Source: Entomortierella parvispora E1425
Lineage: Eukaryota > Fungi > Mortierellomycota
Direction: 5' to 3'
Assembly: GCA_020891255.1 (NCBI GenBank)
Contig: BQFW01000003.1
Span: 1,178,001-1,242,000 of the forward strand
DNA length: 64,000 nucleotides
Shown: piece after piece, positions 1 through 64,000 of the stretch
How the letters are laid out: the number at the start of each line of letters is the position of its first letter
Position numbering within the stretch: position 1 is the first letter of the stretch
Translations under genes and position numbers: made by a program
Notes under the pieces: model-generated
The model's input: the letters and a program-made list of their open reading frames with translations, nothing else
What the model was told of the DNA's origin: nothing
Database searches by the model: none

Positions 1-1083
1 ATGTCCGAGCAACAACAGCCAAAGGAAACAGATCCACCAGACAGATGGATGAGCATTCAGGAAATGTTGTTATCATTTTGCAGTCTAAACTGGCCAATAC
101 CAGTATGGGCTTTAAAGAGGCGCTTGAGATTCGAACAGAGGTAACGGGCATAGACCAGAGCAAACATTCGCTGGAACAATGGGAGAAAATGTCAAAAGGT
201 GCTAATACCACCCCCACCCTTACTTTCTTGTAAACAGAGTATGCAAGCTACAAAGAAGAGACAGGAGCAACTGCTGAACTCGACTCAGCCTCAACAGCAA
301 GGACAGAGTCAGCAGCAGCAGTCATTGTCATTACCACCGAGCAGTATCCTATCACCCCTACGTAACACTACTCGATCGCCCATCGGCCTTGTTCCCACCA
401 CACCCACGCCTTCACAATATCCTGGTAATGGCAATATACCCTTGGCACATGGACGGACATCCCCTTACGCGCAACCTCCACCCAATCGGCCTCCGTCTAC
501 TACTGCCATGTCGCAACACCCACACCAATACTCCAATGGATCCTCGGATATCGATCCCTATAGTAGCCAGAGTGTTCACAGACGGAAAGGAGGAAGTGGA
601 CGTGCTGATGACTACAACGGACAGTATGAAGATGACTCCGAGTCTGCTGGTCCAGCCTCGATGCTCTTTCAGCAGCAACAACACGCACCTCATGCAGAGC
701 AGGTAGGACTCTCCCAGTTGAGCTTTTTTCTTGATTTATAACTTGCTCATGAACTATATGAAAACTAACCTTGTATCTATTGTTTTTTTATTTTTTTCAT
801 TTGTTGAAAGTACATCCAAAACCGATCAACGGCCATTGAAGCAGTCGAGTCCACTTTGCAGGAACTTGGTGGAATCTTTCAGCAGCTGGCTCAGATGGTG
901 GCTGAACAGCGGGATACCGTCCAAAGGATCGAGGCCAATACGGACGATATTGAAATGAACATCAATGAGGCTCAAAACCAATTGCTCCGGTATTACAGGA
1001 ACCTGTCTTCGGACCGTGCGTTGATGATCAAGATCTTTTTGACTATTATCTTTGTGTTCCTAGTCGTGTCTCTTGTTTCATGA
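1..1083 (+). CDS. SED5: Syntaxin-5 / cis-Golgi t-SNARE Sed5, 5' end outside the window; exons <1-140, 238-702, 811-1083
   Basis: The translation EHSGNVVIILQSKLANTSMGFKEALEIRTE matches the Sed5 Habc region. The SNARE motif YIQNRSTAIEAVESTLQELGGIFQQLAQMVAEQRDTVQRIEAN and a C-terminal TM (MIKIFLTIIFVFLVV) follow. GT-AG introns 141-237 and 703-810 keep the frame. Confidence 0.93.
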
Positions 1084-1263
1084 GCGCCTTATTGGTGCTA
1101 AAGAGAACTGCAAAACAAAAAAAATAATAAAGAGATCCAGTCATTCATGATGCCATTTGATAGACAATAATATTGCCAATGCTGCACATACACGCATACG
1201 AATGCGCCCCTCTTTTTCTTCCCATCGCATAAAGTATCTTCTTGTCTGCTTGTCCATATTACG

Positions 1264-1320
1264 GCAAGTAGTTGCTGAAGATGAACTTATGTCTCTTTCA
1301 AAGGGGGAGCATTCGACCCT
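1264..1320 (+). repeat. 57-bp diverged copy of 4036-4092, the last exon of the nuclease-like gene; relic of a paralog
   Basis: Direct alignment of gcaagtagttgctgaagatgaacttatgtctctttcaaagggggagcattcgaccct with gcaagcagctgctgaagatgaacttgtgtctctttcaaaggaggagcgtccgaccct gives 51/57 identity, ungapped and in the same orientation. Confidence 0.85.
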
Positions 1321-1824
1321 GGGGATCACGATAGCACAAATAGCAAAGTTGTAGGGCTTGCTTTTTTTTGTTTGTTTAAAATTTAGTCGCGCTTTTTTTC
1401 AAAAGACATTGACACGTGCATGCCACGCATGCCACGCATGGAGGATGTGCACGCGCGGCAATTCAGCCTCTCTTTCATCCTCTCTCTCAATCTCCGTCCA
1501 TTTTCCCACGAAGGTAAGATTGCCAAGGTACATCCATTCACTGTTCATTTTGTCTTTTTTCTATGGGCTTTACAACCCAATCATCACATTGCAATTTGAT
1601 TAAGGCTTGTCGCGCCTTTGCTGCCTCTTCTTTTAAACCAAAGGAGTGCTGGATCTGCCACGCGTGCGATACAGCACCAAAGGAATATCTTCGAGTCCTT
1701 TTTTTCACTCTTTATATTGCCAGGAAAGCGAATCTAAATGTACCGCGGTGAACAGGTCTTATAACATATGCCATTCTGTTGGACACCATATGCCTGCACA
1801 GACGCACGCCTGCAACCTATACTC

Positions 1825-4102
1825 ATGTCGGCATATCCTTCTCTCCGAGTTTCGAACGACACGCTTGACCAAAGCTGGCGGGACATTCCACTCCTGGATT
1901 CTTATTTTCTTGAAACTCATCCTGGCAATTGGCATCCAGAAGATTATGGGCGGAACACGGCTCATAGAGATCTCACTCCCTTTTTCCACAGCCTATCAAT
2001 TATTTCACGTTGCCACCATGCCGCCTCAGTGTCCGCCTATGCTAGAGACATCTTGAGATACCTATTAACAGAAGATGGGGTGGAGCTCAAGAAAAAGGTG
2101 CTAGAGAAGCTAAAGCTTCGCAAGTTGGAACATTCGAATCAGCTTTCCTATTCACGGCTCAAGATACAGTATGCGACAGAGAATTACATCATTAGAGAGA
2201 CGAATCGAAAGCGCTGTGAGTATCTGTGTTCAAATATGTGCTCTTTTTCTAAAGCAAGGACCATCGCGTCTGTCAATTTCTAACTTCTTTTTTTTTTAAA
2301 AAAAAAAAAAAAAGCTTTTGATGTGGACGGATCTTCGTCAGCATCCTCAACATCAACTCAAGTCGAGTTGGACCAAGGACGGCGAAGTCGAAGGAGAACC
2401 CCCTCGCTTCCATCCTCATCTGAGCGTTCAACATCACCCACTGTCAAAGAAACCACTCCTGCGTCTGAACTCTCTTCTTTTGGTCAGCCACGACCACGAA
2501 TAAGTGATCCGTGGCATGGTCTTGTGCAATCCGCGCTGCTACTGGTAAGAGATTTGTGTATTTCTGATCCCTAGTTTCTAAAATCACCTCTTATTTACTA
2601 AGTAATTGATTTCAATCGTAGTATGAAGGAGAGGCGGCCGAGCTCCCGTCCGAACATTGTGGAGCTGAAGAGCAAGACCCTGAGAAAAAGGTGCTTTGCA
2701 AATTGGCTCTACGACACCTCCAGAATGCAGAGGCGGAGATGCAGCAGCCCACATTTGACAGGACAACCTGCACTGACTTCAAGGATACATTGTACGACAT
2801 TTGTTGCTTTACCAGTCTCCCAAGGTTCAGGATGACGAAACTTACGCTCATACTTATTCTTTTCTTCCAGTGTGGCGCTCTCAGGCGTATGGAACGTATT
2901 TTCGGCACAAGCAAACCAGGCTTTCCGGAGCAGCGATCGTCAAGAAGTCGAGAAGCTTTGCGAAATAGCTGAGCTCAGGAAGAAAGATGACGACATAGTG
3001 GAGATATTGAATATACTGGCGGACAAGTCTCGGAAAGGACCTCTCACAAAAGTCGCTGACGAACTCTATATCCTTCTATCGACAAAGCCGCAGCATCGTC
3101 AGCTTCTAATGTTTCTTCTCGCAATGTAAGTGGATGGTGTTCTTGATATCATTTTTATGTAATCAGCCCCGCTGACTTTTATGGTGAATTTTTTGAATAG
3201 CCTCCGGTATATAGTGCGGCCCCATCATGGCAGTATGGCACCTTCAGAGGCCGATTCAATGTTCCTCTGGGCATGCATATTCAACGATGGCATGCCGCTC
3301 AACACACCGTTTTCTTTTCATCTGTAAGTGCATCTTTCCTGGTTGATTCCACAAGACTTGGCCTTATCTTGCGACTTTTCACTCATTATAGCATTTCATT
3401 CCAACACACAGCGGACAGGAGGGCTGTGCAGCAACTACATTGTCAAAGTCAAAGCTTGCCATGGTCTTTGACACTGGAACTACGACGCGAAAATGTGATT
3501 TTTTATTCACTGTGAAGGACTTGGAGGTGGGCTATGTCGAGGCGAAGCGTTCCACAGCAAGTAAGATTGAGGTAGCGAGTCAACTACGCAAAAACATCAA
3601 AATCAACAAGTCCATACTCCTTGAGCTGGAAAAGTATGGAGTCGATTGCCCTCCCCTTTTATCGATACATGGTAAGAGCTGAAACCATGAGGATGGCCTC
3701 GGAATGAAAATGATCGCCATGTTATGAATCTCGCCTGACACATACCACGCTTTCAATTGTTAGGCAATACTGCCATCGTATTTTGTGTTCGTCGATGGAA
3801 AGGCATATTCGTGGCATCGAAAGCATGCCCCATTCTAGTCCTTCCCACGACTGAGGAGGAGTGGCCGTTCTTCTTGACTCAGCATGCACATGTTCTGTAC
3901 AACCTGTTGGTAAGTGAAATGATGGTCACGATTGCTGAGAATTATGACAAACTGCTGATACGATATCTCTTAGGACTATTACCACAATTTCTCTAAAAGG
4001 TGTGCAGCGAGTTATAGCTTCGTTCAATATGAACAGCAAGCAGCTGCTGAAGATGAACTTGTGTCTCTTTCAAAGGAGGAGCGTCCGACCCTCCCTGAAT
4101 AG
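1825..4102 (+). CDS. Uncharacterised ~567-aa protein with a C-terminal PD-(D/E)XK restriction-endonuclease-like domain; exons 1825-2215, 2315-2544, 2622-2791, 2871-3125, 3201-3323, 3412-3671, 3764-3909, 3974-4102; possibly truncated by a nonsense codon
   Basis: Seven introns with canonical donors and acceptors join in frame (1704 nt). The motif RKCDFLFTVKDLEVGYVEAK fits D-x(n)-E-x-K. The start codon is uncertain; an in-frame ATG also lies at 1768. Confidence 0.7.
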
Positions 4103-4660
4103 GAGAAGGTGGTCCTGCAGACTCCCACAAGGCCAAAGGTGAACAAGAAGGTGTTACTTTGTAGCGCCTGACAACACGCTGTTCAGGAAGATGATGGAGA
4201 AGGCCGCTAAGGACAGCGATGAGGATGGACAATAGTTACGGCGCAGTCGAGCTTGTCGGGTATCTTGAAAATAAACAGAGGCAGGCCATTGGCTTATCGT
4301 GCATTCTGGCTCTGGTCAATCGTGATCTATGCCTTTTTTTCTTTTTTTTTTTTGTTAGGGACAAAAGTCTAAATACAGGATGCAAGAGAAGAGTAGCTCT
4401 TTCTTGTCAGGGAGTCGTGAACCTCTGTACCACTCCATCCTTGACAGGCACAACATATCTGCGATGTTGCTCAAGAAATGACATTACTTTAGAAATACCC
4501 TCCGCTCTTTTCTACTTGTTCCTTTCCATTCGCCTTTCACTTTCTGTGATATTTCAAGTGAATATCCAAGCAATGCTTTTGTATCACCTGCACTCTCATA
4601 CACCAAATGCTTCCATATCCCCGCAAACATCGTGGTTGTTACATGTCCCAGAAATATTCT

Positions 4661-4834
4661 TTATCCAGAAACAGCTAATGTAAGCAGTTTGATCATTTGC
4701 TGTCGATCCCAAGCCGGCCGTGGATCTTCACGAACGTGGTATGCCCATGCGACGCAATAGTGACTCGCAAGCATCTGCCACTCCTCTACCTCATCGAAAA
4801 TCTCGAGCCCCGATATCCTATTGGGACAATTGAA

Positions 4835-4873
<39 letters not shown>

Positions 4874-6545
4874 GAGACCATGGGTCAAACTTTTATCATG
4901 TCAAATACATATTGTGTATCCAGACGACACTTACCGCTTCATTTCCCCTTCTGTTAAGGAGCTGTGAAGATTGTTCATATCGATGGCCTTGGCCGCAAGC
5001 CAGCCTCTAGACGTGAAGCGCTCTTCCTGGCTCTTCAAAGATGGGTAAGCATGGATCCCCGGCAACTCGATTCGGCGAGCCTGATGTCCATCCAAAACAG
5101 AAGGGTTGGTTGTCAATATAGTCTACTAAAAAAAACGAAGCGCTTTCCAGATATCTCATTCATTGAGCAATAATTTACCCTCAGGTTCCTCAGCATCATA
5201 GCCCCAAAAGCATCCGTAGGATTAATTTGTTCGTACAAAACAAATAGAGAGGCCGACATATTTGTGCCGACCCATTCCACAATCCTGTCTGAATCCCGGG
5301 GTTGAATGTAGATCAGAACACACTCTGAGAGAAAGAGAGTTGGCAAGCTACGATAGACACAATGAAGGAAGGAGTGAGTCAGATGGAGTGTTCCTGTGAA
5401 CATGTATCCTGTCCAAAGCGGTAAATGGCATCATTGTGGCATACCTAGTGTCGAATCCCTGTGCCATAAGTTTTGGTACAATCACTTCTGTAAACTCGCG
5501 CAGATCGCCTGAGAGAAGGCAATAATCCTTTGCATAGAGCTCTGTTCCGCCAAGCCCTATCAAGAGATGTCAGAGGACAGCGTCAGTGGAGCACAGCGAT
5601 ATACAGGGGCTATAGTACTTAACAAAAAGAAAAAGAAGAAAAAACTGCGCATACCTAGCTTGAGGTCAGGATCGGCGATAACATCCGTAAATGCCTTATT
5701 CTTCTTGATCACAACGGCCTTCTTTGCGGTCGATTCTTGAAAATCAATCTCGAAATACTTGTGCACGGTGAGGCCTTTGGTCTATTTCGAAGGCAAGATA
5801 AACGTCGTCAGTTGAACGGATCAAATCATCGTCGCAAAAAAAAAAGTTGGTTACTGCTCTCAAAATCCCAGACGTTACCTTGAGCTTGAAATACCGCGTG
5901 TCAGATCCACAGCCAAGAGAGACGATCTGCTTTTTAGTCTGTCCAGAGGTCTGTGATGATCCTGGCTTTGCTCCATCTGAATGCACCGATCCGCTCCTGA
6001 TAAAATTCTCTGCAAACGTGTCCAAGGAACGCGTCCGAAGGTAAGAGCCTTTGAACAAAAAAACAAGAAAAAAAACGCGTCAGTGACTTTTTGTACCCAC
6101 TGAAAAGCCATGGATATCGTCTCCCATAGCGCGCGTGTTACCTCGGTTGATCAGAGGAGGTCTCCGTGAAGGTCGCTTCACAAAGTGTTTGACAAAGGGA
6201 TCGTCGAGATAGCCGAGATTAACGGCAGAACTAAGGAGTCGTTGTCAAACGGTCAAAGAGTTTTGAGATTCAGCAAGAGCGATTTTGAATGCATTTCAGA
6301 CAATGCAACTTCTCAGGGAAAGCGCAGGTAAAGAAGCGACAGGGATAAATCAGGGAAGGAATAAACACTTGCAGTTTGCTGATGATGGCATCGTCATCGG
6401 TGCCCTTGATGACCTCGTCTCGACCCATACGCTGGTCGTCCATGTGGGGGTCCATGGAGAGGTCGCGAGGAGGACCTCCTCCAAAGGGACTTTTGCGAGG
6501 TGCGGGCCAGAATGGCGGGGGTCTATTGCTGCTGTCTCCTGACAT
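4661..6545 (-). CDS. PPM1: Leucine carboxyl methyltransferase 1 (PP2A C-terminal methyltransferase); exons 6545-6373, 6230-6142, 6048-5879, 5781-5655, 5556-5445, 5347-5179, 5080-4935, 4817-4661
   Basis: Motifs include GTDDDAIISKLSAVNLGYLDDPF, QIVSLGCGSDTRYF (SAM motif I), YFEIDF, LPTLFLSECVLIY, YEQI and LEIFDEVEEW. The exons join in frame, and the first intron is GC-AG. Confidence 0.92.
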
Positions 6546-6759
6546 GACAAGGATAGAGAAGAGAGAGAAGGGGCGGTGCGGGTGGAAGAAGAGACAGGGA
6601 CAAAGGTGAGGAATGTCCACAGGTGCGAGTGAGACCAACCATGCAACGACCAAGTGAAGTGACCACGTGACTCAACCAAACGAAAAAGACAAAAACTGAT
6701 CTGATCTCAGCGGTCGAAACTGCATCCCTCCGTCCGTCCGTCCGTCCATTCTGTTCACC
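6546..6759. promoter_or_regulatory. Putative bidirectional promoter between PPM1 and the TRM61-like gene, with a CACGTGAC E-box at 6664-6671
   Basis: The divergent start codons are 214 bp apart. The interval contains gaccacgtgact and (CCGT)4. Function is inferred. Confidence 0.45.
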
Positions 6760-8222
6760 ATGGCACATGCAATTGCGGCTAGGTCCCGTCTCTTGGCCAC
6801 CATATCCTGGACTGGCCTTAGGCCAATGCTGCCCTCATTGCCCCGCCATTTCACAAGAACCCTTTCTTCCCTGCCCCCTTCCTCTTCCGACACCCAGCCT
6901 TTCGTCTCGCCTCAGATCGATCCGACTTTTAGATATGGCGATGTTCTCGTCGTAAACGACAGCAACGGAGAGCGACGGCTATTCGGCCCCTTGAAGGTAT
7001 GCATACTCCTATTCCCCTTTCTCTCGAAAATCAACTCTGGACAGTGTTGGATCTCGGCTAACTCGATCATCGGCATTTCTAGAAAGGAATTTACCGCGAT
7101 AATAACCTCGGTCGCTTGCGCCATGATGATCTCGTTGGACAAAAGCCTCTCTCTATCGTCCAATCCAACACTGGCGCAAAGTATACGCTCCACTGGCCAA
7201 CCCTCGACGAGTAAGTGCATATTTTTTTTTTCTTTTTTTTTTCTTTCTTTTGACAGAGAGAGATGAGAAGGACTTTGGAGACAAACTAAAATCGAACGAT
7301 GGTAAATCATAGATATTCAACCAAGGTCAAGAGACAAGCCAGTATCATGTACCCCAAGGACACCACTTCTGCTGTCCATCTTCTCGATCTTTTCCCAGGA
7401 GCACATGTTCTGGAAGCAGGCACCGGCAACGGATCCATGACCATGTATATCCAGCGAGCCATCATGGCACCAGGATCTCATCTGGACACCGTCGACATTC
7501 GGGACGCTCACTCGATGCAGGCTGAAAAGAACATTGAACAATTCTGGCGAGGCATGTACCGCCCCGGTATCACTTTCTGGAGATCTTCGGGAGGATTGCA
7601 ACGGGTCATCAAACGACTGAAGGGAACGGATCAAACACCCGAATTTGCAGTCTCGTTGATCAAGGGCATCGACCCCACTCACCCAGATGGAAGACCCTTG
7701 ACCGACCTGGAATTACGGAGAAAGAAGCTCGAATTGGTCCATGAGGATTTGCCAAAGAACCCTCACCCAGAGGGACACCAGTACGATGCTATCAGTTTGG
7801 ATTTGCCAGACACCAAGTCTGTCATCTTGGACTTGTTGCCTTTGCTGAAGGCGGATCGACCCATGGTCCTGTACATGGTCAACATGTCTCAGGTCCTGGA
7901 ACTCGTTCAGTGGATGCGACTCAACTGCCACGGATGCACGGTTGAGAATGTATTGGAGGTTGGATGGAAAGAATGGAGTGTCCGCTCAGCCGCCGTTCGT
8001 AGTAAAGTCAAGGGCAGAGTGCATGTGGGAGGCTTTGGTGCCGTTTCGGTCTTGAAACCAGCAACAGCAACCACAGGCACGGATGGTCAGGATAACGGAT
8101 CAGAGTTGACTGCTGCTTCGGACAACATCCCGGATGACGCTGTTGGCTGGATCTGCCGACCTTTGCATGTGCCTGTCGGGCATACCGGATTCCTTGTTCA
8201 GCTCCGAAAGAACTACATCTAA
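6760..8222 (+). CDS. TRMT61B: tRNA (adenine-58-N1)-methyltransferase, mitochondrial TRMT61B/Gcd14-like; exons 6760-6996, 7083-7210, 7313-8222
   Basis: The N-terminus is Arg/Ser/Leu-rich and presequence-like. Motifs include GRLRHDDLVG, HWPTLDEY, RQASIMYPKD, VLEAGTGNGSMT, DAISLDLPD and GHTGFLV. Confidence 0.85.
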
Positions 8223-8373
8223 TTTGCCGCGTGCCCCTCCTCTTTACTCAAGATCCTCAGGCTTCCACAGCCTCTTTTCTTTCGTTTTTACCTTGCATCC
8301 CATTCTAGACCTCACTGTTTCATCATAGAAAATGATTCTGTAATATACAACCCAGCATTTATTAACCATCCAT

Positions 8374-11300
8374 TTAGACTGGCTTGGTTTCCCCCACCTT
8401 GTCTTCTTGCAAAAGTCGAACCAGTCTTCTCTGGACTGCTTGACTCTCCTGCTGGGGAAGAAGCGAGACGGCAAGTCTCAGACAGTTGACCTGGTCTGCA
8501 TTCAAGAGTCCACGAGGAGGCTGTGTCTCATCAAAGTCTGTTTGTGCAGGGGTTTCCGTCTCTGCAGCGCTGTTGCCAATGCTGAGCTCTGATCGGTTCG
8601 GACTTTCTAGGTCCTGAGCCACCGCAGGTTTGCTACCAAGCCCCATGACTGTTGACTGCCAGGCCTTGGTCGCCCCGTCCATGCCCTCTGTATCGTCCAT
8701 CAATCTGTCCGGAATCGAATCTGTTGCTAACCCAGAGCCTTCATCAGCGAGATCAACCAGAGGACTCTTGGTTCTGGCTTTGTTCTTGTTCCTGGAGGAC
8801 CGCTGTCGATTCTTGAATTTGCCCCGCTTGACCTTGGTATTTTCCTGCAACGGTTCATAGTCCTTATAAAACGCATCCTGTCGTGCGACAATCTCTTCCG
8901 AAATATTCATCGCCATCAGCAACAGTTCTGCGCAAGCTCGGACTCTAGACTCCGCCAGCTCAGTCGTTGGCAATGTCGCTCCCTTAACATCTGCCTCCTG
9001 CAGCACCGACAAAATTCTCTCGTCCGAGGATTCACCTTGGAAATGAATTGGCCTACTATTGACGTAAACGCGAGAAGGCAGAGTAGGATCTCTGCTGTCG
9101 GCACAAACCTGGCAAAGGTTACATGCTAGCAGAAAGCAGTAGAGGAGATAATCTAGGGAGACTTGAGACCAATCCTGCTGCAGCGACTATACAAACAAAA
9201 ATGCAGCCTCGGCATTAGAACCTCCACTATTATACTTCCGGCACAATGGGTTATATCCTACCTTGACTGCAGTCGGTATAAGCGAAGCAACTTGGTCAAC
9301 AAACATGTCGTAGCCGACATCCAGACCATAAACATTCATGATGGCGTCCCGGGGCTTTCTTGGATACGGATCCATAGCCAATCGAAGAAGCGACTCTGAA
9401 GTTGATATAACGGAAAAGGTTACCCGCCTGCCTTCCTCGCCCTCTGGAGAACCTTCCATGGAGATCCGGGCTTCATCCCAATAGGACCCAAGTTTATCCT
9501 TAAAAGAGGGCTCAATGTCAAAAAGCATCCTCCAGTCTTCTGCGCCTATGCCTCCCCAACATTCCATCAGTGCAGGGACGACTCTGACAAGTATCCGCTG
9601 GCTTTCATGAGATGAGCAGGTACTCAGAATGCGATAGAGCGCGGGGATCAGGAACAATTTCAATAAATTTTGGGATTGAGGTTTCATTTCCATCGAGGTA
9701 GACTTCACTGCCTATCATTGGTGAAGATGGTTGTGTCAATATATATCAATTTAAATGAACTTCTCATGAGAAACAGGTACGAAATGGCTTTTGTCCTTAC
9801 TTGAATGAGGTCTTCTGCAACGATGTCGCAAAGGCTCGAATAGTGAAGGAACAGCAGAATCGCTTGCGCGAGAATTAAAGACTGCTCTGTGCTCCTTGAT
9901 CCAGTCTTTGAGATCACTCTCAAGGGCGAAATCCGGCAAACCTGCATTTTATCACCGCAAAGAATGGAAATTCGCCGATCCAGATCTGGCTTCCACTCTA
10001 CGTTAGATATGCGCAGTCCACAGGCTCTCAGGAGAGGCAGTGCCACAAGTTGACTGGTTGAGTATACGTTCACGGACGAGTCTTGTAAAACGCTGATAGT
10101 AGACCAAAGTGCGCGCACCTGGTGATTGACAAATGCTGTGGAGCTGGAATGAACTTGATCTGCCAAGATTGAGACCATCAAACTACATAGCCGTGAGAGG
10201 TCCTCAAATTGCGAGCTCCCAACTCGTATTTGGACACCCGGCAACGAGTCGCCAAGCACGTTTGGTCTCTGCTGGTTACAAAGATCGAGGAGATACAGTA
10301 GAACTGTGGCTTGTACCTCATTTTGCAGCCACTGCTGGCTTTGAAGTGGCTCCGATGCTGTAGTCTCATAGGTTTTGGTCAAGACAACTGCAACAGGTTT
10401 AAAGAAGTCGGATTCTTTACGCTGCCTCATCATTTTGAGCAGTGGTACGACACACTCTACTAGAAATTCGATCCTGTCGAGTAAGGGCTGTCGGGATGAG
10501 GATAGTTGAGTTACGGCCCCAAAGAGAAACTCTGCGAAATTATCCAACTGATGCGGCGTCCAAGTCGATTTTCCTTTTACTTCGCAGATAATATCTTGGA
10601 TAACGGCCGCAAGGAGTGCTGGCTCAGCAGTGGTTGCTCTGAGCCATGACAACTGACCGAGATCTAGCAGAGTCCTCAAGAGCACAGGACATTGACCTCG
10701 GTTCATAGACGCAGCTTCCACAATCTTATGGAGAACTTGGTACGGCGCTATGAGGGAGATCTATATTGCGACATGCAATGAGATTAGACTGAAGGTCATT
10801 CTCCTTGAACCTCAAATCATCTTTACTGACCTTGATGAGCGACTCTTTGACATGGGATGGGATCGCAAAATCTGATGAGGACTTCTTTAAAGCTACTAGC
10901 TGGTTCAAGGTGGCCACCAACTGGGTATCTATGTCCAGTCTCCAAAAGTCCCAAGACCCAAACAGAGGACCTGACACGTCAAAATAAAGGGACCTATATG
11001 AGATATGATCACCAGTCAGTAAAAGTTGGATTAAAGATGCACATCAATGGCACCTCAACGTAATACCTTGAAATGGCGTAGAGATGGTCCCTAAGGTGAT
11101 TCCAAAGTAACTCCTTTTTTGCGTAAACTGACAACAACAGCTCGCATCCAAGCTGGAGGACATTGAGAGGCAGACTAGAATTGCTTGCAACGTGCCTCTT
11201 GAGATACCTCTGCAATGTCGCGCAGAGCTCCCAGTGAAGACCACAATCGTTAATAAGATCAGCGAATTCTTCATGGATCGACCTAACCCACGAGAGAGAT

Positions 11301-13004
11301 ATCAGTAAATCTACATTCCCAACAATGAAATCAGTGGCGACACAAGCACTTACTCTTCCTCGAATACGGCGTAGAACTGAAGTTTCAGTTTTACGCACGA
11401 TCTCCATGGTCCTTCTCGAGAGGCAATAGTCGACTCGACCCATCTCCGACATGACTCTAGTCGACCAGCTTCTAGAGAGGCATTCTTTGCTGATCCTTGT
11501 TCGAGCACGACCCGAGACAACTTTTTCGGTGGCATTTCTGCAGTTTCTTGGTGAAGTAGGATAGAATCGCAAATGCGGATAAAACTCTTGCAGTGACTAT
11601 CCAGACCAACATTAGGATAGGTATTTTCGCTCTTTTCTAGGTGCCTGGGTCTTAACGACTTGTTCGATTTCGAATACACAGAGTCATCAGTCAAGCTAAG
11701 ATAGGAATGTGCAAATAAGTCAGAAGTCATTATGTTGACACGAAAGAGGGCGACGATTAGCAAAACTTACATTTTATCAAGGCTGCTGAGGCTACTTGAT
11801 GTCTAACGAAGTCATGGCAAAGAGATTTAGTATTGGGTGGCCAGTATTCTTCATGCTCAAACCGGGGTACAAGTTCTTACCTCAAGAGGTCTTTTCCTTG
11901 AGCGGGGGTTTGTCTCCAGATTGATTGATGAGCCCGAGGCACTGCTTGAACGGGCAGCAACCATCGTATCCCAACTGGACAAAAGTGCACTGTGCTCACG
12001 ATCCATCTCTGCCCGAGTCTTTCCGTCCTCCAAGAGGATCGCGACAACACGCGACATCCATGACGCCAGCTCCTCGGTTGCTCTTTTTCGCCCTGAATCC
12101 ACAGAACTTCCAGTTACTTGTGACTTTGTGCCTCCATAATCGGTGCCGGATATCCGTACAAGTGCACGGCACATCACGCTCCTGAATACTTTAAGAAAGG
12201 CGTATCGAACATGCTCCTCTTCCTCTAAGATATCTATCCACAAGTCCAGAGGCGAACGTTGTTGGCTCTGCTTCAAGCTTCTTTGAATTGGTTCTGTGAT
12301 CTTCAAGGATGCTGACCAGGCTTCGTCTATGGACCAGAGAGCTAATTCCTGAAGCCCTTTGGACGACAGTCGCTGAGACTTCACTAGAAGTGATAGCAGG
12401 CGCAGCTTTTCAAGACGTGAGACGGTTGAAAGGCATGGAAGGGTATAATCCCGCAATCCGAGTTCCAGAGTCATATCCAAGTAGTCTTCCACTGTTAAAA
12501 TCCAAGGCGCGTTCAGTGACAGAAATTGATCCGCACATTGTCCTGAAGAGGTATCCAGAAGGACTATTGTCAGTATATGCGGGTCCTCTCTAAATCACGC
12601 ATCACCTCTGAAACAAACAAACAAACAAAAACAAAGAAAACAAGATACTCACTGGAAGACCATGCATCGAACATGTAGCCGTGGATCAGCGACCGTGCTG
12701 CAAAGTGGTCCCTGCTGTTGGCGATTAGCAGCTTTAGTCGCGATGTCAGCCTGGAGGTGGATCTATTCCAAAGTATAGATATTGGTTGATAAATCAGCCA
12801 GATTCTCGCCAGGAGGAAGAAGAGTGGACACAGTTCATAGATGTACCTGCGACTGCTTTGGACTTCTCCATTTCCAGGGTCGCCTGAACACGATAATACG
12901 GCAGCCTCGATGTCGATCTATGGGCGCAGCCAATGTTAGAATACGCACCAAAGTTAGAACTAGGTGACGGTGAACCATGGCGAACTAGCATTGGAGGCGG
13001 CCAT
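8374..13004 (-). CDS. GEMIN4: Large multi-exon alpha-helical protein, probable GEMIN4 (SMN complex) homolog; 5' exons and start uncertain
   Basis: Long ORFs (11857-12492, 11009-11572, 10726-10977, 9705-10721, 9187-9708, 8374-9012) are co-linear; introns 10761-10830 and 9712-9800 were checked and keep the frame. Four co-linear segments resemble human GEMIN4 as recalled from memory (see findings). Confidence 0.6.
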
Positions 13005-13275
13005 TTGAGTGAAGCATAGGTGGAAATGAGGAGAGGGACTTGTACCTTGATGCGGAGGGCCTGCGATCCTTTGCGCGCGAGATGGGTCAACTGCATGGCG
13101 AACGAGAGAGGAGCGTTGTTCGCATGAATGCATGCAAAAAATGGCTTTGTGTTCCTGGTGGTGGCGAGAGAGGCGAAAGAAGCGGTCACTTTTTTTTTTC
13201 CTTTTTCTTTCTCGGCCTGAACGTCCGAGTCGCCCGATCACTGTTCCTTCAACCCATTCGCCTACCTACACAGAC

Positions 13276-13620
13276 ATGCCTTCCAGCTGCAAAGAGATCA
13301 GAGCCGAGCTGGCAGAGTGCATTCTCAAGTCCAACTGCATGGTCGTCGACGGCCTCTCTGCGAAGGACTGCCTTCACCCCGACAACGAATACCGGGTACC
13401 GGCTGAATGCATCGCGATCAAGAAGAGTTTCTTTGAATGTCGCAGAGGAATGGTACTCTTCAATTCATGAATGCAATGCAAAGGACTATCCCTCCAACTT
13501 TACTCATTCATTTGCACAGAAAGTAATTGGAAGGGCATCACGACACTGATCAGTTCATTTATTCTTGCAAAAAAAAAATAGCTTGACATGCGAACCCGAT
13601 TCCGAGGCAACAAAGCATAG
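13276..13620 (+). CDS. COA5: Cytochrome c oxidase assembly factor 5 (Pet191), twin CX9C-type; exons 13276-13452, 13582-13620
   Basis: The spliced product MPSSCKEIRAELAECILKSNCMV...KDCL...VPAECIAIKKSFFECRRGM|LDMRTRFRGN is the typical Pet191/COA5 signature. Confidence 0.92.
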
Positions 13621-13765
13621 TCGCTCCCCCTCCAGCACGGATACGAACCCCGACACTCAGCCCTCATTCCCGTTCACACCATGTGCCAGATCTTAATACA
13701 AACAACAGACAACTCGACTCAGGAACGGCCATCAAAAAGGGCCCGACGCTTTTTATCCAGGAACA

Positions 13766-14641
13766 TCAATCAACAACGGGAGCAAAAAGTTTGGTATAGA
13801 TAAGAGGCAATAGCACAGCTATCGTCGTTGCTGCAAGCATGATACCCCAAAACGGACATGGATCTGGATCTTTTGTTGCTGCCGCTGGTACGGCTAGATC
13901 CAACAATGAGAACTTGACTCAGGCACAAAATAAAAACCAGGAACGATCGACTGTTTGTACCGCAGAAGAATAGAGAAGCTGGAGATGCTACCCTGAATGA
14001 CTCTGAGTAGCAATGGGAGGTATGAAAGGTCTTCCAGAAAGCCTTCAAGTGATAAAGTGATAAACTTGGAGGCTCATGTTCCGTTCTTCTGTGAAAGGGC
14101 AGCAAGTTCATTGATCAGTCATTATTGACCTATTGACCATTCCCCAGGCGCTTCTGGTCAGTCTGATGAGAGCGACCAGGCAGCCTGCTGATCTGAACCG
14201 TGCAGACCTCCCTTGATCTGCTCTAGCAAGTGAATTACAGCCAACAAGGAAAGGAAATGTGGTTGCTCGGATCTGTGCCATTCAAGAGCAAGCCGACACT
14301 ATCGAGATGAAAGAAAGCTGTGCTTCCAGCCCATCCACCCTCTCTCTTCCTTCTCTCTCTCTCTCTGCCCTGCATGATACCCAACCTCGACACCGAGGTT
14401 ATGATGCCACAATGATGCTCTAGCAAAGATCCAATCAACATTGCGAGACCCTCCCTCTCAAATCAAGCGGCAAGCAGCTGGACAAACCAGGGCAACGCAA
14501 CCGCCACGATCCCCTACTTCCCCCAAAAAACAGTAACCTGAGCAACCACTTGATCTCGGCAGCTTCTGACTCGAGGGTGGCGGCTACGAGCTTGGTTTCT
14601 TTGGAGTCCTGGGTGATGGACTGCCCGCTTGGCGAAGACAA
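13766..14641 (-). CDS. Possible small multi-exon hypothetical gene or relic with a C-terminal TM helix
   Basis: Exon 1 would be MSSPSGQSITQDSKETKLVAATLESEAAEIKWLLR with a donor at 14537. A phase-consistent last exon reads AVPAAATKDPDPCPFWGIMLAATTIAVLLPLIYTKLFAPVVD*. Internal exons are ambiguous and no family was recognised. Confidence 0.3.
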
Positions 14642-16787
14642 TCACCGCTAGGCTCGTCGTAATGCCGATCGGTCCTTCATTCACATCCCCTCACATCCCC
14701 TCACACACATACAAAGAAACGAAAAGACGCCATAGTACGATCAGCATCTTCTACCACCTTCAGCCTGTAGTTGCGTTTGTGAACCTGGGGTGGTCCCTCC
14801 CTCCCTGTTCCGACCTTCCCGCCAACCTTTGGACGATCCGGCTGGTTTGGCCATCTCTGCTCTGGAGGAATCAAGGGCCAGAAACGAGGCCAAAAACTAT
14901 GTCGCCGCGACTCCTTGTGTCTCGTCTTTGAGAGTGAAGGTAGGCTGCCCTGAATCCCATTTTCACTTGGTTCTCTTTTTTTTTTTTTTTTTTGTCTGCC
15001 ACCCTCGCCCAAGAGAGCACGCAAAAGAGGTGTCAAGACGAGAAGGAAAATGAGGGGAAGAGTAAGCACGATGGGCAGAAAGGAAAAGTAGGGCCCTGGC
15101 TGGCGGTTCCATTCATTCCATTTCGCCATGGTTGCTCCCATTGCTGCTCCCATGGTCAGACTCATGAGGTTCCACCATTCCACTTTTTGCACAACTCTCA
15201 GGCAGAAACGCAGGTCTCTGATTCCCTTCACGTGGATAAGTCAAAGACAACATAGCTGGTCCTTATCCTCACCTCAGTGTGGTCATGAATTCTGGCTAGC
15301 TCTCGGCCAGCTGTCGGTCATATTACAGTGCAATAAACGTCCATTATGTTCTTTCTGAGAAGAGAACATCATGCCCGAAGATCAGTCTTGCATGGTGGCC
15401 CTGAACAAAAAGACCAAGACGCTCCGCAGCCTCTAGAGAGAGAGAGGGAAGGAAATGTGCACCACCATCGCCGTTTCATAGTGTCAACGTCGTTACTCTC
15501 GAAGTGTATGTCCTTCATAATCCATCAAATGTCCCAGTTTATATGTTTTTTTGAAATTTTGAAATTTTTTCTCTTTCTGTCCGCCATGGTCATTTTTTGC
15601 ATGCTTGAACAGCAGCCAGAGCTGCGCAAGAGTTCATGCAAAAGACTGGCACTTTCTTATACATTCCGTATATTATGGCGATTGGCACGGTGGTTCGAGT
15701 CGTGTGTCTAATCGTCTGATGGCTGGGTGTTCAAACCCGAAATTGTACAGAGACTGCACGGTGAAGGGGTCAGTGCACAGTTGTGTGTCCAAGACTTGTT
15801 GAGTATTGCACAAGTAACTTGGGGGCAATAGCAGCTGTGTACTGAGCCGCAGGGGGTAGAGGAAACGCGCCTATATGGTAGCGCCTCCGTAACCCTGTGC
15901 CTATTTTTTTCTTCTTTTTCTGTTACTTTCTTTTACATCATTTTTCTTCTTCATTGAACTCATTCTCTCGCATGACATGGCTTCGAGAAACCGCATCTGC
16001 CTTGTTGAAAGGTAAGAAGAAACCGCCAGTAACTTTTTTTCGTGATGATCTCTCCCTTGTTCGTGCTCTTCGCCCAGAATTAACTGAGGGAGGTCGAAGA
16101 TGACTTGATAGTTTGCGAGGCCGGTTTGCTCTGAGGCTAGTCAGATAGATGTACTTGGGAGGGATCATGTTCGCAGAACTGAATTTGAAGCCAGAAGAGT
16201 CGACGCATGGCCACCCCTTGAGTTGGCAAGACGCCTTGAAGAAGACGATGACCCAATGTGATATTAGGTGATGTGGAATAGAACTACGAAAGAAATTGAC
16301 TGGAGGGAAAGGGAGTGTTGAAGAGGCGCCCTCAATGACTTTCATTATTTGGAGACTCTAACTATTTGTTCATACTCAACTGGAACCACATCTCCTGTGC
16401 ATTGGTCAGACGCGGTCAAGTCACCAATTGTTGCTGTTGTGGCCGATCAGTTTAGGCTCAGAAACGAGAACGGGCAGATGAGCCCATGGCACTCAGCAGA
16501 GAGGGGCCCTCTCCGGTTGAACACGTCTTCCTGCCAACGCTGAGGCCGCATCGTATTTGACAGCCGGGCAGCAGTGCGGCGTTTGATCTTTTTTTTTTTT
16601 TTTGGTACCTGATGGACCAATATCATGTAACTTGCATGGCCAGCACTTGTGCATCTCTGCATCTCTCAGAGTTGTTTCTTCTTATATTCTTCGACTCTTC
16701 TGATATAGGATAACTGTTGCAATGCTTTATTGTGGTTGATACATGGAAAAATATACATGGCCCTGATATAGGATCGGTAGCCTTGCT

Positions 16788-19023
16788 TTACATTCGAGGA
16801 GGATAACGCATCCTTCCTTCAGCTCCTACATTGCTCTTGACAAGTTGGATATTGCCACCCATGCGGGCTACCAGCTGACTCCAGTATAAACTCCGAGGCT
16901 GAATCGGAGAGCCTGGCAATACGTGAGCAGCAGCAAGGCCCTCGAACATAGGTTTCTTGGAGAGTCCTCCTCGGAAGCCAATGATCCAGTTGGTGGCCCC
17001 TGGAGCATCCTGGAAACAGTTATTGTTGTTGTTGGCCGTGCAGTTGTATACAACGTGGAATACGCCTATGCACATAGAGATACCGCTGTTAGACTGAGAA
17101 GACTAAATAACTATCAAAGCAAGAGGGGGCATTAAGCTCATCTTACCAGCCCATCCCTGTCCAGATCCCATCCAACTACGCTGGCGAATGTTGATGGTAT
17201 TACAGGTAATGTTGTCATACAAAACACCCATAGCCCAACGCTCATGTGGACCTGTATCGTTGTTGCCATCCACGCCAGTAGAGTCAACAAAGACATTGGG
17301 GCCACAGACACGCCCGAGGGTGATAAAGTCGTGACGGGCATTGTTGGTGAAGCAACGCTTGACAAGTCCCATCTGACCACTCAAGTTGAACTGGTAACGA
17401 CGTCCGCCCTCTGTCGGCTTGGAGACTGGGTTGAGGACTGAGCAATCCTGGATAGTAATGAAACGAGACCACAGGCCTGCAAAGATGCCACTGACGAAAT
17501 GTACCGTGGTCACGTCGGCCACCCATCCATGATGTGCGTTGTCGACAATGATTCCATACCAGCCATGGCTCTCATCTTCTGGGTTCCTGCTGTCAGTCTC
17601 ACTGATCAGCCTCATATTTTCGACACCCACATCCGTGATGATGGGGAACTTGTGAATAAGGTCGTAGATACGAGCAGGTGGATATTTTGGATCCAGACAC
17701 ATCACCATGGGGATATCAATCGTAAAGGTGCGTGTCGCCTGGTCAATGGCGACAATCTTGCGCTCAAATCGGAACGTGAACGACTTTCCTGTCCATTGAG
17801 TTGAAGCGATGTTGCCTGGTCGTGGAGGCAGTTTGTCCATGCCAATGTCTCTAATCCACTCTTCTGTTCCTGGACGTTCAATCTAAAGTCAGGATGTTGT
17901 TAGCCAATGCTCCATCACGAAAGCCTATCATAACCAACTCTGTGGCCATGTTTGATTGCACACTTACGACAATGCGGTCTCCCACGTTATAACCTTTAGT
18001 GTCCAAGACTGGGATCTCAAAGGACCCAACAGGGATATAGACGCCAGATTGAGTGTATGTATCTGGCTTGCGACTGCCTCTGTATCCGTTACGAGGCATC
18101 ATCTCTGCAGTGCGGGCCTTGGTGCGCTGCGTCTCCACTGAACCCATGTCGGATGTGAGCATGCCGTTGACAAGGATAAAGTCGCGTTGAATGTTGCCTG
18201 TGGCCACTACGACAGTTCCTCCCTCGTCCTGTCCCTCGCCCCTGAGGACCACGCCGGAGGCATTGATGATCAGAGCACCAGCAACTCGGTAGGTTCCTGC
18301 CTTTAGTAGCACCGCGCCTCGGATTTGTGCTCCGTCCTCGCCGATGCTGTGGAGAGGTAGTTTTCCGACCTCATTGATTGCATCTTGGATTCGGTCAGTG
18401 TCGTCCGCATAAGGATCCAAAGAAGGTTCAACCACTATCTGGACAGGGACGGTTGGAATCTTGACGTGGCCCTCTCTGTAACCAACACGCGAAAAGTCTG
18501 GAATAGTGTTGTTGCAGGAATCCGGTAATTTTAGTGCACTAACGTTATGCACTGGGTCCTGTTCATGATAAGGCGGTGGAGCATTGGGAGCTGCAAATGG
18601 TCTATCGTAAGGCGAAAAGCCCAAATAATGCAATCAACGTGTCAATATATCTTTTTGGGAACAAGCCGGCTCGTGAGCGACTACACAGGGCAATGCCAAA
18701 TTGGGAGGCGGGGGAAGGGGGACGTTTTACCTTTGAGGAAGATGTGGTGGTTGGAGATGAGACACGGAAGGCGAAGACGACGAAGCGTGACCAGGGTATT
18801 GGGCAGCGACCATGGCCTGATGCTGCTGCGACTGTGAGGGGAAGGATTGTTTGGGGGGTTGAGCAGGTGCACTGTTGTTGGCTTCGGCAAGATAGTCTGA
18901 GAGGAGGAATAGGAGGAGTACAAGAGAGAACGCTAAACGCGGTGAGTCGATAGCATTCGTAACAAGAGCAACGGCAAAGAAAGGAGGAAAGGCATAGTCT
19001 GTGAGGACGACGGGTCTTGGCAT
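16788..19023 (-). CDS. Secreted or membrane-anchored right-handed beta-helix (pectate-lyase-3 / pectin-lyase-fold) protein of bacterial type, 646 aa; exons 19023-18731, 18601-17968, 17882-17147, 17065-16788
   Basis: Motifs include IPDFSRVGY, DDTDRIQDAIN, RGAVLLKAGTYRV, SGVVLRGEG, ARHDF, GPNVF, GPHERWAMGVLYDN, GSGQGWAG and PRSLYWSQL. The N-terminus has a hydrophobic segment. Exons sum to 1941 nt in frame. Confidence 0.85.
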
Positions 19024-19752
19024 TCCATTCTTTCGTCATTGAGACAGGAAAGAAGCGAACAGGGGAATGAGGGCTGGAATGAGTTGAAGAGGGAAGGACC
19101 ATTCATTACCTCGCACTTTTCTTGCGATCATGCGGCCGGCCTGTTTTCCAAGCTGGTCCAGGGACATTGCGAATGCGACAGCGAGGGCAAGGAGGATTAG
19201 GAGACAAGTGTATGTGAGAATGATAGCAAAGAACAGCGCTGGCTGTGCTTGTGAGAGACGAGTGAGTGGGAGTGGTGAGAGAGAGAAGAGTGACGGAGGG
19301 CAGTTTCAGCTGGAGAGAGGAAAGGGCGTGGTAGGAAGGAAGGAAGAACGGAAAGGGGAACTTGAGACCTGGCCATGACAGCATCGTCTGCAGTGTGCAA
19401 GGCCCTGACGGACAAAAATGGCCCGAAAGCGCCACGGTGCCACCAATGAATGATTTCATTTTTCTGGGCCGTTGGGACCTTTTTTCCGTTCATTTTTCAT
19501 CGAACGTTTTTCATTCAAGGGGCGCACGTGACCGATCCCTCAACCTCCCTCTCTAATTGACACGTTCCCTTATTGACAAGAACGAGCTGCCTGCTTCCCC
19601 ACATCCCTTGGCCGCCTTCTCCAGAAACGCGTTGACTCCACTTTTTGACCCAACTCAACTTCATTCCATCCTTCATTTGCAACCCTCATTCATTATTGCT
19701 CGTCTTCCTTTTCTCAGCTCCCTCTCCTCTTTTACTTCATTCTTATTCTCCC

Positions 19753-22260
19753 ATGGCTTCTACTCTGCGCGTTGGCGTCTTGACAAGTACATTACCACAG
19801 TCTCCATGCATTCACTGCGCGCTGCATTGGTGACTTGCACTGCTAACCACCACCTTTCTTCATATTCGTTTAGTCAGCGACACTGCTTCTGTGGACCCGG
19901 CATCCGATACCAGTGGTCCCGCACTCTGCAAGCTGCTTGGGACTGAACCCCGGTACAAGGTCGAGGTCACTGCCTGTATCCCTGATGATTTCAAGGCGAT
20001 TCAAAAGACTGTCACCGCCTGGTGCGACGATCTGGATCTGAACGTTGTTCTCACGACCGGTGGCACCGGCTTTGGTGTGCGCGACTGCACCCCCGAGGTA
20101 AAGAACAGCCCTGGTGGAAAACCTGGAGGGATGTATTGCATAGAAAGCTCCTGTTAACTCGCCTTCGTCTTTTATTATTAATATCTAGGCTGTGATGCCT
20201 TTGCTCGACCGGCAGACCCCCGGTATTACACATATGATTTTCGCAAAGTCCGTGCAGATCACGCCTTTTGCAGCCCTTAGTAGAGCCGTTACCGGAATTC
20301 GTGGACAAACACTGGTGCTGACCTTCCCAGGCAGCCCCAAAGCGGTCAAGGAAAACTATGAAATCGTCTCTAAACTGCTGCCCCATGCCTGTGATCTTGC
20401 GAGCGGAGGCACGGGCAAGAAGTTTCATGAAAAGATGCAGGGTGGGCCCCGACCCTCAGGCGTTGCCTCACCCGCCGTGCCAGATGTGAAGGCTGGGGAA
20501 CAGACTGCTCAGGGGCATGAACATGGACACGGGCATGGACATGGACATGGAGGGCACAGCTGCTTCCATCATAGCGATCGCGAGGCAAGATCCGAACCAG
20601 CGTCCTTGGGCCTCGACACCCCAGTATCAAGACGACTCCGGAAGTCGCCCTATCCTTTGATTCGCATGGAACAAGCGATGGCGGCCGTCATGGATCAAAT
20701 TTCACCCCTTCCTTCTGTTCAAGTGCCCGTCAACGAGTCCCTGATAGGAGCTGTTCTTGATGAAGACGTTGTGGCCGTCGAGGCTGTGCCTGGATACCGT
20801 GCCGCCATTCTGGATGGATATGCCGTCATTGGTATGTGCTCGTATATGTGGGTGCTTCCCATACTCTTGCTAGTTTTTAACCTTTTGATCGCCGATTCTA
20901 GACACGGATGGTCCAGGACAATACCCGGTGACTGCTGTTTCTATTGCTACCGCGGCAGCAGAGGGTGCTGCAACCAAGCTGCTTCCAGGACAGATTGCTA
21001 GAATCACAACAGGAGGTGCAGTTCCAGAAGGTGCTACAGCTGTCGTCATGGTCGAAGATACAGTGTTGGTCAAATCATCAGAAGATGGTACTCGGGAGGA
21101 GATTGTTGAGATTCGGGCAAAGGTCAGGAACGGCGAGGCTATTCGTGAAATCGGTTCTGATGTCCAAATCGGACAGACGGTTTTGAAGAAGGGTCAGGTC
21201 ATTTCTGCCGTTGGTGGAGAGATTGGAGTCTTGGCTTCCATTGGCGTGCAAAAGGTTGGTGACTCACTAAATTGATTGAATAAGGTGCCCACCTTGAGAA
21301 CACGCCACTAACCAAACAACCATCCTATATCATAGGTGACAGTCCGTCAGAGACCTGTCGTTGGGTTTCTGTCTACTGGTAACGAGGTCGTTAACCACGA
21401 TAACGGTGAAAAGCTGAAGATGGGGCAAATTCGCGATACCAACAGACCCACGCTGATCGCTGCTACAAAAGCGGCAGGTATCGACTATAAAGATTTGGGC
21501 ATTGCCCCGGACAGCCCAGAAGCTCTGGAAAAGGCGGTACGTGAAGGATTGGATAAATGCGACATCGTTGTCACTACTGGTGGTGTTTCGATGGGTGAGA
21601 TGGATCTCCTCAAGCCCATTTTGGAGCAAAAACTGGGAGCTACTATTCACTTCGGACGCATCATGATGAAGCCAGGGTAAGAGGACTATCTCCTTTATTG
21701 GATCACGATACAACCTATGGAGGGATGTGCCACTTACCCAATTCTCTCGTGCTCACCATCCAATAGAAAACCAACGACTTTTGCAACTATCCCGAACCCA
21801 AATGGAGGACAACCCAAGCTGATGTTTGCGCTGCCAGGCAACCCTGTTTCGGCCACAGTCACCTATTATTTGTTTGTCATCCCTGCTCTTCGCAAATTGG
21901 CAGGATATGAAAAGTACAGCTGGCCCAGTATCCAGGCAGAGGTAAACGCGCTAGATCTACAAAATAAGGGGGCTCCTAGAGTTTCAAGCTTCGTTACACA
22001 CCCACTCACACCTTGTATTACGATAGATCACTCACGACGTTCGTTTGGATGAGAGACCAGAGTACCAAAGGGCCATTGTGTCTGTGACATCCGAAGGGAG
22101 GATCTTGGCGCAATCGACAGACAAGAACCAAATGAGCAGTCGCATGGTAACGATGCTGGAGGCCAACAGCCTTTTGGTTCTGCCTGGAAGGACAGAGGAG
22201 CGCCCCAACGTACAATCGGGACAGAAGATTGAGTGTCTCTTGATCGGCAAATTGGGCTAA
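19753..22260 (+). CDS. cnxE: Gephyrin-like molybdopterin adenylyltransferase / molybdenum insertase (MogA-MoeA, G-E fusion); exons 19753-19786, 19874-20097, 20189-20831, 20902-21254, 21336-21676, 21767-21941, 22027-22260
   Basis: G-domain motifs: [33 protein letters not shown]-domain motifs: [74 protein letters not shown]. Confidence 0.95.
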
Positions 22261-23988
22261 AAAGTGCGACGCATGCATGGTAGGGACCATGGAGCGCAGA
22301 CAAAACAAAAGGACAATAAACATGGCGTTGATGTTAGCTATCGATTGGAGGAGACGAGACATCGAAAGCAAAAGAACTACATACTCAAGGGCGCAGACCT
22401 GCATGATCTGGGACCCATGATTTTTTGTTTTCTCTCTTGTTCTTTACCATGGCGGACTCACAAGAGGTCAGATTGCATTTGACAATTCGCGAAAAGCCGC
22501 TACAAAACGCAATGCTTTTATAGTTGGGCATGTTCACCGATCAGAGGTACCATGGTCAAAGTAGAAGGGAAGGTCTGGACCATTGTTTGGAAATTCAGAA
22601 GGTCTGGCACCCGACCAATGCTGGGCGTTGATTGGTACTCCATGACCTTTCATCCCGCCATGCATTTGGCACAACAACAATAACAACAACAATAACATCA
22701 AACATCAATTGGGAGAATGACAGAAAGACAACAGAGAAACTCCCGCCTGAGAGCTTTGGGCTACTGGTTTTAGGCATGCACGTTTTTTTAATCTTTTTTT
22801 TTTTTTGCCCAAGTATTTCCTTTTTTTTTTTTTTTCCAATGGCCGATCGTGTCAATAATGATGCAGAAAGTCACTGTGCAATGGGACAATGGTCCACAAA
22901 GGCGGATCTTGGTTTTGTTTTTAGGAAATGAAAGGAAAAGAGAGCACTTTCATCTTTTTTTTCTTTTTTACTTCACGAGAGCAACATGTTGCCCATGGTC
23001 ACCCTTCTTTGTCTTTGTCGTGGAGTAAAACAAAAAAAAAAAAATTCGCACTCAGAGGGTTGTATGAATGACAAACAGACCCTTGAAGCTCAGGGTTTGG
23101 TGAGTACAAGGGGGCAACGGTGGTCAAGGAGACAGGGGGAACGGATTCTTAGGGCTAGAGAGGAGAGGCGAACCCCAAAATGATGACAATCGCTGTTGAG
23201 AGCGAGTGTGCAACAATGAGCAAAAAGAAAGAGATGAGAGAACGGGTCCCTCTGTGGCACTACAGATATCCCACGTTTTTTTAATTGTCCACTTCTTCAT
23301 CTTCACCACCCGAAACACAATTGAGGTACCTCAAGAAGAGAGTCTTGACAACTCTCCTGACACCCACTGAACCTTCTCCCTCCTTCTCCCCCCTGCATCC
23401 CGGCGTCTATTTTGATTCAAGGAAAAAAGAGGTAGACAATGTATCCTCCTCTCAAGGTTTCGTCTTTTGGGGGGGTGTGGAATTGAAAGGGAGCATGGGG
23501 GCCTGCAGATCTGGTTTTCTTGTGTAGCCTAGATGTCAACTTTGTTCGACCCTCGAGCAAGTGAGTGTGGAAATGCACAGTGCAATGGTAGACGTTGCGA
23601 TATGATGAGATGTGGATCTTGACCTCCTTCCATCCACGTTGACTGTTGAGAAAACGGATAGGAACAAACAAAGAACGCTGACATTTTTTTGTCTGCCGTC
23701 CATTGTCCGTTGCCGCAGACAGCTCACCATGCAAACCTTGGAGCATTCAAAGGCAATTTAAACAGAAAAACAAAAAACGACGGACCCCGTATCATCCATG
23801 GCCAAGAATAACGATGGCAAAAAAAGGCTTTGGTATCGGCCCATGGGATACCCCATCCCGCTCGACACTATTTGAGCATTGCACCCTCGCCCGCGTTTTT
23901 TTCCTTCTTTCTTTCTTCCTTTCTCTTCTTTTCGTTTCTCGACACTTCCGTTCTTTACTCTCGCTTGCTCGTCTTCAACCGACTCTCT

Positions 23989-24020
23989 CACTCACGCACT
24001 CACGCACTCACGCACTCACG
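23989..24020 (+). repeat. Tandem repeat (CACTCACG)x4
   Basis: Four exact 8-bp copies are visible in the sequence. Confidence 0.9.
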
Positions 24021-25452
24021 CATTCACTCAGCACTCCATATATACGTACTCCTACACCCACCCCTTCTCTGCCCTCTGCCAGCCTCGATCACTGACTCTC
24101 ACATTGATCTCCAGTCCGCATTGCTGTGCTGCCACACCTGTACGTTCACTGCATTGTCTGCGCCTACGAACCCACCTACCCTCAGAAGTCCTTTCGCCTA
24201 TCCTTTCTACAAGGAGAATAAGGGTAAGGTGCATAGAATTGTACAGTTTGAGTCCGTGACCCAATTGTTCCCTTCCCCCCTTGACCCACGGGTCCATATT
24301 TTCTTCGTTTGCATTGGAAGACGACCCCTGCCCCTTTGCTTTTTGACCCTTTCCCGTTGAGGAGATTCCAACCTGCCCTTGCTTTGTTGACAGTTGGCAC
24401 CATTTTCTTCTTGATCCACAAAAGCCGTTGAAAGGGCGAGTTGGTCTGTCGGGTTATTTTTACACGAGACTGGCCGTTAGGATCATCGAGAAAAAAAGAA
24501 AGGGTCAGTCCTGTTTCTCACTGCATCATCTCTTTACTGAGGGAGTGCGCGCGTGCCTCTGATGCATTTGGGCCAAAAAGGAAAGGGAAAAAGGCCGGAG
24601 GGTGAGAACAAAGAGTAAAGCAAAAGCGTGAAAGAGCATGAAGAGAAAGAAAAGGAAAAGGGGCTGCATGCACAATACGCACGCTTGCGTTGGGATCCGT
24701 TGGTCGCTTTCGCGCTTTTTGTTTTTCTTTCCTTTGTTGGGCTTGTTGAGATATCGGATCCGGATCTATCCAATGATCATATTTCCGTTGCATGCTTGGG
24801 CCCTCTCACGTTGCACGCGCACACACGCACACGCACACACACACACAGACCATGCCATGCAGAGGGTCGCAGCCGTGGTCATGGCTTGTAGGCCTTATAA
24901 GGGGGAGGACACCCCTCCATGAATGTGCCCTTCACACCTTGCTTCCTTTCCTTCTCATACTTTTCTGGCTCTTTACACTGCAGAACACTTTTCGTACCTC
25001 GGCAGGGTAAGGACCTTCATATAGCCATAGAGAACTCCCTCCTCTTCCCCTTTCTCCACTCCTTTTCCTCTTTATTCATTGTTTGCCTGGTCCCGCGTCG
25101 GTTTTTCCTCCTCCCCCGCCACCTCCTCGTCGTTCTTGTCCAACTTGTCCCCTTCATTCCCTTTACGGACGCTTTTCTCGGAGAGCACCAAGGGAAACAT
25201 GCATACGGGTTCTTTTTTTTTTACTCCTTGACTTGACCTTTTTCGTCTCTCCCTCCTTTCCTATCTTTGGTTCTGTACTCCTCCTGCTCTCGCTCCTGTT
25301 TCCGGTCCTTGCTCCCTTTTGTGGACATCCTGCGTGTGTCAAAAGAAACCCTTCTTTTAACCCCCCTCTCCCTCTTCTGCTTATCCTCTCGCTCTTTTTC
25401 TCCTCCCCCTTGTCTCTGCATATGTGCCAGAATCGAACATAGAACTCTTTTG

Positions 25453-25459
25453 TATAAAA
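25453..25459 (+). promoter_or_regulatory. TATA box (TATAAAA) upstream of ORF 25694
   Basis: A canonical TATAAAA lies about 240 bp 5' of the ATG, followed by a pyrimidine/CA-rich leader. Confidence 0.45.
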
Positions 25460-25693
25460 GCAGAAGCAAATGGCCACGCCACTGACTATTTTTTTTTCTT
25501 ATCTATTCTCTCCATTGTTATCCAGTCCTCGAAGCACACACAAACACACACACACATACAAAACTCGCTCGCGCAAACTCCACAAACCCATCACCCAGAT
25601 CCTCAAGAACGTTGCAATTAGAGCATATCGCGGCTCCTACCCCAAGAATCATATTCAACACTCGCTCTTCATTAAATAACAACAACAATCGAC

Positions 25694-26593
25694 ATGTCTA
25701 GCCTTGGTCATTGGATGCCAGAGGACGGATTCCATCTTTTACGGCAACAGGGACAGACCAAGCATTCCGTGCGGACGCGATGCCTTGCGGGAAAGAAGCA
25801 ACACCTGGATCGACGTCAAGTGCAGGATCACTTTTGCGGATCTTGCCACCGTCACCACCACCCAAAGAGCAACACCGCAAGTGACACGGACCATCGTGCG
25901 TGCAAAGTGCAATTCTCGTCATTGTCATCATCCTCCTCCTCCTCCTCCTCCTCTGCCTTCACCTACTCTTACTCGGACGCACAGGTGCGTAACTGGCGCT
26001 CGGATCGCCCCGAGCCGTTGGTCAGAGGCGCATGTGCTTCCCTGTCCTCGTCACCGTCATCATTCTGCCCAGAGCTGGCCTTTGAGCAGGCATCCAAGAC
26101 GGTCACGGCTCAAACACCAGCAGATCAGGCTCTTTGGCGGCCAATATCAACTTCCCTCTCCTCGCCTTCTTCTTCTTCTTCTTCTTCCCAAGACTCTTAC
26201 TGCGAGTCAGAAGACGATGCCTGGAGCAACAGTCTTGTGGCGTCCTTGCAGCACGATACCCGTCACCACCACTCTTCTCAGTACAACACCCACCGAGGAG
26301 GGGCCCGTGTCCACATGGGCATCGGTGGACGGGGTGCCATCGGCGGGGGAACGGGTAACAGTCCCGACCCATCGTCAGGCGTTCACCCAGGACAGCAAGG
26401 CCGTGGCGGCGCTGCCAGTAATGGGTCCCAAAGCGCAAGCGATGATGCGGACCAGGACATGGATGGGATGGCGGATGAGGATGGCAGGAAAATGCCCTCG
26501 TCCTATACGTTTCGCAGGCGAAATGCAGTGGTGGAGGGATCGGAGGATGCACCCCGTGCCAAAGACTTTTACCCAGACGCGTCGACGAACTGA
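25694..26593 (+). CDS. Intronless 299-aa low-complexity (Ser/His/Gly-rich) hypothetical protein ending in a FRRRNAVVEGS motif
   Basis: The ATG is in good context (caatcgacATG) with an upstream TATA box. The ORF is long, has a disordered composition and no recognised globular domain. Confidence 0.65.
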   Translation: MSSLGHWMPEDGFHLLRQQGQTKHSVRTRCLAGKKQHLDRRQVQDHFCGSCHRHHHPKSNTASDTDHRACKVQFSSLSSSSSSSSSSAFTYSYSDAQVRNWRSDRPEPLVRGACASLSSSPSSFCPELAFEQASKTVTAQTPADQALWRPISTSLSSPSSSSSSSQDSYCESEDDAWSNSLVASLQHDTRHHHSSQYNTHRGGARVHMGIGGRGAIGGGTGNSPDPSSGVHPGQQGRGGAASNGSQSASDDADQDMDGMADEDGRKMPSSYTFRRRNAVVEGSEDAPRAKDFYPDASTN

Positions 26594-27986
26594 CTAGGAT
26601 GCGCCATTGTCGGATAATCGCTTCGTAATCAGTCCGCCGAGTCGCGTCCAGCAGCTGCACTTTCATCCGTTTTTGACCTCTCCTGTTACCCCATATCGAA
26701 AAGAAACTTGTTCGCTCACTGCCACTCTAGTCTCCTATCCCCTCTCAGCACAAACACCCACACCCACCCACCCACAACACACTATATATATATACTCGCC
26801 CTCCTCCGATAGCACAACGTTAACAACACGCTCATCTGGCTCTTTGCAACAATAATAAACGTTCTTTCTTTTTTCCTTTTTCTTTTGTTTGTACGTTTGT
26901 AGCGTTGTTTTTTTTGAGTTTCTTCACACGCGCGCTACCCCCAGGGTTCAGGTTTCAAATATGTCCGAACCAAAAAGGTGAAATAGGTCGCCTGAATCAG
27001 GAACAGAGGAACAGAAGCTTGTTGACGTGTCTGACAAATCCTTGCCAAAAGGCAAAGTGAACAAACAGAACAGGTAACCTGCGTGTTCAAGGAGGAGGAG
27101 GAGGGGGTTTCTTTTTTTTTTTTTTTTGTTGTTCGTCGGCTCGTGAACATTTTATCTCGATAGGATCGGGATGACGATGATGCAGAGAAGTTTCTTTTTC
27201 ACTTTTTCAGGCGGGAAAGAATATAGAGAGGACAAAGAGAGGGTTTGTCTCTTTTTTTTTTTTTTTTTTTTTAACAATTGAGAAGGCGTGGCGGAGAGGA
27301 CGGAGGGAAGAAACAAAGGGGTGATGAAATGGCGCGCGCTTAGAGACGTCAAAGAAACAGGAAAGTGCCAATGTGGGAAGGGAAAGAGGATCGACGAGGA
27401 ACTGAAACCGGCAAAGGTACATCCCACCCTCGTGGGTATGTATTGCTTTGTTTGTGTTCTATCGGACTTGATCCGAGAAGGGGCGCGCCCTATGATATTA
27501 TTTTTGTCCCTCCTCTTTTTTAATTGCCTTTGTCCTGTCCTCTCTTCTCCCACGCAGGATTATCAAGAAGGAGATATCAAAAGTGAAAATCGGCGGGGAA
27601 GTTTTTTTTACAGTGCGAAGCACATGGAGAAAAGTTGTATGACTTCATTTGAATGACCATGACGGCCCAGAGAAATGGCCTACAAAACATACTCAGCCAA
27701 ACACAGCATGAGAGAGAAATAATGAGAGGCAGAGAGAGAGAGAGAGGAGAGAGAGAGAGGGAGGGAGAGGGAGGGAAGAGATGGAGGGAGGGAGTGCGCG
27801 AAAAAGATGGGCGTAAAAAAAAAACCCGATCAGAGAACAAACCACTTTTGTGCACATCGCGCAAATCCACTCCAAGGATTGTCTTGTTTGTGTCCTTTCT
27901 TCATTTCCATTCCCTCCCTCCATCGCAGTGTTGCTGCTGTTTATTGTTGTTGTTATTGTTTTTGTTGTGGTTGTGGGGATGTTGGG

Positions 27987-28114
<128 letters not shown>

Positions 28115-31100
28115 AAGAGTGCGTGTGTTTTCGTTCCCCCCCAATTGCACACTCGTTCTTTGCAGCACCCTGATGCTCTTTTTTCTTTAAAAAATATTTC
28201 CCCCCGCTTCGACTGGACAGTGGACAGAGGACAGGGGAGAGGGGGGGAAGAAAAACAGAGAGTTGAAAGGAGCACTGGGTTGAGCAGACAATGGGGGAGG
28301 TGCACAATGACGATCTCGGTGTAACCATGAGAGCCCCCGGGCCTAATAAAATCACAAAGTTGGTCGGGTAATTGCTTTCAACTTTGAAGGCACAAAAAAA
28401 CCTTGATGGCCCTTCCCCTAAGTGCACGACGAAACTATCTTGGTTTAAAAAGTTGGGATTACAGATATTGCAATCTCAATTTGTGGGAAGAGATCGCCCA
28501 ATTTTTTTTTTTTTTTTTTTTTTTTTATCTCTCCGCAAGAGACGTGGTGTTGTTTGACGTTCAAAAAAAAAAACTCGTACTGCTATTGTCTGTAGCTTCT
28601 CCGTTTTGTGGGGTTTGTATAATAGTTGCAGAACTGCCCAGATTTGATGTGGTGCGTGGAGTACAAGTGGTACGATGGTTGAGCGGTTTTTCTGCTGGGA
28701 CGCTGCTGGTGTTGTCTGCCCTGTTCTTTCTTTTGTCCTTCCTGTCCACTGATTTGTGTAGGATGAAAAGAAAAAAGTCGCAATCGCTCATTTTGCTTTG
28801 CAGTTTGTTATTTTTGGACTTTTGCAATTACGGGCGCCAGGAAAACTATCTGTCATGACAAGGACATACAGCCCGCCATCATCATCCATCACCTCCCTTT
28901 TAGCCTTAACGCGTTAGTTTCTCATCCGCAATCAAGGTCTAGCATCGGTCTTCCAAGCAAAACTGATGGAATCGAGTGGGTTCAAGGGAGGGTTTGAAGA
29001 AAAAAAAATCCCCGCGTTTTTTTTATTGCCCTGTCAGAGCCCTGGTTGCTCAGAGGAATGAGTGCTCGAGCTCGAGCTCGAGCCGAGTCTAGGTCCAAAA
29101 GCCAAAAAATCGTTGACAAGGCTCATGACAACAGAAAAGAAAAAACGGTCTAGAGGTACATAATCCCTGCCAGACCCTTTTGCGAAGCTCGTGGACCAAA
29201 CGGCAGAAGAGATGAGGAATGTAATAAACTAGGGAATTCCTTCTGAGCCTTTTTTTTTGTCACCTCGCGATGAGAGGACTTTCGGAAAGTTGGGATAAAT
29301 TAAAAAAAAGAAAAAAAAGCAGATTGCCGCGACAGGCCAGAACGAGCAGGTGGGTCAGCACAGGGCGCGGGATAGATGGCCTCGCTACAACACACCGACC
29401 CCCTTTCTCAGTCTCAACTCTCCATGAATCAGTAGACAACAAATGAAAAACATCTCTTTTTGTTCGTCATCTTTCATCCTTCTCTCATATTTACGTTCTC
29501 AAGACGGTAAGGCAAGGCGATGGATGAGAGACAGAGATGAAGAAGAGTCAGTAATCAAGAGAATGAAAGAAGACTGAGAGAGTAAGTAAGGGAGACTCGC
29601 TGACAGAAATGGGACATGGATCTCCAAACTAGTTCCGTGAGGGTTTTTATTTGATTCTTTTTAAACTTTGCCCTGCAGCCCTTTGAACGTCCAGCCTTTG
29701 AAAACCATCGTCAGGCGATATGTTTTATTTCCTTCCTCCTCAAGGATCGTACCGTTGTCGTCAGTTCTTGTGCTGTTCCGCCGAAAGAGTGAGAACGAGA
29801 GAGTGCGCGAGAGGGTTAGGACAGGCTGACTCATGGAATTGGAGTCAAAACATCAAAAATCACAAGACAAAATTCAAAGATTATCCTCTCCTTTGGGAAA
29901 CACCGACCGAGAGCGGACTGCCCTTGACATGGAGACTGACCATTTTCTTCCGCAGGCCCATTCTGGCCTTGGCACATCTCTGCATTTCAAAAAGGCCAGG
30001 TTCGTACACCAACAACACCGTCAAGGGTGTCCACGGGAGCGCATCAATTTCTTTCCATTTATTGGCTCAAAAAAAAATAAAAAAGGGCACTAAGGAGACC
30101 TCCTACATCGGAAACAAAAGAAAACAAAAACAAAAACAACCAAAAAGAACAACAGCGATCAATCACGTTCCTGCGGATGCATTGACAAAAAGCTGACAAA
30201 GACTTATTAGAATCATGGCTCCCCTAGTTTCAACTCTAGAAGCAAATGTGCAAGAGCGCCTACCGCCATCTGCATGATATCTCTTCTGTTTTCGTGTCCT
30301 GGCGCCCAGCGGTGCACAAGAATAGATCGACCAGGTCTATTAATATCGAGAACCTCCTCTCCTCGAAGCAATCAGACACGCAACAGCGATGGACGATAAT
30401 CGCGCAGGTGAACAGGTTGTTGAAATGGGGTAGCAAAGAGAGGGGGGGGACAATTTTTTTTTATGTTCGCGTCCCCAGGTGATGAGGAGTCGAAAGGGGA
30501 CAGAGCACCAGGAGTTGTTGCGTTTTGCCCACTGCCCAATCCCTTGCGGCCACTTCTCCCTTCATGTTTTTTGTCCCCGCCATCCTCAAATCACGGTGCA
30601 GCTATGCCGTCATTGACCCGCCATCACTCATTGACTGCGATTATTGTTTACTCAAAAAGAAAAAGAAAGAAAGAAAGAGAAAGAAAAAGTGCTCGTCTGT
30701 GGCCAATCTCTGTGGGCATGATGTGTCTTGACGGATGAGAGCGATTAGAGAGAGAGGCTGCAATACATGGAGAACACGAAGAAAAAATACTGTTTTTGAC
30801 AGGATCGTTACTCAGTTCGCCCACGCACCCTGATCATTTGCGCTCAACAACTGCACCATTGTTGTCGTTGGGAAAGAGCAACGACGCGCTTTGCCTCTGG
30901 AAACAGGGCGTCAGGATCGTCTAAAGTTACCTTTTTTTTCTTCTTTTTTTGTGTTGTTCGAGTTTCGTAGTCGTGTGGGTAGTATTCTTCTCCGTCGTGA
31001 ACAGGGTGGGCGCTGGCGCTTGTTGAGGGTGAAATGGAACATACTCCCTCACAACCAGGTACCTTGTAAAACATGCAAATAATGGCGACATTTCACCTGG

Positions 31101-34100
31101 AGCGAGAACTAACTTGCATGTGGCTCAGAGGGGTGTTTTCTGGCAGTCCTTTGGCCGTTTTGAAGAAACTCGGCTGAAGATTAGTCTTCCTAGAACAAAC
31201 GACGCACATTATCGATGTTGGCGGAATCGTCGGGCCTATTGTTGCGTGTAGAGTGAAGACATGCGAGTGTCTTTCCTTTGACGTTGAAACGATGGTTCGA
31301 AGAACAGTTCACGGCATTCTCGATAAAAAGTCTCTTTCAGAACGGCAAGGGAGAGCTCCCTCGTTCTTGCAACGCTTATTACTGAATGCTCACATTGACT
31401 ATTAACTAATCTCGGCTCGCCTCAGGGACAGGGTTCTGTCGAAGGGACAGAAAAGGTGGATACCTCAAAAAATGAGGTCACTCTCTAGTGGAGCCACAAA
31501 AACAAAACAAGGTCCTCCCTAACCAGCCGAAGAGGGCCAACTGGAGATCGCTCATCCACTGGCACAGCTGAAGCACATGAGAAGCCTATCGTATCCTTGG
31601 GACGAGTCTTGACAGTTCTGAAATGAAGGTCGCATTAGGATTCTACATCATTGTGCTTCATTCCGAATCCGAGATGAATCCGAGATGATGGTGCTTTCTT
31701 TTCCCCTATTGAAAGCCAATTTTTTCTTTATTTTGTCGGAGAATCACAGACCGTCGTCACCATCAGCTGGGTGGAGATCGCGCTGGGATTGGGAGCTGGA
31801 CAGAGTGGGGTACATGTACTGCAGCTGGACGTAAAGGGGCCCAGCATCATTTTTTTTTATCTCATCTTTCGAGGATCCTGCGAGCGACAAAAGGGATTGT
31901 CGCTGTAAGGTTCTACTCAACCGAGATCTGCCTGATTATTTGGGAGGCCGAAAGGGCAGAAGCTGGGAGCTCGATCCTGGATTCCTCCCCAAGCTTTGTG
32001 TCCAGAGTCGATCCTGTATGCGTGTCCACATGTGTCTGGCGGGGGTGGGCAGGGATTAATGGACAGGACAGAGGCACCGCCTTTGGCTGGAGCAGTTCCC
32101 GACCGTCAAGGATAGAAGATTTGTTTTTTTTTTCTTTTTTTTGGGTTGCTCAATGGGAGGACTCCAGGGTATTATTGTGTCCAAACAGAGTGCCCATCCA
32201 CCCAGCCATTCTCGTGCACCGTCTTTTTGCCTGCTTGCTTGACCCTCTGCTCTCACTGGTGGACAAGATGACGAGCCCTCTTTCTCTTTACCCCTCCTCT
32301 CTCGGGTCACTGCTCTCGCATTCCTACGCAGGAAATTGCAATGAAACCTTGACGTGGTTCCAGCACACATAAGCACCTTGTTGCTCCTGAGCACCTCTAT
32401 TCCATCTGCCCGTGCCAAAGTGGAGCAGGTACTCTCACGATACCTGCACGACTTTATATCTCTAATCCTGCAACACGAATGCCCTCCTCATCATCCCCAG
32501 ACGCCGGTAGTGGTAATTAAAGTCAATGAGCGGGAGCAGGAGGGGATTCACACATGAGCGTGCATGCTTCTGTTACCCACGCAGCAAAGGACCGAAAAAC
32601 ACTGGAAAGACAAGGATGAACACACGAGCACAGAATTTGAGTAGTTTACTCAACAGGCACGAGTGAATTGACTGACTTGACAAGTGAGTAAGTGAGTGAA
32701 TGAATGAAGGGATTGCGATAGGGAAGGCTGTCCAAATGGAAGAACTCGCTGCTCTCACCCGGCGGAGCAAAGGCGAGTGACAGAAAGAGAGTTGCGACAG
32801 ACGACAGGGGGCGTGAGCGGATTGAATTGATAGAGTAACTGTTCCCTAAGTGCATGCCCCGAGTAAAAACTATTACACGGGGCAGGAACACCCTTTTTTT
32901 TATTCAATCTTCGTGGCAACATCCACCCTGTCAAACTGTGCACCGTTCCTTTCCTTCCGTCTTTGCCTCTTGCTTCTCACGTTCATCAAGGACTGAAGGC
33001 GGCAAACTCTCTTTCCTTGGCTCTCCTCCACCAGCATCCACTCCCACAGAAAGACGAGAGCAGATCGTTTTCTTTCTCTGTTTTCTCTTCCATCTTTTTA
33101 GTTTATATATCAGGCACTTCACCACCTCTTCCCTCTTTCTTTTCCTCTTCTTGCTCCTCTCTCTTGTCTCTTGTCTCTCTCTCGACCTTTTGTCTCGTTC
33201 TTTCCTCTCCTCGTCTTTCATTCTTTCTTTGTTCCTTGCAATCGTTTGTTCGCTATTGCTGTACACAACCTCTTTTCAGCGCTTTCTTCACTCGATTTGA
33301 CCGCTCTTGGGCAGAGTTTCAGCATCGACAATATCCAACTTTTCTGCCCGCACCAAAGCACTTTCAACGATCTCTTAAACCTCATTCTCAGCAAGAAACT
33401 CCCCACCTCTCTTTCGTCGAAAAAAGGTACAGGCTCGACCCAACTCCTTCTAAGTCCTAATGATATTAGACCGAGATAGAGACATGCAGGTGTCCACAGA
33501 CAAAAGACGACCCTTGCCATGTTGCTCGGCAGCGATTTCCGGGTTTAAAATTGAACAAAGCACGCGCTACAGCCATTGTTATTTGCCACCCTACTGCCCA
33601 AAAAGTCTGACGATCCTTTGATCGCTGCTCTTTGACGACACTGCCTTCTTCCCCTCCACCTGCAACCGCCACTGTCACCCTTCATCCCATCTCTCTTTCG
33701 AACCTCCCCTTTCGCAACACGGCACATTTTCAGCGTCATCATTCGCTTCATCATTGTCAGTAATACGACTAGTCGGGTGGAAAGGAAAGATGACGTTCAG
33801 TGCAACACAACACAGAGATAGCTCTGGCAATCTTCAGAGGACAATAATCCTTGGCCTCTTTCTTTTTTTTATTGTTGTTTCCCCTTGCCTTGGGTTGTGG
33901 TAACTTCTGGAGAGTGCAATACCCAACGCCGTCTGGCCTTGTTCCCCGACTCTGTTGGGTTGCACCGGATTTTATATTTGACGAAGATCCTTTTCACCCT
34001 GTCATTCGTGACGCCTTTCGTCCCCACCTCTCCCTGGAAAACACGATTCAACACCTCCACTGTCACTCTCGATCTCCCAGGCGTCACAGAAGTGAAGAGA

Positions 34101-35170
34101 GGAGAGAGAGAGACAATGAAAGAGGAGGGATGACCTTTGACAACCATAAAAAAAGAAATAGAGCTAACCCGTTATTTCCCCGTCTCCGCCTTCCACTGTC
34201 CTCCCTTCTCTTACTCTACAGATTCCCCACCACCGGTCCATCGAATTTGACAAGAAGACAAGACAGCAGACAAGTGCCATTGTATGTAAGTTGCTCACCA
34301 TCGATCTCATTTTCCCTTCGCTCTTCTCTCTCTCTTCCTTTCCACTCTCAAACAATCAAGGATTTTCAGATCAACATGTCCCGACAACGACAGCAAAACA
34401 CAGGCTTTCACCACGGCGACTGGTCCATACCATTTTTTTCGTTTCGATGAGCCACGAAAACGCAGACAGGGGACCCGTCGTCTCATGTACTCTTTCTTTC
34501 TCACCAGCGATGGAGTACCTTATTTTTTTTCTTCCTTCAATCCCTCTTTGCCTCTCCTGTGTCTTATCTGCAGACATTGCCTCTGTGTTTTCACTTTTAC
34601 CCGCTCCCGTCTTCCTTTCCCTTTCCTTCTTTCCCTTCCTATCCTCGGCTCTGTCCCCTTGTTGAATGACGTAAATGCTTCCTTGCACCAGCTCCGTCCC
34701 AATGAAAAGGAGTGCCAGACCTGTATTCCCACACGACCGCTGCAGATTTGGATCCTCCCCTCCCTTTTTCTGCCTTTGGGGTTTGCGACGATCACTTCCT
34801 TCCTGGGGCAAAAAAAAAACGAAGGCGGCTGTCTGCCCTTTAGAGCTAGCTACGCGTGGATAAACTCAATATTGTCTTGCATTCTCGTGTGGCAATAGTC
34901 CCCCCCTTCCCCCCTTTCCACCCCACCCACCCTTTCACTCTCTGTCTCTCTTTGCCTCTCTCTATCTCTTTCTCTCTCACTCTCTCTCTTTCTCTTTCCT
35001 CATTCTTAATCCTCCTTTTTTCGTCTTTGCATAAGCTAATCAGACTTTCTGAACGATCTTTCAGACCCTCGATTAGCGCGCAGGAAGCGATAACGAAAAA
35101 AGACAAAAAAACAAAACTTCATTTAAACTCTCGCATCGCCCCTACAACTCTTTCCTGTAAGGGTCATCCA

Positions 35171-36788
35171 ATGCTCGCAGTTCGCAGCCCATTGCAATTC
35201 GATATCATGTCCACCACAGTAACGGCGCAGGACGCCTATAGCCGAAACAACACCGGATCAGAAGAAACTACACATCACCAGTTGCCTCCGTTGACGGAAA
35301 CCCTCCACAGAATTTCTCATGACTCGCCACCATTGCAGCCCATGCAGCCTTTGCAAACTATGCCCGTCGTTACGGACACGATGCTCGCGAACCCCAACCC
35401 TTCTGCTCCAGTAGGCTACTACAGCCCTGTGCCTTTTGCCGATATTCCACCCCCAGACAGTGGCAGTAGCGTCTACTCGACTCAAGAGCAGCTGTCAAGT
35501 GATAGCCAGGGCCAAGTGACCAACCCAATGATGGCCCCTCCACAGCACCAACAATCTCAACATCAACATCAACAGCAACAACCTCACCCCAACATGAATG
35601 TCAATCAACCCTATGGCAGACGCGTCACATACCCATTCGTGCCCTCTATTGACACCAGTTCTGGTTTGTTGGTCACCAACCTTGCCAGCCCCGAGAACTC
35701 TGGATCCAGTCCCTTGATCGGTAGTCCTTTTACACACGGAGGTCTCGTGTCTGTAAACGCTACACCGGTGCAGAGTGGCATGGTTCGATCGTCGCCCATT
35801 GTTGGATACATGGACGCGATGACGCTCCACCAGCAGCACTCGCCCCCCTCCCACTCTTCTCATCTGTTTTCTCACAATGGATCATATACACAAGGGATGC
35901 ACGCATCGCCCTCTCACCATTCTTCGCCTCAGCAACACAGCCCAGCGACATGGCTTCACAACGGAGAGCTGATCCAAGGGGATGCCACTCTTGGCGCGGA
36001 TGGCAGGACATCCTATTCGTTCGTGCCTCTCTCTGGTGTGAACTCCAAGAAGAGACCACGCAGGCGGTTCGATGAGATTGAGCGCTTGTATGTTTGCAAC
36101 TGGCAGGATTGCGAAAAGAGTTACGGTACCTTGAACCACCTCAATGCTCACGTCAACATGCAGAAGCATGGACCCAAGCGCCACCCATCAGGTAAGGAGT
36201 GAAGAAATCGAAGGACAAAAAGAATAGACGCGTTCGTCACGCGTCTCCACACGTTGCTCTTTTGTTTTGAGTTGTTGATGCGATTCTCATTCTGCTCTTT
36301 TCCCCCTTGACGCTAACCTTCAATTTCCCATCTCCTTTTATCGATTTTGCGTCTCTGCTCCCCCCCAAACAGAGTTCAAAGAGCTCCGCAAGGCATGGCG
36401 GCGGCACAAGCGTGCAGAGGAAGAGGCGGCAAAGCAGGCAGCGGCTTTCCATCAGCAACAGAGTCAGGGACAGTTGCAGCTCTGTGATCCTGTTCTCAGC
36501 AACATGCAACCCCACCCAATGGCTCTCCATACCGTGTCCCATCACCAGCCTCACGACCCGCCCCACCCGCACCCACACCCAAACCATCAGCAGCAACATC
36601 CTCAGCCCCAGCAGCACCCAGCCCAGCATGGTCAGCACGGTCACATCCACCAGATGCATGCGCACCAACAGCCTCACTCGTTGCACCACCACCCGGTCCA
36701 ACAACACCACCATCATCACCAGCCTCAGGGACTGCATCAGCATCAGCCTCCTCAACACCACCATCACCAGCATCCTTTAGGATTCTAG
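35171..36788 (+). CDS. CON7: Con7-type single C2H2 zinc-finger transcription factor, ~478 aa, with a Q/H-rich tail; exons 35171-36191, 36373-36788
   Basis: The spliced product KKRPRRRFDEIERLYVCNWQDCEKSYGTLNHLNAHVNMQKHGPKRHPS|EFKELRKAWR is the characteristic Con7-family signature. The start could instead be the next in-frame ATG (about 35206). Confidence 0.85.
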
Positions 36789-38474
36789 GGAACTCGATAG
36801 TTTCATTCTTTTTACCTTCTCCTCTCTGCACTTTTTTCCCCCTCCTCCAATCATGGCACGGCCCCCAAAGGTCCTGATGTCCCCCTTCACTCACTCGCCC
36901 GCTCTGTCTCTGTCTCTTTCACACCTTTACTATGTATAATTCTCTTTAATTCGAAACGGCAAATGACCTATCCCTTTCTTTTCTCTCTCAAAGCGCTAGT
37001 TCTCTTTTTTCCTGTCCAATTGTCTTTGCGTGAGTCTGGTCCAAATGCCCTCTTTCAGCACCAACCAACCCAACTTGCCTGTTCTGTTTTTTTATAGCTT
37101 TCTAGTTGTTTTTCTGTTCCTTGTCGATAATGTATTTGTGTCTTCTTGTCTGTTACAAAGAGTCTGACGTTTCAATCACCAAGAATGACCTTGTTTTTCA
37201 GACTCTGTGCACCCTCCCGTCTTGATTTCTCGTACTTGCCCTCTTGCCCTTCTTTTTCTTCATACTTTCCTTGTCTCCCCCTGCTACAATAAATATAAAA
37301 ATGTGGTGTCAAAGATGACAGCAGCAAGGTGCAATATATCCAACTGCCCTGGCGACACAAGATGCCACGCGACCGTGGGCAGAGTCGAAAGAGAGGCAAC
37401 AACAAAAGGGGTCCTTCGTTGTGCTGCGCTGTCGGCGTTTGTTGCAATTGCACGAATCGAATCGCATCACTGTCAACAGTCCCGTCCCCCTTTTTGGTCT
37501 CAGAGCACACACAACCCTCCACACGAGCGCGCCACAGCACGATGGAACCGCGTCGAACAAGTGTAGTTCAACTATTATTTTTTGTTCTTTGACCTTCTTT
37601 TCGTTCCCTTGGCTGTCTCCATCGCATTCCTTCATGTTCTTCCAATTGCCAGATGCCAACAGCTTTCCTGGGTCGCATCGAGACATCTAGATAGATAACA
37701 AGATAAATGCCCAAAAATGAAGGAAGGGAGGACGAGGACCCGGGAAGGGGCGCAGGTGACGGGCATCGATCGTCAGCCTGCGTGCCTGTCTGTGCAATCA
37801 ATTGACTTTTTTTTTGTTCTCTTCTTTTTTTCTTTCTTTCTTCTTTACTTTTCTTGACCATTCAGCTGTCTCTCCCATTCTATCCCCCAGTTTCTCTTTC
37901 TCTCTCGTACACACCCGCACGCTCTCCCTTCTTTTTCTTACACAAGTCCTCTTGTCGTAAAAGCATGAACCTTTAGCCCACGCGCTTTTCCTTACTGGAC
38001 ACGTTCCCATTTGCCAACTCGACGACTTCCCATGCAGTGCTCATTCACCGGTGGATGAATTTCCTCCTTGTTCATTCTCTTCTTCATTTCTTGCCCTCAT
38101 AATCTTTAGCTTGTTGCATTGTTCCATTTGATCCGTTGCTATTAGGGGTTTCAACGTCTGTCATTTCGCTCTACCTCTTCCCGTTCTTGTCTGTCCTTTT
38201 TTTTTCTCTACCACCTTTCTCTCTGTCCTCGGCCGCTCTGTGGCGTTCTTCTTTTGCCAGCAAAGAGCTCTGTGGCGAAGCAACAAGAGTTCAAAGAGTC
38301 CACAAATAGAGCTTGCCTCGACGTGGTCTTCTGGGACACAGGAACTCGGTTCTAATTTGGATCGTCCGCAGTCGATCACCAATTGCTCTCTTTTTCTTTT
38401 TCCGCTGTTTTCTCTCTCCATCCCTTGTCTGTTTCCCATCCATCCGTCCAGAAACAACGCGCCCATACCCGAGA

Positions 38475-41294
38475 ATGGCCGCTGCCTCCTCCTCCTCACC
38501 GTTGACCTCGCCTGAAGAGCAGCGGGTGCCAGACCAGCAGGTACATACGTTCAACAAAGCACACATGCGCTCTCTTTGATCCAAGAGAGAACGCAGTCAC
38601 TTTTTCCATGAGTCGTTCGTTGTCACCGTCAGAAAGGGCTCATCTCTCTCTTTCTCTCTCTCTTCGCCCTGATCCCTGCCCTCTGTCCTCTGTCCACTGT
38701 CCATTGCCACCCCTTTCCGATATCTTGCCATTGGCCTTACCCCGCCTTCCTTCCTTCCCCCGTCCCTGGCCTTGCCCTGCTCTTCCCTGCCTTACCTAAC
38801 CGTTCCTCAATCGCTGCTCTCTATGGCCGCTTCCTCCCTCTCTTCTCCTCACTAGTCCTCCTCGACCATGACTGACCAAGGCTCACCACAGATCGACAGT
38901 CCCGGAGACCCAAAGGACACCCCGCCATTCTCGCCAACAACCCTTGGCGACGACAACGATGCCTCTTCCCTGGGCCTGCTCGAGCTTGATCAATGCTTGA
39001 AGAAGATGCAGGTCCAAGATACCGCTGGCGCTGCCAGCCCTTGTCATCCACAATCGCCCGTATCTCAGCAGAGTCCCTGCTGTGGCCCAGCAGAGTCGCT
39101 GGACGAATTTTTGTTGACAGCGCTCAAGAACAAGCAGAATCGCCTGTTTTTGTTGAAACTCGAGCGCGAATTTTGCTGCTACTTGGAGGGTCCAAGGTAA
39201 AAAAAAAGTGCTGCGCCCGGGACGGGCGAAATGGCGACATGGCTGTGGACCCTTGTTCTGGCTCGGAATTGACTCTGACTCTCTCCCTCTCTTCTCCACG
39301 CTCTCACTTCCCCGCCCTGCTTGCAGCCAGCAACCCCTCGAGTTTCCGTGGGTGAACTCGTATTACCGCATGATGATCCACCGATCGGCCATCTACTTTC
39401 AACTCTCACGCAAAGTCGATCCGTTGAATAAGCAGATCACCCTGTCCAAGAACAGGTGCTCGGCTATGTAAGTTGGAGCTCGAACAAATGTGGCTTGCAT
39501 TGCATGTAAAGTCAAATTTGTAATGGGATCAAAAAATGCTGACGCTGGCGCTGCTTGGTCGTTTATTTCCCGCTTCTTTCTCTTAGACCCGTTCTGAGGT
39601 TCTCTGATTTGGTTGAGGAGGACGAGGAAGAGGAGAGGACTTGTCAAGAAGAACCCACTAGGCCCGTCCAGCTTTTGAAGCGCTGTCCAACACGACCCAT
39701 CAGCGCTTGCGAACCTCATCCGCGAACCACAGCGACTGATCGTCGCTCCATCTCGATTGAACAGCGTGAACAGGACTATGCTGAGGCCAGGGCACGGATC
39801 TTCAAAAGCGAATCACCAGTGGAGGGGACAGACGATGCTGACGGCCCTTGCTCACAGTCTTCGACAAAGAGCTCCTTGGTTCGTCGATCAAGTGCAACTT
39901 CTTGCTCCTCCTCTGGAACAAGCATGACTGAAGCCAGTGCAAGCTCCGAAGTGGGTTCCTCCACCTCCTCGTCCTCCACCTCCTCGTCCTCCACAGGAGC
40001 TATCATAACTGATCATGGCCAACCACTCAACTGTCGTGCAAAGCCATTCCAGCGCTCAAAAGCAACAGCGGCATGGGCCTCTGGTGGGAACAGCGCTGGT
40101 GGGAACAGCGTCGACAAATCCAGTCGTCAGATATTTGCCTCCGACCCTACGTGGACCTGCACTGGCCATGACTGCCAGTGCGCCACCTGCTCCCGGTATA
40201 GTTACCGACCGAATGAATATTACCATCACCACCAGCATCAACATCAACATCAGCACCCTGCGCAGACCTCCCAATACCCAATGCAGCCAATGCCGGGATG
40301 GTCGAACCACACACAAGGTTTACCCTATAACCCGTCCAGACGAACGCCGCAGTGTGGCAATCAATCTCACGAGCAGCAAGGAGGTAATTTTGGCCAATAC
40401 CACTACTCTCAATTTACAGGACCTCCTCCAGCTCCTCCTCCCGTACTTAACCACGGTGGTCCATCTGGATACTATCATCAGACTCACCCCGAATGTTCAT
40501 CATGGTGCGATGCACATCAGGCCTGCCATGACCACCAGGTTGTCGACAATCCACATATGGCTAACCAGAACCATGCTTGGGGTCAACAAGCTCGAGGCTG
40601 TTCCACGGTGACAAGCCCTGTCCAAGTTGTTCCGCCTCCTTCCCCACAGCACATGGCACCCATGACTTTGACTGTCCGGCCTTACCCCTCCGCGAATGGA
40701 TACAGACCTTGCAGGCAAGGAATTGACGTCTTTCAGCAACAATACTATCAGCAGCATCCACAGCAACAGCAGCACCCAATGCGTCAACAACGTCATCATC
40801 AGCATTCTTACCCACCAATGTCGCAAAGTGGAGGACAGCAGCAAAATACCCTTTACCCTGACTCGCAGTCTCAAATGCATCACTATCAACTTCGCCCTCA
40901 ACAGCATTTGCAACATACACACCATCGTGTGGTCCATCATGGCGGCCGTCAATCCTCGCATCACCATTATCCAGGTCGAGCCCATTCTGTCTCTCATTCG
41001 CAAGAGACCAGTTCACCGATTGAGATTGAGCCACACACCGGGGCTTCGCTTCACCAGCACCCTCCAAGGGTGCCAAGGAATACTCCCCCACGCGCAAGTT
41101 TTCTGCCAGGAGTGGGCCAGCGCAATGCTCACACGCGTGATAGCGGCAGTGGCTCCCGTGGTGCAGGATCCGTGGTTTATGACGTGGATCGCCGCCCACC
41201 AAAGTCTACAGAGTTGTATGACCCATATGCGGACAGATCGACCCCGTCTGGGAACCATTCGACTTCGTCTTTTACGAAGACGGAAAAACACTAA
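38475..41294 (+). CDS. R3H and SUZ domain RNA-binding protein (R3HDM/ARPP21/Encore-like) with a long Q/H/P-rich C-terminus; exons 38475-38540, 38856-39196, 39327-39467, 39587-41294
   Basis: Motifs include DEFLLTALKNKQNRLFLLKLE, the R3H core FPWVNSYYRMMIHRSAIYFQL and SUZ EQREQDYAEARARIF. The splice phases are consistent. Confidence 0.88.
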
Positions 41295-41645
41295 TACCGC
41301 CATCGCCCCGCCCCAATGTGCCGTTTAGGACTAGATGTCATGGTCAGGGATACAGACGATCGCTCTTTTATCCTCCCGTTCAACAGATCTGAGGTCGCAA
41401 CACACACACGCACACGTCCCCATGTATGGTATTGTCTATCACTGGCAACTGTTATTGTATAATTGGATACCTTTCCGTTTCTCTCTTTTTTTTGTATCGT
41501 TTTTTTTTGCAAGGAATACCGTGTATATTCAGTTTTTATTTTTCTTCAATAAATTAAAATGAAAAAACGAAATACCTTCCATTACTCAAGGCTTTGAAGG
41601 TGCATTGGGTGGCCAGACTCTGGCCAAGATGTCCAATGACCATCC

Positions 41646-43509
41646 CTAGTCTCCCACAATCTCCTTCTCACTATGTTCAACCATGATCCATTCTACCCCA
41701 TCGGCGGCAGATCTCTCGCTCTTGACCCCCTCAGAGTCTTCCTGACCTTGATCACGAGAGCGCTCTGATCGAAGAACAAAGCGCGCCAAGTTCTTGGTCG
41801 CGACTCGAGCGTGGCAAATACTTGGTGCATTTGCACCATGTCCGATCCGAACGATCTTATCTGGGTTCTGACGATTCGTTTTTTTTTCTTTGTCGCGTCG
41901 CGCTGAGTCACATAGGCCTGGGTAGATTCCACTGCCAGCCTCCCTCTTTGAACAGACAACCTCCTTCTTTGAACAGACAACCTCCCTCTTGGAAAAGACA
42001 ACCTCCCTCTTTGAACAGACAACCTCCCTCTTTGAACAGACAACCTCCCTCTTGGAAAAGACAACCTCCCTCTTGGAAAAGACAACCTCTCTCTATGAAC
42101 AGACAACCTCCCTCTTGGAAAAGACAACCTCTCTCTATGAACAGACAACCTCCCTCTTTGAAAAGACAACCTCTCTCTCTATGAACAGACAACCTCATCT
42201 TTGAAAAGGCAGCCTCTCTCTATGAACACACAGCCTCTCTCTTGGAGCAGACAGCCTCTCTCTATGAACAGATAACCTCTCTCTTTGAACAGAAAAATGA
42301 ATCTGATCCGAGTACTCACTTTCAGGTCCTCTTACTTTTTTTCCGATGTGTGTGTCTTACAAAGATCAATAACGCGCAATGAGGCATGATACATTTGGGT
42401 GTAGTTGCCGGCTCATTTTTAGCCAAGTACAACATAAAAGCTGCCGCCAAGTTCCCTCCTGCAGAATCCCCACCTAAGACCACATCACGAGGATCAACCG
42501 GAACATGGTGGATGGCAGAGTGTTTCCCGTTCAGTACTAGAGCTTCATGGCCAGGTCCCGTCAGGTATAAGAACGCCACATAAGAATGTCGGCCCGATGT
42601 TATCAAATGAATGTCGTCCATCAAGCAAGAGGCCTTTTTGCATTTGATTCAGACCATGTATAGCAGCAGGGGAAGGTGCCTCTGGCGCCATTCGATAATC
42701 AACTGAAAACACTCGCATCCCTGGTCCAGCATCTCTAGCCAACCGTGCCAAAAAGTCCCGATGAGAAGCCGGCGATAAGAAAGCATGCTGATACAGGATC
42801 ACAGTCTTGCTCTTGGCCCTGGAAGAGGAATCCTTTGGAGATACTAAAGGCTCAATCCATTCTCCCTTGAACGTAAACGTCCCGTCCTTGTCCAAATGGC
42901 CGACCTCCTCTGGTATATTAGCCAAAGGCATGATCATCGTGGTCGTGCCGGCCAAAGCCCTTGGAAGGGGATGCATGGATTGCAAATACTCTGGGCTCGG
43001 GTTCAGAGGATCGTCCGAAAATCCCGCCTCTTTCAATTCCTTCCGGATCTGGGCCACATTGACTCTCTCGGGCCGTAACAGAGTCTCTAAGTAGACTTTG
43101 ACTTGAACATTCTTTTGAACCCGGACACTGCGACGGTGCAACATCATCTGTAAAGGCAGAGTCGCTTCGATAAGAAGTCCAACGAATCTTAAATGGCCAA
43201 TTGTCCTCAGATTTGGCCCCACAGTCCGTAACACAGCCATACCGACCATCAAGAACCAATTCCAGCCTTTGGCATATTGCACAGCTTCGGATCGAAACCC
43301 TGTGAGGAGGAGAAGGGGAGTTCAAGACAATAGAATCGAACGAGGAACCAGACGGAGTAACCAAAGAGTCGGATCAAGAATAAACATCTTTGGGCTTGTA
43401 GAGGATACCGCGTAAATAGGCACATTAAAGGACTGAGGGCGCTGGAAAGCGATGGTTGGTGGCTGTGGCGATATTGAAGGCGGAGGAAGGCGACGGCGAA
43501 GAGCTCCAA
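41646..43509 (-). pseudogene. Decayed hormone-sensitive-lipase-like alpha/beta hydrolase (Abhydrolase_3); 5' limit approximate
   Basis: VFSVDYRMAPE and VVLGGDSAGGNL are intact. The HGG oxyanion motif is missing (LYQHAFLSPASHR), no in-phase AG acceptor precedes the GDSAG exon, the C-terminal motifs are in different frames, and a minisatellite interrupts the gene. Confidence 0.75.
41938..42293. repeat. 21-bp minisatellite, about 16.5 copies, consensus GAA(C/A)AGACAACCTC(C/T)CTC(TTT/TTG/TAT)
   Basis: Units were counted directly from 41950. One unit is 23 bp, one is 20 bp, and the 3' copies are more diverged. Confidence 0.97.
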
Positions 43510-43771
43510 GTTGGTCTCCCTTACTTGAGTTGTGGTCCTGAAGGACTACGTTTTTTTTTTTTTTTTTTTTTGGTGGCAAACTAGCGATAGATCACGTGCA
43601 TAATATACGCGTTCATTTTTCAGGCGCCATCCGATGGCATTGTTGCCTCTTCTAACTTCATCATCTCAGGACAACCTCGACGACGACCCGCAGCCCGTTA
43701 ACTTTTTCGACCAGGGCGTAAAATAACGATACTCTCATCAAATCTAATACGGAATCCAACAAACAAACACA

Positions 43772-44763
43772 ATGGCATCTCCCGAGGAATCTCTTTTCAT
43801 CACTCAGTTCTTGGCTGCATTTGAGATCCAGCCCACAAAGTTTGCCCCTGACTTTGTCGCCCCTGGCATGGCCCCCAGCTGGACATCCAAGGTAAGGAGA
43901 GGGCAGTAGAATATTCGAATTGATAAGGCAGACAGACAGGACTGGATATAAAGTCTGAGGTCACTATAGACCAATACAACGAATGGCTCTTTGTCTTCAA
44001 CTTTAACCAATACCTTCGTCATTCTTTGCACATTGAAATAGAGGGCCACCTTTGAGAGACCTCCTAAGCCCGTGAAGGAGGGCGCTGCACAAGGAGGTAA
44101 TTGCGGAATACCCTAGACTATTAGGATTATACTCTATTTATTTATTTTTACTGACCTTGGAGAAAAAAAATCGCGTCCAATTTTCTTTATTTTTTTTTTA
44201 TAGAAATCGAGTTGGTTGTCAAGGGCCTCAAGTCTGGCAAATGGAATGTCAAGGTTTCGGCGCAGGGCACCATTGCCGAGCTCAAGGAGGCTGTCGCAGC
44301 TGAATCTGGCATTGAAGTTGCAGCTCAGAGATTGGTTCTCAAGGGCAAGGCATTGGTGGATACCAAGAGTTTGGAAGAGTACGGATTAGCCGCGGGATCT
44401 GTCGTTCATTTGATTGCCAAGGGCGGAGCTACCGGTACCAGTGAGCCAAGCTCTGCTGCTGCATCAACTGCCACCTCCCCTGCCATTGGATCTGCCCCTG
44501 CTTCAGGTACTTCAACCGTCGAGAAGGAGGCAGTAGCGGCTGCGCCCAAGCGACCCACCGTGACGTCATACAGAGGACTCTCGGAGGCTGGCACGGAGGC
44601 AGTCAAGGAGGCAGAGTTTTGGTACTGGTTGAACGATCAACTGAGGGAGCGCCTTGGATCAAAGGAGGACGCGTCGATGATGATGAAGGGCTTTATTGGG
44701 CAGTATCGCGATCTGATTGGCAATGCTGGTACCAAGGAGATTGAGAGCTCGATCAAAAAGTAG
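43772..44763 (+). CDS. GET5: Get5/Mdy2 (UBL4A-like) ubiquitin-like protein of the GET pathway, 244 aa; exons 43772-43891, 44042-44096, 44204-44763
   Basis: The N-terminal segment EESLFITQFLAAF...FAPDFV is Get4-binding-like. The central UBL is TIAELKEAV...QRLVLKGKALVDTKSL, and the C-terminal FWYWLNDQLRERLG is Get5 dimerisation-like. The exons are in frame. Confidence 0.75.
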
Positions 44764-47455
44764 GTAGTCCAACAATGTCAACCACGACAGCCCACAAAAG
44801 AGGCACCACTTGTTCCCTTAAAAAAGTCCAAGTCCGTGTGTCAATCTGCGTGTTTGTGATGCCCCCCTCCTTTCTCTCTTTTGGACCCAGCAGGGCGAAG
44901 GAAAAAAAAAAGATGCCACGAGGCCCATGGCCTTTTGGTGTTCTGACCCACCTCTGTCCCCACCCTCTCTACTTGCATACGTGATTGGACCCAAATCCCA
45001 TTCCACTTTTTTGTCCAATACAACCACATCAAGGCACGAATGCCCATTTCGTCCAGAGGTATCGGCGATCTCTAATTGAACGACTCTAAAACTTTAAAAA
45101 AAAGTTTTTCGTTCTGTTGGCGGCTCTCGTCAGGTTGCAAAAATTCGTTTTGGGCGAACCCTCGGTGAAAAAGGAACAAAGATGTTCAGTCCTCGCAGCA
45201 GGGGGCGCTGGGCGCGGGGGTACAGTACTTTATTTGGTTTGATTTTTTTTTGGTTACGTTTTTTTTTGACATTGAGCAACACAGCGCAAGGCACGCACGC
45301 ACCGCACACACCACCGTATCTTTCCCGAGCGATGAATGAGATGATGAAGACCCCTCCCCGTCTTTTTCTTTCCCCCCCCCCCCCCTTCTGCAGCAACCCA
45401 TGTGGGGCAGGGGTCTTTTGACTCTGGTTTTTTTTTCTTTGTCTTGGGTCTCGGAAACATCATTTCGATTCGATTGGAAAAAAAAATAGAAAAAGGAAGG
45501 AGGGATCAAATCCGATGTCTCGGTCTCGCCCATGGCCTGGCCTGGGGGAGGCAGAGTGGCAGAGGAGAGCTCCGATCTGGAGAAAGGAGAACAATAGGTC
45601 GAGTTCATTTTTATTTTGTTGATTTCTGCGGTCCGCCAACGTCTAGGTGGATGGGCGCTGTCGAATGGGGTCCTGTTCCGGCCAGACAGGGTGGTGTGCG
45701 TTGTTATATAACTTATAAGAAGCAATGGAAAGCACAATGAACTGCAGCTCGATCAAGATAAGCAAGAGCACAAGGAAGATGGAAGGCCAGGAAAAGTGCT
45801 GTCGGTCAGAATGGCAAAGAAAAAAAAAACATAAACGAAAAAGGAAAGACGAGAGCTGTCTTTCGGACTACCCGTGGCGCGAGTCCAAGTGACCAAGGAA
45901 GAAGAACGAGTCAATAATGAGTGAATGAGTGAGCCAAGTAAAGAGAGAAAGAGGTTGAAAGACAGAGACGGAGCCAGAGGAGGATGGTGTCCTTTTCTGG
46001 TCTCTGACTTTTTATTTTTTTTTGGATCTTTTTTTTCTTTCTTTTTTCATTATCGTTTTGGTGCGACGCAACGGCAATCGCGTCTGTTCATTCGTTTGCG
46101 TGCCTTTTTTCTTTTTTGTCTGTGGGCAGACGGACATGAAAAGCACTCGAGTTGGGCTTGCGCAGCAGAGAGGGCGGAGGGGGGCAGACTAAGCTGTCCT
46201 TGTGGGATGGGTGCCCCCGTTTGGCAAGAACAAGAACGGAGATGCTCACTTTCTCTGACTTTCTTTGCGTTGGATGTGTAAATGTGTTCACAGGGTGCAG
46301 TCCAGACGACCTCTTGTCCTTGTCGAGAATGTCTGCTTGGGAAAGAAGAACGAGAGCAGGTGGAAAGCAAAAAGGAAAAAAGGCAGAGGCAAAGAAAGAC
46401 ACTGAAGGGCGCCTTCCTTACCTGGGACAAAGGCGATCCTTCTTCGTCTCTCTTTTCGTTTCTCTTCGTCTCTCTTCGTCTTTCCCTGTCCCTCTTTGTT
46501 CCTCCTCCTTCTCCCGCCTTTCTGCATCTTGCTCACTCTCTTTGCATCTCTTGCATCTCCACTTTTTTTTCTCTCTTCCTCTTTCTCTTCCTCTTCCTCT
46601 TCCTCTCCTCCTCCTCTCTCTCCCTCTCTCCTCCTCTCTTCGTCTCTCTCTCTCCTCTCTCCCTTCACTTCCCATCCCATCTGTTTGTCTCTCACTCTCA
46701 CAGCTCATCACCCACTCTTCACGTTTTCAATCTCTGTTTTTTCCCATCCATCTATCCATCTCTTCACCTCGCACCTGCTCGTTTGGGTAATGTCAGCCTC
46801 TTCCTTGGTCTCCCTCACCTCTAACCCCCGCCTTTCCTGCTCAGCCCTTCCTCCCTACCTGCAACGCCCACTCGACCATCCCCCAATGAGACCAAAGCCT
46901 GGCCTCAGAAAACTGCGACCTGCCTTTCCGTTCATTCCGTTCAACAGAATGAATGGGCATCCGGTCGAGAGCCTTTGCTCTGTCACTGCATCCAACCGAC
47001 CTCCTTGTTACTGCACCCCACGCGTGAAGCTGGCAACCACCACCTCCCCCCCTCCTCCCCTCTTTTCACTATGGTCTTTCCAAGAACAGACAGACTGGCT
47101 GCTATCTCGTTCTATTTCTATCCTCATCTTTGTTGCAACAGCATCTGTGCTGTGTGTTATCTGGGATGGATGTTCGTTTTTCCTGGGGATCAGCACCCTT
47201 TTTTGTATTTTTAATGTCTTTCTTTGTTTGAATTGGTCTCTCCCCTTGCTGCGTGCGCTGGACCTATTACATACGCATGTTCTTCCAACTATCCAAACAA
47301 CCAAACACTCGTCCAAGCATTCGACCAAACAAACAAAAAACAAGAAACTAACCTCGGTCTTCCCCCCCCCCCTGTCCCTCTCTCCCGCCTTTTGCCCCCT
47401 TCCCCAGGCTTCAGTACCAGCCAAGAACGCAAGCTAGAAGCTGCAGCAATCCGCA

Positions 47456-47836
47456 ATGTCCAAGGACGACCACAAGGAGCGGCAGCGGGTCACCAAAGGT
47501 ACTTGCTCCGACCGTTAGGATGGCATGTTCCGTTAGTCTGGTTGTCCATCACTCACTCCATCACTAACTCTCCTGCGTGTCCCCTTTTGAATCTGGATAA
47601 TTACTATAGCCTGCGACAACTGCAGAAAGTAAGCCCCGCTTCGTACCTCTTCAGCCCAAGCGTTAAGCATGGACCATGCACTAATGTATATCACGTTCCC
47701 TTCTTCCTTTTTTCCATTGTTCCTCTTTTGTAGAAAAAAGATCAAGTGCGGTAAGCGACCTCTGTCACTGTTTGTTTGTTCCTGCCTGATTCCCTTCCTT
47801 TGGATCGCCAACGCCATCAACAGAGTTCAGAGCCTA

Positions 47837-47871
<35 letters not shown>

Positions 47872-50800
47872 CCGAACAATCCTCCTTCTTCCATCCAAAA
47901 TGCTCTCTCTCGTGGTCGTAGCAGATCCCCCTCTCTCCTTTTCTCTCTCCCGTCTTGCTCTCTCTTTTACTCTCCCCTTCTTTCCCTGGCAACGAAAGGA
48001 GCCAACGACCAACCGCCACCAGGGTTCTCTCTGTCATGATAATCTCTTAATTGCGCCGTCCGAACCGGAGCATCAAAATAGCCAATCTGGAAGCCTGCTT
48101 TTGTGGGCAGGGACTGGCGCGGACATGATACGATTACACCCATGCGCCTTCGCTTCGCAGACACGAGCAGCCCCAGTGTGACTCATTCTGGTTTTAAACT
48201 AGTTTCTCCTATTAACGCCTTCTCTTGTTCTCCACCGATGCCCCCGCAGATGCCAAACCAGACATTTGCACCAGCTGCGAGTTACTCCAGATTCCTTGTA
48301 AGTGTCGGAAAGCCCGTTGTGGCAAAGCAACACTGTGATCAGGGGATGGATGCACAGATGGAGAAGGATGCATAGCCTAACTAAAAAATCCCCATGGATT
48401 TCTGACGCTCTCGTGTTACGCTGACTAGGTCAATATCTGGACCCAACGAAGAAGCGAGGACCACCCAAAGGAGCAGGGCGTAAGTTCTTGGAAGGCTCTT
48501 ATGGCTATTGTTTTCTGTGCTCTAGTACTGGCAGGGGATAAGTGCTCACTCGGATATATAATTTTTCAAATATCAATAGGTTACATTAATGCCATTGAGG
48601 ATCGGTTGCATCGCATGGAGGCAATCGTAGGAGGCTTGGTGGAGGATGAGCCAGCAGGAGGTCCAGGTGGCGACGCCATCCCCCCCATGGACGCCTCTGG
48701 CGCCATTAATCCAGCAGCTCTTCTTGTGCCTGCCAACAACACTTCCAGTACACCAGCCAAACCAAGGAGGCGGAAATCAACTAAAGGAGCAAAGTCAATG
48801 CAGGTGGATGCAGATGATACTGGCTTGCGGCCGTCGCCAGAGACACAGCCACCACATCAGCTTCAACAGCAGCAGAACGTCATGCACGACTACAGCATGG
48901 AGCAGCAGCAGCAACAACAGCAGTTCCTTCATCAGCAGCAGCAACAGCAGCAGTTCCAGACAGACATGACTTTTCAGCATGCCCAGCAGCCCCCGTTCCT
49001 CCAACATCAGATGGGTCTTCTTCAACAGCACCCTAACCGCCTCGACTTGCAGCTGGACTCGAGTCAAAGCCCTGATTTGGCCTCGCAAACGCATTCGGAT
49101 GACGTACAGCGGACTGTAGACCCCCAGATGATCACCCCTCTCCACCAGGACATGTTCCGGGAAAGCAACATGGCGTCGTTTAATTCACCTTCCCCCATTC
49201 TTGGTTCGGACCATTCTCACAGTGACTACAACATCCCATCTCCCAATAACGACAATCTCCCACATCTGGGCATGCACACGCCACCCTTCCAAGAATTGGA
49301 TGATCTGGAAGAGGATATGGGTCATTTGACCTTGGACCACAAGGGCCACGAGCGGTATGTGGGAAAGTCTTCTCCCATGTTCTACAACCGTCGCCACTAT
49401 GGAGGATTCTCGATTCGGGAACGGGAACAACCTGAAGCTCGAAAGTTTGTCGAGAACCCAGACTTGCCATCGCCAGAGGTCATGACCAACCTTTTGAACC
49501 TTTATTTTGCGTATGTGCACCCTTTTGCACCCGTCTTTGTGTGGTCAAAGTTTCTGAAGCGGCTACAGAATCGGGATTACTCTCCCTCGTTCCTCTGTTT
49601 GTTGAACAGTATCTTTGCCTTGGCCTCGCGCTTCTCGGACGACATCTCGCTCAGGACCGACCCAACAAAGCCCGAAACGGTCGGAGTCGCCTTTGTGGAC
49701 AAGGCAAAGGCTATTCTTGATACCATCTACGATGCTCCCGACATGTACTGCGTTGGAGCACTGGTCCTGCTTTCATATCAGCAGATGGGAACCGGTGGCG
49801 GGTACCGAGCCTGGATGTTTATTGGACTTTCTATTCGCATGGCCCAGCACTTGGGCCTGAACCGAGACTGCTTGAAGCTTAACCCGCATATGCCCACCCT
49901 TGACCGTGAGGAGCGCAATCGCATCTGGTGGTCTTGTTTTGTGGCGGATCGACTCGTCTCTGCGTCGTTTGGACGTCCTCAGGTATATTTCTAGAGGTGA
50001 TAACTGACTGTAATCACCCTGAATCGGTTCATTGTCTGATACCTATTGTTTTATTGCGTCGTACTACCAAATAGGGAATCAACGAGCATGACGTCGACGC
50101 CACCTACCCAGAGGGAATCGATGAGGAAAATATTCAACTGGAGTATAGACTGGACAACGCCACGTCTTTACTGACTGGACCCTCCCCTCATTCAGAGATG
50201 AACTTTGTGTATCTGGCTTCGTTGACCAGGATCATGGGCAGGGTCATGGTCAGTCTTTACAGTCCCTTGTCCAGAGCAACGATGCAACAATCCTCGACCT
50301 CGCTCATCAACCCCGCCCCTTTGGAGCAATTGGACAAGGAGCTGACGGATTGGCTTTTGACGCTCCCGCCTCATCTTCAATTCCGTTCTGTGCAACAAGA
50401 GCCCGGAACGTTTGTGTGCACTTTGCACATGACGTTTTATGCCACGCTCATCTTGTTGCATCGTCCTTACAGTCACCAATCAGCTCGTAACTCTCCTGGA
50501 GATGCGTCGATCTCGCTCTCTATTTGTACCTCGGCTGCCAACAATACCATCGAAATGGCCAGTAACCTAATGAGGACCTCGGACGACAGCAGAGATGTAC
50601 CCAGACTGAAGTGCTTGCTGCACAGCTCTGTGTTCATCTTTTTCACGGCGGGCATTGTTCACATTACCAACTGCACCAGCATGGATCCAGTACTGGCCGC
50701 ATCGGCCAAGTTGCGAACGGTAGAGACTCTCCGCTGCTTGTCTGTGATCGAGGATGTCTGGATGAGCGGAAAGTGGTGCGGAAACAACATTAAGCAACTG

Positions 50801-52399
50801 ATCAAGGCCCGTAACATTGAGCTTCCCTGCTCCGTTGAAGGTATGGATGAACGAAGCATTCGGTGCTTGCTCTCTTGTGTCTGTTGATGGCCAGTTCTTG
50901 ATCCTGAGCTAACAAACACAATATCCTTTTTATTAGGCTTTAAATACACTATTCGTAATGGCGCGGATCCATTGTCGGCCATGAAGGGTCTTGTCCCCAG
51001 CCAGATGGACATTCCAACCCAAAATGTGATGGCGATTCCCAAGGAACAGTCGTTTGCATTCGATGTGGATCAGATCATGGGCTATTACCAGGCTCCCGGG
51101 ATCCGCCATGCAGAGCCACTGGGTCGCAACTCGCGTCATTTCTCGCCTACACCTTATTTCAGTCCAGTGTCCCCCCATCATGCCCAGCATCAGGTCCGAG
51201 CCCACCCTGGTCTGAGTCAAGGACATGCACCCCTTCCACGTCGACCTCGGCAGACTAAGAACACCTCCCCTTCACCCGCGGGATCTGTTTCTTCTTCTTC
51301 TGGAGCCGCTGCCCCTGGAGGGAACGCCAATGGACTCTTGCACGGAGCCATGTTCAATGGTGCTCCAACTCCAACAGCCGATATCACTCTGGTAGGAGCT
51401 GCAGGAACTGCGGACCCCAGTTACTTTACGTCGGCCCAGATTGATCCTTTTGCGGCACCTGGTTCAGCTACAGTCGTCAATGGTCTTTCGCCTCAGCATC
51501 AGCATCATCAGCAGCTTCATCAACAGCAACAGCACCAAAAGTCACAGCAGCAATCAGGTGATGTCGATGGCAACTTTGCCATGTATCACAACCCGTTCTC
51601 TTCCACGATCTGGAACTTGCCCGCGTCGATGGATAACGAAGAATGGATGTTGTATATGCAAAATGGCGGCGGCGCTGGTGCAGGCAACGCTAATGCTGGC
51701 GTCAACGCTAATAACAGCAGTAATAACAACAGCAACAGCAATAGCAACAGCAATTCCGGAAACTCTGGTACCCCTGCCACTGCTGGTCATAGCAGCGGTC
51801 ACCCGGACAACAGCGGTACCAACAACCTGTCTCGCAGCAACAGCAATAGCAGTACCACGAGCGCTTCTGGATCGGTCAACAATAGTACCGCCAGCAACAG
51901 CAGCAATGTTGTTGTGAAACTGGAAGGCAGCAATGGCACGGTGGGGAATGTGTTCAAGTCGGAACCGCCTTCACCCTTGTTGGTGGATAGCAACACTTCG
52001 TTGAACAAGGTCGTCATGAGCTGCGCTTCTGGAAGCAGGATGCATCCTTTGGCTCAAAGCGTTACCCGCGGAGAGCTGTTGGGAGGAGGAGGAAATGCCG
52101 CCAGTGGTGGAAGCAGCGGAACGAGCAGCAGTGGAGTCAGCGGAAATGAACTGATGAACAGTCATTCTGCAAGTGCTTATTCCCCACAGCGACAGTCTAC
52201 GTCCTCCCCCACGTTACAGCAGCAGCAGCAGTACCAGCAACAGCAGCAACAGCAACAGCAACATCGGTCCATGTTGCCCACTCAGAACGGATCTGCCGAT
52301 TACGACTTTTACCTCCAGTCTGGCGCTTCCTCTCCCACTGCCATGCAGCAGCAACAGCCCCAGCAAACATCTGTAGTCTTGCATGAATGGCAATCATAG
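47456..52399 (+). CDS. Zn(II)2Cys6 (Gal4-type) transcription factor with a Fungal_trans middle domain and Q/N/S-rich tail; exons 47456-47498, 47610-47628, 47734-47750, 48250-48297, 48429-48479, 48580-49982, 50075-50840, 50937-52399
   Basis: The spliced cluster reads RQRVTKACDNCRKKKIKCDAKPDICTSCELLQIPCQY...KKRGPPK. Middle-domain motifs include LYFAYVHPFAPVF, AWMFIGLSIRMAQHLGLNRD and ERNRIWWSCFVADR. Confidence 0.92.
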
Positions 52400-53095
52400 T
52401 TGATCTGTCATTTCAGGTTCCTCCGCATCCACTCGTTGATATTCTTCATCTAGTTTTCTCCCCCCTCACAACTGCGATCATCAACATGATCCCAAAGCCG
52501 GAACTTTTTTTGTTTCTTGTGATAATCTCTTTCCTTACCATCCCCCTTCTCTCTTTCCTCGCCATCCCTCCATCTCTTTCCTCGAACTCTCTTTCTACGT
52601 CTTTCTCATCGTTCCTATTCTCCTCATCTTCATCCTCATTCTCATCATCCTCTATCAGTAGGAGGAAATTTGTATTTGTAGACCTTTTGCTATTTTTTGC
52701 CCCTCTTGTATCCATAAAAAAAAAAAAAAAAAAAAAAACCTGGTGTGTGTTGTACGAAAACGAATTGTGGAGTTGCAAGAAACCAAAGAGGAAAACAAAC
52801 ACGGGACAAGTATTTTTGAACGACCTTTATTTTGAACATTCATCAGATCAAGAAGCAATGTCATGTATTCTGTTATTCTGTACATTTTTGACTTTATTTT
52901 TGGTGTTTAATAACAGATGTATGTATGTGCAAAGGCTATGGGGGGGGGGGGGGTATGTGGGTGAGGGCGAGGAGGGGTGTATATGCTTGTCGGGTGGAGG
53001 GGTGTTATTGTTCAATGTTGATTCTTTTCAGTCCTTTTTTTTTCCTGTCAGATTTGTCGGTTTTGTCGGTAACGACGACGATGACGACGACTTGT

Positions 53096-56000
53096 TCAGA
53101 TTCTAAACGCAAAGTGTTGCTCCTTTCGGAACAACCGATTGACATTCGACCGTTGACGATCTTCCTCTTGCTCATCGGCGGCCAAAGAATAGGCAACGCC
53201 TGTCGTATCGGTCCGACCTGACGACGGTGACAATGTCGATGTCGATGTCGATGTGGTCAAGGACAACGAGAGACCAAGCGTGCTGGATCCAGCCAATCCG
53301 CGAAAGGACAGATTACGTTCCTTGTCCCGCAGCTGACGCACGAGTTCCGGGAGCGGGACAGGCGCCGGCGCCATGTCGAGCAAGAGTGTTTCCAACCCCA
53401 TGGCCACTCCCTTTCGGTCCAACTCTTCCCAACAGTTCTTTTCAAACTCGGCGGCCGGGAATCCATAGACGCCCGTCATGGCCGTTCGGACATGGACGCC
53501 GTTCCAAATCACCACATTGTCCACATTGCGCGTCAGAGACCGTCCGACCATGAACAAATGGCCATAGTAAAACAGACAGATCAGTCGGATCATCAACAGC
53601 GGTCCCAGTCGCGCCGTGAACGGGACCACGAAATACCGAAACTCGTGTTTGATCCACACTCGGCTACCGCTTTCCGCTGTGATGTAATGCCCCGGGACGC
53701 ATACATAGACAAAGTAGCACGCCAGTCGAACATCAAAGGCGTAGCCCAGCGTCGCATCCGGCATCGGTCCCAATTTGATGGGTTTCCCAGAAAAGGCACC
53801 CTTGGTCGCGCCTGCCTTGGCCTTGCTCGTGCACATGGCAGAGCACATGGGGCATTTCAGTTGTGAATCCTTGGCTTGGAACCACTCCTTGATACAGCCC
53901 TCGTGAAAGATGTGACGACAACCGTTCAACTTGACCACTCTTTCCGGTGCAAGATGACTAGGTGAAGGCGAGACCATGGGTTGTGTGTCCTGAACCTCCA
54001 TCTCATCCTGACAGATGGGGCATTCCGGTTTCGAAGGTGCAGTCGAGGACGACGAACAGCTTTGTTCCTTGGCCAACATTTTGGCATCCGCCGTGACATA
54101 GAGATTCTCCATCAGGTTGGATCCCATCGAAGCCACTTCGGCCTCTCGCACGGCGCGGTTAAAGGTCACGGTGCCCGTACGGCTGAGCAAGTCGCGAATC
54201 GCGGGTTCGATGCTGGGGTCCATGTCGTCCCAGCATTCCTTCAAAAGCGCAGCCACATCCAGGTCCTTCAATGGATTCTTTTCAATCTCTTCGGCGGTCG
54301 TGGGCGATTTGAGTCGTATCAAGCCAGGCGCCAGTTCACGGGATTGAATCCTTCGACTACGGCTCTCGGATTCCAAAAAGATCCATTCTAGATAGTCCTT
54401 GAACTTGAAGAGACGTCGGTTCGCTAGTCGACGTTGCGCCGTGATGGGCCAAAAGATGGGCGATGCCATCGGCATATCAAAGGCCATCGTCGGCGCAATC
54501 TCCCAGAGCTCCTTGACATGGCTCAGACCGAGTTTTTGAATCTTCTTTTCGACGTTTGTGGCCGTGGTGGTATGGTTCAATTCGAGCAGCGTGGAGGACA
54601 GTAACTGAGAGGTCATCAATGTGGGCATCAACAGCTCTGCCACGACCTGGGGCCAGTTATGAAGACTGACCGTCTGCAATTCCTTTTCCTTCAGTACAAA
54701 CTTTTCGGCGGGATTGGTCGACCCCATTTCAGCACACTCCCTCTCTGCTCTCTTGATGCGAGCCTCCATCTCCTGATCGGTCAACGTCACCAACAATCTC
54801 TTGCTGAGCGACAGCGTCCTGGAACTTTCAGACTGGATCGAGGCCTTGTTGCGTGAATCCCGCTCAGCGTCCATCCGGCATTGTTCCTCATACGACTTTT
54901 GAAGCGTGAGGATAGTTTGCGCCTGCGCCCAATGCTCCGGCGTCCAGGAGGCCCTGTCCTCTAATTTTTCCCTGAACTGCACCTCGAGTTGGTGAAGACG
55001 TTCTCGGAGAGGGTGGGCCGCCACCTGAAAGTCATGACTGTGGTAAATGTCCATGCCTCGCAAGGTGGCCTGCTCCTGCAGGGAACGGAGGTCCCGCTCC
55101 ACCTGTTGCCCCAGGGCCCGGATCCTCTCAATCTCTGCCCCGTTGTCCTGTATCGTGACAAGAAGACCGCTGCAATTGGGGATCTCGGCCATGAGCTTCT
55201 CAATGTTGCTCTTTTGAGCCGCTCGCGATTGCGCCGCCAAGGCTTGGTCGCTGCCAAGGCGGTCCTGAAGGGTCTTGATGTTCTTGGCAGAGTTCATCAG
55301 GAATGTCCTGCTCACATCCTGCAGGTAAAAGTGCGTCGGGGGTGCGGATGCTTTGGTGACTTTGATCAGCCATTCGGGACGCCCTGGTATACTGAGTCTC
55401 CGCACTTTGATGGTCGAGACATCCATTTCGTAGATCAATTGCAGCACCAGGGAGAACGCTGCGTCGGGTTGATGCCATTCCTCTAATTTGACATTATCAG
55501 TGTCCGGAGATGCGTTGGCGTCCATGGGCACGGGGACGGTGCAGACACGCTGGACGTCAGATATTGACGAAGGATAGAGTCCTGTGCCCCGGAAGAGAAC
55601 TTGATGTTGACTCAGTCGATAGAAGCAATCTGGGTTGTTGGAGGTCTTGAAGTTGATCACGCACAAGGGTAACACTTGCGACTTTTCCATACTGGTTTTG
55701 AGAGTACCCAAGGTCGGTAAAAAGAAGGTCATGAGTAGATTAGTAAGCATCCTGGTTCCTGTATCGTCCGTGGACCCTTTGCGTTAGAATGAATGAAACG
55801 GAAAAAAAAAAAGAAAGAGCAAAATTCTTACACAACCCATTCCTTGAATACATCATGTGCCACTGCAGAGTCGTATCCTGGAGGCAAAAAGTTGGACGTT
55901 GGGTACAATCGTCGACAAGCCTTGTCATAGGGCTCAACCATGATCTTGCCCAGAAGGACACAGCAAAGAATGATCGAGTACGTTTGGCCCATCATTGTCT

Positions 56001-56634
56001 GGGCATCCGTGTACTGCATGCACTTTTCGATAGAGTCTGAGAAATAAACGCCTTTTCCATAGTTGGCACGAATGGTCATCTTGGGGTCGAGTCCGTTATG
56101 GAGAATAGACGAGATTTTGCTCTGCTGTGTGCCATGGAACAGGATTTCGTCCCTGAATCGAATCTCGGGCTCCTCCTGGTCCTGGTCCTCGTGCTCAGTC
56201 AAACTGGCCTCCGAGGCCGCCAGAGGTGTCCTCAGACTCGCCTCTTCCCGCGCCCGCTGTCGGTTTTCCTGTGTCTTTCGCATGCGTTCTCGGCGGTATC
56301 TTTTAGCAGCCTGATAGCGATCCCAGATGTCATGGTTCCGGAGGATGTGGACCGATTCAATTGAGAAATCAGAGTGCCGTCGTGTGTGGCTATAAAAGTC
56401 GTTGGCGACCGTGCTGGCCAGCTTTGGGTAGGCTTGAGGATCGAGATTGAGGAGTCGGGTGCCGCCATACTGCCCTGTAGAGGAAACCGCAACCGATGCA
56501 TCAGCGTGGGGACGAGAAGTTTCGGGTGGGTCGTGAGGGATAGCAAGTGCATTCTCCACATTAAAGGGCAAATCCTCGAAAAAGTCTGTGAACAAGTCTG
56601 AGAACTCGTCCTTGCTTGTGTGAATAAGGGCCAT
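53096..56634 (-). CDS. 1132-aa fusion of a PARP-like ADP-ribosyltransferase domain, a helical region, a RING-H2 finger and a Deltex C-terminal (DTC) domain; exons 56634-55832, 55691-53096
   Basis: ART motifs: ILFHGT, YGKGVYFSD, KEWVV|MEKSQVLP. RING-H2: CPIC...CRHIFHEGC...CPMC. DTC: HLFMVGRSLT...VIWNGVHVRT...YGFP...EELDRKGV. The phase-2 intron 55692-55831 (GTAAGA...CAG) joins the two ORFs in frame. Confidence 0.88.
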
Positions 56635-57498
56635 TGGAGTAGCTGTGAATGCAATGGGGATATGAAAAGAGAGGATTCAGTAAGTGATATCTGTAAGGAA
56701 GGTGAATGATGGGTGGGGTGAAGATAGTGCAGGGAGAGCGAGTTGAAGACAAGAGCAAGAGAGCAAGAGAGACACCTACAGGGAATAGATCCTTTTATAT
56801 CTATGCTGCGGCGAGAGGACGACGGCAATGGAAAGGAGGAGAGGACAAAAAACAAGAGGACCACCACAACGACCGAGGTCAGGACGAGGCGAGACACAGG
56901 GCCGAGTCCACAGTCAAGGGGAACAAAAGGCGAGCGGCTGGAAGCAGGGAAGCGGGGAGAGAATGGAAGAGTGACAGAGAGAAAGGGAGGCGGGCACAAA
57001 GGAGCTGAATGGACAGAAAGGGGTCGGGAGGCAGAGCAGAAAAGATGAATGGGGGTCGAATGGAGAGTGACAATGCAACAACGCAAAAGCAGAGAGAAAG
57101 AGACAGACAAAGCGAAGCAAACAAATGGATAAAACTGTGTCTGAGAGTGTGGAAGGGACACAGGCGGGCAAAGCGGCTCTCGCTCTGCGCTTCCCGCTGA
57201 GAGCGAATGAGGTGCTTCGCCACCCACGCACCGCCTTTTCTGGACGGGGGATTGTCGTTTTGTTCATGTATGTCTATGTGCATGGTGCTGTTCGCTCTAG
57301 GTGTGGTCTTCAAGAATTAAGTTTATTCTTTTTTTTTTCTCACTGCATGGCCCTTTTCAGGGTCAGCAGGAGGGTGTGGCCGCATAGAAGAACTCATGGC
57401 GACCGTAGATTAGGGTAAAAGTACAGGTATATAGTGGTACATGGGATAGTGTTAGGGTAGATTAGATGGAGAGGATAGAAAGACAAGGAGAAAAGGAA

Positions 57499-59416
57499 TT
57501 ACTCGTCCTTGAAGCGCTTGCCAAGAGCAGGCGATGGCGCCGAAGCAAACGAACGAGGTGAGGTAGGGCGAGAGGACGAAGGCAAAGATGATGTGGAACC
57601 TAACTCGGCATGCTCACTCAGAGGGCTACTTGGCAAAGAGAACGAGCCACCAGTGGTCTGTTCAAGGAACAGGCGACTTGGGCGAGCACGACCCTTGGCC
57701 AAAGAACCAGCCATCTTGCTGCTACCTGCATCCTCATCAATCCTGCTCAAAGACATGGATACGGAGTTCAGGAACGAGTCGCGCTTCGAGGGAGACGCCA
57801 AAGGAGACGAAAAGGCGGCATTTGAGCTGCTGCCCTGGATGAGAGACGAGCCAGCCTCCGAATCCAAGTTCAAGGTTGTCACTGAGCGAATAGAATCACG
57901 GCTGAGTCGGCGAGAGTGACGGTGGCCGTGGTGATGAGTGGTCGAGTTGCGAGGAGAGCTGTCGGGCGAACTCCGTGGGGAGACACGAGGAGAGTTGACA
58001 GTTGACAAAACTTCCATCCAGGACTCGTATCCCTGCCATCCATTCCAGCTCTGACGGAACGCGGCATTCTTCTTTGGTGAAGAGGTGACTGAAGTGGGTG
58101 AGGAAGGTTCCGAATGGGACTCCTTGCGCTCCTCTACCTGGGACTCGACAGAGACCACAATGACATCCGCCATCTCCACAGTGTCGTCCTCCTGGTCATA
58201 GCTGTCACTCAAATCCCACTCCTTGCTGTTCTTGAAACCAACGAAGTCGTCCTCGTGAGCTGCATCAAAAAGAGTCTGCTTTTCCTGGTGGTTCATGGCG
58301 TCGCCGAGATCGTGGATGACATGGGAGGCCTTGGCATTGTTGTAGTGCTGCTGAGGCAACATCGAGGGCAAGAAGAAGGAGCCAAACCAGAAGGCAACGA
58401 CAGCATATCCTGCACCGCCCACGAGATCAACGACGTAATGGTGTCCAAGGTACATGGTGGCCCACCAGATCCAGAAAACATAGCCGACAGCAAAGGGAAT
58501 AGAGCGGGGTCCAAAGATGTAGACAAGGAAGAAGGCCAATTGCCAGGCACAAGCCGAGTGGAGCGAAGGGAAGGCACCAAACACCATGGGCGAGGCTGTG
58601 AACGTGGACTTGTACATGTTGGTACCCAAGATGTCGTCAACACGGGCGAGTCCGCCTGGATCGCCAGGCATGGTGTAGGTGGCGGGCTCGAGTCCTCCGT
58701 AGCGCGATTCATACCCTAATTAGAACAAAAAATGATTGTCAGTCTAGACATTCTTTTTTTCTTCCTTGGAGGATGCAGTCCACCGTCATGAATTATATCA
58801 TATTGCCAAATTGGACAGACAACTTACATGGTGGTGCGCAAGGAAAAAACAATTGAGTCAAGACACCGGCAACGTTCATGTATCCGAAGGTCCTGGCAAA
58901 GACAGGGAGGGTGCCAGGAGGTCCAAAGAACACAATCAGGACGGCAGTAATGACGGGAAGCACAAAGTGAAGAACACCGTAGGGCATCCAGGCCAATAGG
59001 TCCTTCAAAGGAGTGGTGGCGGTGGCGAGCTGTTCCGAGATGTTGCCTCCATAGAGAATGTTCTCGAGTGCTGGCAAGACCGAGGTAAAAATATGAGGTC
59101 TCCAGGACGAAGGAATAAAGCGGCAGCAATAAAAGAGAATCAACCAGGCAGCGATAGCCAAAAAGGGCAGCATGAACGGGCGGGTCCTCTTCGGTACTAG
59201 GAGGCCGACTGCAAAAGAGGCGATGGGCAGCTTAAACCAGACAGGCTTGTCCATGATGAAGTAGCAAAAGGTGAAGACCACAAAGAGGAAAACGTATTGA
59301 AGGTCATAGAGGGTGTAACGGTGCTTCCGAAGGGGTCGAATGGTCGAGACAAGAGCGGCCTTGGTGGCCTTGTGGATCTTGCGATACCGCAAGTTGACGT
59401 TTGTGACGGAGAGCAT
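57499..59416 (-). CDS. AUR1: Inositol phosphorylceramide synthase catalytic subunit (aureobasidin A resistance protein), 601 aa, with a long Ser-rich C-tail; exons 59416-58828, 58715-57499
   Basis: Motifs include LAWMPYGVLHF, FGYMN, FPCAPPWY, PGGLARVD, FGAFPSLH and TMYLGHHYVVDL. Confidence 0.95.
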
Positions 59417-59785
59417 TGTGGTTTTGACGTGCACTGCAGACGGGTGGTCGCGGAGAAAGAAAGGGAAGGGAGAAAGGGTTAATGCAACAGTGCTGGTGTG
59501 TGCATTTGCAGGTCAACGGGCCGTTGACGATGCAGTGTGGGGAGAGGGGCGAGATTGGAATGAATGGAGCGTATGACCGAGAGGACGATCAAGAGGCAGT
59601 AGACGAGGTGAGAATAGCGAGCGGAGACGAGAGTAGAGAGGAGAGTAGAGAGAGAGGAGGAGGAGAAGGATGATGATGAAGGAATGAACAAGCAAGCAAA
59701 GTGAGCAAAAGAGGTCAATGTGAACAAGAAGAGAGCAAAGGAAATAAAAAAAAAAAGAAGCGGCAAAATGGGCCTTGTCTGGTCC

Positions 59786-59830
59786 CTTTATACGCACACA
59801 CTGCTGACCTGACTGACCTGACTGACCTGG
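59786..59830 (-). promoter_or_regulatory. Putative AUR1 core promoter: TATAAAG (59786-59792) preceded by three 9-bp direct repeats (TCAGGTCAG)
   Basis: The minus strand reads CCAGGTCAG TCAGGTCAG TCAGGTCAG cagtgtgtgcg TATAAAG, about 370 bp upstream of the ATG. Confidence 0.4.
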
Positions 59831-62662
59831 CTGACACGGCTAAATCGGCGGGGTCATTCAGGTCGGTGCGGCGAAGGGAAAATTTCTTTTTTTTTTTTTT
59901 TTCTTTTTTTTTTCTCCCTTATCTGGCCGTGGTTCGTCCATTCATTCATTCAACCGTCCATTCAATCGTTCCCAGGGTGTACCTTGTGCCGGCCGTTGGA
60001 AAAAAAGAAGTCAACCTTACTTTTTGACCTGCGCGTCCGTCTGCCTGTGTGTCTGCGGAGATGCTGTTCTTCGTCATCCATCGTTGTTTGGCCCAAGCTT
60101 CTTCTGTTTGGACAGAGACCTTGCCTCGATCGCTGCTCTGCTTACGGACTTTCCTTGTTTTTGCGCAGAGGTCGACCCTAATCCTGGTAAGCAGCACCAT
60201 TTGTCAGACCAGCTCTTCCTGACCTGTTTGGCCAACAACACGCCTCATCGCCTTCCTCACTCCAATGGCTCGTCAGAATTGCGACGCAGCGATTCTATTT
60301 GTTTCTTTCTGTCCCTTTTGTCGTAATAGGTGCCCTGTCGATTCTGTCCCGTCCCAGGCCGCTTTATCCTGCCTGTTTCTTTCCCCCCTCTCCTTTTCTT
60401 GCACGATGATGATAGTCTAATGGTAATGACAATACAACAGAGAGTAGCACGAGTATTATGTCCCTGAAATAGACCTGCATCCGGTGGACGCTCTTCTCTC
60501 TTTCAAAGAGACCCTGAGAGTCATCGTTGTGGCTCCTGTCCAGAAAAGCGACAGTGAGAAAGAGCCGTCTGCATCGATCTATCCATCTCATCAACCCAAA
60601 AAAGAAAACCCAACACAAACCCCCTTTTTTTTTTCTGTTCACCCTTTTCCAAAAACAATCCTCCATCATGCACACGCGAGCACAGAAACGTCTATGGTCC
60701 ATCCTATCATCCGACGGATTATTTTTGCTTTGTTGGCCCTTTTTCAATGTTTACGTACCATTTGCCTGTGCAGCACATCCTTTCTGTACGTAGATCCCGA
60801 TCATTTCGGGCCACCCCCACCGCAGTTGTGATGTTTGACTTGGATTTCTTTCGGGAGAAAAGGGTAGCAACCGGGTGCACAGAGAAGCGGAGTGGGTTTC
60901 TCTTCTCCCTTACTCGCCACGAGACATGATGGCCCCGGCAGCAAGGAAATCCCGACAAAACAACGTCTTTTTTGATTTTTTTTTTTTTTATCTCTCCGAA
61001 AGGTTATTTTTCCTGTAAAACGTTTGGCACACTTTTTTTCAATTGCTCTTTCTTGACATCGCATGGCCCAGATTGGATATAAGGATAATCGCACTATGCT
61101 TCACAGGGGACTCCGTAACTGAAAAAGACGGGGACGAGGGAGGGGGGTTGCAAGGGGGTAGGGGTGAGCGTGGTCATGCTGTATTTCATTCTAGCAAAGC
61201 TCAGCACAATCAACCAGTCTCCCCCCCTGGATACCTTCCCCTTTGTCAGCTGCCTCTCCTCCATGATCCACTGATCCATTGATCCATTGACCAACTGACG
61301 TTTGGGTTGTTTCATCGAAATACAGGATCCTCATTACCAATGGAAGAGGGACAGAGAAATGAAGACCCAGATCCCACTTTCTTGGAATGCTCACAACCAC
61401 CTCGCAAGAGTGGATAAGTGTCATGGAGCCATAGCATGGACAAAAAAACCTGCTGCGGATAAACGCGGACCCTTTTTAGATTCTTAAGCAGGGTGGGTCA
61501 TCCATGAGGCAGCAGGGGTACTGTTCCACAAAAGCAGGAAAACGCGTTGCTTTTTTTAAAGTTGTGGAATCTTGGGAACCTTCCAATTTTGCAGAGGTTT
61601 TCTTGTGGGTCCTTCTTGTCAGATCAAAAAAAATTTCTCACGAGACAAAAAGGGAGCCTTCCCAAAATGGCAATATGGCACCCCGATCGTGGTGTGTTTG
61701 TGTGTGTGCAGCAACGGGGCTGTTTGCATCCTCAGCCACCCTATCCATAGACCACCATGGACCATCTACAGTACCATGGACTCGATAGATGGGCTTTGGA
61801 ACCTTGGCTGAAATAAACGAAATTACAAAAAAAAAGCTGCCAAGAGATCTCTACCTTCCCAAAGGGACCGGAAAAAGCACCGCTTCTTGGCTGAAGGATC
61901 TAAATAACACGTCCAAGTTAATAAACGAGAGCGCGACATCGCATCCCCTTGATACCTATGACAGGCACCCCTGTTTTGAAAAAGAAAATCAGCGGGACCC
62001 CCCATCCCCCCAAAACTTGAACGGAAAATGCGAAACCCGTTGAGCCATTTTTGAAACGGCCCTAAAAGCATGGACAAATCGCACATGAAAAGCATCAGCA
62101 GGGAACTCTCTATAATTAGTTGGCCTAGAGGCTCATGCTGTTCCAGATTACAACAAGTTTACCGGGAATATATTGCGAAATAGGATGTCTTCGTCATCCT
62201 TCCGGATCTTGAGTGAGCCGTGCCAACAGGGAAAACAAGGTGACACCTTCGGACAGGGCCTGGTGATAGGAAAGATGGAGGTTGGACAAATCATGACCTC
62301 TCTTGTTCAATGTCTTGAACTCACTGCCAACCCTGGCAAACTCACTCTTTCTCGTGTAAACTCAACTCTCCCTCCGGCACAAGGGAAGCAAGATTCATGA
62401 CCCAAGCACAGCATCAATGAATCAACGCGATGAACGTCCACATCGTTGTGTATGTATTGCCTTTAATCCTCCACGATGACGCCACCTTTGGGTGTCACAA
62501 GGGCATGCTCACCCGGGAAACAAATGGTAACGCGATCGTGATAGAGTTATGAAAACAAGTTTATTGTACATACTATCTGCGAATCCGTAGGCTCGTAGGA
62601 GAGGAATACGCGGATGCAGTAGTAGAGATAGGCGACAAAGAACGAGAGAAACGCAAGCGAGC

Positions 62663-64000
62663 TTAGCCTCCGATCAAAATCATGGGTCGGTTTTTCATGT
62701 TGACAAGGTTCGACATGCCAGCATGCTGCTTCTTCTTGTTCTTGACTGCCATCTCGATCACCTCACGAAGTTCCTCATCCGTCTTGCCCTGACGCATCAT
62801 ATCCCTCAGCGAGACTTCCGTGTTACCAAAGAGACACACCTTCAGATTTCCATCCGCAGTGATTCGAAGTCGGTTGCAAGTCCCGCAAAAATGATCAGAC
62901 ATGGAGGTGATAAATCCAACCTGACCAGCGAATCCGGGTACATGGTATGCCTTGGAGGTATCATTGGGGTCATCCACAAGCTTCTTGAACGTTGGGTGGA
63001 CGGCTTGAATATTCTGGATCAGCTCTTGGTACGGGACCAGTTTGTTCTCCTTCCACTTGTTTCCTACGAGCATTAAAAAAAAAAAAAAAAAAAAAAAAGT
63101 TAATCTTCAATTCTCAAGGAAATCATTCGGAAAATTGATGACAATTGCAACAAAAAAAAAATAAAAAAAAATTGTAAAACCCAAGCATACCTCCAAAGGG
63201 CATGTACTCAATGAAACGGACATCCACCTTCTTGTTCCGAGTAAACTCTACAAAATCCAAAACTTCCTTGTCGTTGGTCCCACGCATGACCACGCAATTG
63301 ACTTTGACGGGGGACAAACCCAGGGCCAGAGCATCATCAATGGTCTCCATAACTCTTTCAAATCCCTTCCGACGTGTCATAATCTCAAACTTGAACCGAT
63401 CCAGGGTATCTAAACTGAGGTTAAGGAGGTTCATGCCACTGTTGACCAAACTGGGCAACTTTCGCTTCAGTGCAATGCCGTTGGAAGTCATGGCAATGGT
63501 CTTGAGCCCCAGAGGCTGCAGCTCTCCCAATTGTGCTGGTATAAGAAAAGAAAAAAGAAAACGTTAGCGTTGTGTTCAAATGAGTCATAGTATACAACTA
63601 TACAACAGATGCCATGGCCCTGAAGTGCGCAGAAAATGCACAGTCAACATCCAAGGATGATCAATTAAAAACATCAAATAGCGGAGCAGGAACTTACCGA
63701 CAAGATCGTTGATGTCTTTTCGCACAGTGGGTTCGCCTCCTGTCAGTCGAATTTTTGTCACTCCTTCACCCACAAAGAGTCGCGCAAGGCGAATGATCTC
63801 TGGTGTAGTCAGAATATCGTCCTTTGGCGACAGATCAACACCTTCTGCCGGCATGCAGTATGTGCCTAGTAGCGTTTGGTCCCAAGACAGAGGTCAAAAC
63901 AGACTGTTAGTGCAAATTCAAGTTTCCCGACCCCTGTCCCACCAGATCTCATGCCTTCACTTGTGACCATGGACATACATCGAAGGTTGCATTTTTCGGT
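62663..64000 (-). CDS. moaA: GTP 3',8-cyclase MoaA/MOCS1A (radical SAM, Moco step 1), 5' end outside the window; exons >64000-63979, 63865-63698, 63535-63191, 63063-62663
   Basis: The radical-SAM motif is TEKCNLR|CTYCMP. Other motifs include [26 protein letters not shown], the second cluster [20 protein letters not shown] and the terminal ILIGG*. Confidence 0.96.

Follow-up and report, generated by a model that had tools for sequence, protein, structure and literature searches.

The window analyzed is a 64,000-nt stretch of DNA from the soil fungus Entomortierella parvispora, and the gene of interest within it is a minus-strand gene deposited in GenBank as EMPS_02444. This gene encodes a PARP/ART catalytic domain, a RING-H2 finger, and a DTC domain in one polypeptide (Table 1). 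Its structure, the identity and folds of the domains, the conservation of both catalytic centers, and the taxonomic spread of the architecture were established directly. The flanking genes are a PAP2_3 gene and a gene for a Fungal_trans transcription factor, neither of which is tied to ADP-ribose or ubiquitin.

Table 1. Features of the PARP-RING-DTC gene, in positions of the window
Feature	Position	Strand	Description and evidence
Whole gene	53096..56634	-	ATG at 56634, TAA at 53096-53098; 1132-aa PARP-RING-DTC protein
Exon 1	55832..56634	-	Residues 1-267, plus 2 nt of codon 268; bulk of the PARP domain
Intron	55692..55831	-	140 nt, phase 2, GTAAGA donor, CAG acceptor
Exon 2	53096..55691	-	Residues 268-1132 and stop; last PARP strands, coiled-coil middle, RING, DTC, tail
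PARP/ART catalytic domain	55640..56466, intron-interrupted	-	Residues about 57-285; Pfam PF00644, PARP12 alignment, fold
PARP triad codons	H167 56134-56136; Y197 56044-56046; E265 55840-55842	-	Conservation and PARP12 alignment
Middle region	54059..55597	-	Residues 300-812; family-specific
RING-H2 finger	53843..54025	-	Residues 824-884; zf-RING_2, DTX1/DTX2 RING alignment
DTC domain	53375..53782	-	Residues about 905-1040; PF18102, DTX1 alignment, DTX3L fold match
DTC residue codons	W997 53504-53506; H1001 53492-53494; E1024 53423-53425	-	
C-terminal tail	53099..53374	-	Residues 1041-1132; mostly low-confidence/disordered, Ser/Thr-rich

Gene structure and splice junction

The gene is made up of two minus-strand open reading frames, at 55828-56634 (268 aa) and 53096-55750 (884 aa), which the earlier note had joined through a clean phase-2 intron into one protein. 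Consistent with this proposal, splicing gives a CDS of 3399 nt, and its product is identical letter-for-letter to the public EMPS_02444. The intron (55831..55692) is of the GT..AG type, reads GTAAGA...AACCAG, has a TACTAAT branch-like site ~45 nt upstream of the acceptor, and lies within the final strands of the PARP fold. The junction (FKEWVV followed by MEKSQVLPLCVINFK) is kept in 22 of the 24 aligned homologs, with a gap there in the other two gene models, and human PARP12 (IFVIFEKHQVYPEYVIQY) aligns across it. An alternative acceptor at 55752, corresponding to an 80-nt in-frame intron, would add 20 residues (MLTNLL...KTS) to the PARP beta-strand region; it was rejected because this insert is missing in all orthologs and in PARP12. 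The sequencing runs listed under the E. parvispora label are either DNA runs or of unrecorded type; four of the latter yielded no contig across the gene, and the predicted splice rests on comparative evidence.

Some of the homolog models are mis-merged with their neighbors, namely, with an L24e gene (P0031 and P0034) or an Asp protease gene (P0035 and P0186), and the fusion in EMPS_02444 could likewise be an annotation artifact in which a small PARP gene and a RING-DTC ligase gene were wrongly joined. We regard this as extremely improbable. Exon 2 supplies the last PARP beta-strands (EKSQVLPLCVINF, aligned with PARP12), such that exon 1 alone would encode a truncated domain. Furthermore, the phase-2 intron position is shared with the Mortierella alpina ortholog, which has a 140-nt GT..AG intron in the identical codon, and the distance between the two reading frames (140 nt) is too little for a promoter.

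Conserved domains and the region between them

The N-terminal domain matches PF00644 with 57.3 bits (curated cut-off 26.7), or 53.5 bits with the full protein as the query. Its AF2 model matches PARP13 with a VIA Z of 20.2 (rmsd 2.4, 168/171 residues) and PARP15, PARP10, and TNKS with Z of 19-20; the Foldseek E is about 1e-9. The domain is compact and PARP10/12/13/15-like, without a helical regulatory domain, and the nearest sequences and structures are PARP12, 13, 14, and 15, not PARP6/8/16. H167 and Y197 of the H-Y-E triad are present in 24/24 family sequences, and E265, which is aligned to I660 of PARP12 at the third triad position, in all 22 that cover the site. G168 and Y208 are invariant across the family as well. 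Taken together, the Pfam match, the fold, and the retained triad bear out the PARP-fold ART that had been proposed for the N-terminus. The H-Y-E triad by itself cannot distinguish between mono and poly ADP-ribosylation activity.

The position of PARP1 Ser904, a nicotinamide contact, is occupied by C205, an invariant Cys in the family. This substitution, as well as the finding that the nearest structural neighbor is the inactive PARP13 domain, would fit a non-catalytic NAD+/ADP-ribose-binding module (cf. PARP13 and PARP9) that targets an ordinary RING E3, with only the ligase being enzymatic. Such a role is very unlikely given that inactive PARPs lack triad residues, which in the PARP13 entry were reinstated by the changes H810N/N830Y. 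PARP9 has Q-Y-T, whereas in the fungal family H, G, Y, Y, and E are unchanged even among deeply diverged members.

The RING matches zf-RING_2 with 35.0 bits (cut-off 27.3), and all eight of its C3H2C3 zinc ligands (C825, C828, C859, H861, H864, C867, C881, and C884) are invariant in 24 sequences. The first and last zinc cysteines map to 54022 and 53843, which are the ends that the earlier note gave for a RING-H2. I827 sits between the first two zinc-binding cysteines and, from general RING knowledge, presumably occupies the E2-contact position. The DTC follows directly after the RING; it had been placed at about 53405-53770, and the extent mapped here encloses that interval. Its match to PF18102 (34.9 bits, cut-off 25) covers profile positions 79-133 only, i.e., the C-terminal 55, and the full DTC fold is supported by structure comparison with the DTX3L DTC (3pg6; VIA Z 12.9, rmsd 2.1 Å, 122/135 residues). 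The RING and DTC together form a single continuous alignment to the DTX1 RING-DTC (6y5n, chain residues 21-229, E=1.3e-10).

For DTX2, the ADPr-binding and catalytic roles of the pocket and of the His582/Glu608 dyad have been published (PMC7442474, PMC7615817). The equivalents in EMPS_02444 are R953 (DTX2 R535), S986 (S567), W997 (W578), H1001 (H582), Y1010 (H594), and E1024 (E608). The expected DTC pocket is thus in place: the H1001/E1024 dyad, R953, S986, and W997 are found in 24/24 family sequences. Position 1010 is always aromatic in the family, with Tyr in EMPS_02444 versus His in DTX2. The position of DTX2 S568, a main-chain contact, is Leu.

The writer and the ligase are set apart by ~500 residues, forming a lineage-specific coiled coil. 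No Pfam match was found in this middle region (residues 300-812), even at E<=10. Modeled separately by AF2 (pLDDT 76.5), it contains a small beta-alpha-alpha-beta-beta-beta domain (317-392), a series of long helical hairpins in antiparallel arrangement (393-567), and a part of mixed alpha/beta structure (569-800). Neither Foldseek against the PDB (best E 8.7e-3, to coiled-coil proteins) nor comparison with AFDB clusters (TM<0.4) gave a significant match to the model, and for the small domain (300-400) the best score in the ESM-Atlas was 0.71, which is below lead level. No KH-like domain was recognized in the middle region when searched as a whole. This coiled-coil middle is probably a stalk or oligomerization module that holds the writer and the ligase together; with such a long linker between the PARP and the RING-DTC, coupling in cis is not guaranteed. 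The tail that follows the DTC ends in a conserved motif, RLFxxxQxxxF.

Outside the PARP, RING, and DTC, no WWE, macro, or other Pfam domain was found in EMPS_02444, and there was no match to the UBC family. Because WWE and macro domains are absent from these matches, the ART is the sole ADP-ribose-related module besides the DTC. The idea in the earlier note that the ART takes the place of a WWE reader holds as a description of the architecture, and not as a demonstrated evolutionary replacement. Judging from sequence and models, EMPS_02444 is a DTX-like RING-DTC ligase rather than an ortholog of one of the named DTX paralogs of animals, since it has neither a WWE or other Pfam match nor a significant fold match in the middle region.

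Distribution of the fusion and its predicted mechanism

The PARP-RING-DTC architecture is common to >40 orthologs and paralogs across Mortierellaceae. More distant PARP+RING-DTC fusions were found in Geosiphon, a chytrid, Mesostigma, and protists, and these mostly retain the DTC residues. The H-Y-E triad is also retained in the Geosiphon and Blyttiomyces fusion proteins, and one MMETSP transcript has RING-DTC-TAZ-PARP on a single mRNA. The distant fusions surfaced only in an exhaustive profile search; a word-indexed search with the RING-DTC region returned Mortierellaceae only. The architecture is unique neither to the E. parvispora genome nor to Mucoromycota.

As for the suggested novelty in fungi, we found no description of a PARP-DTC fusion or a fungal Deltex in the literature, where a mention in earlier ART surveys is possible, and to that extent the suggestion stands. 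It does not extend to the public databases, in which dozens of Mortierellaceae proteomes carry the architecture under the automatic names "dtx2" or "dtx3l." What was already known comprises these gene models and the functional link in animals.

We predict, with a probability of roughly 0.6, that EMPS_02444 is a single polypeptide in which an ADP-ribosyltransferase is coupled with a Deltex-type ubiquitin ligase, i.e., a write-then-ubiquitylate enzyme. This prediction draws on sequence, models, and analogy, and it is from animal enzymes that we infer the individual steps, the two activities and the coupling between them, and any biological role. A self-contained enzyme of this kind is the mechanism with the best support, and it is favored because both catalytic centers are invariant over the family. 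In the first step, the PARP with its full H-Y-E would ADP-ribosylate either a target or its own chain at the expense of NAD+. The DTC pocket would then bind the adenosine-proximal part of the ADP-ribose, with W997 and the aromatic residue 1010 stacked against the adenine, and with R953 and S986 touching the diphosphate. The neighboring RING-H2 would recruit a charged E2~ubiquitin, and the H1001-E1024 dyad would activate the 3'-hydroxyl of ADP-ribose for attack on the thioester. The product may be an ester-linked ubiquitin-ADP-ribose hybrid mark, ubiquitylated lysines of the ADP-ribosylated protein, or both.

The same domain evidence (Pfam, DTX1 alignment, conservation, and folds) would also suit a self-limiting sensor, in which the PARP mainly auto-ADP-ribosylates and the RING-DTC, on recognizing this mark in cis, ubiquitylates its own protein. 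The fusion would then serve as a timer or degron that depends on NAD+ or stress and would not write marks on other substrates. Recent papers report that PARP7 carries ADP-ribosyl degrons and that Deltex ligases make Ub-ADPr on tankyrase (PMC12402299, PMC12759070, PMC12407064). We consider a purely self-directed function rather unlikely, as the large conserved middle region suggests interactions beyond self-regulation; the sequence gives no split between self and trans targets. It is decidedly unlikely that the PARP, the RING-DTC, or both act on DNA or RNA ends, in DNA damage or in an antiviral (mycovirus) role. The retained DTC dyad is compatible with such activity, and published studies describe DTX3L and DTX2 as modifying nucleic acids or ADPr on them (PMC11467253, PMC11460948, PMC10810221), with DTX3L ubiquitylating single-stranded and ADP-ribosylated nucleic acids. 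However, no nucleic-acid-binding domain was detected by Pfam in EMPS_02444.

Animals have the writer (PARP9/14, PARP7, or tankyrase) and the ligase on different proteins, such that their coupling is difficult to dissect. The fungal protein is a natural covalent fusion, both catalytic centers of which are conserved throughout a fungal subphylum, and it recurs in other eukaryotes. It represents independent evolutionary ("Rosetta-stone") evidence for the two activities as one unit and gives biochemical and structural work a compact single-chain model. Moreover, it moves the ADP-ribosylation-Deltex link outside Metazoa, while a 2026 preprint dates the interconnection to "during metazoan evolution," and it closes a gap in fungal ADP-ribosylation surveys, which cover only PARP1 and PARP-Ubc.

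More tentatively, and with some doubt, the writing of Ub-ADP-ribose hybrid marks may not be an animal invention. A stand-alone fungal write-and-tag enzyme may predate the Mortierellomycotina-Glomeromycotina split, possibly existing since chytrids, and similar fusions may have formed repeatedly among algae and protists. Such an enzyme would be the simplest natural one-polypeptide system that both adds ADP-ribose and attaches ubiquitin to it as an ester, and it might act in a non-self/genome-surveillance pathway in fungi harboring endobacteria and mycoviruses.

Comparison with known ADP-ribose and ubiquitin systems

In the Legionella SidE effectors, one polypeptide links ADP-ribose chemistry and ubiquitin attachment: the mART ADP-ribosylates Arg42 of ubiquitin, and a phosphoribosyl link is then formed by the PDE, neither E1 nor E2 being involved. 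SidE shares neither folds nor chemistry with EMPS_02444, and the resemblance is one of analogy only. The Dictyostelium U-box-Macro-PARP protein (DDB0232928) similarly has an E3 and a PARP on one protein, and in the RNF146/tankyrase system an E3 is linked directly to ADP-ribosylation through a reader-E3 (WWE-RING). Unlike EMPS_02444, these E3s are of the U-box or WWE-RING type and have no DTC; therefore, they are not predicted to ubiquitylate ADP-ribose itself.

Among fungal proteins, PARP-Ubc (fPARP2, clade 6: RWD-ART-UBCc) likewise has a PARP fused to a C-terminal catalytic domain of the ubiquitin system. However, the partner in fPARP2 is an E2 (UBCc) and its PARP is PARP6/8-like, usually without the Glu, whereas the partner in EMPS_02444 is a RING-DTC E3. 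A 2026 kingdom-wide survey of fungal PARPs searched only for PARP1 and PARP-Ubc and did not cover the PARP-RING-DTC protein.

With DTX1, DTX2, and DTX4 (WWE-WWE-RING-DTC), EMPS_02444 shares a RING-DTC that aligns end to end with that of DTX1, as well as the conserved ADPr-binding residues. It differs from them in having no WWE, its N-terminal module being a predicted writer and not a reader, and from DTX2 in that the H594 position is Tyr, Phe, or His in the fungal family. The vertebrate DTX3L-PARP9 pair (with PARP14) also couples an ART-fold protein physically to a RING-DTC E3. The DTC fold of DTX3L (Z 12.9) and its His-Glu dyad are kept in EMPS_02444, and the PARP of EMPS_02444 is nearest to the PARP10/12/13/14/15 group. 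In contrast, PARP9 has a degenerate triad and macrodomains, while EMPS_02444 has a full H-Y-E and no macro domain was found in it; DTX3L has KH-like D1-D3, while EMPS_02444 has a coiled-coil linker. Finally, the animal complex is a non-covalent heterodimer encoded by head-to-head genes, whereas the fungal counterpart is one polypeptide, with the PARP first and the RING-DTC last.

Gene structure and splice junction

The earlier note had read two open reading frames joined by one intron as a single gene. We found that the joined exons form a 3399-nt CDS for a 1132-aa product identical in sequence to the public 'hypothetical protein EMPS_02444 [Entomortierella parvispora]', such that the proposed gene model is the deposited one. 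The gene has one copy within the 64-kb window.

Coordinates of EMPS_02444 features and neighboring genes (window positions unless residues are indicated)
Feature	Position	Strand	Description
ORF 1	55828-56634	minus	268 aa
ORF 2	53096-55750	minus	884 aa
Exon 1	56634..55832	minus	
Intron	55831..55692	minus	between both ORFs; 140 nt, phase 2, canonical (GTAAGA...TACTAAT...AACCAG)
Exon 2	55691..53096	minus	
Middle region	residues 317-392		small beta-alpha-alpha-beta-beta-beta unit (models)
Middle region	residues 393-567		long antiparallel helical hairpins (models)
Middle region	residues 569-800		mixed region (models)
Upstream neighbor	57499-59434	minus	PAP2_3/PAP2 superfamily gene, two ORF pieces
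Downstream neighbor	48501-52399	plus	Fungal_trans (PF04082) transcription-factor domain
ORFs after Fungal_trans domain	50972-52399		poly-Q/Ser/Asn-rich low complexity; probably later exons of the Fungal_trans gene
Spacer	52500-53000		between the Fungal_trans gene and the 3' end of the PARP-RING-DTC gene; AT-rich, homopolymer-rich, GC 0.40

Sequencing runs labeled with this species were DNA or of unrecorded type, and four of the latter yielded no contig over the gene. Three comparative lines support this splice at the sequence level. First, the junction reads ...FKEWVV|MEKSQVLPLCVINFK, and the block FKEW[IV]V.EKSQ[IV]LPLCVINFK is kept in 22 of the 24 aligned homologs, the remaining two gene models being gapped there. 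Second, the junction region aligns gap-free to human PARP12 (...IFVIFEKHQVYPEYVIQY...); because this alignment spans the junction, the last PARP-fold strands come from exon 2, and exon 1 alone would therefore encode a truncated domain. Third, the Mortierella alpina ortholog (~41% protein identity) is interrupted at the equivalent codon, in the same phase, by an intron that is likewise 140 nt long (...GAGTGGATAGT|GTGAGT...AACAG|CTACGAAAAG). That the two reading frames represent a mis-merged gene model is essentially excluded.

An alternative in-frame acceptor (AG at 55752-55753; 80-nt intron, 55752-55831) would add 20 residues (MLTNLLMTFFLPTLGTLKTS) within the conserved PARP C-terminal strands. 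This insert was absent from every ortholog aligned, and the acceptor was rejected because the added residues would break the conserved block; it could give rise to a minor or non-productive isoform. A PAP2_3 gene also lies upstream of the M. alpina ortholog (positions 433-2466 of that locus, L001), and local synteny is therefore conserved across genera.

Domains, fold, and conserved residues

The three domains named in the earlier note all score above the curated Pfam cut-offs in EMPS_02444, namely, PARP (PF00644; 57.3 bits), zf-RING_2 (35.0 bits), and DTC (PF18102; 34.9 bits), and the RING and DTC coordinates proposed there were right to within a few codons. An AlphaFold2 model built from the 24-sequence alignment (mean pLDDT 73.9, pTM 0.64) was compared against ~48,000 PDB representatives. 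Residues 57-285 matched PARP13 (Z 20.2, rmsd 2.4, 168/171 residues), with PARP15, PARP10, and tankyrase at Z 19-20. Residues 907-1031 matched the DTX3L DTC (3pg6; Z 12.9, rmsd 2.1, 122/135 residues) and residues 789-1033 the DTX2 RING-DTC (6y22; Z 12.9). The RING-DTC region also aligns at the sequence level, over one continuous stretch, to the crystallized RING-DTC construct of DTX1 (6y5n; E=1.3e-10).

The PARP domain has a full H-Y-E triad and is compact and PARP10/12/13/15-like, without a helical regulatory domain. Each of the 24 aligned sequences has H167 and Y197, and all 22 that cover the E265 site carry this Glu, which lies opposite the third triad position of PARP12 (Ile in PARP12). A role of this domain as a non-catalytic reader is disfavored by the invariant triad, and we regard it as very improbable. 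G168 and Y208 are also invariant. C205 (window 56020-56022) does not vary across the Mortierellaceae family, and the Geosiphon and Blyttiomyces fusions share this Cys ('EKC'/'KKC' motif). We take this to be the position of PARP1 Ser904, a nicotinamide contact, and the residue may be a fungal-subgroup marker or a redox-sensitive site.

All eight RING zinc ligands (C825, C828, C859, H861, H864, C867, C881, and C884) are invariant among the 24 sequences, as is I827 between the first two zinc-binding cysteines, presumably the E2-contact position of the RING. In DTX2, R535 and S567 contact the diphosphate, W578 and H594 stack on adenine, and H582 and E608 are proposed to act as a catalytic dyad activating the ADPr 3'-OH (PMC7442474, PMC7615817). 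Mapped via DTX2 crystal-chain numbering (offset 387) onto the RING-DTC sequence alignment, these correspond to R953, S986, W997, Y1010, H1001, and E1024, respectively. Position 1010 is aromatic in all 24 sequences (Y 14, H 6, and F 4), and each of the other five residues is found in 24/24.

The middle region (residues ~300-812) matched no Pfam family, and its fold searches returned generic coiled-coil proteins only, all short of significance. It is kept within the family and missing from distant PARP-DTC fusions; we infer a lineage-specific stalk or oligomerization/interaction module.

Distribution and origin of the fusion

Word-indexed searches found 47 proteins, without exception from Mortierellomycotina (Mortierella, Podila, Linnemannia, Entomortierella, Gryganskiella, Lobosporangium, Dissophora, Gamsiella, Modicella, Haplosporangium, and Lunasporangiospora). 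PF00644, a RING, and PF18102 occur together in nearly all of them, and many of these proteins carry the automatic name 'putative E3 ubiquitin-protein ligase dtx2/dtx3l'. At least two or three paralogous subfamilies can be told apart (P0030/32/33; P0031/34/194/195; and P0037 from Actinomortierella). When 1.84 billion representatives were searched exhaustively by profile, ~14 full-length family representatives were found, under which PARP + DTC proteins without the middle region were ranked. The latter include proteins of Geosiphon pyriformis (Glomeromycotina; PARP-RING-DTC, 659 aa), the chytrid Blyttiomyces helicus (654 aa), and Mesostigma viride (1198 aa). The Geosiphon and Blyttiomyces fusions retain H-Y-E, and most fusions retain the DTC Ser/Trp/His/aromatic/Glu set.

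Metagenomic proteins contain PARP and DTC in both domain orders, and an MMETSP protist transcript reads RING-DTC-TAZ-PARP. In the reverse-order fusions from protist transcript and metagenome (P0079, P0073, and P0134), RING-DTC comes first and PARP last, in one case with a TAZ zinc finger between. Because such fusions exist, the PARP/DTC pairing may have arisen more than once. In a quick ML tree of RING-DTC (31 rows, taxon unknown for most non-fungal rows), Mortierellaceae, Geosiphon, Entrophospora, and the chytrid Borealophlyctis fell in one group (SH-aLRT 97). This small tree is only suggestive of a fusion that predates the Mortierellomycotina-Glomeromycotina split.

Some homolog models are longer, with an extra ribosomal L24e (P0031 and P0034) or Asp protease PF00026 (P0035 and P0186). 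In M. alpina, the Asp protease is a separate gene ~1.4 kb downstream of the ortholog, with another called gene between (L001 7734-9281). Such extended models probably reflect neighboring genes merged during annotation rather than true fusions.

Proposed activity and comparison with known systems

In animal DTX enzymes, ADP-ribose binding followed by ubiquitylation of ADP-ribose or its carrier is established (PMC7442474, PMC7615817). By analogy, EMPS_02444 probably couples ADP-ribosylation to ubiquitylation, with PARP acting before RING-DTC (probability about 0.6). The PARP domain would ADP-ribosylate a target or itself, the DTC would then capture the ADP-ribose so made, and the RING would recruit E2~Ub; the H1001-E1024 dyad would yield ester-linked Ub on the ADP-ribose 3'-OH, lysine-linked Ub on the carrier, or both. 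Sequence and structure prediction support this proposed self-contained activity, as the earlier note had envisaged. The protein might instead be a self-directed degron or NAD+ sensor, which we consider unlikely; a nucleic-acid-directed enzyme appears improbable.

Neither a PARP-DTC fusion nor a fungal Deltex is mentioned in Citarelli 2010, Perina 2014, Otto 2005, a 2026 fungal ADP-ribosylation review, or two Deltex/ADPr-Ub reviews, and both are likewise unmentioned in a 2026 kingdom-wide fungal PARP preprint, whose search took in only PARP1 and PARP-Ubc. A 2026 DTX3L-PARP9 co-evolution preprint, again silent on both, dates the ubiquitin/ADP-ribose interconnection to metazoan evolution and beyond that refers only to unassigned 'DTX-like sequences in distantly related lineages'. 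As to the novelty raised earlier, the architecture is in databases yet, as far as checked, undescribed in this literature, with Aravind et al. 2015, a likely source, outside the comparison. The functional link between ADP-ribose and ubiquitin in animals is already known, and the gene models are public.

Our Pfam search found no WWE or macro domain in EMPS_02444, no D1-D3/KH-like domain was recognized, and the protein is orthologous to none of the named animal DTX proteins. It is also distinct from fungal PARP-Ubc, because a UBCc domain is missing and the PARP falls into another subgroup. By analogy, EMPS_02444 would work like the DTX3L-PARP9/PARP14 and PARP7-DTX2 partnerships.
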